Source of the DNA: Octopus vulgaris
Lineage: Eukaryota
DNA: 64,000 bases
Assembly (NCBI GenBank): GCA_951406725.2
Contig: OX597815.1
Span: 178,064,001 to 178,128,000 of the forward strand
Reading direction: 5' to 3'
Below, piece after piece: positions 1-64,000 of this stretch (positions are counted from its first letter, which is position 1; every line of letters starts with the position of its first letter). The translations under genes were made by a program, and so were the position numbers. Under the pieces are notes generated by a model that was not told the origin of the DNA, ran no database searches, and saw nothing but the letters and a program-made list of their open reading frames with translations.

Positions 1-1679
1 ACGATATCATTTTTATTGCGTTAACCTTTTTTATGCGAAAATGATTATTTTAAAAATTCGTTCAATGTTTTGTAATTGTTTGATTTTAATTTAGCTTTGA
101 AGTGTTTACTTTCAAAACCAGATATACGCATCGGGATTACTTTTGAGTTTAAAACAACAACTTGAATAGATCCGATTTTTTGATTGGAAGACTAAGATTC
201 GCCTCCTGTCTATAATGGCGTCTATCCAGCAGCTTGCATTTTGCTTTTTAGTAATTATCATGAAATCGATCAAATATGCCCTTTTACCGGTTTTGATAAT
301 AAGCTCCTCATACCGTGCTATGCATCACAGCAGCAAGAAGAGAGCACATTTGAACTGTTTTTTAAGTTGTGAAGGAAAGGCAAATTCACAACCAGAAGAT
401 TTGAACTCAGGACGTAAAGGTTTCCATGCAAATATTACACAGTATAATGCCCAGCAAAACTATAAGTCTACCATGTTAGAATCGATCATAGGTTTGTGTC
501 AGTAACCCACGATGAGTGTGACATCACCCGGTCGCAGGTTCGGAATTATGTTGTACGATTAAACTGAATGCTAACCAAATAAGTGACACTATGCTGACAC
601 TAAATGCGCAGCAGCCCTGTGGCAGGTAGATGCAAACACACACACGCGCGCGCGTTTGCACACACTCGCGTACATACACTTATATGCATAATACACATAC
701 AAACACACACACATATATATATGGCTCAGTGCTTAGAGCGTCGGGCTCACAATCATGAGGTAGTGACTTATATATCACTCCTGTTTTCATTATATAAAGT
801 AAAAATATTACGTTGTACTCTTTTGTTTTACATTCTCTCATGCGAAGCCACACTTAGTAGAGAGACTGTTCTGAAATTATCTGCTGATTTAGACGTAACG
901 CGCATATAATGGCTTCGGTTTTGCGAATTCTAAATTGATTGGAAGCATAAGCTTTGGCCACAGACATTTTTGGAATCGATAAAGCTTTTATAATGAACTG
1001 CAATACTTAGCATACTTATTTAATTAAGTTCTCCAAATTGGTATCGACATAATTTGAAATCATGGTAAGAGACATAGAAAGATCGTGTAAGACACATATT
1101 TTGTCCGGTGTTCCACCGATACTGCTGCCCATAGCGTATTTTTTATGTACTATAATTAACAGTTATTCAGACATTACGTGACAAATACTTCGATAAATAT
1201 TTTATTGCAGTTTTATAGAAAAATTTAGTCCATTGAAATTTGATTTTTATATACGTGTGAGTAAATTTCAAAGTTAATTAGCAATTAGACATAAAATTGT
1301 GTAAGCTGTAAATTAGTATGTTCCTTGCCGATATATTTCGACATTTTTTAATGTCTCGTTAACTTCTATTTCTTTAAAAAGTCAGCATATTAAAGAATTT
1401 AAAGAGCAGTAAGTTGTTTGAGAGAATCACCATAAGATGGTAAAGTCGCCTACATATGAGATACCAAACAAGAATTATTGAAATTCATACAATTCATTTA
1501 ATTCCATATATTATTTGAATTTTAGATAGATTTTATAAAAGAGTATTTAAAATTTAAAAAAAGAAGTTTTTGCTCAGGTTTGTAGGTTGGTTCGCGATGT
1601 ATTTACGTTCATGGAAGTAACATGTGCACCTCAACTTACGTAAAAGAGAAACCTTTATACTACACTAAGGTCTTCGACA

Positions 1680-1977
1680 GTGGAGACACATGGCCTAGTG
1701 CTTAGAGCAGCGGACTCGCAGTCGAGGGATCGCGGGTTCGAATCTCAGACCGGGCGATATGTGTATTTATGAGCTAAACACCTAAGCTCCACGCGGCTCC
1801 GGCAGAAGGTAACGGCGAACTTCTGCTGACTCTTTCGCCACAACTTTCTCTCTCTCTTTTTTCCTGCATCTTGCAGCGCACCTACGGCGGACCGACGTCC
1901 AGTCTAAGTGGGGAACCTATACGCCAAGGAAACCGGGAAACCGGCCCTTATGAGCTCGAGAAGGAACATACAAACAA
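1680..1977 (+). mobile_element. tRNA-derived SINE (body X, tail 1)
   Basis: A box TGGCCTAGTG, B box GGTTCGAATC. TSD GTCTTCGACA at 1670-1679 and 1978-1987. Confidence 0.9.
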
Positions 1978-2564
1978 GTCTTCGACAAATAAAATATGCA
2001 ATATTCGTATCTATTTAACATTATAGATAATTATAAAATGTAGCTTCTAATTAAATATTGTTATTGAAGATAATTATCAAACCAATGATCAGTGTTTTCT
2101 TTTCGCCCTGTTACTTGTGAAAGGAATTGGAATGAATAAACCTCGTTATTTCATATGAGATAAAGATATTACGGTAAGACAACATTGCGTTCCCCAAAAT
2201 TTTACTACACAAGATTTTGGTAGCATACTGCACTCTAAGAAATTTAAGGACCCTTTTGGTTATGGCTCATTACCGTTCTTTTTTTTTTCTTCCTTTTTTT
2301 TCTTTTTGCACCCACAAAGTTCATTTTTAGGTATTTCTTACTCGTAAACGTTTAACACTCGTCCGTTCATGCAAACATCCTCCTTCCACTCTCCAGAAAA
2401 TATTTCAGAAAAAGACAAGATATAGTCCATCATCAAGATCATCGTCAGAACGCAAGCCAAATAATTAGAAGAGACTATTTAATTCACATAGATATAGTTA
2501 CCAAAAGTAAAAAGACAATTGTAGATGCCACCTTTTCTCTTTGAATTAAACGTTATATACAAGA

Positions 2565-2920
2565 CTAGCAGTATCGCCCGGCGTTGCTCGGGTTTGTAAG
2601 GGAAATAACTATAAAGCATTTTTAGAGAGTTATAGCAAAAAAATAGCAAAAAATGCATTAAAAATGAAAAAAAATTATGGTAATTTTTTTTTAAATCGTT
2701 GACTCATCGTAGACATTTTTAGAGTTACTTCCCTTATATTTAAAAAATATGCATTAAAATGATGGTAAATTATTTTTAAAATCGTACTCATCGTAGACGC
2801 GCGCTAATACCCAGAAGGGCTCGATATGAATCACGACTATAAGATACCCGCTTTTGGTTAAACTGCACCGCAAAATGTGGGAGTAGTTAGGAATCTAAAT
2901 CGGAGTAGACAGACACACAG
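2565..2920 (-). mobile_element. Non-autonomous Helitron-like element
   Basis: Minus-strand 3' end has a GC hairpin CCCGAGCAACGCCGGG (2577-2592), an 8-nt spacer, then CTAG/T (2565-2568). Internal duplication aaatcg..actcatcgtagac. GACA repeat near the other end. Confidence 0.75.
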
Positions 2921-4104
2921 ATTTTCGGGTCGTTTACTCATACCGAGTTTCTTTTAAATATTTCAGTCGAAAGCATAAACAAACTCGTGCACTCAAGTTT
3001 TAATGCGTATTCGAATCTACATATTATTTTCATATATTAAATGACAAAATAACTGCTTCTTATTACAAACAATGATTCCAGAATAAAATAGTCTCCTCCG
3101 GTAAAATTGTTACGTTCCCACTCATAGTTCCTATAGATTCCACTATTAATACAAATACGGTATTTAAATACTATAAATGTTAATATCTTTTTAGTGGGTG
3201 AGCTATAGTTATTTGACTTAACTTCGCCATATTATTAGATTTCAGAATTGCGATGTTGTGCTAATTATTTACACTGTCTCTACTTAAATTCACTCGAATC
3301 TCGCTGACTTCGTTTAGTGTCAAGTCACAAGTGAATAGCTAACTTTCAGTGCTATTCTCACATCTTCGCAGAATATGTCTTCCAATATATAATTCAATTA
3401 GCGAAGAGAATATTTCACACAATATAATTTATAGGAATGAAAGTAGCAGGATATAATTTAATTACCGTCACATATATAAAGTAACATTTGAACTTTCTGG
3501 GATCAATTTGTTTTGGAGGAGTCTGCTTAGAGGTGTACCTTCGCGTATTTCAGTAAGAACTCATCACTTCTACTCAATGTGTTTAGTACTAACTGAAGAA
3601 TAGAAGAGTTCTGTTTTATTATTGCGATTAATTTCTCATATCGCCAACGTAGTCATTAACTTTAATAGTGTTAATCGTAAGTCATTTTGCATCGAAAGCG
3701 ATATGGGGGTTTTTTTTGGGGGGGGGGGTCGTATTTGTTTTGAGAAAAATTTTCTGAAAGGGATTATTAATTTAGATTTTTCTTTTAAATAAGTGTCGAT
3801 TGGTTGTTGGAAATGCAGCACACGAGATTCATATCTAGGGAGATCATTCCCTCGTACCAGCAGAACGGTAGTGAGCCGAAAGCTGCTCTTGTGAGATCCG
3901 AACTACATTTAAAAAAAAAAACATGGAATAAATAATTTCAGATAATTATCTGTCGTTGATAATCCAATTAATCTTTGATGTCATGAAGCTTTATTTAGAA
4001 GAACCAAACTAAGTTCTATGTTAATAGAATCCACTAGACCCAACACCTAATTTTGATGCCTTCTGTCAATGATAAATACCAATATTAATTCATTACGGAA
4101 GACA

Positions 4105-4310
4105 GCCCGCTTGCAAAATCGTTAACAAGTCGGGGAAAATGCTTAGAGTCATTTCGTCCGTCTTTACATTCTAAGTTCAAATTCCGCTAAGGACCAGGAT
4201 GCCTTTCATCCTTTCGCGTTTGATAAAATAATTACCAGTCAAATGATGCAGGTGAAGTAATCGACTTAACCCTCCCTCGGAGTTGCTAACCTTATGCCAA
4301 CATTTGAAAG
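4105..4310 (+). mobile_element. Meta-like SINE, diverged
   Basis: aagttcaaattcc...gcctttcatcctttcg...taatcgacttaac. Confidence 0.75.
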
Positions 4311-4674
4311 TAATATTTATTTCATTACATATAGGATAGAAGATTTATAAGAGCGAGAAAATGAACTAGCATGTTTTTAATAATGTTAATTCTATTACAA
4401 TAGTAAAATACATATACTGTCATATTAAACGTGCATTCATCTATGAAATGCATTCGATTGGTTGTTGTTATATGTCATCCATTATTGTTCTACATTGTTT
4501 TGAAAATGTTTCCTACGTAAGGTTGTTTGAAAATTGCAATAACAAAACGGAAATGCAAAGGTGAATTTTAGGCCAATCAAAAATTAATAAAGAGAAATTT
4601 ATTATTGGGGACTTTGTCAGCACATAATGCATACATGATACATTAATTGTTCAACTTATTTATGTTACCCAAAA

Positions 4675-4910
4675 TATATATATATACATATATATACATA
4701 TGTATGTATATATATATATATATATACATGTATATATGTATATATGAATATATATATATATATATATATATGTATGAATATATATATGCATGAATATGTA
4801 TATGTATGTATATATATATATATATTTATGTATATATATATATTTGTGTATATATAAATATATATTTATGTATATATAAGTATATATTTATGTATATATA
4901 TATATTTATG

Positions 4911-4955
<45 letters not shown>

Positions 4956-5243
4956 GTGAGTTTAAAAGCATATATTATTCTATAATTTTATAATTATTGC
5001 TAATATAGATAGATAGATAGATACACACACACACACACACGCACGCACGCACGTACATACATACATACATACATACATACATACATACATACATACATAC
5101 ATACATACATACATACATACATACATACATACATACATACATACATACATACATACATACATACATACATACATACATACATACATACATACATACATAC
5201 ATACATACATACATAGGTAGATAGATAGATAGATAGATAGATA
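4675..5243. repeat. Compound microsatellite (TA)n, (GATA)n, (CA)n, (TACA)n
   Basis: Direct inspection; long (TACA)n at about 5055-5214. Confidence 0.97.
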
Positions 5244-5859
5244 AATATTACATGACATGAAAGAAATAGTTTGAATGGAATCAAGAAAGGAATAGAAATT
5301 TATCATGATTGCAGAAAAATAATATGGGGAAATCTAATGAACGAAGATGCGGAGGGGATTGTTAGAAATTATATTTATGTGGATCAGATATTGAGGAAGC
5401 TTCATCTGCACCAAACACTTCCTTCACTCAGTTTATTAAAATAATGTCGTAAGTATTTAGAGATATATTGTTATGTGCAGTTTTGCATACATTGCAAATG
5501 TCGACGTATAAATAAATCATATTCATCTTGAAACGTAAAAGGGATTATGCAGCTTTTAATTTCATTCATTTATCATGTACCATTTCCTCTATATTTCCCC
5601 GATAAAATAATATCCATTACTGGCAAACAGAAATTACCTTTACATTCAGTAGGAATATACTTCTCTGTAAAATTAAGGATGAAAATTTCATTTATTGGAA
5701 CAACGATACACGTTTTAAGGAATCGCTACAGATGATTTTAATCACATCTTCTATTTTATTATCAACCAGGGAAACTTAATACACAAAGTCGGCAGAGCGT
5801 TAAACAAAGAAAGGAAGGAAACTAATAACAACGCATTTCGTTTAGGAATCTACCATTTC

Positions 5860-7470
5860 TAACATCCACCCACTGTTGTTCTACTCTTATACGTGTTAGG
5901 AGTGTCAGGTTGTAATACATGACTCAGGGGATTCCACATTCGCTTACTCTTATATGTGTTCGGAGGGTCAGGTTGTAATACATGGCTCAAGAGATTCCAC
6001 ATTCGCTTAATCTTATATGTTAGGAGGGTCAGGTTGTAATACATGACTGAGGTGATTCCACATTCGCTTACTCTATCCGATTTTTCAAGATTAGCTTTCT
6101 CTCATTTCTTTATGAAACTGTTTACTTCACTCAATTTCCTCTCCGCTTGGAGACGCGGTTCGAACCAGACTCGGAATGAGTTAACTGGACATGTTTTTGA
6201 ATTTCTTGGTGTTGAACTGTAAACCTACCTACGGTCTCGAATTGCAATTTGCTCGTTTAAGTCTCGTATTTTTTGAAAGGTTCCGAATACTTCCATCTCC
6301 GAGGTTTCGTCATTAGTATCAGCTAACACGTTTCTGCGACGTCCCATTTCTAAGAGAATGTCCTTTAAGAACTACTCCACTCTCCACTGCAGCTGCTTGT
6401 GTATCCGAAAATAAGGATGACGAAGGATACTTTTAATAGATCAAGTGCGGGATTCAAAGCGGTTCTCATACGTAGCAATTATTTTTACCACTACGCTAAT
6501 ACGACGTGCTTAGTAGCAATCCAGTTCCAAAAGACAGTCAGTGGAAATGGCTGCTTTAAGGAGAGCTTGTAGGTAATGATAGTCGATTTTATCAAAACTT
6601 CTCGATTGATCCATATTTCCAAGAATCCCACCTAATCTATGTTTCCTAGCAAAGCCTAAGCTGAAGGTAGTTATGGATACGCTTGGTTAGAATCGTGCAG
6701 GTTGGCTCTACACATCTTATCACACTCTTTGAAACAGCTGCCAACATTTTCAATAAAATTTCTTGCGAAAGTCTTAAACTTAGTTTTTGTTAGAGCTTCT
6801 GGCGCAAGGTATCTTTGTTTCCTCTGTAGCTGGATAAAAGAACTTGAATGATTTAGTTGTGATGGAATCTTCATTAGACCTGATCTCGTACATTTCTAAA
6901 AAGGTTTGTCATATAGACGAAAATTTCGTAGAGTAGAAAGTCAAAATCAATCGATTTCTACCACCACTTCCATCTCGACTATTGTTGTCTGCTTTTCACA
7001 GTACTTTGCATCTATGGCTGATAGTTGCTGCAGGCCATCCTGGTAGGTATGGAGAATCTCTACTCTTTTTGATCCACCAAACTCACCGAACATTTGAGCT
7101 AATTACTGTTAGAAATCTGAACGTATTCTCTTGGAACTATGTATTACACACTCGTTCTGGTACGTTAAATATCGAATTGTGGCGCTGTTGCTACGTTGCA
7201 CCTCTTACCCCATCATGCACAAAGCATCTGCTAAAACATCCAGGTACAAGAATCCTTCTATATCGTAGCACATATTGATTTATCACTAACAGTGCAACTG
7301 CCGTGCTTCACGAAGAAGAAATTGTCAAGGGTCATTCTCAGAGATGCCTTCAAAGTGCCTATCACCGGTTGTAGACGATTCCCAAGCCAACCGCCCCTAA
7401 CTTATATGGTATTGCGACCTTCATTCCTTAATAACAAGGTCCGAAGCAATAAATTGTTTTCTAGTTACAG
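5860..7470 (-). mobile_element. Highly decayed APE-type (RTE-like) LINE remnant
   Basis: ISSNVR (near 7110), LMK...YLAP (6870-6800) and KRMWNxLSHVLQ (5900-6070) resemble APE and RTE C-terminal motifs. Confidence 0.35.
5882..6075. repeat. Tandem repeat, 3 units of 63/63/61 bp
   Basis: Units start at 5882, 5945 and 6008: tactcttata..gttaggagggtcaggttgtaatacatgactca..gattccacattcgct. Confidence 0.95.
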
Positions 7471-8149
7471 AGCTTTACTATAACTTCATTTATGCCAAAG
7501 CTTCATGCTTAGTATTGAAAACAAAGACGAATAAGAGATACCTCAATCGAGAGCACCTTCACTTCAGGAATCCCATGTGTGTGTGCTGTTATTATTGCTA
7601 ATAAAATCACTATATTTTGATTTCATTATATCAAATATTTTCCTTCAATGCCTCACTTTTAATAAAAGGATGTTTGTTTATTCTTTGCAGGAGTTTGCTA
7701 TTTTAGTATTTTCCTTTCTACTACATGAACGGGCGCTATTTACAAATATCGAAGCAAAACTCATAATATTGAACAATCTACACACCGCCTTGTTTATTTT
7801 GATGACGATAAACTCAATTCCTGCTTAAGAGTCTACTTTATATAATCTAAATGAAAGAAAAACATTTTCACCCGCTTTGGTAATAGTGAAATCACCAAAC
7901 TATCTTTCTTTTTTGGTGTATCAAGGGCGACCAAGAAAAGTATTTTCACAGGTCGTCGGCGAACAAGAGCAAGGACGAAAACAACAACAAACATTATATT
8001 CATAATAATAAAAACACTATTACTACTAATAATAACGATGATAATGGTGAGCAGAAGGATGACGACAGATATGATAATAATTTATGCCTCAAATCCCCCA
8101 ATATTGGAAGAACGTTAATCCCCCTAAATATTGACCTTGTGTCTAAATA

Positions 8150-8185
<36 letters not shown>

Positions 8186-8619
8186 GTCGATCCTCTCGAT
8201 TTCGACGTATGAGTGTTTGAAGGAGAGGATGTAAAAGAGAGAGAGAGAGGATAGCATTTAAAAATAAAAGAATACAAGAATGAAAGAAGCTGAATCTTAT
8301 TGCGATGGATGCGTGAATGTAATTTGAGTCCAGGAATGGATTTTGATATGAAGGTGCAATGGGGACATTGGCGATTGGGGAAATGTGTCCGTTGATTGCA
8401 GGATATAGGTCTTTTATCGTTCTTTTTTCTTCAATTCAAATTGTTTTGTGATAACAATAAGGACAGCAAGGACTATGAGGATTATCACGTGGGTTGTAAG
8501 CACTTGTGAGACGACTGAAAACTGGAGGATACCTAAGGTTACAGGTAGTAACCCAGTACCCACTTAAATCTTACCAGGAATATGATCGAACCTAAGTCAA
8601 ACCAAAATAATAAAATATC

Positions 8620-9275
8620 AGAGGCGTAGATTTAGGATCAATAAAAAATGTCTAAATGTAGTTCGTGAAGAGTTGTATCAAAGACTACAGGCTAAAACTA
8701 CAAAAACTCAAGAGCTATGACGACAGAATTTAACAATATAAAATCTATAGATTGTTCGAAATGGATCAGAAAAAGGTTTGTCAGCTTCTGAAAGGAAAGG
8801 TTAACAGCTGTGAGAAACAGACGCTGAGGAAGTAGAAGGTTTTGGAGTAACATCTGGGATAACGAAAAGTATCAGAAGAAAGATGATGAACAACTGAAGG
8901 AATTACGTTCGGAGAAGAATAAAGTGAAACAGGATAATAAAAGAATAACAATTGAAATGGTGACCGACTAGGCAGACGGCAAAGACTGCCAACATGAATT
9001 TCCCAGGCCCAGGATGGGGTAAAAAGGTGCCAGCTGAAAAAGTTACTTGATAACACGTAAGAATAGATGCGCAAAGGGATAAAATGACCAACAACGGGAT
9101 GGTCAAAAGGTCCTCGGCAAAAGTAATGTAGTGAATAACTACCGGTCAATTTCCTGCTCATCTGTGAAGTGGAAGTTGATGATAGAAATAATAACTAAAT
9201 GTATGTATGACTTCCTGGAACAGAAGGGATGCAGGAGGAAAAGCCAATGGTCAAACGGTCAGCTTTTGATACACG
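8620..9275 (+). mobile_element. Older R4/Dong-like LINE fragment (RT N-terminal part)
   Basis: With frameshifts: EELYQRLQAK, RLFEMDQKK, EVEGFWSNIW, PGP-DGV..LKKL, NNYRSISC..WKL, EQKGCRRKS..QLLI. Colinear with the 46-47 kb element but divergent. Confidence 0.75.
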
Positions 9276-9730
9276 CGCCTTAACCCTTAACCTCAGAGCA
9301 GAGACGTTACACGAAAGCGTAGAAAAATGTGAATGCCGTCTCAAGCATCCGCAGACTGTTCTTAAACCAGTCGATCGCATTCGTTTGCTAAACAAAATCC
9401 TTAGGGATACTCCGATTGAGAAAGTCTAAATCTACGTGTCTACCCATGAAGAAATTGATAGGATATGGTAGATATATTCGTATTCACCATTTATGCGTGC
9501 AAAATTGATTCTAATGTTAATAGTTGCAGGAAATAAATGCGAATCTCATAATTCCTTATTATTTCTCTTCCCTATTTTTTATTATGTTTTTTTCATAGCA
9601 GAAAATATAGAATTTATCGCTTATAACTGCGACTATTAATTTTATCATTGTTATCATCATCGTCATTACTACCACTATTATCATCATCATTATTATCATT
9701 ATTTGAAATATTATTATTATTATTATTATT

Positions 9731-10123
9731 TTAGTGGTATTTCGTCTGTCGTTACGTCCTACGTTCAAATTCCGCTGAGGTCGACTTTGCCTTTCATCCT
9801 TTCGGGGTCGATAAATCAAGTACCAGTTACGCACTAGGGCCGATGTAATCGACTTAATCTCCTCCCCGAAGCTACCCTTGTGGCAAAAATTTGATATCAT
9901 TCTTATTATTAAGGCGGCTAGTTGACATAATCGTTGGATCGCCGGGCGAAGTGCTTAGCGGTATTCTGTCTGTTTTTACCTTCTGAGTTCAAATGCACCC
10001 GAGGTCGACTTTGCTTTTCATCCTTTCGGGGTCGATAAAATAAGTACCAGTTGCACACTGGGGTCGATGTAATCGACTCATCCCCTCCCCCAAAATTGCT
10101 GTCCTCGTGGCAAAATTTGAAAC
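9731..10123 (+). mobile_element. Two adjacent Meta-like SINEs (5'-truncated 9731-9897; full 9912-10123) with an alternative tail ending aaatttga(a/t)a + (ATT)n
   Basis: Same central domain, different 3' end from the 16335 type. Confidence 0.85.
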
Positions 10124-11199
10124 CATTATCATAATTATTATTATTGTTGTTTTTGTTGTTGTTATTGTTGTAGTTATTATTATTATTGCTAGTATTATTA
10201 TCATTATTATTATTAATATTATTGGTGCTGTTATTGTTGTCGTTACCTTTAAAAATAAATGTTGTTGTTGTTGCTATGGTTGTTTTCTTGCTACATTTGT
10301 TATCTTCATTATCCACCTCCTCCCCATTACATTTATACTGATGCACTGATCAATATATTGGACCCGATATCTTACAACATACAACTCTACAATAGCATTT
10401 CTCGTTAATCAGCGCCTTCTTCAATATTGAATTACATAGAAAAATTCAGTATGAATGCCGCAGAGACATTTTTTGCTTAAGAGAAGAACTTTAAACCAGA
10501 TAATACTCATTTATACACCACGAGGACAGTTTAACGTCGCCACTTACTGTTGCTACCTCGGTTTTAGTTAAGAAAAGTATCAAATAAACTCTCTTCATTT
10601 AAAACCCAGAGATTTTATAATATGACATGCGAAAATCAAGATATGAATAAAGTTATCTTCAAACATTATGATTTGGTACCTGAACATCAGAGTTATCTTA
10701 ATGCATTGACATGCTTAAGCGACCTCAAATTCCTGAAGGAAATATATGAATTTATCGCAGCGCTTTCAGAGCGCTGGAGGGTTTATGAGAACTTGTGATA
10801 TTTACAGAATTTCATTGATTTCGCCAAGCATGAAGAGTTTGTAAATCATATTATTGTAATAGCGAGGCATTAACTATAATCCATTACGTTCTTACACAGA
10901 GAAAACTGTGTTATTCATTTTGATAACATACTTGCCATGCGGATTCTAATATTAATTCGAACAAACAAGGATACTTTCTATGCAACGTAATCAAAGTTTC
11001 GCTATTGTTGTTGTGCATTGTTACCTTTACAACACAGCCATGTACTAATGTTATGACATTCATGAAGGTGAACATATAACAGAAATTATTTTCAAGCTTT
11101 ATAAATGCTAATTCTTAGTAGTATTTCTATAGAAGCTGGACTCACAAAGAAACAGGAATGCATATAAGGTGGGGAATATAAAGCCAAAGTGAAGCCAGT

Positions 11200-12200
11200 A
11201 TGAGAAATCCCCGCCTGTTATACTCAGGTAAGTTTTTCGAAAATTCTTTTCATCTTGTCCACTTAAGTTGTATGATGTTTGTGCATCTGTGAATGGCCAA
11301 ATGCTGGCAAAGTCGAGCCTACTCTTTTAAGCACGGAATGTGTTACTATACCCGATTCAAAATATGTGCGACAGAAGGTGCATTCCTGTAGTTTCAAGAG
11401 ATTTTTCAGGGACGACATTTATTAATTTCAAAGGAGTAGAAAAAAAGAAATCTAACCTCCTTCAATTAGGATCTTCTGACTTCAATGCACTTGTTATAGG
11501 GCTCCTTCAGCTTCATGAAACCTCTTCGAAAGGAATGTGTCCAGGACCCTAGTCACAGCCCATTTTATCCTCCAACAAATGCTAGGAAGTAACCTAATGT
11601 GACAGGAAGTGATGGATGATATTTAGGGAGGGTAAGGGTAAGTTTAATTTCACCTCTGTCAAGTGATTTGTTACCACGAATTGTGGACTGTTGCCTTGTT
11701 CTAGTGCAGGTACTCGAGGCTTTAGCGATAAAAACTTTTCCCGAACTCCCCCAAACTTCCACCGTGTACTCATCCTTGAGCATCTGACCAGGGGAATCCA
11801 ACGGATGTAAATGATGCCGAAAAAGGGGATCATAATGAGCTACCGAGTGAAATAGGCCATCGTCTCATACAAGTTAATGCATAAGCAATCTGGAGCAATT
11901 CATAACTTCCGGTATGATTTTTGTGCAGTTTAACACGACATTTTATTACATAGCCAACTTCCAAATTGTCCCGTCCATATTCTACGAACTAGTCGGTTGT
12001 GACATGAAGTGTTTACTAGGGTATATTCGAAATGCTGATACAAACGTCTCCTTCAATCTGAAATAACAAAAGATGGCAATTCGTTCGGCGTAATAGGTGA
12101 ATAGTAATGGTATGTCGTCCAAATTACAACGATCCAGGCTAGTTATAACTGCCTCACCTAAAACTGTCTCAAAATTTCTGGAATGCACCACTTATTTTGA
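11200..12200 (-). mobile_element. Possible decayed piggyBac-like remnant
   Basis: Weak motifs FRIYPSK, FTSV and STIRGNK..LDRGE in the expected order. Confidence 0.25.
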
Positions 12201-12999
12201 TTAAGTTTCTAACATAGCACATGACCACTTAGAAAAACTCAATCGTGGTTATAGGAGAAAATCGATTTCAATTCATCCCTACCCCGTGTTTGAACAAAAC
12301 AGATATCTACAAGTAATGAATATATTATGACAAACGCTGAAGCCAAGTCTAAGGAGACATCACTTTGCGTTTCACCGACCATCATCAACAAATGAATGAT
12401 AACAAGAAAACAAACAATAATAGCATCAACAAATACGACATCAGCAATCAAATAAAACTAATAACGACACCCACAACAACATGAAGAACAATAGCCACTG
12501 CGACAAAAACAAGAGCAACAAAAACTACAAAAAGAAAAACAACAATAACAAGAGTAATTGCAACAGCAACAATTCGAACGTTAGCACTAACACAAAAACT
12601 GTGCTTTCATTTGCCAGCGAGATTCAGGTGTAGATTGTAACTTGTAGTTGACAGCAACACGAGACACCGGTATTGATTAACCAAACTCGGCCTAATCCTG
12701 TATTTTCGTAGAATGAGAAAGAAAAACGGGATGATTATTACTTGTAGATGTATAAACGGGAGAAAAGAAATTGAATTGATAACCCTGCACCAACACAAAA
12801 GAGGAAGTGTACAAGAATGATATGTGGGAATTAGTAAGGAATATGAGAAGCAAATGAATTCGTGAGAACGAGAGGCCGAGCAAAAAATATATAAAATTTT
12901 GTGGGAGGGGGCCAGTCAATATGTTTTGTGTTTTAGAAAACTACAAGGGCCCGGAGTACCGGTTGGCCGGAAGTTAATTTTTTGAAGAAGCTCTTGCAG

Positions 13000-13980
13000 T
13001 GATTTGAACTTGCACAGTGCAAAGAACTATCGTCGTGCTGAACTGTGTTTTTTCATTTCTTCTTAAATTTTCTGTCCTTATGTTTTTCTCTTGTGTTCTT
13101 TCTAACTTTTTTTTAATTTTATTTTTAATTGTTTACTTTTCATAATTGTTGTTTTGTGTATTTATTTTGATAATTATGTTGAAATTATGTCTAATTAGTA
13201 GAATTGCAGGTGTACCTACATAATATCTTGGAATGGCAGACTTCCCTTTATTTCGCTCTTCCTAATAAATATCTCGTTCACTTGTACTATAATTTAAAAA
13301 GTCCTTTCTCTTGCGTATGTTTGCATATTGTTTTCTTTATTTCTTCAAAAATATTTTTTTTCCCACTAGTTTTGTTTCTTCAGTTTTCTCAAATATTTAT
13401 TTTTAAAGCTCATTCCTGTATCATTTGATGGAAATGATATTTTACTCTATGTTCTTCGGATGTTTTTGATATTAAGTTTCATAATAAGGCTGAGGAGTGC
13501 ATCTTTTCCTTCAATTTTTGTCCCAATCCCGTTCTAATAAGTTTTAGTTTCCTTGCTTTTATCCGCAATTGATATTAACTTCTTTATCCGATTAACCAAG
13601 TATTTAGACTCCTTTAGTTCGCTGTATTTCGATATATTTCTAAATTTCATAATATGTTTTCTTTGATTCTATTTAATCAGATTTGTATTGAATATTCATA
13701 CGATTTTCGAAGAATAAGTTATTGTTAATATTTTAGGGGTACCGGATCCATTCTGATTAAATAGATCTATGATCAACTACCAACAAATAAAGACAAGTTT
13801 ATGCTTTTAGATTAAAGGATAAGCCAATCTTTATTTCGAGGTAGCTATAATGCAATTGTAAATTTATATCTAGAATTGCATTATTCTTTCCTAAGATGCT
13901 AGAGAAGAATTTTCAGGTAAATTTAGTGGCTACACTTTGTGACTGTGAAGCATTTCACATTTAGCAAAGGAATAAATTTG
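13000..13980 (-). mobile_element. Possible decayed Penelope-like N-terminal/RT remnant
   Basis: Minus strand IMKFRN...LISIADKS resembles the PLE xxKFR...ADKT region. Many stops. Confidence 0.3.
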
Positions 13981-14007
13981 ATGTTTTATGTTGCTATAAA
14001 ATTGTTT

Positions 14008-14147
14008 ACATTATTTACATTTGACGGATAATTGTCCTCATCTTGTTGTTGTTAACACAACGTTTCGTCTGATATACCCTCCAACCTTCATAAGGTGTCT
14101 TGAGGAAATTTCAAACGTGGGGTCTAATTCAGAAGTTATTTTCGATG

Positions 14148-14186
<39 letters not shown>

Positions 14187-14360
14187 TCACTGCTTGGAAT
14201 CGAACTCGGAATCTCGGAGTTAGTAGTCCGCGTTCTTAACCGCTACGCCATATGGAGGGTATATCAACCGAAACGTTGTGTTAAAAACTAACAGGATGAA
14301 GACAAATATCCGTCAAATGTAAATAATGTACATAATTCCTCATCTCTTAAATACAGAACC
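14008..14360 (-). mobile_element. Penelope-pLTR-like module: tRNA-like A/B boxes + (AAT)n + minimal hammerhead + tail on the minus strand (14008-14252), fused to an inverted partial copy (14253-14360)
   Basis: A box TGGCGTAGCGG (14240-14250, minus), B box GAGTTCGATTCC (14196-14207, minus), (TTA)n 14151-14182, hammerhead-like 14054-14100. TSD ATAAAATTGTTT at 13996-14007 and 14361-14372. Confidence 0.75.
14054..14100 (-). ncRNA. Minimal hammerhead ribozyme motif (core-mutated copy)
   Basis: Minus strand AGACAC-CTtATGA-A-GGTTG/loop/CAGAC-GAAACGTT-GTGTT. Stem I ACAC/GTGT intact, core G5 mutated. Confidence 0.6.
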
Positions 14361-15149
14361 ATAAAATTGTTTGCCGGTGAGTTAATTTAATAATCCAATT
14401 TTTTGTTGTTTTTTTTTCATCTTGTATAAATATCCTCAGTTTGTTGCAAGAAGTTCTGTAGTATTGACTGGATGATATCTTACAGTAGAATGTTGTTGGA
14501 TGACAAAGGGATCGTTTAATATATGTTATTAGTTCGTTTTAGTTGAATCAATTGGTTCCAATTGTGCTTACCTTTTATAACAAGAGGTCAAAGGTTTGTT
14601 AGCCTAAATCACTTTACCCACTATTTTAGCTTACGTGTTACTATTTCCGGTGCCTCCGCGCAAAAAAGTTGCTGGAGTGCATATGATCAGCAATAAAGAC
14701 TGCAAACTATTGAAGATTTCCTGTAAGATTATTACTTAAACTGAGCAATGAATCGGCAGTATCTTTAGAGTATAAGAAAATAATTATTTGCAGATTTTGT
14801 TCCGGTGCTTTATTTCTGAGTTCCAATGGCGCCGAGCTCAGCTTCGCTTTTCATTTCTACCAAATCAATAAAATACATTATTATTTCATGTAATTTACTA
14901 AGGTCCTCCCCTCAGAATTCCTGCACTTAAATCTAAAATAGAATTAATTACTAATGTACTTTTTAATTGCTATTATTAATGTTAGAACGATGGGCCAAAT
15001 AAACTGCAATATTTAGTTGAATTCCGGCCTGAAATCTTGTCGCAGTCAACGTACTTCTCATGCAGAATCGATAAAATATAGAGCGAATCAACAATTGGAA
15101 TCAAAGTAATCAAATATTATGAATGCAAAACTATGATTCTTTGTCCCTA

Positions 15150-16150
15150 TGATTTAAACCGATCGATATTGCTGTTTGTTTTCTTGGACATTGTATATAT
15201 AATGAAGCGGTTATCGTCCAGAAAGAATATTTCTTTGTGCGCAAGCAATTATTTTCCGCAAGATTTTCTTTTTAAATGAAAACCAACCGCCCATTATGTT
15301 CAGTGTCGATGTTTGTTTCCTTTGTAATTGTCTAAGACATAGACATGGTAAGAGTTTACCGAATTCTTTTGGAGCAGCATTGTAGTTCCCGAGTTTAGAA
15401 TTGTCAATTGATTTTTTTTAAACAATTGTTACTTAAGCTACAGTCACATATCAGGAGTTCTATCTACCATGATACGGTTTGTTCAGATTTTGATTTTCCA
15501 TAAGTTTGAAATCTTATTTTCCATTACACGTACGTCAACTTTTCAACAATATACTGTAGCGTTTATAAGACTTTAGCAGCAGCAGCAGTATTACGCCATA
15601 CTTGTGTCGGCTGTATTTTGTTTATAAATGTCTTCTGCTTTTTCATTGGTCTATTTTGCTGTCCATACTAATCTTCGTGAAAAGCTTCTTTTCAATGGAG
15701 AAAGGTTCTCAGAATCAGGTTTCCGGCAGTTATAAAAACCCTGATTTTTGGGAAATTGTTCAGTGACACTCGATTGGCCACATGGGACCTCGTCACTTAT
15801 TCTGGCAATGCCATTTTACATGGTTCATCCTTCCTGACCTTATGTCATACTGTTTCCAACCCTTTTAATGTAGTTTGAAAAACTATCTACGAAACATTTT
15901 CCCCGTTGTCATTCTTACGACAGATTCCTTTTAAAACATGTTCTTCTTCATTATAATATGTTCTGCAATTTTCCCTAACACTATTATGTTGTGATCAATT
16001 CATTTTATATATTTTTTACTTTCTGTAAATAAATTATTGGTAATAAATCCAGTCCGTCTTCTCTTCATATTATCTGTACGTATGCTTACCGTATGATCAT
16101 AAGGAAAAGGAACTAAAGATTTATTTCCATGCACCTTTATGAAGATACAC
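15150..16150 (-). mobile_element. Possible decayed hAT transposase remnant
   Basis: IMVDRTPD (near 15475-15450) resembles hAT SIxxDxTPD. Weak RGH/GNF-like region upstream. Confidence 0.35.
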
Positions 16151-16334
16151 TCAAGCCTCTGTCAATATGAGAAAATACAGTCAACCCAGTATGAAGAAAC
16201 GAAATAACATTAAGATAAACATAACTTCTTAAATTCACTGCCGTAGATATTTTCGACTTGCTATCAAAAAGCCGTTTTCTTATCCTATTTAAACTGTCTT
16301 ATAACCTGCTAGTGAAATGTCGGTATTTTCAACA

Positions 16335-16536
16335 AAGGCGGCGAGCTGGCAGAAACGTTAGAACGCCGGGCAAAATGCGCAGCCGTATTTCGTCTGCCGT
16401 TACGTTCTGAGTTCAAATTCCGCCGAAGGTCGACTTTGCCTTTCATCATTTCGGTGTCGATAAATTAAGTACCAGTTACGCACTGGGGTCAATGTAATCA
16501 ACTTAATTTGTTTGTTCCCTCTGTAGTAAAGAAATT
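16335..16536 (+). mobile_element. Meta/MESC-domain-like SINE, monomer
   Basis: ggcggcgagctggcaga head, gagttcaaattcc B box, gactttgcctttcatc..gtcgataaa..agtacc domain. TSD GGTAT(T/C)TTCAACA at 16322-16334 and 16537-16549. Confidence 0.9.
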
Positions 16537-16698
16537 GGTATCTTCAACATACATGCTGAAAGCCACTACGATTGTATATTGTATATTGCATCTAGCGTTC
16601 TGTCTATACCACTAACTTATTCTCGCAACTAAGTCGTTAAGACAGCGATTATTATATGTGTATACATATAAATACAGCCCAACCTGAGGTTTATAATT

Positions 16699-17011
16699 AT
16701 TCTATTTATTTGTGCGCCCTTTTCAAGCCTAGCCAGGCTCATGGACCCGGTTTCTATGGCGTATGTGCCCTCCCCCCAGCTGGACGGGATGCCAGTCCAT
16801 CGCAGCATTACACAAGAAACAGAAAGAAAGAGTGAGAGAAAGTTAGGGCGAAAGAGTACAACAAGGGTCGCCACCAGCTCCTGTCGAGACCTCGTGGAGC
16901 TTTGGGTGTTTTCGCTCAATAAACACACACACATTCTTGGTCTGGGAATCGAAACCGCGATCCTCCGACCATGATTGCACTGCCCTAAACACTGGGCCAT
17001 TGCGCTTCCAC
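16699..17011 (-). mobile_element. tRNA-derived SINE (body X, tail 1)
   Basis: Homologous to the 1680 copy. TSD AGGTTTATAATT at 16687-16698 and 17012-17023. Confidence 0.9.
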
Positions 17012-18808
17012 AGGTTTATAATTGGTGATATTTATATTTACAACAGAAAACAGTTATATTTGTTGACTACCACGACAAATCCACAGTCATTTATAACTGA
17101 TACCCCGACAGTGCCCGGCTCGTTATAATACTTATAGCGAAAGTCTAAGAACCATCCAGGACGATCGCCTTTATATATATTCGATGTCTTGTGGCCACAT
17201 TTCATAAACTGTACCATATCCTATGTTTAACTTTGACTCAATCGTTTTTCATTCCACATACCTACCTGAGGTTATTCAAACCACACACATTTCAGTGCAG
17301 ATCATACAACCCTCCATATAAACTTACGTCTAGCAACAAATACCGCATCACATTGCAATGGAGATGTGACACCAAAGTAGTCTCAATGCAGTAAATAATT
17401 ACACATATTACACATGCTTAGAAGGCAGTGTAGTGGTTATACATAGTTAGTACCAGGTGTTGATGGGGCTGTGTGAAAGAGTTCATATAGAGATGAAGAA
17501 TAAATTCAAGACCTATATATTTACTACATAAAAATATATTTTATTTACTGGTCGATAATGATACATAATCAAAATGTAGAATCTGGTTGGATGAAGTAAT
17601 CTATGCAAGAAAGTTCAGACATAGGAAAAGTAGAAATAACAGATAAGTGGTGGTTTTCAGTCATGTGGCATAGAGAAATAGACGGACATAGCAATGGCTT
17701 GAATGGCTCTGAGTCTAATTGACAAAGAAGTGAAGAGCTGGGTTAGCAAGCTATTTATATTAATGGAACGCTAGACATTCTAGAAACTTCCAAGAGAAAC
17801 TCTAAGCTTCTTGAATAATTAAGAACCACGTCTCATGACACAGATGCTTCTAGAAACTTAGAAATGGGAGGTTACTCTATAATCTTTCTTGCAAGGGAGA
17901 TCATTCTACCATCTAGCTATCTGTACAGCAGTAATCAACGCAAGACAAAAATTAAGCCCTTTGTGAGTTTACACTATAAGCAGCGCGTAGCAGGTGAATT
18001 ACACCCTAAATCTAAAAAAATGGTTGAATACGATGGATAAGATGTTTTTGAACATAATACTGTGTCAGAAGGAAAAACGGGATTAATGACCGCTCGAAGT
18101 ATCCTGTCTCGTCGCAGACGTCAGCTAAAATATTAAGTAATCATATTGTTACGTATGAAAACTACAACAAACTGAGAGCGAAGCTCTACATAAGAGAAAG
18201 TAAATAACTTGTATAATAAGTAAACCTCAGTAGTATACACACTTGGATATAAACCGAGACTACAAAGCAAATACTCATATACACTAACTACAAATGAATA
18301 TAAAATGTAAAACAGAGAAGTAGCGGAATTGTCTTCGTTTACTGATTTATAGCCATGTAGTAGATATCATCGGTAAATACCACGTTAAGATATGAAATAT
18401 TGAGTTATCACCTCGAAACTAACGAAACACCTGATCATTACAAGTGCAAAAACCTCCAAGCAAACATACGTATGTACAAGATTTGAGGACGCTAGTAGAA
18501 CATCACCTTTAAAATGTACCGCAATCTGATTAAGACCAGGTGCACAAAAGTAACAGCATCTATCGGTTCGTGATCTCAAACAACACCGATAAGTCCAGAT
18601 TAGATATCGTTTTCAAATCTGTGTTGAGTCTCTGTATTATGCAACCGCCAAACTCTACAACCAAATGCAAACATTCTGATGAGGAAACAACAGAGTACAA
18701 CAAGCACAAACCTCTACACTGTATTACAAAAGTTGGGCAAGACTTGAAGGAATTAATGGTGTGAGCCTTAACTTCACATGCTTATAGTATATCCCTAACT
18801 ATGAATAT

Positions 18809-19139
18809 GTTGGAGCACTCCGTCGGTTACGACGACGAGTGTTCCATTTGATACGATCAGCCGAACATCTTGCTCGAGAAATTAACGGGAAAGTGGTTGA
18901 GTATTCCACAGTCACGTGTACCCTTAGCGCAGTTCTCAGGGAGACTCAGCGTGAAACAGAGTGTGACAAGGCTGGTCCTTTGAAATACAAGTACTACTCA
19001 TTTTTGCCAGTTGAGTAAACTGGAGCAACCTGAAAATAATGTGTCTTGCTCAAGGACACAATGCGTCGCCGGAATTGAACTCACGACCTTACGATCGTGT
19101 GCGGAATATCCATCCCAACCACTAAGCCATGCGCCTTCG
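18809..19139 (-). mobile_element. tRNA-derived SINE (CORE-like body, tail 2)
   Basis: tgtgtccttgagcaagacac CORE-like motif. Tail shared with the 23829 copy. Imperfect TSD ctat(g/a)aatat. Confidence 0.85.
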
Positions 19140-19699
19140 CTATAAATATATAGATGGTACTTAGCTATTCGGCTGACTGCATAAGTGTGATGAGACCGAC
19201 CTGGGCTGCATCAGAATAACAGCAGCAATGGCTTCCCCCGCAGCATACAAATATACAAATCAAAAATAAACCCTAATAATTCATTGAGATTCTATACCTC
19301 AGAAACCCTAGTAATATTTCGTGAAAACCCTACATACATTATCTTGGCCCATCTATATCCTAGTTCTCCTTGCGTTAATAATTAACAAGTAATGAAGGGT
19401 TCCTCTTAGAGTATTGCTGATAAAATAGAAATTGTGGAACATAAAATAAATACCTTCAACTAAATCGCGGATTGGTCTGTGAAATGACTTAATCCGATTA
19501 TTTAAGTGAACTGATTATGTGTCTGCAGAATATAACTTTGCATTCAATTATTTATATACCCGAGAACGCACAGAACTACCTTAAGAAATATCTAGCCATA
19601 AGATGTGCTTTCAAAATACACTTACACCCATACAGAACATCAAATTATACTACATAGACATAGATATATAGGGATAAGAAAATAGGGTTTTTTTAAATC

Positions 19700-20250
19700 T
19701 ATAATTGGCGTTTTACCTGTCATAATATAGATTAATTGATGATAGTCTACCTAAAACGACAATCGTGGTTCATTTTGGTAAATTAGTAGCTTACATTTTA
19801 TCCATAGAATATAATGCAGTTCAATTTTCAAGTTGTGAGTCGAGTCTAGCTGAGATATGGAACGACCTGAAACGTTAGGATTCATTTCTGCCAAAGACAT
19901 TCAACTAAAGCAAAGTTCAGCAACTCATTGATTAAATTTTACTGCAGCACATTCTCAAAACTTGCCTCGGAATGTGTGGCATCTTTAAGCTTCAAAATAA
20001 ATAAATATTGCCTTACGGTGTAAGAGTTTGAACTTGTACAAATTTTCAACCGAGATATCAATGTACGATTACTCGACATGCATCTAACAGACAGGAAAAG
20101 TAATCTGTTTTCAATGATATTATTCTATTACGAACACTAAAACCTCTTTAACGTAATATTTGGTTATTTGAAGTAGGAAATAGATCAGTCATACACAAAA
20201 GTAATTAGAAGATGAGAACCACCAAGTCTGAATTTATATAGAAATTTCAG
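19700..20250 (+). mobile_element. Possible decayed Ty3/gypsy RT-RNaseH remnant
   Basis: AYILSIE, DMERPE..SFL and VGNRSVIH weakly resemble LGHxIS, AIxxMxxP..SFLG and GIGAVI. Confidence 0.25.
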
Positions 20251-21553
20251 ATCTAACGCCATGTTTGAACCCTCCACTCCTTCGCTAATTCGCCATGTAA
20301 AACTCATTCACTGTCTGTAAAACTCAGAAAAAGTTAGCTACTGCTATTCGAACTCGGTGAATAATAATTTCCAATTGATGCATAAGATGCTAAGTGCTCA
20401 GGCCAGTTATTCATATTCTATCAAAGACAAGCTGATATCAGTTGCTTCTCTATAGAATTTACTATTGAGATTATCAGCTGTTGAAGAATTATTCAAACAA
20501 TTATCGATTAGATCAGATCTTCATGCTGATAATACGTATCCTACGTTTCCTCTGGCCGCTGGCTGTCGTCAGAAGTGCTGCAATTCAATTGTCTTTCTCT
20601 CCTGTCTATTATTTCTATTGACACAGACAATGACAGGAAACCTAATCAACACAGCCTGCACTACTATATTATCGCTGCAGTGATGTTATCCTATTCTCTA
20701 TTTTCAACATTTGAAAAAAGGAAACAATACTAAAAGACCGTACACCAATGGGAATTTTTACAACATTGGTAACACAATTCATCCAGTTAGCGATTATATA
20801 TCTATCACATACAATGTTCCTACTTTAACGAATTTGTAACATTTCTTATTTGTATATTATTCTACAGTTTTTAAGCTGATTTTACTCGTGTCGTATATCG
20901 TCTGCAAATGGCCTACGGTTCGTTCATTTCACGAATCATGGCGGAGCAATGATATTGAGTGAGCGCGCCTATTTATGCGTTGTTTAGAAAGACAACTGTT
21001 CGGTCCCCGTATTCAACATCAACATTGTATGTGGGGAATAACTAAAATGCCCGAGAACACACCGGAAACTAACACCTAAACAATTCCTAACACTCAAAAT
21101 TAGGCGTAACCAATTTCTTTGTAACAAATACAGTTCTAAATCGGCAATAATGCAAAATATATATCCGCAATTCTGTGATTTTGTCGGTTTGTTCTTGAGA
21201 TACCAGCAGAAATACCCTGAAAATATATTAAACAGTTATTGATTATGCAGTCAGGTTAACAGTTGCAGTTTCTTCTTTCTTCAGTTTGATGTGTTATCGA
21301 AACTAGAATCAACCGTTCCCAACAGGTGTTAATCATTAGTTATAGACAGTTTTAAGAATATCGTGAAAGCAAGAAAAGAGAGAAAGTTGTGAATGTCTTT
21401 TGGTAAATATTAGCGAAGAAAGACTAAACAGGGGAGGGGAACAAAGAAACTAAATTTTCAGCATAAACGTTTTCTCTGAATGTCTGAAGGAATATTTCTC
21501 AAGTGAAGTCAATCAAAAGATCTCAATTAAAATATCATAAATAGTAGTATAAA

Positions 21554-21674
21554 ATATTTTCGGGAAACACTGGATCTCGAAGCGCATAAACCTATAAATA
21601 ACAGTTACTCGAGATTTACATGCTACTATTTATATCCTTGTGCGCTTCGAGATCCACTGTTCCCCCAAAAGTAT
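21554..21674. repeat. Hairpin/MITE-like inverted repeat (arms of about 47 bp)
   Basis: Perfect 16-bp core TGGATCTCGAAGCGCA / TGCGCTTCGAGATCCA. Confidence 0.85.
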
Positions 21675-21796
21675 TATTTCGCGTTTTCTCGCAAGTTTAA
21701 AAAATTCTGAAGTAGTCAACAATATTCATATGTATGTATGTATGTATGTATGTATATATGTATGCATGCATGCATGCATGCATGTATGTATGTAAT

Positions 21797-22200
21797 TATT
21801 CTGATTATTTCAAGATTTCTTGCCAATAGAGAAAGAACCGTTTTCTAACCTAGATCCAAGTCCCCTTCATTGTCATTGGAATTTCAACATCAAGAACAGG
21901 GTATTTTTGTTTGTATGTATGTACGCATGTATGTATGTATGTGTGTATATATACAGGTTTGTATGTTTTATGTATGTATTCTCATGCATATGCTCATATA
22001 TACTTAAACGATAAACTTTTGGAAAGTTTTACAGGTTTTTACAGTTCCAATGACGGGTCGGATCTGTAGTCTTCGAATTAGCTTTCTCCTTTCTCGTTTT
22101 GAAAAGCCTAATTTCTCAAGATTGGTATTTAGGCAGTGTGTTACATATCCCCGGGCCCCAATAATTACAGGTATAAAACTGAACTTGTAATCTAGATATG
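21797..22200 (-). mobile_element. 3' end of a third RLE-type LINE, ending in an (ACAT)n tract
   Basis: ORF 22004-22207 FIPVIIGARGYV...LEKLGF...LIRRLQ...GTVKTCKTF is typical of an RLE C-terminus. 3' UTR follows, then (TGTA)n at 21729-21793 on the plus strand. Confidence 0.7.
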
Positions 22201-22730
22201 TGGGCACAGGGCGTCACGAATCGTGTACAACAAAAAGTACGAAGCACGAGTACATGGAACATGAACTATTCTATCGAACAACGAAAGACACAAATGGAAA
22301 ACAAAACAAACAACCTAAAGAACGACTCTTCATCAGTTGTTGACCTTTTTTCTAGTCTCGTATTTCGAGCATTTAACAATATACGCTTTCGATAAAACAG
22401 CTGCTCCCGCAAAGCAAATTAAATAAAATCGGGAGATTTTACGGAGGATCAAAATTGGTAACGCAAACAGGACAGTGAAAACAAACAGGAAGGGCTGCTA
22501 AACCTAAACGAGATGGTGATGACGAACGCGTAAATCAAGCTTGGAAAGGAAACAAACAAGAACACGTCTTCCTTGTTACAGCTAAATCGGAGAGAAAGAA
22601 AGATGGCCGATGGCCATGGGAGCTATGTGAGCAAGGGAGGAGGAGTGAGGGAGAGAGAGAGAGTGACAGAGTAATAGGATAGAATAGTGGGAGAAGAGGA
22701 GATAAAAGAATAAGAGAGAGAAAAAAGGCA
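22200..22730 (-). mobile_element. Probable Penelope-like terminal repeat fragment
   Basis: Pyrimidine-rich minus strand with CTGATGAAG and GCTCGAAA motifs, similar in style to other pLTR fragments here. No intact ribozyme. Confidence 0.3.
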
Positions 22731-23314
22731 GGCTTCAGACAATTACTGTCTACCAAATTCCTTTCTAAGTCATTGACCCACGTGGAGTTATAGTAGAAGA
22801 CACCTGTCCAAAGTGCCGCACAGTCAGATTGAACCTGATACGACGTAGATGCAAAGCGAGATTTTTAACCACATATCACCTACATACACCTGTATGTGTT
22901 TTCGACATTTTGGGGGTGGGGTAGGGGTTACATTGATTTTGACTTCGATGTCTCACTGTGGCTATTTGGTGAAATTCGTATTCATAACTGCTATTAGTAA
23001 ATCAAGGGGGACTAATTTAAAGCAGGAAGACTTGAATTGAATAACTGAGAGGAGTAGTTGAAGGATAAACGTAAGTTCGATTCAGAGGTGAACCGTTTAA
23101 TATTGAAAAGAGAACCAATAGCATGCAAAGCGAGGACGGAAAGGAAAATGCAATGATTTTAGGAGAAACGGAGATAAAAGAAGGCAGGAAAATAAAAGTA
23201 GAGATAATTTCATCTTGTAGCCGACATATCAATATACAGAAATACCGATGTAAAATGACTAAATACTTACAATCTACGATTATATTATTTACAGCAAAGT
23301 TAAACTTTAACACG

Positions 23315-23757
23315 AAAGGCGGCGAGCTGGCAGAAACGTTAGCACGCCGGGCGAAATCCTTAGCGGTATTTCGTCTGCCGCTACGTTCTAAGTTCAAATT
23401 CCGCCGAGGTCGACTTTGCCTTTCATCCTTTCGGCGTCGATTAAATAAGTACCAGTTACGCACTGGGGTCGATATAATCGATTTAATCCGTTTGTCTGTC
23501 CTTGTTTGTCCTCTCTGTGTTTAGCCCCTTGTGGGTAGTAAAGAAATAGGTATTTCGTCTGCCGCTACGTTCTGAGTTCAAATTCCGCCGAGGTCGACTC
23601 TGCCTCTCATTCTTTCGGTGTCGATTAAATAAGTACCAGTTACGCACTGGGATCGATATTATAGAATTAATCCGTTTGTCTCTCCTTGTTTGTCCTCTCT
23701 GTGAGTAGTAAAAAATAGGTATTTCGTCTGCCCCTTGTCGGCAGTAAAGAAATATAT
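23315..23757 (+). mobile_element. Meta-like SINE multimer (head + 2 bodies + deleted third unit)
   Basis: Body restarts at GGTATTTCGTCTGCC (23549, 23718). Single TSD ACTTTAACACG at 23304-23314 and 23758-23768. Confidence 0.9.
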
Positions 23758-23828
23758 ACTTTAACACGGCAAGCATGTATGGTCGCTTATACAAATTGGT
23801 ATATAAATATTTATAAATTTATATAAAT

Positions 23829-24162
23829 GGATGGAAGCACTCCGTCGGTTACGACGACGAGGGTTCCGGTTGATCCGAATCAACGGAACAGCCTGCTCGT
23901 GAAATTAACGTGTAAGTGGCTGAGCACTCCACAGACAAGTGTACCTTAACGTAGTTCTCGGGGATATTCAGCGTGACACAGAGGGTGACAAGGCCGGCCC
24001 TTTGAAATACAGGCACAACAGAAACAGGAAGTAAGAGTGAGAGAAAGTTGTGGTGAAAGAGTACAGCAGGGATCACACTCACAACGCCCGGTCTGGGAAT
24101 CGAAACCGCGATCCTATGACCGCGAGTCCGCTGCCCTAACCACTGGGCCATTGCGCCTCCAC
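23829..24162 (-). mobile_element. tRNA-derived SINE (body X partly deleted, tail 2)
   Basis: Same head as the 41021 copy. TSD ATTTATATAAAT at 23817-23828 and 24163-24174. Confidence 0.9.
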
Positions 24163-25463
24163 ATTTATATAAATAAGATAATGAAGAAACAAGAAAACAA
24201 TGAGTTAGTCATGAGGGAGAAAGACTATCGAGTTAAAAATAAAATTAATGAAAAATTATGAAAACTAGGGACATGAAATTGAAAAACAAAAGAGAGGAAT
24301 AATAAGTTTGTTAGGATTTTGAAGAAAGAAGTAACTGTCAAAACTGAAAATTGGATAAACGTTTGCAAAGATCGATGGAAATTGAAGTCGACGAGAAAAG
24401 AGAAGAGAAATAAAAACTTGTAGAGAGTTATATGCAAGGGTATATCTTAAAATCATTGTTGTAGTGGCATCCCATATGGTATTTTGTGTAATTTTTAGTA
24501 CAGGATTTTTTTTAGTACAGGAAGAGATTTTAGAAGCTAAAGCGAAGAAACTAAGAATAACAATTTCAGAGAAAAATAACAAAGTTACAGATGATCTCTC
24601 TGAATTAAACTTACGAACTATATTTGCTAATCTTCCTTTTGTATCAGATCTAAGAAAGTTCTGAGGATATTTCTTGCAAAGGCTAAGCTGAAAAGCTTAA
24701 ACCAGATAATATCATCTACGTGGATATAATATACACATTTTTTAATAGCTTAATTTTTCTGGAACGTAATTTCAAATATTCTAGAAGGCAAAAATTAGGT
24801 GGCTTCTTGTTACAAGGTAAAATATGCATGCGTATTTATGTGTGTTCATAAACTTACATATACACTGTTTAAATGCATACATATATACAACATAACCATA
24901 TACACATACAGGTACACACACTCATATAGATGTAGGTATGCATGTATGCATATATATATTTGTATATATACATATGTATATATATGTATATATGTATATA
25001 TATATATATATATATTTATATATGCATATATATATTTATGTGTGTGTGTGTCTGTGTGTGTGTATGTCATGTACTCTTCCGTGATGGTAAGATCAAGAAA
25101 ACGAGTACTTCAACTAGTGAGAGATGAATATTCAATCGGAACAATACATGACTTTATGTGACACAAACAGTTTCATATGTTGGGAAATACCCCCCAAACA
25201 TAATCATCAGGCACAAGCCACATATTATAACGAAGAAGATAAGTCTTTTAACTTTTTTTTTACTTTTACTTTTTATTTTTTCGTTTTCCATTTTTTACCC
25301 TTCCACGTTTTGCATATGCTTCCTTCTCGACTTTTCGCGTTTCTTCTCTCATTCAAGTTTTAATTTGTTATATGTGGTTTGTGCCTGGTCAATATGTCTC
25401 AATTATTTTTCAACATATTAAACTATTATTAGCATATCAAAACACGTATTGTGTCTATTTAGT

Positions 25464-25542
<79 letters not shown>

Positions 25543-25543
<1 letters not shown>

Positions 25544-26010
25544 TTGTCTACTCCTTATGCAGAGCCTGACCACCTTCTGTACCTACACTTTAAAACCATC
25601 ATGGCGTCTTGTGTGGCTTTTTAAACTAGACAATGTTTTGAAAAGCACCCATATAGATTGCAAATGCTATTTGGACCACCAAGAGCTGCAGTTTCGTTTT
25701 GATCTTTGTGGATTTTAAAATGTCTTTTGAGCCCTCTGTTACAGACCTTCTGGCATACATGGCATTGAGAGGTATGCATAGACATACAGGCAAAGTATTT
25801 GGTGGAGGTTCGTTTTCCGTGGGTCCATAAATGTGATTTGAGCCCGGTCAAAGAAAGGCGTGGTCTGTCACAAACTGAGCACAGAAAAAGTTTATTGTGA
25901 TTCACCTCTCCGATCATAATATTCTTCTTTAAATCTCTCCTGAGTCTTCCATGCATTAAGTCTCCCTTTAGCTTTACACCATTGTTTTAGTTGGAGTGAT
26001 GCCTGCAGAC
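25543..26010 (-). mobile_element. LINE (probably RTE) 3' fragment encoding three C2H2-like zinc fingers
   Basis: ORF 25621-25956: CSVCDR..GLKSHLWTH, CHVCQK..GLKRHFKIH, and a frameshifted third finger CNLYG..KTLSSLKSHTRRH. Short 3' UTR runs into (TA)n. Confidence 0.6.
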
Positions 26011-26038
26011 GCAAGGTCACACACACATACACACACAC

Positions 26039-26078
<40 letters not shown>

Positions 26079-26384
26079 CAAAAGGAATCATGTGATGGTT
26101 AGGGGCAGGGCAACGGGAAACATCTAAACATTGCCGAAACTGTATCGATAAGGTTGTGTGCCGATTGCAACAAAGTTTGTTTTATAATTTTAGTTTATTA
26201 AAGACACGGGAAACTTGTATTAAATCCGATTTAATGAGGTTGTAGACTCAAGATCAATTTTAACTGTAGCATTCAATTAAAATGAGAAGTTATGTGTGTT
26301 TGTGTAGTCGTGAGTGCCTGTGTGGATGTGCGCATGCGCCCGTTTACGTGTGCGCGTGTATTTGTGTGTGGTTGTGTGTAAAGA

Positions 26385-27880
26385 AGCCGAACAATAAAAA
26401 GGACAAAACAGGAGGAAAGAAATTTCATAAATTATAAGTGTAACGCTTAAATGGAAATAGATAACGATTTAACGTTTCGGGTGTTGGACCTTGGTCAAAA
26501 TAAAGAAAGAGACGTATGGGAGAGAAATAATCAAGGAAAAGAACGGCCAAGGACGCAGGATAGAATGCTATTTCAGGCGATGCGAGCGGCTATGAAAAGA
26601 AGTGGCGGTCATCAATAGGGTTCTGTAGAAGTGGGAATAAGGACGGTTTTGTGCGTACGTGTGTGTATGTGTTAATGTGGTGTTTCTATAGCTTGTGAAA
26701 AGGGGTGCAGTGAGGCGGCAGGATAAAGAGGCGGAAGCAATCGAAATATGTGCATTTCGGAAGCAGGTGGAGAAAGTGCTATTCAGAAAACCCGTGGTGT
26801 GAATTTAAGAAAAGGTATGTTTGGCGGGAAAAGATGAGTTCCTATCCCTTCGGAGGCGAGTGTTGGAGGCCAAGGCCTTGAGTTGGAGTGGTGAGAGGAG
26901 ACGAAATATTGAGGGACGTGTGATAAGTTTTCAAATTGTATATTCGTGAAAGATCTGGCATCCTGTCCGTGAGAGGCCGGTTGTTTTGCCCGATGTGTAT
27001 CAAATACCACGCAATATAAATTCATGATTTCTGGCAATTATCTTTCACTTCCAGATAAGATAAAGTAATTGCCGGGTGGCAATTGGGATAACTCCAAATG
27101 AGAAGGGAAGGTAATCTCAACTTTTCAAAACTGACAAGCTATTAAGGACAAGACAGCACGTTTATCTGAAGATTATATGGCAGCTGCAGAGGTTATCGGA
27201 AATTTAGCCGTGTAGGAAAATTCGCCGTAAAAAGATAAACTCGATACAATCCGATGCAAAAAGTACATCATGATGGCAGTATTGCCTGGAAATTTCATAC
27301 GTTTTAAATTACCTCACCCTGGTTCTTTAATGACTGACCTTAATTAAAGACTTGCCTATTTAATGCATTTATTGAACCTCTTTTCGTTTTTATATTTTCT
27401 TATTTTAAAAAGTGCTGATGTAATAAGCATTATTATTGCACTTTCAGTGAATTTGGCTCACGACAAATTTTCCTTTATGGCGAAATTTCTTACAGCGGAT
27501 TTCCCAAAGACAAATTTTTCTCACGACAAAAATGTTTACCGCGAATTTTCCGGACATGGGCTGCTGAGAGATACTGAATGTTTCATCAGATAGACTTCCT
27601 AATGTGGAAGGTCCCAATGTTGGGTTTGGTGAAATTACTGGCGGTCGAAAGGAAAGGCCAGTTGTGACAGTGGAAACAGGAGAAAGGAAATGATCCGCGA
27701 AGGAGCTGGAACATAGAGAATGAGCAGTTGTGATTGAACAAACTGTAGCTTGGCAGCGTATTTAAAGGAAGTAAGTAGTAGGAGCATGAAAAAAACAGAA
27801 GGTTCACGCTAAAGATTAAACGCAGCCGAAAATCCGGATAATAGTGTATAGCAGGGATACGATGGCCAGGTGCTGGAGGG
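26385..27880 (-). mobile_element. Decayed Penelope-like element (GIY-YIG endonuclease remnant plus downstream hammerhead-like repeat), interrupted
   Basis: Minus-strand translation near 27020-26800 gives NLYC..IHIGQNNRPLTDRM..HVPQYFVSSHHS..LIFS, resembling YIGxTxRxLxxRxxEH..PVxxHF. Degenerate hammerhead at 26468-26500. Confidence 0.6.
27190..27558. mobile_element. MITE-like element with about 15-bp subterminal repeats in inverted orientation
   Basis: GGAAAATTCGCCGT-like units on the plus strand at 27198-27230 and on the minus strand at 27450-27555. Confidence 0.55.
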
Positions 27881-28511
27881 GAAAACGAAAGAAAGAAGCA
27901 ATACTGAAAATGTTTTATAGAAATTATGAGTGTTTACATTACGTGATAGAGTCAAAACTGTGTTGCGTGCTGCGTTGTAAACTTCCAAGAACTTTTCTCT
28001 TTGTACTGGAATCTTTCACGATTGTTAATGAGTCGCCTGGTAGCGTTGCTCTTGCTTTACTTGTAGTACCGTCCAGCAACGCTCAGCAGGTCACCAACAC
28101 CATCTCAAACACCACACCATCTCATAACCTCGAGCGTCTCGATATAGATCTGAATCAACAAAGGAAAACGACCCTTATTAATCGTCCAGTGACAACCTGA
28201 TTAGAATCTATGCATTTTTTACTTCACACAGTCAGCTGGCAGAATTTTTCTCACGTCTTTGAATTCACGTTACATATGGCTAATGTCATTCTTCTAACAC
28301 ACGCGAGCGCATTGGTATGATATATGCATGCTTATGCATAATACTTCAATATATGTATTTATGAATGTATGAGTAGATATGCATAAATTTACGTATGTTA
28401 TTCTCTTCTATTTCTAGTTTTCCTGGATAGCGGCCAATGTTTTGTTAGCCCCTTGAATGGTTTTCTCAGTTAAATTGACAAATGTACTTATTTAACGATG
28501 GAATGCATTAG

Positions 28512-28716
28512 CTTGAAATTTTGGCCAACAATTTGGAGGGGAAGGTGAAAGTCGACGATATTGACCCCACTGTTCAACTAGCACCTATTCTATCGAACAC
28601 GAAACGAAGAAAGACAAAATCGACCTCGCTGCAATTTGATCTCACATCGTTAAGTCGAAAGAAATGCTGCTAAACACTTTTTCTGGCGCCGTAACTATCC
28701 TGCCAGATCGCCACTT
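28512..28716 (-). mobile_element. Meta-like SINE, diverged
   Basis: Reverse-complement similarity to 9912-10123. Confidence 0.75.
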
Positions 28717-28819
28717 TAACTATGGCATATATTATATCGTGTCGTGTTGCCGAGTCGTTATGTGATGGAGGAGGCAAAAGTCAATAGACTCAAACATATA
28801 CAGTAAATAGCACAGGTAC

Positions 28820-28889
<70 letters not shown>

Positions 28890-29075
28890 AGAGAAAGAAA
28901 GAGAGAAACAGATAGATAGACACAAAGAATAAGAGACACACAATGGGCTTCTGCACACTCCTCGTTCAGTGTAATCTTTTGAGCTTTAAAAGCACCTGCG
29001 CAAGATACTGCACTTATACATATGTCTGTGTATATGCGTATGCGTTTATATAGATGTATATATGTATACGTGTAC

Positions 29076-29139
<64 letters not shown>

Positions 29140-29689
29140 TATATATATATATATATGTATGTATATGTATGTATACAATTATTACATCATAAAGAGGAAT
29201 CGAGAATACATCATCAAGACTTATTTATTACGGTATTATTCTCAATGGGAATAAACATGTAATACACAAGATTTGAAGATGTAATAATTTTCTATTCTTC
29301 TTTATGATCTCTTGATTACGCACTCTCTAGCTGTATAAAATCCATTGAAACGAACTCGGGATTTATCTTTCAAGTGAAGTACCACGTAATAGTTCATCGT
29401 TGCCAATTCTATATATAAATATGTATATATACATTGGAGCATCTTGCTAGTAGTCGCCTGCTGTGGTTTAGTGCTGTGTACTCTGGTGTATAGCATTCTG
29501 AATTTGATGCGACGACCAGGAAAGCTAAAGAGAGCAGAGCTGTCCGGAGAGCAAACCTCTCACCAGACACTGATTCTACTATTAACTGTCGCTGACTTAA
29601 CCGTGGATTTCATGCGAAACGTTGCCTATGAAGCGAGCTCCTGACCAACAAAGTGTAAAGCTGATCACCCAGTCGTCTTCATTTGAAAC

Positions 29690-30100
29690 TGTTACATAGA
29701 AATTTTTACTGCAAGTCTGAATGTGGAATAGAAACTCTGTCAGAGAGAAAATATTTGATTTGGAACTGCGGAAGTATGACAACGATTAATACAAGAAGAC
29801 TATGCTAAGAATTATTTGAAGCAAAGTACAAGATTGAATGGCAGAAGAATCCGAAGCCAAGCTTGAGATTGAAGGAATAACAGTATTTGCAAACACGAAA
29901 AATAAGATACCCGAAAGTCTAATATTTGAAAGATTACTCTATGAAAATTCAGAGGAAATTAATGTGTAAACATTGAAAATTAGCTTTGATTACATAAAAA
30001 TTGAATCCAGATTTGATTGCAAAGAAACAAAGAAAACAATTTTTAAAGGGTGGAGATTTTTAAAGGGTGGTGAGCGAGGGAACCGGGTTGGAGGCACAGC
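29690..30100 (+). mobile_element. Decayed LINE APE-domain remnant
   Basis: IFTASLNV, ELRKYD, IQE and LEIEGITVF resemble APE N-terminal motifs. Confidence 0.35.
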
Positions 30101-30678
30101 ACGCGTCAAGATTATTTACAAGTGGTAGGCTTCAAAATCTTTTCGCTGAAGTATATGAAGATAAGAAGTGAAAAGATTTAATGCAATTATTAATTTGAAG
30201 TATGAGAAGTACAAGCATTCGAATTAAGGGTCACCGACAATAGTTTTCAAGAAAAATTGCTCAGAGCGACTGAATATCATTTTCCTCTCTTTTATTACTA
30301 ATATTTATTTTTTATCAGAGCATTATTCCTTAGGTGGAAAATTCAATAATAACAGCCACAAAGCTAAAATAATATTAACTAAACGAGGAGACATAAAAGT
30401 ATATCCTTATAATTTAATGAACAATCCAGAGAATCCTAATTCCAAAGACTTCAAAGAAAATGTTACATCTTACAACTTGTAATTTTCCTTTCTATCACTG
30501 AGAGTTCATCTATCTAATGCTTCAGGCTCTCTGTCTTTTTCTCTTTTTCTTTTCTTTTTTTTCTTTTTCGCGCTCATCTCTTCATGCTTGAGAAAGGTAC
30601 TTCCTATTGAAGGAGAATCGCGGCAACTTTTCCATGCTTGGCTAGTTCACTTAGAAATGGACACTGTTACTTTTGACG

Positions 30679-30725
<47 letters not shown>

Positions 30726-30839
30726 GTACATATTTAGATAGATAAATAGACAGATATATGTATATTAGTATATATCTACACACACATACACAGTCATACG
30801 CACGTCTGCACACACAGATTTGTATATATGTATATATAT

Positions 30840-31024
30840 AATGTGAGGTATATTTGCCATTTCAAGATGGCTAACCACTAAGGGTGGGTGCTACTGTAGC
30901 TTGTAGCCCCAGGAGAAAGTGTGCCTATAGCCAGCTGGAGACGATGCTCTCCTGGGGCTACAAGCTACAGTAACACCCACCCTTAGTGGTTAGCCATATT
31001 GAGATGGCAAATATACCTCACATT
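30840..31024. repeat. Near-perfect inverted repeat (77-bp arms, 31-nt spacer)
   Basis: 30840-30916 vs 30948-31024, 3 mismatches by eye. Confidence 0.95.
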
Positions 31025-31115
31025 GTCGTGCAGTTACTCTTTATACCTCGTTCAGAGATTTATTATTGGTTATATATATATATTATATATATACATACAT
31101 ACATACATACATACA

Positions 31116-31148
<33 letters not shown>

Positions 31149-32717
31149 TCATATATACATACATACATACATACATACTGAAATTGAAACTGATTGAGTA
31201 AAACTGCAACACCTCCACCAATAAAATCTATTACGTATTACAAACGCTCTGCAGTATAATATCAAACATATTTGTATATATATATACATACATACATACA
31301 TACATACATACATACATACATAATGTAACAAACGAAGGAAAAAAGTTTCCTTGAATGGGGTGTAAAACATCCAATTCACTAATACGTCAGTTGAATACCA
31401 TAGAAATAGGGATATAAATACAAAATACAAACAATAAGTAGAGAAATACTATTGACAATTTATTTATAAATATATAAAATTTTACCTACAATTTTTTCCT
31501 CTGATTTGTTCAAGAAATTGTTTGTGTAAGTATGAATAACTAGATTACAACAATTATTATATACAGTTATATAATTCGAATAATTGTAAATATATGTATT
31601 AATAGTGATACAAAATAACATTAATAATTTTGATAATTGTTTTAATAATATTGTGTGCTTCATAGCTTGTATTCTTATTGCAAGAATTCAATTTCGTTAC
31701 TTCTGAAAGACTTAGTGAAATTTTCTAGTTTATCATCGCTTTATCTAAGAAATAATATAGGTGATATTTATCGTAGATCTATAATTTATGTTTATGGTTT
31801 TGTTTATTTACATTTACGGACTTCTCCCTTCGACAATTTACGTAAATAGGGACCTTTACTCCTAACAAAAGCTGAAATGTAGAAGGCACACCTTCTCCAA
31901 ATACAAGAATAAAAAAGACGATAAGAATTTGCAAATACGGCCTTGAGTCGTTTTAATCTTTTCACTGCATACAAATTACAGAATTTGTATATTTGTATAC
32001 AGTTTCTGTGCGTTGGTATTCATTGACATAAGAGGTGTTTATGGTTGACCGTTACATCACTTGGAATCGCAGCAGGAAGAAAATACGTCTAATCAACTTT
32101 GGTTGCGTCGTCCAAAACCTACAGATTTAATTCTCCCACAATGCAACACCAGGACGTGCGCCATCCAGTGGCCAACGGCTGAGACAACTGGTTTCAAGGG
32201 AGGTACCCCCTTTATTTCTTAGTTATTCTTAATTTAGTTACTTCTGAAAGACTTAATAAAATTTCAATATTTAATATTTATATTTATGGATTTTTTATGT
32301 CTTTCTCTAAGTAACAATATAGGTTATAATTATCGTACATCTAAGATTCTGTTTAATTTACTTCATTTACCGGGTTCCCCACGTCGTTAAAATAATTAAA
32401 TAAAGGACATCATTTGTTAGTTACTTATGATAATATTCATATCAGTAACTTTAAATAAATGAGAAATGTTATTACATTTTATCATTATATAAATATAATA
32501 CAATATTATCATTAGATATTATTTATATGTATGTTTTCTTTGAGTAATTATAGATATTTCAAGTGTATTGCATATGAATAAACAGTTAGTTGACAAACTC
32601 GAAATATGTTTATTCGAACATGCAGAGGCATATTTATAGAATAAATATTGATTTACACGATTTATTAACGTCTCTTAAACTAAGTAGGCCTCTGATACTT
32701 CATTTATTTATATATTG

Positions 32718-32785
<68 letters not shown>

Positions 32786-33304
32786 AATAGCCTGGAGTTG
32801 CTTTCCACTTCAATCAGTTTGAATTGAGATATTATTGGAGATATATAGAAATAATTTGAAAGTTGTAAAATTTCTTTACTTAATTATTTTGTCCGTTATT
32901 TTTCTTCTTTTATGGTACTTGTTACGTATTTGAATTGTTAACGCTCACGCTCCTAATCACTGGTATTTTGAATCAGTATTTTGCAATCTGGCCGTCCTTT
33001 TACATGGAATGTCGTCTGTCATTTGAACCAAAACCCTGAAAAGACTTAGACATACATAGATATGAAATGTTTATAAATCAAATTATATATATAAGTCAAA
33101 ATATTGCTTTAATAGTTTTTTGTGTTGTCTTACCTTATATTATATTTATATTATATTATATTATATTATATTATATTATATTATATTATATTATATTATA
33201 TTATAATATAAATAGTTAGATTCCCCTATCTATTGTTTATATATATATGTGTGTGTTTGTGTGTGTGTATAAATTACTTACTTTTTTTCTTTAATTTCTT
33301 TAAA

Positions 33305-33575
33305 GTGTTTCAGCTTTAAAGCTGCAGGAAAGCTAGGGTACCACAGTTGGCTGTGCTGCACCATTATTTGAAACGCCCTTTGATATGTGGCATCTGTTGA
33401 GTGAGGGAGATTGAGGTTGCTGCCTTCATCTGTGTTTCCTGCCCTGAGATAGGCTCAACTGCAACCCTTAACAGGTGGAGATCCATTTTTGTTTTGGAGC
33501 TGTCTACATCCACATCAGGCACTTTGGAAGGATATTGAAGAGCTGTGGATATTATCTTGCCCTCTATTTTGAAGG
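33305..33575 (-). mobile_element. CR1/L2-type LINE 3' end fragment
   Basis: PQLFNILPK then DVDVDSSKTKMDLHL..VEP...AATSISL. Ends ...GCTGAAAC. Confidence 0.6.
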
Positions 33576-33990
33576 CCCTACACGCACACATAAACATTCA
33601 TATATATATATATATAATTATGCCAACGACCTATGATCCCCGGTTTATACCAGTATTAGTTTTGGATTGTTGGATATGGGCATTTAAATTATTTATGAAT
33701 GAGAAAAAGAAGAAAATAGGGAAATTCATATATAGACATGTTTATTCCAAGATATTAAAATCAATATAATATAAAATCCTCATCCCTACATCCGTTTCCA
33801 TAGCGAATTAATTGAATTAGAGAGATTAAATTAAATTAAATTAATTAAAAAATTTCAGATTGAAACCGATTAAGTAAAACTGCAACACCCCCACCCACAA
33901 CAACTATTACGTATTACAAACGCTCTGCAGTACAATATCAAACATATTTGTTTATATACATATATATATGTATGTATGTATGTATATATG

Positions 33991-34046
<56 letters not shown>

Positions 34047-34063
34047 CGCGTGTGTGTGTGTGT

Positions 34064-34453
34064 GTTGTTGTTGTTGTTGTTGGCATCTTTTTGTCTCGGG
34101 AGACAACGGAGTTGCGCATAAAATAATTTTTACGCAGTCCTGGGCTAGATATAAGAAAGTCCTGGGTAGCCCAATCATCATGATTCTTCTCTCGACCTTG
34201 CTAACGTAGTCAAAAAGAGTGCAGAGCATTACGTTTGGCACCAGCTTGGGTGCAGGAGATGCCGGAAAAATGTCGAGTCGAACACTAAACCGCCTACTGG
34301 GCTACACTCTGGATTTCTTACAAGGTTGTCTGTTTTCTGTAATCCTGGATAGGGGCCCATACCGGGTACTGTTAGCCGGAGCCAGCTGAGCCCGGGACTC
34401 GTGTCAGGCAGAGTCGTCACTAGCTGAAGTACTGAAGAAAATCACTACGCAAT
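34064..34453 (-). mobile_element. Short non-autonomous RTE-dependent element
   Basis: About 390 bp, non-coding. 3' end GCGCAACTCCGTTGTCTCCCGAGACAAAAAGATGCC+(AAC)n is homologous to the RTE 3' end at 58889-58925. Confidence 0.7.
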
Positions 34454-34454
34454 A

Positions 34455-34497
<43 letters not shown>

Positions 34498-34779
34498 TAA
34501 TAGCATCTATCTTTTTAAATGCATACATTGCCAATACGCACACATCTGAATCTGTCAAGAATCAACCAACACGATGGAATGTAACTTTGTTTTCGGAGAA
34601 CAGTCTCCTGATGAAATATCCGATTAACCAGTTTCAATATGAATTAATTTAATTTAATTTCCCTAATTGAATAAATTACTTATGGAAACAGCTGTAGGAT
34701 AAGTATTTCATATTTTATTAATTTGAATATCTTAGAATAAACTGACGTCTATGTGTCAATTTCTGCATTTTCCTCTTTT

Positions 34780-34833
<54 letters not shown>

Positions 34834-35644
34834 TCATGGATTTTTGATTTCTACAAGGAAAGCTTTCGTAGAATTCAACGAATAGGGAATAGTAGAATAG
34901 AGTAGGTCACGGACCTGCAGATATAGTCAATTCAAGACAATCCATTTCGTCTTGTATCTACTTTTCGTACAAATATTACAAGCTTACTAAAAGTAAGTTC
35001 CTAATACTTTGGCCCTCATTTCTTTCAGTGAAACTCACTCTATGTCTTCCGTCTAAATTAAATGCGCAGTGAAAGACATTTCTTTCATGCATTATATTTT
35101 CTGTTTTTGCAATGTTTCCACATTTCTTGAGAAACACTAACGTTGCTTCTATTTAAGTATTTAGAGAATTCACTGTAAAAAATATCTCAGTCGTTAGTAA
35201 GTTACTTCGTTTTTACTATTCATATAATTGTTTATGTATGTAACAGATGTATACTTCCATATTGCTATGACGGTTAAATATGTAGCAGAGCTCTCCGTTG
35301 TGAGAAACATTGTATCTGCTGTCAACTATATGACTAATAGTTTGCACAGCAGTATCTCGTCCTTTTCTACATATTGAATATCCATCAACATTTTAGTTGG
35401 GCTCTTCTAATTCAATTTGGATACTTCCATTACACATATTATTGCTCATGCGTAAGTGCATTTGGTTTTCAACGAAAACGTGAGTCACGGATTTCTGAAA
35501 GAGTTTTCGGATCGTTTGCCCCGTCCATGGTACAGTATCCGTGACAACTACTTTGTCTGAATATTTGGTTCATTAAATCTATCTTCTTCGCCCATTCTCA
35601 TCACAATATAATTATCTTCCAATCCTTGTTTCGGAAAATTTAGT

Positions 35645-35968
35645 GAAGGCGTGCGGGATTATAGCTTGGGTATTCGGCTCTTAGTCGTAAAAGGTCCTGA
35701 GTTCGATTGCTGGAGATGCGATTTGTCCGTGAGCAAGGCATTTTATTTTCATGTTGCTCCAGTTCATGTAGCCGGTAAAAATGAACAGTACCTGTAATTC
35801 AACGGGCCGGTATAATCACCCTTCATGTCACGCTGGATCTCCCTGACAATTAAGTTATGGGTACGCGTTTCTGCTGAGTGCTCAGCCACTTGCACGTTAA
35901 TTTCACGAGTAGGCTGTTCCGTCGATCGCACCAACTGGAACCCTCATCATCGTAACCGACGGAGGACC
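35645..35968 (+). mobile_element. tRNA-derived SINE (CORE-like body, tail 2)
   Basis: Homologous to the reverse complement of 18809-19139. Confidence 0.85.
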
Positions 35969-37559
35969 AGTATCTGGAAACAAAGATAACACATGCTTTA
36001 ACACTTTTAATGTATTATTCTCCAAGATTCTTGCAAACATTCTTGTCATTTTATCACAATAATATTAAGCTGATCCATCTAAAGGGAATTATCATTTCTG
36101 AAATTACATCCAAAGACGGATTGCATGTTAAATATATATCAAGGAAATATATCAGGCTTTCCTCTAGTTTCTTCATTACGAGAATAATCACGAAAATCAC
36201 GTCCAAAGTCACATTAAGCTTCACATTCCTGAATATTGCCAGTTCATTCATGGTTGAAGATACAGAAGACAGAGTCCACAATACAGAAGAGGGGTCCGAT
36301 GAAGGTAGTGGCATTGAAAAGAAAAGGGTGTGTGAGGAAGTGGATGCTCTAGCAGGGGAGGGATTCTACCTGGGAAATGAGAGACAGGGGAATAAGAAAT
36401 GTAGACAAATAGCATATCATTAGGTTTAACTGCTATATGCAAATTTCTAGGCATACACTAAACAATCAGAGGTGGGTGTCATTATACGAATATTAAAATT
36501 TGAGAAAATTATTAATAACCTTGATACTCTTTAGCGTGAATCCTCTCAAAAACTTAAATACAAGCTGTAATGTAGTTCCTGAAAATATTACTGCTCCCGC
36601 TCATATTCCTTGAAGATTCTTGCGACGACAAAATATATGTATGCTCGACAGGAGTTGCCATATCACCAGCAACATTATCAAGACAATATGGAAACCTCTA
36701 AGGTTGTTCCTACAAAGACACTCTTGCTGATTTCACACATAACTGAAGTTATTTGCCTAAAGTTATTTGCATAGTGAAATTCTTTAGTAGAAAAGTGAAT
36801 TTTATTCTAATGTTAGGCAACATTGTTTTACAAAATCACAATACTGGGCGAATCTAAAGTTGCAAACCAGCTCAGTTTTATTGTTCAATATCAGGGGACG
36901 GTCCTGGTTTACCAGAGGGACAGGATGAATACGTAAATCACTATTTCGGAATAAGAACTCACTGTTTACAAATATATGACAGGAATTTCTATATTATGAG
37001 AGTAAACACGAAAACTAAGGGTCGCCCTCAATATTCTTAAAAATTATTGCAAATTCATTCACATTTAGAAGGGTATAATATCATTGGTTGTTATGTTGCT
37101 CTCCCTTGAAAACTGTATTGTTTAATGAGGTTAGACTAGTATTTTAGTTACTCGTTTTCCATCTTCAAATATTTTCATGTGAAAATATAAACAATAATTG
37201 CCAAACTGATGGCTACTTCTCAAGAAGTCATAATTTCAAACACGTCTAGTCATTCTGACTAACGAATTTGGAATCAGTGATTATTTTCGAATCAACACCG
37301 TACAAATGGAAATACCTTCGAAATCGCCACCAATAAGATAAATATTTCCGGTAATTTTATGCACCTGGCCACAAACGCAAAAACAATACAATTCATATCC
37401 TGTGATGTTATTATGCGAGGTCCCATTTTAACCAAGGGATTGACGATTTAATGTTGTCTTTGTATTATAATTAGGATATCAAGAATTGCATTAATTTACA
37501 AAGATACGGATTAGATCGTTTCGTTTTAGTTTACATTTGTGAGAGAAATTTCAGGATTT

Positions 37560-38100
37560 GCCAACCCGTACCTCTCGGTTTCAATTTCTCCATTCTGTCC
37601 ATCCAATCTCTACACCGACTGCAATCCATCCATCTTGCCTCCCAGTTCTTACTTCCATCAATCTTTCATAATGTGAAAGTCGCCCGAAACCTACGCTATC
37701 TCCTTGTCTACATTTTGTCGCCCCTCACTCATCGTTCCTCTTCTGGATTTATCTGCCTAGGGTCTCACTTCCACAACTTTCTCTTTAATATATTCAATCT
37801 TCCTCACTGAATCCATTCTTCGTATCTTCTACATTAGGATACATTCTGTTGTACCTCCACCGACGTTTCGTACGCTCACCAGCATTCTTCTGCGATTCAA
37901 AGTACTTTGAATGAAATGTCTGCTGGTTACCTGACAGTTTCGCGCAGCACCTCCCACCAACAGGCATTCAACTGCTGGTTGTTCTACATTTTCCCTTCTC
38001 CGACCACACCATTAAACACACCTTTTCGTCTTCATTTGTCCTGCAACGCCTCTTCTCTCCCCCAATCTAATAAATCTGTATTTCTATCACCGCCACCTAC
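37560..38100 (+). mobile_element. Decayed Penelope-like RT/GIY-YIG remnant
   Basis: FCCTST and LPDSFAQHL resemble PLE endonuclease motifs. A degenerate hammerhead lies downstream at 38957-38985. Confidence 0.4.
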
Positions 38101-38416
38101 AGTTTGCTCCAGAAGTACTGATGTGTGCCTCTCTGATATCTTCTCTTGCCCCCCCCACCGCAGTCCAATGCCTAGCCAAACTCCTCATCATGTCCTTCTC
38201 CATCCATATTTGCCTCTCACCAACCCCAAACTACTACACACCTTACACACACACACACACACACACACTATTTATGCTCCCCACTCCCATGCGCACTGAC
38301 AAAAAAGTCTCTTACACACGCACATATACATACATGCTAATAGTACACCTTTCCACACCACCATTCATCTACCACTTTGTCACTGCGACGCACAAACACG
38401 CATATTTACTGTTTGG

Positions 38417-38451
<35 letters not shown>

Positions 38452-40051
38452 ACGCGCACGCACACACACACACACACACACACATATTCATTCTTTGGCA
38501 AAAATGCTTTTGATTCGCACATAGAAACTCCTCTTATTCTTACCTTTTCCCACTCCATGCCTCTGGTGTTGAATCAAATCCACTTTCGGTCGCTTCCCAA
38601 TCTCTAAATAGAAATAAAGAAACCAACGTGTCCTACACTCCTTCATCTATCACTAAAGTTTACACACATGAATTAACACAAACCGTTCTTACTTCCCTGC
38701 ATCTAGTCTCTTTCACCCTCTTCTTTTATTTTTATCCTCTTCTCAGATTCTTACAATCATCCCCGCCTTTTACCCCAATCTTCATCTTTTACAATCTTGA
38801 ATTTTTCTTTTCTAAAAAGATTTTTTAATCCTTCACTCATTCTTTTACTGCTTCACACACCCCAAAATGTTTTTCCCTCACTGTCACTACTTGGAAGTGT
38901 ATTTCTGTATATATTTATCACATCTAATTCTTACTAATTCAACTGAATATGATTCACTGATAAAATCTGACAAGATCGAAACGTGCTGCTTTCATCAGTT
39001 ACATGCTATATCAATCTCTAACTTAATTTTCTTTGTTTTTGAAAGCGTTTGGTTATATCATATCACAGGAATTATATCTTTTGATTATCTGTGTGTTTAT
39101 TTAGTATATAGAATGTGCACCTGAGTTATCCTCTCTCAGTCTTTTCCGTGCTATTTTTAGTAGCTTGGTTAAGTAAAACGACTATAAAAACAGATCGCAT
39201 TTGTACTTATACACGGCATGGTTACAGACATCTTTCGATCAGAGCGATAGTGGCAGCAATAGTTATAGAGACGACAAATACGACGGAGATAATACTGATG
39301 ATTAGAAGATAACATATATTTCTTTAATTTTCACATTGATATATCACAATACACGTATGAAACTTTAGGCAATTGACAGGTGTATAGAATCTTATGGGGG
39401 GAAACGGTGACAGGTGAGAGGAGAGAAAAGACTATGAAAATCATTTAATTCTAGCAAGGTTTGTATTGGAAATTGCTATTGTGGACGTTGCGCCAGACAC
39501 GCTGCAAGATAATCACTATAAGAGACACACAGCACATAGAAAGAGTAGAAAGAAGTATTGTAAAAATAAAACCTTTATAAAATTATGTGTAAATTTTATT
39601 CCGTCTTTCCATTGCAATTTGCAACTAAGCAGTCTGTTTTCCTCCTCTGTTGCGCTATTGAATCTTTAAAGTGGTGGAAACATAGCAATTATATACAAAA
39701 TAATCGATTTTTCTCATACAAAATATTGATAATGCTGTGTAGAAGGCGTCAACAAAGTAGAAAACAAAACATAGAAATTTTGATTTAAATATTGTTTAAT
39801 TTGTTGTCTTAATGCAGTTATTGTTGTAGCTGTAATATTGTTTGTTTGGTTTTTTTTTATTCATTTGTTTCTGTACTTTTTGCTGTATGTATTTTTGTGT
39901 TTGATTTTATGTTTAACAATTCATTACCAACGCTTATTTTCACGAGAGTTAATTTATTAACTATGTCTATGGTTGGCTTTTATCTCATTTATTAGTTATA
40001 TCTAATTGTTAACGTTCACGTACACAACAACACTCTCTCTCTCACTGCCTC

Positions 40052-40090
<39 letters not shown>

Positions 40091-40974
40091 TCCTATTTGT
40101 CTATATATCTATATATGTATCTCGCAAATCTATATATCACTCTGGCTTTTCCGTTCTCTTTCTTACAGTCTCTCACTTTCATTTACTATAGGAAAAATAT
40201 AAGAAATATAAGAAATTAAAACAAAATATAAAACAAGAACAGAAACGAAAAGAAAGAATAAAATGGCATTAATCAAACTCTACTGACATCCATGGAGACA
40301 ACCAATTAAATATTACATATTGTTTCTGCGCTTGTATTTAGTCACGCAGGGAATGGAATAGAATTATTACTGCGCTTCGATTTGCCTATTGTATTCTTTC
40401 TCGTATGTCTTTACATTTTCCTATTATTATTCCTTACCGTTTCCTCCGCCCTCCCGAAACATTTTAAATGCAAGTAATTAGTGCATGCTTCTTCATGTTT
40501 GTTCATGTTTGCCGGGTTTTTTTTATGGTTCCCCATACGTTTCTCTACTCTACAGGCAGTCAATCTGGATTATAAGTCAGAGCTCTCTAGAACAGTCTGG
40601 GTTAACAATGCGTTGTTATAAGACACACAGCAAAAATGGAGGAAAATAAAGAGGAAACGGAGGAAAGGAGATGAAAACAAAAAAGGAATACGCAACCTCG
40701 CAATGGTGGGCTCCATCGACGTCATACCCATTAATGAAGCTATATTGTGGACGTGAATTAATGAAGCATGTATTCTAGTAAGGGTGAATGAGAAGATTTG
40801 AGCCGATATCAAACTAAGGAAAGTTCTAAGCTTTCATTATCACGTAAGAACTGATTAGCGAGGAAGGAAGGAAAGAAGGAAGGAAGGAAGGCAGGAGAAT
40901 CGCGTCAGAATTTCAAAACTTTCTTCATCTCTCCCTCTTGTACTCTACATATAATCATAGACGTCACACATTTA

Positions 40975-41020
<46 letters not shown>

Positions 41021-41024
<4 letters not shown>

Positions 41025-41327
41025 CGTGATCACCGTGACTGACCAGGCTATCAGATGTTGCTACACATCGCTGGTCACATGCGCTTCGCATTGTTTTAGC
41101 CTTCAAATGACGCCACCCCGCTGGCTAAGCGAGCAGGCCAACAGAAGAAAGAATGCGAGAAAGTTGCGGCGAAAGAGTACAGCAGAGATCGCCACCAACC
41201 CGAGCTGGAGCCTCGTGGAGATTTAGGTGATTTCGCTCGATAAACACTCACAACGCCCGGTCTGGGAATCGAAACCGCGATCTTATGACCGCGAGTCCGC
41301 TGCCCTAACCACTGGGCCATTGCGCCT

Positions 41328-41330
<3 letters not shown>
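41021..41330 (-). mobile_element. tRNA-derived SINE (body X, tail 3)
   Basis: Head TGGCCCAGTGG...GTTTCGATTCC. Tail aacaatgcgaagcgcat..gtgaccagcgatg. Confidence 0.9.
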
Positions 41331-41363
<33 letters not shown>

Positions 41364-41569
41364 CCACGTTCGCATGCATTTACGCATACAACAGGCAACG
41401 TAAAATCGGCATCGCATGCTTACTTTTTCGTTTATTTCTCTGTGACACACTATAAACTTTCGTTTCATTGTCTTTACCTTTGCTTCATATTTCGACGCTT
41501 TTCACTTACACATTTCACTTGTCTGTCTGCAGGTATTAGGTTTTTGCGAGTTTGTTCTTTGCCTCATAA

Positions 41570-42120
41570 AACTGGAGAACATTTCAAAAAAAATTTTTAA
41601 ATTAGTTGTTTTGCTTTTTACAATTAATCCAACCTAATTTGATGTTGTTGAGTTCAGAAATTCCCCCATTAAATTTCTATCAAGTCAAGTTTTTTGTTAA
41701 ACAGGAATTCATTTTTTTTTACCAAAAAATGTCAATTTTGCCATTAAATGCAAGACTGAAATAAGAAACTAACACATACCAAATAATACTTTTTATTGTT
41801 TAACAGATATATTACACAAAATGTTTAATCACACATCTTAGAATATATATTTCTGTGAAATTGGAGTTTGAACTACACATTGAATTGAACTTTCCCTTTG
41901 TTGCTTTATGTGAATAAATCGCATCATGACAGTCTCTTTGCCGTGATCAGCAGTAGACAGCACCATGTTGGTGTTCCCCCTGCCTTGATACCTAGTCCCC
42001 ATGTTCTCGATGTCTTGGTGGAATATTTTTTCTTGCTCATCACTTATAACCTTATGATTTTTAAGGAAGTAGTCCAGATTTTTAAGGAAGTAGTCCAGAG
42101 AAGGTGGTGAAGAATGTATG
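41570..42120 (-). mobile_element. Chapaev3-like (CMC) DNA transposon 3' fragment
   Basis: Minus strand 42120-41930: IH...LDYFLKN..VISDEQEKIFHQDIENMGTRYQGRGNTNM, resembling HLDFFPENLGAVSDExGERFHQDIxxMExRYQG. 21-bp tandem duplication at 42056-42097. Confidence 0.75.
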
Positions 42121-42631
42121 TTCTGCTACCTCATGGCAGGGGCTATGGACAGTTATGTCGAGAACCAAATGGACAGTCGAAACCTGAGGGAAACGAATTG
42201 TATTGACAGCCCAGAGTGGCCTTCGCAGGTGGCTGCTCTGGTGCAGGAAAGAAGACATTGTAATATAATTGACTCGTGTAAAAACGAGAATTTCAGAATT
42301 CTACAGATTTAGGTTGCAGCAATGATTGCAAGTTGCACGAGATTTGCTGGAGGGGTGGATTTGTAGAGGGTTATTGCCTCTAATTTGTGAATAAACTGTA
42401 ATTTTGTTTGCATGGACTTTTTGGTCCAAAGAAATTGTATTTTTGAGTTGTAAGAGGGTCATTACCTCGGTGTATGTATTTAAAATAATGTTTTAGGGAA
42501 GCAGAGGGTCGGAGGGTGCCATCTACCTTCTCCCATCTTTATCATTTTTCATCATAATCATCCGCCTCATTAATGTCTATGCCTAGCCCGCAAGCTACTC
42601 TTTGTAATGCCTTTATGGCAAATCTTTATGA

Positions 42632-42755
42632 AATAAAGTAGCTTGCATACCAACCACATGCTTCCGCGTTCAGCTGCGCTCCAGGAGACCTTGGACAGCT
42701 GCTATATATATATACACGGAAACGTCGTGTATATATATACATATATGCGTGTGCT

Positions 42756-42786
<31 letters not shown>

Positions 42787-42975
42787 CTGTGTGTGCATAT
42801 GTTTGTGTGTCCCCGCACCATCGCTTGACAACCGATGTTGCTGTGTTTACGTCCCTGTAACTTAATGGTTCGATAAAAAGAGAACGCTAGAACAAGTACT
42901 AGGCTTACAAAGAATAAGTCCTGGCATCAAATTGTTCGAGTAAAGGTGGTGCTGCAGCATGTCCGCAGTCAAATG
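42632..42975 (+). mobile_element. SINE with internal (TA)/(GT) microsatellite. Related fragments on the minus strand at 22740-22890 and 56295-56375
   Basis: Decayed tRNA-like head, accttggac CORE-like motif, tail ggtggtgctgcagcatgtccgcagtc loosely similar to the LINE end at 33305-33350. Confidence 0.6.
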
Positions 42976-43236
42976 TGTCTGTATATATATATATGTGTGT
43001 GTGTGTGTTTATGTATATACGGTCATCTCACCATGTTGGACAGTTGAACGTTTCAAATTTTTTCTCTCTCCGTTTCTTCCATTTTCCCTCCACTTTTCTC
43101 CTCTTATTCTTTATTACGTTACGTAGGCCCGCAACGTAAAAAACTTTTCTATTTTTTTAATAGAATTTAATTAATACACCTACTTATTGCTCCAACAACT
43201 CTCTTCGTCTTTTGTTTTCTGTAAATTTTAACTATA

Positions 43237-43288
<52 letters not shown>

Positions 43289-43500
43289 GTCAAAAATTGT
43301 GAAGCATGACTGTCAACACTACTACATGAACCCGAAGATTGCAGAATTCAATGCATGAAAGTACTAGTTCAATCAGAATGAATATTTAACATTCTACTAT
43401 TTCATTTTATTTTATTCAATTATAATATATTATCTTATAATATATCATTATAAGATTGTAAATAAAACGTGAAAATCAGACAAGGTTGGAATTCTTTTTA

Positions 43501-43566
<66 letters not shown>

Positions 43567-43579
43567 AGATATATATAGA

Positions 43580-44048
<469 letters not shown>

Positions 44049-44513
44049 TTAATAAATCTTTAATATCTGAATCTCTTTTCAAATTAAACTTTACTTTTAT
44101 TCTTATTTTGATACATGAATATATGCAAACATCTTTAACGATCTAATTTCGCATATATCCAGAGGCCTAACATGATATACAATTAAATATTCACGTTTGA
44201 AACGAAATTGAACAAATATTTATAAAAACAGCTCATAAATTCTTCCTCCTTATAACATAGAGATTAAAATTTCTACGTATTTTTCAAATTTCTTATAGAA
44301 TAATGAACACCTAAGTAAGGCATAGGTTAAGCAGGAGGTTAAAAGCCAGCTAGTCAGAAGATTAACAGAATGTTTATTTCAGTATCGCATCATATCCAGA
44401 CAGCAGTGGCCATTTTTGCTGCATGACTTTGCCATGATTTGAGTAGAAACAATGGAGAGACTATGTAGGAAATTCGTGCGAAAGGCACTGGACTTTGCCC
44501 CAACTTTAAGCTC

Positions 44514-44725
44514 AGAGATGTGGAATTATGTATATTATTTACATCATTTACATTTGGCCGAGTACAGATATGAATAGAATATGAGAAACGGTATTAAGGA
44601 AGGATAGGAAAATATTAGATTTATAAGCCCTAAAATTCACTCCATAATTACCCACAGTGTAGTGGTTAAGAGCGTGGGCTACTAAACCCAAGATTTCGAG
44701 TTCGATTCCAAGCAGTACCCGTAAA

Positions 44726-44755
<30 letters not shown>
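44514..44755 (+). mobile_element. 5' half of the same tRNA-(AAT)n-hammerhead module, split by the Dong-like LINE
   Basis: Inverted tail fragment 44514-44560. tRNA-like 44656-44720 matches the reverse complement of 14183-14252 (B box 44698-44709). (AAT)n follows. Confidence 0.75.
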
Positions 44756-44795
<40 letters not shown>

Positions 44796-44825
44796 CTACT
44801 ACTACTAATAATAATAATAATAATA

Positions 44826-47800
44826 AAAAGATACACCGGAGACGGAAAAATACACCGGGGACGGGAAGATACACCAGGGGCGAAAGATACACCGGGGACG
44901 TTTAAGATGTTTGAACGATAAAACAGTGCTCCGAAATCTATCCACAAATATCGAAAACAGAGACATCGTATGGAGCCAAAAATTTACTGACAAAGGATTG
45001 AACTATATCCGAGTAAGTAATACTCATTGAAATTTATTACTATTTTCGAAACGAAATTACGTATTTTAACTCGATATCATCTCCACCTCCAACACAACAC
45101 ATGTAAACATGCGTGAAATATTACGACCCATCAACACCAGATCATCACCGACCCCAAACACCATGTACAAAAAACTACGAAGAAATTAAATAACACCGAT
45201 ATTATTCAACCCAAGAATAACAATCGGGAAGTACGTACTTTAAACTTACAGCACAAAATGTACGGAAAACTACACGTGCAAAACAATGTGACAACAGAAA
45301 TGAACGGACCGGTACCCTACGAAAATGACGACCGTCAAAATAATGGGCCGGACGTTGTTCCTCATGTCCCGGAAATAAAACCCAAAAGACATAAATGGAC
45401 ACGTGAGGAATACATTTCTATCCTACACGCTCACTTTACAGCAGTGCTCTACCCAAAGAAGGAAAACACAACAACACAAACGTATAAAATATGGAAGGAA
45501 AATAACATAAATATAGACTTGGATACAGCAATGAACCCTAATAAACTAGCTAACGTACGAAGATACATTCTCAACGCAAAAAAATATCAGAAATAGAAAT
45601 AGAACATCTAAAAGAAAAAATACATCAGGAAAATGTAGATAGAAGCCACACAACAATGCCCAATAATATAAACACTGAAACAGTAAAACACGAAGACAAA
45701 CGTAACATTCCCAATAAACACGATGTAAACAAAAAACGACAAACCCAGACCGTAAGGATGCATAATAATACACGACAAACAGCAAGCCAAAACACGACAA
45801 ACAAACATACAAATAAGAAAGAAAGTGACACAAATCTAAAACCTGGAAACAACGAAGGGGAGCCTAATGATTATGATACTATAAAAAGTAGAATAATCAA
45901 AGAACTAAAAACCACAGAGCTCAAAATGAACCACCGACCATACCTCCCAAAAATCAAAATAGACGAAACAACAATACCAATTATAAATAGCATAAACCTA
46001 GCCGTCACGGAACTAATAGCCACTGAAACAAAAAGCGATATCACTGAGCTAAATGACTTAGTATACGCAGCATCCACTGCAGCCACAGAAGAAGCTGGAT
46101 ATTAACTCAAACCCGCCCAAACAGGAGTACCACCACCCAAACAAAACCTGTGGATAAATAACATCCAAAACAAAATACAAAAATGAGAAAAGATCTATCG
46201 ATTCTTAATGAAATCAGTAGGCAATCAACGCTACTGAGCAACAAAAAGAAAACAAAAATACTCCGCAGATACAACATCACAAAAAAAGATTTACCTGAGA
46301 TAAAAGAAAAGCTAAAGCAAGATATCCTTGCCAAAGCACAGAGGATCCGCCGGTACGAGAAACGCCAGCGCTTCTTTGAACAAAACAAAAAGTTCAGCTC
46401 CAACCCCAAAAAGTTCTACCAAGAACTTGGCAAAAATAAAATAGAAATCACTGCAGCACCAACGGCAGAAGAAGTGGAAGAATTCTGGAGAAAAATATGG
46501 TCGGCGAACGAACAACCAAAAAAAAAGGAGTATCAAAACAAACTCAGCATCTGAGCAACTTTGGACCCCCATAACAACTGAAGAGATCACCCAGACACTG
46601 CAAAGACTAAGCAACTGGAAGGCACCTGGGCATGACAAGATCCCCAACTTCTGGTTGAAATATCTATTGCACAAAAAGCTGGCTGAAAATTTTAACAACA
46701 TACTGGCAGAGCCAGAGAAAATGCCTTAATGGCTCACGAAGGGGAAAACCATCTTAATTCCCAAATCAAATGAGACAGCAAAACCAGAAAACTACAGACC
46801 AATAACCTGTCTCCCTACAATGTACAAGGCATTTACTGCAGTGATATCGCAAAGGTTGAACAACCTGTTTCCAGAAGAGCAGAAAGGATGCCGCAAAGGC
46901 TCATATGGCTGTAAAGATCAACTAATGATTAATAAAGCCATAGCTGAAGACAGCCACAGAAAGAAGAAAGGCCTCAGTATGGCCTAGATCGACTACAAAA
47001 AGGCGTTTGATAGCATCCCCCACACATGGATCTTCGAAACACTAGCCATTAACAAAGTAGCACCGACAATTATAAAATTCATAGGACACTCTATGAATAA
47101 ATGGCAAACAGTGCTACAGCTCCAAACAAAAGAGGGACTCATGAAAACCAAAGCTATCCCCATTAGAAGAGGAATATTCCAGGGAGACACGCTCTCTCCA
47201 CTCCTTTTCTGCTTGGCACTGTCACCTCTATCTGATATGCTAAATAGTACTGGATGCGGATATAAATGTTACGGCAAAACGATCAGCCACCTTTTATATA
47301 TGGATGACCTAAAACTATACGCTGCAAATGACAAACAGCTGGAAACACTATTAAAGACACTGCTCATGGATTTACCAAAGAAATAGATATGAAATTTGGA
47401 TTAGAAAAATGCGCCAAAGTAACCATGAAAAGAGGAAAACTAGTTAAGAGTAACAACATCACACTAGATAAAACCAATGAAATAAAAGAATTAGACCAAA
47501 GCCAAACTTACAAATACTTAGGAATCCATGAACTAAATAAGACACAACACACACAAATGAAATAGAAAGTAAAAAAAAGAATATTATAGACGAGTTAGAT
47601 CAATACTAAAAACAGAGCTCTATGCTAAAAACAAGATAATAGGTATTAACACTTTAGCTGTCCCAGTTATAAGTTACAGCTACAATATCCTTAACTCGAC
47701 ACTAAATGAACTGACCACAATAGAAAGGAAAACAAGAAAAATAATGACAGGATCTAGGATGCATCACCCAAAATATGACATAGAAAGACTATATATACAA

Positions 47801-48989
47801 CGTATAGAAGGTGGTAGAGGCCTTATATAGCTGGAAAACTACTATAAAATAACCACCATAGGACTGCAAAAATATCTACTTCAGAAGGAAGGAAAACTGA
47901 TACAAGTAGCGGCAAAACACGAGCAAAACAAAAAACTGTTCTCAGTATTTAAGGAAGCTGACAAATACAAACAAGAAGTCATACCACCTAATAAATATGA
48001 AGAAGAAGAAGAAGAAGAAGAAGAAGAAGAAGAAGAAGAAGAAGAAGAAGAAGATGAAGAAACAACAAAAGCTATAAAACAAATGAAATCCAAACAAAAA
48101 CTAGAACAGCAAAGAACCATGATAAAACGATGGCAAGAAAAGCCCCTTCATGGTAAATACTGGACAAAACTAAATGCAAAAGAAATAGACAAAGAAAAAT
48201 CCCAGCAATGGTTGAGAAGCTCAGGACTCAAAGCAGAGACAGAGGGATTTTTAATTGCAGCACAAGACCAAAGCCTCCCCACCAGAAATTACCAAAAACA
48301 TGTAATGAAAAGAAATATAACAAGTAAATGCAGAATATGTGGAGATGGACAAGAAACAATAAATCATATTATCTCTGGCTGCCCAGTTCTGGCTAAGAAG
48401 GAATATATTCACAGACATGACAGAGTTGGAACCTACATACACTGGAAGCTATGCCAACATTATGGAATAATAACAGAAAAAAGATGGTATAGGCACACAC
48501 CAGAAAAGGTCTCAGAAAACGAGAAAGCAACCATACTCTGGGATATGCCGATACGCACAGATAGAGAAATTAAGGCCAACAGACCAGATATAGTTGTCAG
48601 AGATCATGAAGAAAAAAATGCTTTCTAATTGATGTATCAATACCGGCAGATGACAACGTGTCTCTAAAAGAAATGGAGAAACTTTCAAAATACAAAGACC
48701 TGGAAATAGAGGTAACCAGAATGTGGAATCTAAAAACAGAAACAATTCCTATCGTAGTAGGTGCATTAGGCGTGATTAAAAATATTCAGATAAAAACATA
48801 ACAAAAACACCAGGACTTACAAACACATATTACATACAGAAAATTGCATTACTAGGCACTGCACACATCCTACCAGAACACTTTCCATACAATAACCATC
48901 AGAGCATCACAACAAATCACAGCACATACCCAAGGCACACAGAGCTGTGCTCGGTAGTGAAGTGAAAGCACACTATAAAAATAAAACTA

Positions 48990-48992
<3 letters not shown>
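44826..48992 (+). mobile_element. Near full-length R4/Dong-clade non-LTR retrotransposon (RT + CCHC knuckle + restriction-like endonuclease), disabled
   Basis: Motifs in order across frames: KRHKWTREE, VEEFWRKIW, NWKAPGHDKIPNFWLK, NYRPITCLP, EEQKGCRKGSYGCKDQL, IDYKKAFDSIPH, RGIFQGDTLSPLLF, HLLYMDDLKLY, CRICGDGQETINHIISGC, RHD, RPDIVV, IPIVVGALG. Flanked by (AAT)n on both sides. Confidence 0.95.
45258..48895 (+). pseudogene. Disrupted single ORF of the R4/Dong-like element (RT-RLE polyprotein)
   Basis: ORF pieces 45258-45596, 45656-46105, 46183-46554, 47093-47386 and 48083-48628 are joined by frameshifts and in-frame stops (e.g. near 46727 and 46985). Terminal TAA at 48893-48895. True start uncertain. 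Confidence 0.9.
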
Positions 48993-49053
<61 letters not shown>

Positions 49054-49065
49054 TTAATAATAATA

Positions 49066-49300
49066 TCAGACAAATACATAACAAAAAATACCAATTCAGA
49101 CAAATACATAACAAAAACACCAGGTCTTACAAACACATATAACATACAGAAAATTGCACTACTAGGCACTGCACACATCCTACGCAGAACACTTTCCATA
49201 CAATAACCATCAGAGCATCACAACAAATCACAGCACCTACCCAAGGCGCACAGTGCTGCGCTCGGTAGTGAAGTGAAAGCACACTATAAAAATAAAACTA

Positions 49301-49303
<3 letters not shown>
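49066..49303 (+). mobile_element. Second, 5'-truncated copy of the same Dong-like 3' end
   Basis: Repeats about 48785-48992 with several differences, ends ...AAAACTACTG and is followed by a new (AAT)n tract. Confidence 0.9.
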
Positions 49304-49382
<79 letters not shown>

Positions 49383-49386
<4 letters not shown>

Positions 49387-49547
49387 CAACAACAACAACA
49401 ATAACAACATTGAAAAATACCTTAGGAATGAGAACCCAGGTTCGGAATTTCCCCAAGACACCTGATGAAGGCTGGAGGGTATCTCAGCCGAAACGTGTTA
49501 ACAACAAGCAAGATGAGGACAAATATACGTCAAGTGTAAATAATGTA
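49383..49547 (+). mobile_element. 3' half of the tRNA-(AAT)n-hammerhead module
   Basis: Matches the reverse complement of 14008-14150 (aacat-gaaaa...gaaatttcc-caagacac...gatgaggacaa...cgtcaa-tgtaaataatgta). Confidence 0.8.
49456..49499 (+). ncRNA. Minimal type I hammerhead ribozyme motif (damaged copy)
   Basis: AGACAC-CTGATGA(49462-68)-A-GGCTG/loop/CAGCC-GAAACG(49490-95)-TGTT. Lacks 3 nt relative to GAAACGTTGTGTT in the two 14-kb copies. Confidence 0.7.
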
Positions 49548-49584
49548 TGTATGTGTATATATATATTTATATATATATGTATAA

Positions 49585-49617
<33 letters not shown>

Positions 49618-50285
49618 TCATACATGTATGCATATGTGTATAAATATTATATATATATGCGTGTGTGTGTGTTTGTGTATGTGTGTGTGCGTATCACAGT
49701 TAAATATCTTTGGTACATACATTCAACATTTAAGACTGGGCTTCTATGTAAGTCTCAACATCTTACGTTCTGCCACATAAACTGTTGTCATTGTACTTCA
49801 CACGTAGAGAAAGCTTTAAGTTTAATAGAATCCATGTAATTGAATCAACGCTCAACAGTCAAACTAAATAAGTTTTATTTATCAAGAATTTATGGAGTCT
49901 GGCAGAAATTAAATGAAACATTGCAATCAGTAATGTTTTAGATCAACGAATGTTACCGGCAGAAACTTGTGTCAGCGTCTTGATTTGTGTTTGCGACATT
50001 AGAAACGTCTAACTGGATTTCTTGTTTCTATGCGCGAATTAAACAAGAACATTGCAGTCGTTGCATTGTTGATTAAAATGATTTCAATATGTTCTTGGTA
50101 TTTCATTTTTTTTTCTTACAGAATGGAACGTATCTAATCAAGTAAGGAAAACTTATACCGATCTACACATCAAAATATCATCGATTATTAGTATAGTAAC
50201 ATGGAAACACTTGTGCCGCAAAAGGAGGGTCAAAGATCAAAGATCTATTGATGTATCCTCATATCTAGTATAAGCTAGTACTCTA

Positions 50286-50885
50286 GGGCGACGAGCTGGC
50301 AGAATCGTTAACACGCCGGGCGAAATGCTTAACGGTATTTCGTCTGCCGTTACGTTGTGAGTTCAAATTCCGCCGAGGTCGACTTTGCCTTTCATCCTTT
50401 CGGGGTCGATAAATTAAGTACCAGTTAAGCACTGGGGTCGATATAATCGACTTAATACCTATGTCTGTCCATGTTTGTCCCCTCTATGTTTAGCCCCTTG
50501 TGGGTAATAAAGAAATATGTATTTCGTCTGCCGTTACGTTCTGAGTTCAAATTCCGCCGAGGTCGACTTTGCCCTTCATCCTTTCGGTGTCGATTAAATA
50601 AGTACCAGTTACGCACTGGGGTCGATATAATTGACTTAATCCGTTTCTCTGTCCTTGTATGTCCTCTCTGTGTTTAGCCACTCGTGGGTAGTAAAGAAAT
50701 AGGTATTTTGTCTGCCGTTACTGTCTGAGTTCAAACTCTGCCGAGGTCGACCTGCCTTTCATCCTTTCGGTGTCGATTAAATAAGTACCAGTATCGCACT
50801 AGGGTCGATGTAATGCATTGAAAATCTTTGTCTGTCCTTGTTTGTCCCCTTTATGTTTAGCCCCCTGTGGGCAATAAAGAAATAA
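50286..50885 (+). mobile_element. Meta-like SINE multimer (head + 3 bodies)
   Basis: Units of about 183 bp restart at about 50519 and 50703 after AAAGAAATA. Confidence 0.9.
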
Positions 50886-50919
50886 ATATATGTAGTTAAC
50901 TGTCATGAGTTCTCGTATG

Positions 50920-51150
50920 AAACTAGCGAAGATTGATGATTTGCAAACAGCTTTCGAACCCGTCTCTAGCAGACTTGGAACTTTCATCTGGATGATGGGG
51001 AAATATAATTACTGATTGGATTCGATCGTATAACTGGTGCTGAACTTCAAATTCGGGACAGTAATCGTTTGGAAGTTTGTAGCTGTCTCGAGTACTCTCC
51101 GCCTTGAATGATGAACGGCGAGACAACACCTGATGATGCGAGGGCGTGAG
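50920..51150 (+). mobile_element. Short decayed RTE-like RT fragment
   Basis: NRLEVCSCLEY...NGET resembles LEVVxxFxYLG...DG. Confidence 0.35.
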
Positions 51151-51196
51151 GCCAACATGTATAAAGCAGCAAAAAATATAATTTCTATTTTGATGC

Positions 51197-51478
51197 GTGC
51201 AGGCGCGTGTCCTAGATGCTAGGGTCTTCTTTTCATGATCGCTAGATCATCGGTTCGATATCCGAAACCAACCGGGGTGCCGTGTTCTTGAGCAAGACAC
51301 TTCATTTCACGTTGCTCCAATCCATTCAGCTATCCATGGGTATCGAGTCTTCCGATCAGGGGCAATGTTGGTCATCTCGCCTGGCCAGCACATTTATAAG
51401 CGGCAACAATGTGAAGCGCATTGTGATCAGCGATGCATAACAACATCCGATTGTCTGCTCGATACTGGGATACTGTAG
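51197..51478 (+). mobile_element. tRNA-derived SINE (CORE-like body, tail 3)
   Basis: gtgttcttgagcaagacac. Tail shared with the 41021 copy. TSD TTTTGATGC. Confidence 0.8.
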
Positions 51479-52329
51479 TTTTGATGCATTGGAATTACAT
51501 CAACTTGTGGTAACTGTCACACATTTTAAAAATTACAAAACTGTATCTCATAATTTAGAAATGTAAACAAAATATTTTGTAAGATAATAGATGTTTAAAT
51601 ACTAAACTTGTTGAAAACCTGATCTGTCCAGAGAAGCAATTATTTCTCAGAAAGATGAGTCATATATTCAAGATCCATAGACATCCAAGAATTTATGCTA
51701 ATTGATAGTTGTGCTTATTTACAAACTTAAATTGTAAAATTAGAAATAAATCATTTAAATGAAACATGATCAGTGTTTCCCTTCTAATTCTATTTCGAAT
51801 TTACGTAATAAAATTTTTGTGTGGCTTTTCAAAATACGGATGTGTGATATTCTATAGAAAATCGTTAAAAATTTGAATCTAATTAATCGTTACTAGTAAA
51901 GCAACTAGATATTATATGATTGAATAAAATTAAAATTTAATTGAAAATATTTTGATCATAAATAGAAAGTAAGCAGCTAAACATAGTAAGCACGAAGGCG
52001 ATACTCTCTGGCAAATCGTCAAATAGATTTAATTGGCTTATTTTAGGGGAATGTTGTCAAAATTTAATTATCTTTAAACGAACATAATCTATTATTTGTG
52101 AAGGAGAAAGCGAATGTTTGAGCATTTAAACATTTTGAAACCAAAATAGTGATCAGAAAGGGAAGGATAACAAAATCTATGACAAAATGAAATTTACGAA
52201 GTGTAGCTTGGACAGCAGACAAATACAAATGCATATGAAAGCATTTTCGAGCATGTTCTAATATCCGATCGCAATGTCAAGTTGTCCTGACAATTTATGA
52301 GTTTTCTTCCATTGTCTTCTCTAAATGTC

Positions 52330-53780
52330 AATGCGAAGTGAGTTCCAGTTTTTTCCACCAACTCTGTTGCATTTCAAGTCAACCGACTGCCCAGAATTCC
52401 GCCAGTTTTATATCATACGTGCCACCATACATGGTTTACTTCTGATCCCTCATAAACATCTTGTACATCATACATCCCCACAAGCGTTCCCTTTTCTACG
52501 CTGCAGCCGAACCTTTTAGGGCCTTGCTAAAAACATTCTCTAATCATTGTGGGGGGTTCTTTTACTCCTCTTCTGAAAAGGCCCTGCAAGCAGTAAACCA
52601 TGTTCCAAGCTTCCCCTTTCAACCTAACTCTACTCTATATAACATTGATCAACCTACCACTGGTTCTCCATCTCGCAGACACACTTTCTGTTGTTTGGAA
52701 GAAACAACGCCCCTGACCTTCTCGCAATCGGAATACTAATTTCGGTTATGCCCATTCCAAAGAATGACAAACCCTTTCGACAAGCGAAATATCACACTGT
52801 TCCTCTTATTTCTAACCTTTTGGCGTCAATCATTAATAACGAACTTCTCCAAAACCTTGAATGTTTATCTTTCTCCTTAGGGACCAATAGGCTATCAATT
52901 TAGAGAAACTTGGTGCGAGCAATGCCTATACTCTAAACATCAGCTAAACCACGAACCGTAACTGGCATGCAAATCCCTTATTTAAGTCTTCCTATATAAG
53001 GATTCGTCTGTCTTTCAAGTCTTGGACCGGCAGCTTCCTATTTATTCTTACCATCGCAGTCTATATATATACGGAACTCATTCTGTCCAACTCTCGATCA
53101 ATTCCCCGAGACTCGATTTTGTCTCCGATTCTATTCCTCAACCTACTTACCACTACATTCAAAACCCTCAAACTAACTGAGACAACATAACCCTTGACTC
53201 CACCCAAGTACCTCGACAACTGATGACAACTATGAACTAATTTTATAAATGGAGAGTTGGAAAGAATCTTTCAGTGCGGCCAGACCAACCTCGATTCTTT
53301 TAACAGCCAAAATAATTCTGAAGCTCTACGTATATCAACAAAGCACTTTCCATCACGCCCGAAGCGACATGTAAGGCACCTTGCTAGTACCCTCTACTTC
53401 GCTCCAAATGTTGGGTCGAAGATCTCTCCTGGGAACACGTCCATATTTATAGCTCGGAATTTTCCCCAAAGATTGTACGTTCTCTTGAGGACTAAATAAT
53501 ATGTCAGTACCGAACACCTGATGAGAATCCACAAGGTTCATCCATACTGGAGCAATGCTCCAACATCTTGGGTAGACCAACAATTATGCACACAGGCATA
53601 CTAAACCGTATCCAGAAAAGGACCACATGAATGCCATGCCACATTCAGTGAAGCTAATCCAAGAGAAAATCAATTCATTTGGCTGGGGCATTCTATCTCA
53701 CTTTCCCTCCTAATCCTAACCTGATCTCACACTATTAGATTTTCACCTGCAAATCGAAAAACATTCGGAAGTTGCGCTCC
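52330..53780 (+). mobile_element. Decayed LINE RT remnant (CR1/RTE-X/Jockey-like)
   Basis: VMPIPKNDK...KYHTVPLIS..SIINNELLQNLE, ERIFQCGQTNLDSFN and LEQCSNILG resemble PxNYRPIxL, WGxxNLVxFN and LEYCSxIW. Confidence 0.6.
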
Positions 53781-55099
53781 AAGCACATTTCTCGTGTAAA
53801 GAATTTGATGTTTCTGCCCGAGGAATCAGAAAACATGTTTCGCGGTTGGAAGATGTTATTGCTAACGATGGCGATTATATTTCAAATGAATAAATATGTT
53901 TTCGATAAGTTTTATGCTGATTTGAACTTATTACATGAAATGCGACATTACTTTTCGGTAGCCTTAATATCTCTGCATAGAAACTTACACTCACGCCCAC
54001 ACAGATATCTGTGAGAGAGAGAGAGAGAGACGGAGAGAAGGAGCTTAGCTATATTTGGCGGTAATGGATATAATGCTAGGTAACGAGGCATCATTGCCTT
54101 GAAGATAAGTTAGAATGTTTTTGAGACATTTTCGATTAAGTAATTTGGTATGAGTGATTTTGTTTTGCGTGTACAGAGCGTGAAATTGAAACCAAAATGG
54201 GGGAGAAAATGATGGCTTTATCTACGAGTGTTACTCGGAGAATAATTTTTGTTGACGTGTTGCTAAATCTTAGCTGTCACTTAACAAGTCATCTATTACA
54301 TTGAAGTGAAGATAGAAGCTACTAAGCTTCTTACCTCATCTTATGTGATAAATGAAAATATTATTAGTCGTTGAACGCTATTAAATTAATTTATTCTCAA
54401 AATATTTCTATTTTCCCTCGACGACAAAGGTAGAATATCGTGCACTTACTTAGGAATGGTTTTATCTCTCCCTCGGCATTCATGTTATGTTTGGCAGATT
54501 ATCAGAATAATCGGAAACAAGTTTTGTGATATCTTCAATACTTGCCGAAATAGCTAAAACGTAATATTTTGATACTTAATAATCTAATATATAATATCAG
54601 AATAAAGTAAACCTAACTAAACTCAGGCTTTTATGAAGGGCTTCTTTGCGCCTAAAAACAGACAACACTTTCGTGTGAATATCGATGTTATATAAAATTG
54701 AAAATAACATAAATGTGTGTATTTGGAATTTTTTTCATTTGCGTAGGAAATTAAGCAGATTAAATTAGTGAATGATATTCAAAATTGTACATCAAATTAG
54801 TTGTTACTGTACTTGAACCGCTAATTTCATTTGAAACACGATGGCATTCAAAGGCAAATTGATAAATTATTCAAAACTAAGAAGCAATTCCTATTTTCTC
54901 AATTTATTTTCAATTCAGGTATATATCTCCTATTAGTTTTTTTGCATAATCTGTTACAATAAGAGTTAACTCTAACTCTTTCGTCGTACATTTAATGTCA
55001 AAATTTTCTTTGAAATATGCTGGATCATTTTTCATATATCACTTGCAAATAATTTAATCATATTTAATTGTATATTGTAATGAAACATTAATTTAAATT

Positions 55100-55330
55100 C
55101 GGCTTCCCACCACTTTTATTCGCCTCTGATTAATTATATTTGATAACGAACCACGGAGGAAATCATCTGCGTATTTGATAACATAAACTATCAGAACGCA
55201 TGCTATCCAGAAGGAAAGGTCTGAGCAAGATTCCAAGTCGACGAAGTGGTGGGCAAATGTGCCACAGATCACATTGGGAAACATCGTATAACTTAATTCT
55301 ATAGATACTGAGAACGAATCGGTAAGTATG
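55100..55330 (-). mobile_element. Short decayed RT fragment
   Basis: GILLRPFLL followed in another frame by VIKYADD. Confidence 0.35.
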
Positions 55331-55979
55331 GTCACGGTTGCACAGCTATTAATAAGTCTGCCTCGCGCTAAACTGAGTTTAAAACAGCAATATCGAATTA
55401 TCCGCATGGGAATTTTCAAGTTGTTTACGTAAAGAATTTTTTTCTTTTCTCTCCGACACACACATACTCACGCACACATGCATATGTATGGTTGTGTGTG
55501 TGTATGTGTACGTGTGTTTCTTTTAGTTTCTGCTACAAATAGAACTTGTCTGTTGCAATATATCGTGTTATTAAGATACGGTATTCTGGCAAGCGGAATA
55601 CTAGAGTAATATATAAATTGACAATTTCAGAATTCGGTTAGCAATCATAGTCAAATTTAATTCTCCGTCTTCTAATCTTATAGATGCGTGACACAAATCA
55701 AATTACTTTTATACTTTCAACGTCACCCAAATTCAAGAATTTATTGGTTTAGAAAAACTATATTTTACATGCTATTTGCTTATTCTTCAACCTAATGTAT
55801 TGGCTGACCGCGTGGATGTCTATTATTTGTACAAACGTAAATATTCATTGATATCTCAACGCACAGTGCAGCTATATGCCCGTGCGTATGTGTGCACGAG
55901 CGTGGTATATATATACATACATACACACATATATATATATATATGTATATGTATGTATGTATGTATGAATGTATTTATG

Positions 55980-56014
<35 letters not shown>

Positions 56015-56201
56015 AGATATATACATGTATATATATATATATATGTGTGGGGGGGGGGGGGGCGTGTATGAATGTGTATAAAATTATATATATATATATA
56101 TATTATAGATATATATTAAATCTGTCTAATAAAGGCCCGAAACATATGTACCGCTGAATCCTTCGCATCATGTTTTTATTTTATTTTGATCAATATATTA
56201 T

Positions 56202-56203
<2 letters not shown>

Positions 56204-56293
<90 letters not shown>
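56204..56293. repeat. (GATA)n microsatellite
   Basis: Direct inspection. Confidence 0.97.
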
Positions 56294-56294
<1 letters not shown>

Positions 56295-56382
56295 CACGAC
56301 GGGCTTTTTTCAGTTTCTCTCTATCATACTCACTCTCAAGGTATTGGACCATCCGGGATTATAGCTGAAGATAGTATCTGAA

Positions 56383-56420
<38 letters not shown>

Positions 56421-56950
56421 GAGAGAGAGAGAGTAAGAAGTAAACGTATATATATAAATACATATATATATACACATATTTTTTGTGAATGTATGTTTAT
56501 GTGTATGTTCCTATGTGTCTTTTGGTTCACATATGTGTGCGTCTTTGCCTGTATGTAAATATATGTGAGTATATATATATTTAGATGTGTGAATGTACTT
56601 TTGCATACGTATGTGCGTACGTAAATAAATATCATTTCATTAATGTATGCAAAATGAAAATGTAACACTAATTCAGGCTGTAGTAAGATTATAATCTAAA
56701 AAACAACGTCCGTGCGGAGAGTAAAACTATAGATTAGCTGTACAACACATTTCACATTCCTACAGTGAATAGGGGTGACATTGAATGTAAAGAAATAAAT
56801 TGGCTGAAAAGGGTTTTAAGTCTGTAGCGCAGAGACGACTTTCATCATATATCCCTCCCACGCTTAGTAACAATCAGAGATTATAACTGAACGTCTAAAA
56901 CTTACAACATTCATCTGCTTTTATATCGATTTCATACAGTTTATAATAAC

Positions 56951-57161
56951 GGTTTCAAATTTTGGCACAAGGCCAGCAATTTCGAGGAAGGAGTTAAGTC
57001 GATTGCACCAACCCCAGCGCTCAACTGGGTTTTATTTCATCGGCCCTGAAAGAATGAAAGCCAATGTCGACCCGGGTAGAATTTGAACTCAATATAAAGA
57101 CGGATGAAACGTTGGTAGGCATTTTGTCCGGCGTGCTAACGATTCTGCCAGCTCGTCACCT
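56951..57161 (-). mobile_element. Meta-like SINE, diverged
   Basis: Reverse-complement similarity to 9912-10123. Confidence 0.8.
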
Positions 57162-58369
57162 CATCCTCTAATGTATAACAATAGCTACAGACTAAATTCA
57201 ATTGTTGTCTAATTAATTATAAACAAATTCTGAAAAGCCTTTAGCAAGCTAGAATGGGTTTATACAACGTTTCTAACTTCAAATGATATTGAATAAATTT
57301 ATGGAAATATATAAAAGTAAATTTCAATATTTGGGATCACGATTGGAACTCCATAACCTACCCCACCCCTATATTCAATAGATTTGTATTTTTACCCATA
57401 TTTTGCCTTGTTAAATGTCTTTTATTAGATTTCCTATAGCAATAACATACATCTATAGAAATACTTTATATAAACTGCAAAATCTTACTCTGATATGCTG
57501 ATATACATGAATACATAGAAAGAACAATGCTGTTCAGAAAAAAGCTCTTTTTTTAGGATGCCGCCATATAAAACGGAAAAGTCTTAGGCTCATCTCGTGA
57601 TTTCGTGACATTTTCTCGCAACGATGTTTCTATTTTAAGAACTATATATAATTAAGATAATTTATTTCTTCTTAGATGTGGAGCATTCAGTCTGTTTTGA
57701 TAAAGTATAGCAAAAGTAAATCAGTTTCGAAAAAGCAATCGTTATACCTGCTAGGATTTGCTACCTTTCCAACAGACAATTATACATTTCGCTCTCTGAA
57801 TCAACAAGATAGCTTTTATGTGATCTATTTGTTTGCTAGAAATAACAGCCAAATCTCCCTTGAATTACACCTTACAGTCTTTAAATCATTTCTGCTACAT
57901 AACTAACATAGTATGCGGTATACAATGCCCAACAAACAGCGTGGTAGCTACAGTTGGAACGCATGGGTCTCTAAATGTTTTACTGGGGTGAATTAGTGCG
58001 AATATAGGGCTACACATTTTTCTCACCTACTGATTGCTGTGAGGTGTGTAACACGTAGATACTATTTACAGCCTAATGACGCCAACTGGTATGAATGAGG
58101 GACTGTGTTTTACCTGATGCCAGGGATACTATCGACTGCACGGTAACCATCCCGAGAATACGGTCTATGATGTTAAGAAATATATAATTTGTAGAAACGC
58201 GTGTAGCTATGCATTAAAATATTTATAAATGTTTTCCAAAGATTGTGTGTCTGTATCTGTAACTGTGTGTGTGTACGTATATGCGTGTACATTCATACAA
58301 GTACACATTAATATATATATAGCTGTATGGACATATACACATGTAGATATAGGTATACATATGTGTGTG

Positions 58370-58376
58370 TAGTAAC

Positions 58377-58441
<65 letters not shown>

Positions 58442-58541
58442 CAGCAGAGCCAGCAGCAGCAGTAGAAGTAGCAGAAGTAGTAATAGCAGCAGTAGTAGTA
58501 TTGTAGCAGTAGTAGTAGAAGTAGTTGTAGTAGTCACAGCA

Positions 58542-58602
<61 letters not shown>

Positions 58603-58708
58603 AAGCAGTTGTAGTAGTAGCAGAAGCCGTGGTAGTGGCAGTAGTAGTAATGGCAGTAGTGTTGTATTAGCAGCTGCAGCAGCAGCAGAACCAGCAGCAG
58701 CAGCAGCG

Positions 58709-58785
<77 letters not shown>

Positions 58786-58888
58786 GGTGGTGGTGGTAGT
58801 AGTAGTAGCAGCAAAAGCAGCAACAACAGCAACAACAGCAACAGCAGCAGCAGCAGCAGCAGTAGTATTAGTAGTATTAGTAGTAGTA
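58370..58888. repeat. Compound trinucleotide array (AGT)n/(AGC)n/(GGT)n at the RTE 3' end
   Basis: Direct inspection. Confidence 0.97.
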
Positions 58889-60808
58889 GGCATCTTTCGG
58901 TCTCGAGAGACTGTGGATCTGCGCCCAAAGAAATCGTGTCAGCTGCTGTTGGTGGTGCAGCGTCTGCGGTGGCTGTAGAGGCCCACACAGGCGTAGAAGT
59001 CACGCACATACGGACCGCATTTGAAGGCGCTCTATGCTGGCCTTATTGGGTTTTTTTTCTTCTGTCGTCCGCGCTTTTCTTTTGCAGCGAGTTCCTTCAT
59101 TTCCTTTCAGAGTCTCCAGCGTGGGCCATCATTTGTGAACTCCTCCCATCTCAGGACGGCAAGATTTATTGACCAAATATCTCTCTTGCAGACGTCCTTG
59201 AAACGAAGGTGTAGTCGTCCTCGCGCTCTTGTGCCGGTGACCATTTCCCGACAGAGGAAGTGTTTGGGGATCCTTCCGTCCAGCATGCGAGGTACATGAC
59301 CGAGCCAACGCAAACGACGCTGCTGTAGTCGGGTGAGTATTCTGGGTATGTTGGTGCGGTTGAGGACTTCGGTGTTGGTGATGCGGTCGGTCCACTTGCT
59401 ATCCAAGATGCGTCTCAAATTACGAAGGTAGAAGACGCTGAGATGCCCCTCCTATCTGGAGTAGAGGCTCCACATCTCACTGCCGTGGAATACCGTACTA
59501 AGGACGCACGCCTTATAGACAGCAATCTTGGTGCTTGCGGTCAGTTTTCTGTTTACCCAGACTCTCTTTGTGAGTCTGGTAAATGTTGAGGATGCTTGTC
59601 CAGTTCACCTACTGATCTCAGGGTCCAGGTTGAGGTCGTCAGAAATGGTGGAGCCGAGGTAGGAGAATTAATGGACAACCTCCAGCTTGTAGTTGTTGAT
59701 GGTGATGGTAAGGAGTGCTAACCACTTTGGCTCAGTACGTTGGCTTCTTCAGACTGATAGTCATGCTGAATTCCTGACAAACCTTTGAGAATTTGTCTAC
59801 ATGTGCTGCATTTGCTCCTCGGAGTGGGCTGTCAGTGCTGCATCGTCCGCATCCTGGATTTTGATTTTCAGCCTCGACAGACTAAACAGTTTACTGTCTG
59901 ATCTGGTGAGAAGGTAAACACCATCAGTTGATGTCTCAAATGCGTATTTCAGCATAATTGTGAAGAAGAACAGGGTGGGGGCAAGCATACACCCTTGCTT
60001 CACGACGCTACATATGATGAATGTCTGAAAAGAAGAGCCAACAAATTGAACGACGCCTTTCATATCGGTGTGAAGCGACTGGACAATCCTGAGGAGTCTC
60101 GCAGGACAGCCAATCTTGGCAAGGATTTTGAACAGGCCGTCCCTATTGACTAGATCTTCTCTTCTAGCCTTTGGGATTTCGATGAAGATGATGAAGATTG
60201 CTTACCTTTGCTCTCGGCACTTCTTCTGTAGCTCTCGAAGTGAGATCATTCGATGGAGGAGCGTTCTGATCTGAAACCTTCTCAGCAATTTTCTGTTGTA
60301 TGTGGGCAAAGATCTTCCCGACGATACTTAACAGCGAAAATGCCTCGGTAAGTATTCCAGCTGCGTTTGTCTCCTTTGTTCTTATACACGATTATACTGT
60401 TGCAGTATCTCATATCTTGCGGTGCTCTTCCCTCCTCACAGCTGGTGGGATGCCGTTCAAACCTGGCGCTTTTCCAGTAGGCAAGCCGTCAATGGCGCTG
60501 CTCAGTTCTTCAAGAGTTGGCAGTGTATCCAGCTCCTCCTCCATGACAGGTAGGTGCTCTCCGGTGTCTAGCGCTATCTCAAATGTTGTTTTCCTTGGCG
60601 TTGAGTTCGGAATAATGTTCTACCCATCTATCCAGCTGCTCCCTTTTGCCTTTGATGACTTCTCCTGTTCTGGATTTGCGTGGAGCTATCTTTCTCTGGG
60701 TTAGGTCGATCGCTTTCTTGACATCCTGATACATTCCGCGTATGTTTCCCATGTCAAACTAGTGGTTACATAGTTACATAGTTGTAACCAGTAGTCATTG
60801 GCCACGCC
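58889..60808 (-). mobile_element. 5'-truncated RTE (BovB-like) LINE, disabled
   Basis: ANDYWLQLC, GNIRGMY, RWVEHYSEL, VKQGCMLAPTLF, ADDAAL, RRLRWLGHVPRMLDGRIPK, RFKDVCKRD, GLYSHRRRC. 3' end GTCTCTCGAGACCGAAAGATGCC + (CTA)n. Confidence 0.93.
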
Positions 60809-60825
60809 ATATGTGTATCAATTGA

Positions 60826-60905
<80 letters not shown>

Positions 60906-60920
60906 ATATATATATATATA

Positions 60921-61190
60921 TGGCTTAGTGGTTAAGGTGTTGTAGTCAGGATTTCGAGACAGTGGGTTCGATCCCGAGCCCGAGTGTTGCGTTGTGTTCT
61001 TATGTAAAGCACTTCATGTCACGTTGCGATCGTTTCGACTTCTGACATGTGGCACTCAGTTGCACCTGTACACGTAAAGTCGATCAGATGGAGGGGGTGA
61101 GCTTACGTCTACACAAACATTCGATCACTTTAAACAAATCATCTGTGTGGTTGATTTGTAAGAAATTGCCGAACGCTCATACATCATCTC
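60921..61190 (+). mobile_element. tRNA-derived SINE (CORE-like body, tail 4)
   Basis: TGGCTTAGTGG, GGTTCGATCCC, degenerate CORE-like motif, distinct 3' part. Confidence 0.7.
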
Positions 61191-61296
<106 letters not shown>

Positions 61297-61370
61297 AGTA
61301 GCCAGTTGGACAATCTCAATCAATAAAAGATGAGTGTAGTAAATATACTGACAAGTTAATCGCCTCATTA

Positions 61371-61747
61371 ATATGGCTGTTCGATATTACTACCGTTTTA
61401 AATCTTACGCCAGCTGGTGATAGATGCAGCCTGCACACGCTGTATATTGCAAGCAGGGGAGCGAACTCCTACCATCCTCCTACCTATCCTCAGTCATTAA
61501 CACCCAACCGCTATGAGATGGCAAGGGTGCGCTCCAGCTCGCAGTATGAGGAAAACAAAGTGACCATCGGACTCCTACAACGGGCAGAAACAGCCCAAAA
61601 TCGAGTCGGTCTCGCTATCCCGTCGACTGCATGGAAGGGGTTCGCCTCTCCTACTTGCAATACACACATGGTTCAGGCTGCACTAATATAACCAGCTGGC
61701 GCAAGATCTGCCTGGGCTAAAACGGTAGTAACATCGAACAACCATAT
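61371..61747. repeat. Imperfect inverted repeat (arms of about 105-117 bp)
   Basis: 61371-61475 vs 61631-61747. Confidence 0.85.
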
Positions 61748-61985
61748 ATATATGTATAAGTTCAGCAAAATTTAGATTCAGATGAATATGGTACTTAAGT
61801 CAAAGGCACCAGAATTTTGTATGGTATTATCCATATAAATCCATGGGGTGATTATAATCCAAATAAGCAACAAGTATATCCGAGGTAATGTGGTACAATC
61901 GTTTCATGCTACTTTATTTTATGATGTAATACTTACAGGGTTTCATAAAATGAAGTAGCATGATATACTTGTTGCTTATTTGGAG

Positions 61986-62025
<40 letters not shown>

Positions 62026-62200
62026 CATAGACAGACAGAGAGGAGAGAGTAGGAGGGATGACATCGCAATCTTGATAGAGAAACACAGATGACTAGTAAA
62101 TGTGAATATCTGCAGGTGCCGGTGCCATGTGTGTAAACGCAGGGATCGAGTGAATAAGGGACAATACGATGAAGATGGTGATAAACTAATAATAATACTG

Positions 62201-62256
<56 letters not shown>

Positions 62257-63008
62257 CTACTATCTAGGATAGTAGTCAAATTGTTACCAAAATTTAAAAT
62301 AATGAAAGTAAATGTAACGGTAAAAACTGAGGAAAATAATAAAAATTTAGATAAAAATTCGAAACCTCAAAGGGTTCTGACAAAGAAAAGAATGTTTGAA
62401 GACGTTGATGAGAAATAGCAATTCCTGGAATGGTAGACTTGACTCGAAAGAATAGCTTAAGTCAAGTAAGAATGTGGATGTAAGCAGATAGAGGTGTTGT
62501 TTGTGTGAAAGTAGTTTCGCTTACGGAGAAAGGAATATAAAATATGAGAAAGAAGAGAGAAACGAACGGAGAATAAATGTGGTGGAAAATAACCGAAGAA
62601 GGGGGGAAAAGAGAGGAGAAAATAAGGAAGTTAGGGAGAAGATAAGGGTGAAAAATATTGGCGTTGAATAAGGGTAGTAAGATAACAATATAAACAGAAA
62701 TAAGATGAAGATAATAACCGTGTATATTTAACGACGGGAGAAAAACTATTTGAAATATAGAGATGATAAAAAAAAAAGTGAAAGGATAAAAACAAATTTT
62801 ACAGTGTGCAAATCAAGTCTGAATAGAAGGTGGATAGCTATGTAGATAAATAAGGAGATAAATGGATACATTAAATAATACAAACGCTGGTCGAAGTACA
62901 GGAAATTCACTAAAATGCTTCCTTTCTCTTCGTGTAAACATATGCATGTACACATATATGTATATACACAGATAGCTCTTTTCTTTATGCACACATCATT
63001 GTGTGTGT

Positions 63009-63042
<34 letters not shown>

Positions 63043-63269
63043 CTCAATGTGTTATTCGTATTTTCATCGATTCTGTTATAAACATTTTGCTTTCATGGAC
63101 ACGGATAATATTTTGTTATAAATATCATGTTTTAAATAACAGAAGTACGTAAACAACAATATTCCCAAACTTCTGAATAGCAGAGGCTAGTAATCTCAAT
63201 ACGACCAACGTAATTTACTGTCTTCTTCGGTATTGAGGACATTTCGCTTTTGTTTGTAAGACAAAACGT

Positions 63270-63385
<116 letters not shown>

Positions 63386-64000
63386 GAATGGAGGTGGAGG
63401 AGGAAAGAGAATGAGTAAAATTTGGTCGATATAAATATGCAGTCCTTTCGGCGATTTCTTTATATTCTCTCTTTTTTTCTCTTGCAATTGTTTCTGTTTA
63501 TTTTCTTTTGATATTTTCTAAAACGGTGGATAAAGGTATTCGTGTCTTCATTTCGTGGCAATCTTATGTCGTGTAAAGTAAAAATTACTTTTTAAGGGTG
63601 ATGAACAAGTTACTATTTCATTTTTGTTTAACATTGTATTTTTTATCTTATGATTGTATTATTTATTTCCTTTTAACTGCAAATAGGTTTTTTTTTTCAT
63701 TCTAACCTCATCTTGCGTGATCAAGCGACTCTTTATATTACGAATTATTCTGTAATCGTGCGAAATCAACAAAACACACACCTGAGCCTTTTTCTTTACA
63801 GCAGTCAAAACTATCTCTCTTCAATTTCTCTTGTTTCCACATCCATTATATCCATTAAAAATGTTCAGTTAAATAAATTATACAAAATACCATTATTACA
63901 AATATTTATTTTGTTTTTAGTTTTTATATTTCGCTGATTTATTATGCTATAAAGAACATAAACCATCGCGTACTCTCAATAAATCGAATGAAATATGGTT

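Follow-up and report, generated by a model that had tools for sequence, protein, structure and literature searches.

At positions 14008-14360 of the 64-kb stretch analysed here (the window) lies an old, damaged copy of a very abundant short mobile element. Read on the minus strand from 14252 to 14008, the unit carries the parts in the order that an earlier note had described, namely A and B boxes, an (AAT)n tract, a linker, a hammerhead and a 3' part, which the note called a tail; an inverted partial copy is indeed fused to its 5' end, on the plus strand at 14253-14360, and the expected 12-bp TSD, ATAAAATTGTTT, abuts both ends of the whole (13996-14007 and 14361-14372; Table 1). Of 2652 pairs of 30-nt windows drawn at random with the spacing of the TSD, 5 have twelve letters in common. 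At the 5' end of the unit the two boxes, beginning at 14250 and 14205, stand at tRNA spacing; they were called with patterns that we take to be those of tRNA-promoter boxes, and the A box letter at 14242 is improved by the family majority. ARAGORN made no tRNA call on the head, and an Rfam search of it, short stretches included, gave no tRNA match, the hits being microsatellite or hairpin artefacts; the Rfam hammerhead covariance models, run against the damaged copies only, gave no match at E up to 5-10. Because ARAGORN and Rfam recognise neither part, the tRNA-like and ribozyme labels rest on motif and fold. That the sense strand has no TTTT run was given no weight, since 2247 of 5000 shuffles and 936 of 4323 random windows lack one too.

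Table 1. Features of the unit at 14008-14360 (copy 1) and of its split second copy (copy 2), in window coordinates.
Feature	Positions	Strand	Remarks
TSD, left copy, 12 bp	13996..14007	.	ATAAAATTGTTT
pLTR-like body, 3' part	14008..14053	-	direct copy ends without tail
Minimal type I hammerhead, damaged	14054..14099	-	defined as in PMC4209133 (excerpt)
Linker, 51 nt	14100..14150	-	common to copy 2
(AAT)n tract	14151..14182	-	10.7 units
tRNA-like head	14183..14252	-	starts 2 nt upstream of A box; A box from 14250, B box from 14205
Head-to-head junction palindrome, 8 bp	14248..14255	.	
Inverted 5'-truncated body copy	14253..14330	+	hammerhead 3' half onward
30-nt tail	14331..14360	+	confined to inverted copy; loose contig ends at 14336, 14353, 14359
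TSD, right copy, 12 bp	14361..14372	.	ATAAAATTGTTT
Copy 2, inverted 3'-end piece	44514..44556	-	with most of tail
Copy 2, tRNA-like head	44657..44721	+	cut at A box; B box 44700
Decayed R2-group non-LTR retrotransposon	44827..49303	+	inside copy 2 (AAT)n, foreign to module; RT, zinc knuckle, PD..D motif
Copy 2, (AAT)n/(AAC)n, linker, hammerhead, 3' part	49304..49547	+	hammerhead 49457-49499; without tail

The same module recurs, split and again with an inverted tail piece at its 5' end, between 44514 and 49547, where head, body and inverted piece are all found as the earlier note had it. The copy 2 head is identical to that of copy 1 at 53 of 66 positions and the body (49402-49547) in 123 of 149 columns; no TSD was found around copy 2, the best candidate measuring 6 bp. 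A 100-nt filler (44557-44656) with no clear match elsewhere in the window separates the inverted tail piece from the head. The 4.5-kb insert in copy 2 gives an RVT_1 match (E 1.8e-15) together with zf-RVT matches and a PD..D motif, its closest solved relatives, those of the RT at 46730-47383 among them, are R2 proteins (E 1.8e-12 and E 0.0015), and the whole starts after a microsatellite and ends in (AAT)n. Judged by its sequence the insert is an R2-group LINE, probably of the Dong/R4 type. Dong targets TAA repeats. The split in copy 2 is a later LINE insertion with no Penelope ORF involved, and the insert therefore stands outside the module. This LINE was also considered as the mobilising partner and rejected, its own 3' end being different and ending in (AAT)n. 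Its 5' end bears a 19-bp tandem repeat, and its 3' end is duplicated in tandem over ~311 bp (48784-49376), with (AAT)n closing each part.

The window holds further repeats. Another short family is present as 184-bp tandem units at two places (23365-23703 and 50334-50884) and as a single unit at a third (16340-16500); a second type of tRNA-like head, likewise with A and B boxes, lies on the plus strand at 60921-60975, directly after a (TA)n tract; and a further reverse transcriptase fragment occupies 59800-60201 on the minus strand (RVT_1, E 5e-4).

Head, (AAT)n, a shared linker and ribozyme follow in the same order in both copies of the window, and in both the head sits inside a bracket formed by an inverted and a direct arm, with a single TSD enclosing everything in copy 1. 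The starts of the two copies fall at the head's 5' edge and differ by about 5 nt at most, an inverted 5'-truncated terminal repeat lies by the 5' end of each, and the direct copies end at the same place (14008 and 49547). The tail is carried on one end: it adds to the inverted arm of copy 1 30 nt that the direct copy lacks, and most of it is also present in the inverted piece of copy 2. Insertions of Penelope-type elements (PLEs) are described with an inverted pLTR, a 31-bp tail, TSDs of 8-10 bp and junction palindromes (PMC3846280; papers are cited here and throughout for excerpts of their text), and the same layout is given in PMC8557442. The 30-40-nt PLE tail has been explained as the gap between two internal starts of reverse transcription (PMC11167929). 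The Penelope link that the earlier note had drawn is thus supported, and this optional tail of ~30 nt on one end is a signature it had missed. At the 3' end, a 9-nt unit (14317-14336) occurs in variable number, twice in copy 1 and three times in the inverted piece of copy 2, and position 14331 has an alternative letter in 15-32% of family depth.

The putative ribozyme has the layout of a minimal hammerhead, with a 5-bp stem I, an extra base after A9, a stem II of 5-6 bp, no stem III loop and the palindrome AACGUU; the predicted cut falls after GUU, between 14059 and 14058. As previously proposed, its three copies are each damaged differently: copy 1 has G5 changed to U and two changes in stem II, the inverted copy misses its 5' half, and copy 2 has lost 3 nt at the cleavage site. 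A descriptor scan found no intact hammerhead in the 64-kb window. The intact consensus that had been predicted from these remnants is borne out by the family, in whose majority reading the three positions damaged in copy 1 are all restored in 4/4 runs: G5 makes up 95-99% of depth, the two stem II pairs 81-98.5% and 96-99.6%, and the core CUGANGA ... GAAA ... UH is intact in the majority of every run. Within the core and its closing pairs the only variable sites are CpG sites (G12, C11.1 and 15.2, at 8.5-21%), a pattern that looks like neutral decay of dead copies.

Folding of the consensus, which the earlier note had put forward as a check, gives pair probabilities of 0.91-0.99 for stem I and 0.97-1.0 for stem II in the isolated majority 53-mer, at -13.6 kcal/mol as against -6.3 kcal/mol for copy 1; when the whole 245-nt unit is folded, stem I falls to 0.08-0.09 and stem II to about 0.8. 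By folding z-score (-1.6 to +0.7) the damaged copies do not stand out, and two palindromes can pair in a predicted duplex of -5.7 kcal/mol. Metazoan PLE minimal hammerheads are characterised by the extra base after A9, G10.1-C11.1, a palindromic 15.2-16.2 and a short stem I (PMC4209133), and all four of these traits, which can be read from a single sequence, are present or fitting here; stem II, at 5-6 bp, is shorter than the 7-8 bp given for schistosome PLEs in the same paper. In vitro, single minimal PLE motifs did not cleave and dimers did so little (PMC4209133), and a PLE ribozyme was reported to cut only with protein, in a study that found no RNA ends at the cut (PMC11167929). The motif modelled here would cut at most as a dimer or with protein help. 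The short self-cleaved RNAs suggested by the earlier note find no support: the monomer lacks stem III, and the cut, predicted 194 nt from the start of copy 1 with 51 nt left to the first priming site, would separate promoter from priming site. Moreover, none of the 24 loose contig ends listed (909 more exist) lies at the cut site, nor do these show there any position at which many molecules begin or end.

Public runs give a view of the family at large. Of 24 runs listed under five organism labels, all of them contigs, 20 hold part of the 64-kb stretch, and four with three organism labels were aligned at 80% likeness: X2 (19,763 contigs), X6 (17,932) and X14 (17,006), guessed to be DNA of organisms A, C and E, and X16 (1,384), guessed to be RNA of A. 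Flank depth is 50-56. Expressed as a multiple of it, summed depth is about 14,000-16,000 for the B box, 70,000-87,000 for the ribozyme and 164,000-178,000 close to the 3' end; such ratios are biased by local mismatches and are no copy number, and we read from them a family size of the order of 10^4-10^5. Ribozyme parts exceed heads about 5:1 by this measure, so most ribozyme copies may lack a head, the head standing at ~15,000 times the flank and the ribozyme at 70,000-87,000. From bin 14080-14099 to bin 14100-14119, across the edge of stem I, all three DNA runs lose 4- to 11-fold in depth; many copies may start at this edge of the ribozyme, or the step may arise artificially from a diverged linker beside a masked repeat; the tract 14139-14189 was masked in the contig alignment, so that linkage of head and body is not spanned. 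Head-less stumps, derived from the SINE or from its partner itself, may make up most copies.

Piles of loose ends whose long flanks are unlike the unit stand at 14336, 14353, 14359 and 14001/14007 (again among the 24 listed, with 909 more), in agreement with the two priming sites and the 30-40-nt tail of PMC11167929. Nine of the 15 joints listed (87 more exist) are head-to-head inversions with other breakpoints, their sides mostly short (21-42 letters); the rest are five strand changes and one short deletion, and none of the 15 is a head-to-tail (tandem) joint. One X2 contig of 110 nt, with 19 other letters and no gaps, spans the head-to-inverted-arm junction at 14207-14316 and hints at another locus that shares this junction. 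Contigs of X6 and X14 join the left flank to 22-23 nt of the element, fewer than the 31 letters needed as a bridge, which is a hint that the insertion is shared with those organisms; no empty insertion site was seen in the aligned contigs. Two motif patterns were absent from viral, metagenome and prokaryote collections alike (0 matches in each), which is no surprise for a repeat of animals. Translations spanning head and linker had no relatives in a protein search, a result silent on linkage.

The copies in the window are dead and old. The inverted arm and the direct copy of copy 1 are identical in 70 of 80 columns, and since the arms thus differ in 10/80 and each shows 5 differences from the majority, the insertion is old; provided that the rate of 0.0036 per million years quoted for octopus in PMC13282606 holds here, its age would be some 13-15 million years.

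The earlier note had left two options, a Penelope terminal repeat with a built-in promoter or a SINE mobilised by Penelope machinery. It is the SINE that fits better and the autonomous terminal repeat that gives way, because both copies end at the 5' edge of the head and no GIY-YIG was found. No Penelope RT or GIY-YIG ORF, neighbours the same note had thought worth seeking, adjoins the unit: none of the 278 ORF pieces scanned across the 64-kb window (at least 55 aa, low-complexity pieces left out) matched either, and the LINE in copy 2 is of the R2 group. Starts at the head's 5' edge match what is expected if the RNA begins there. We therefore favour, with fair though by no means full confidence, a tRNA-headed SINE with a Penelope pLTR as its 3' part, inserted by Penelope RT/endonuclease from uncleaved RNA. 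Because a tRNA-type promoter is joined to the hammerhead-ribozyme end of a Penelope retrotransposon, the element probably spread by borrowing Penelope enzymes, instead of the LINE enzymes usual for short elements. By its architecture it would behave as a PLE insertion unit that brings a tRNA-type promoter along, being neither an autonomous PLE nor, by definition, a retrozyme.

Such an element could have arisen when the 5'-truncated pLTR of an endonuclease-bearing PLE landed in (AAT)n behind a tRNA-derived head, creating a master. Pol III would start at the head and read through the ribozyme to the 3' end; PLE protein would bind the pLTR part in trans and nick AT-rich DNA, reverse transcription would prime at one of two sites separated by about 30 nt, a second priming event would produce the inverted truncated arm, and repair would leave the TSD. 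The PLE enzyme prefers ATT, and uncleaved RNA is the dominant PLE insertion substrate (PMC11167929). Here too the template would be uncleaved RNA, for a full copy includes the cut site and continues beyond it. The ribozyme would have arrived with the pLTR, and its cut would destroy the template because promoter and priming site are separated. A bolder version, possible but doubtful, is that of a Pol III SINE class partnered by a PLE and not by a LINE, with a head in ~10^4 copies in this group of animals and a hammerhead kept as a protein grip, whose cutting throttles the element's own spread; such cutting would occur only in dimers or on protein and would part promoter from priming site.

It is improbable that the unit is instead the 3' terminal repeat of an autonomous PLE with a tRNA-derived promoter in its pLTR, the copies being ordinary 5' truncations. 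All insertion signatures are PLE-like, depth climbs toward the 3' end as it would under 5' truncation, and an ATG in the ribozyme core resembles the Poseidon ORF start of Anolis at stem II (PMC11167929); the frame opened by that ATG, however, closes after about 24-25 codons, and that 2/2 copies should end at the head's 5' edge would be rare under random truncation of a 3-kb element. The 278 ORF pieces without GIY-YIG or PLE RT argue in the same direction, as does, weakly, the failure of the sense-frame peptide to match any of the longer proteins searched. We hold it for quite improbable that two families have been conflated, one a short tRNA SINE with (AAT)n as its end, the other made up of pLTR stumps that have no head and a liking for AAT, with linked units as chimeras or passengers and a head that is not a working promoter. 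The 5:1 excess of ribozyme parts and the depth drop at the stem I edge would suit such a pair, as would the preference of the PLE endonuclease for ATT (PMC11167929) and the finding that pLTRs can transport foreign DNA, so that unrelated DNA can sit between them (PMC3846280). Both copies nevertheless have the same head-to-linker junction and the same linker start, the head lies inward of both TSD and inverted arm, there is no AAT after the 3' end, and the depth step perhaps stems from a diverged linker beside the masked repeat.

Highly improbable, finally, is a mobile form of the Sm-alpha or retrozyme type, in which the ribozyme would cut tandem transcripts into short linear or circular RNAs. 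In Sm-alpha a hammerhead comes after a Pol III promoter, as the review PMC6765202 describes; pLTRs are the source of retrozymes (10.64898/2026.07.22.740005); and the family majority has an intact core and palindromes that could pair, at the predicted -5.7 kcal/mol. Against this, both copies in the window are dispersed monomers that run through the cut site, with no same-strand hammerheads found in tandem; head-to-tail joints are lacking among the 15 listed (87 more exist), and the contigs show neither an end pile nor a listed loose end at the cut, which counts for little. The poor in vitro cleavage of single minimal hammerheads and their dimers (PMC4209133) and the low stem I probability predicted for the whole 245-nt unit point the same way.

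SINEs are usually described as LINE riders. If the favoured reading of a PLE-riding, tRNA-headed SINE is true, it would add a third host system beside LINE-dependent SINEs and the LTR-dependent TRIMp3, and some of the Penelope and unclassified SINE content of such genomes would be accounted for. The unit, 280 nt long, would moreover serve as a naturally minimal substrate for studies of the hammerhead's role in the Penelope cycle; because it has its own promoter and no ribozyme-overlapping ORF that needs upkeep, ribozyme mutations could be tested without touching coding. Our search of a largely open-access literature collection found no tRNA-headed SINE with a Penelope pLTR end or Penelope insertion signatures. 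A family this abundant very likely sits in automatic repeat libraries under some label, and octopus repeat papers do report Penelope, Dong-R4 and many unclassified SINE families. No hammerhead was found in the excerpted text and supplement of PMC13282606 or in the excerpted main text of PMC8967140; octopus OR1/OR2 are cited as CORE SINEs, and 235 hammerheads have been counted in the giant squid (PMC4758252, PMC4824008, PMC6962438).

Among known systems, Penelope/Poseidon-type insertions share with the unit a minimal hammerhead in the terminal repeat, an inverted 5'-truncated arm, a one-ended tail of ~30 nt, a short TSD in AT-rich DNA and a junction palindrome (PMC3846280, PMC11167929, PMC8557442); the unit differs in lacking an RT/GIY-YIG ORF, a tRNA-like head and (AAT)n replacing the element body. 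The combination of a Pol III promoter with a hammerhead is already known from Sm-alpha. Like the unit, the schistosome elements Sm-alpha and Sj-alpha are short and non-coding and have a type I hammerhead downstream of an apparent Pol III promoter (PMC6765202, PMC8490949), but Sm-alpha is often tandem and freed from multimers by its ribozyme (PMC6765202), whereas the unit occurs as dispersed monomers with PLE signatures and no stem III; the canonical hammerheads of schistosomes and the minimal ones of PLEs form separate sets in PMC4209133. Non-LTR retrozymes and other non-autonomous PLE derivatives resemble the unit in being non-coding, pLTR-related and thought to depend on PLEs in trans (PMC7761336, PMC7229834, 10.64898/2026.07.22.740005), MRC1 and its kin being such derivatives (PMC8557442). 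Retrozymes, in contrast, consist of tandem units with at least two hammerheads and form circles, and a tRNA head is not described for them in the excerpts of these same three sources. With tRNA-derived SINEs (SINE2, including octopus OK, OR1 and OR2, which we know by citation alone) the unit shares an A/B-box head, shortness, a very high copy number and a TSD (PMC4758252, PMC4824008), yet the SINE2 partners are LINEs, while the 3' part here is a hammerhead-bearing pLTR without poly(A). TRIMp3 elements (Helenus, Ajax and Cassandra) offer the parallel of a small-RNA promoter grafted onto a non-LINE terminal repeat, as in the unit; unlike it, they depend on LTR retrotransposons, with PBS, PPT and a 4-5-bp TSD, and carry no ribozyme as far as the excerpt describes them (PMC10886601).
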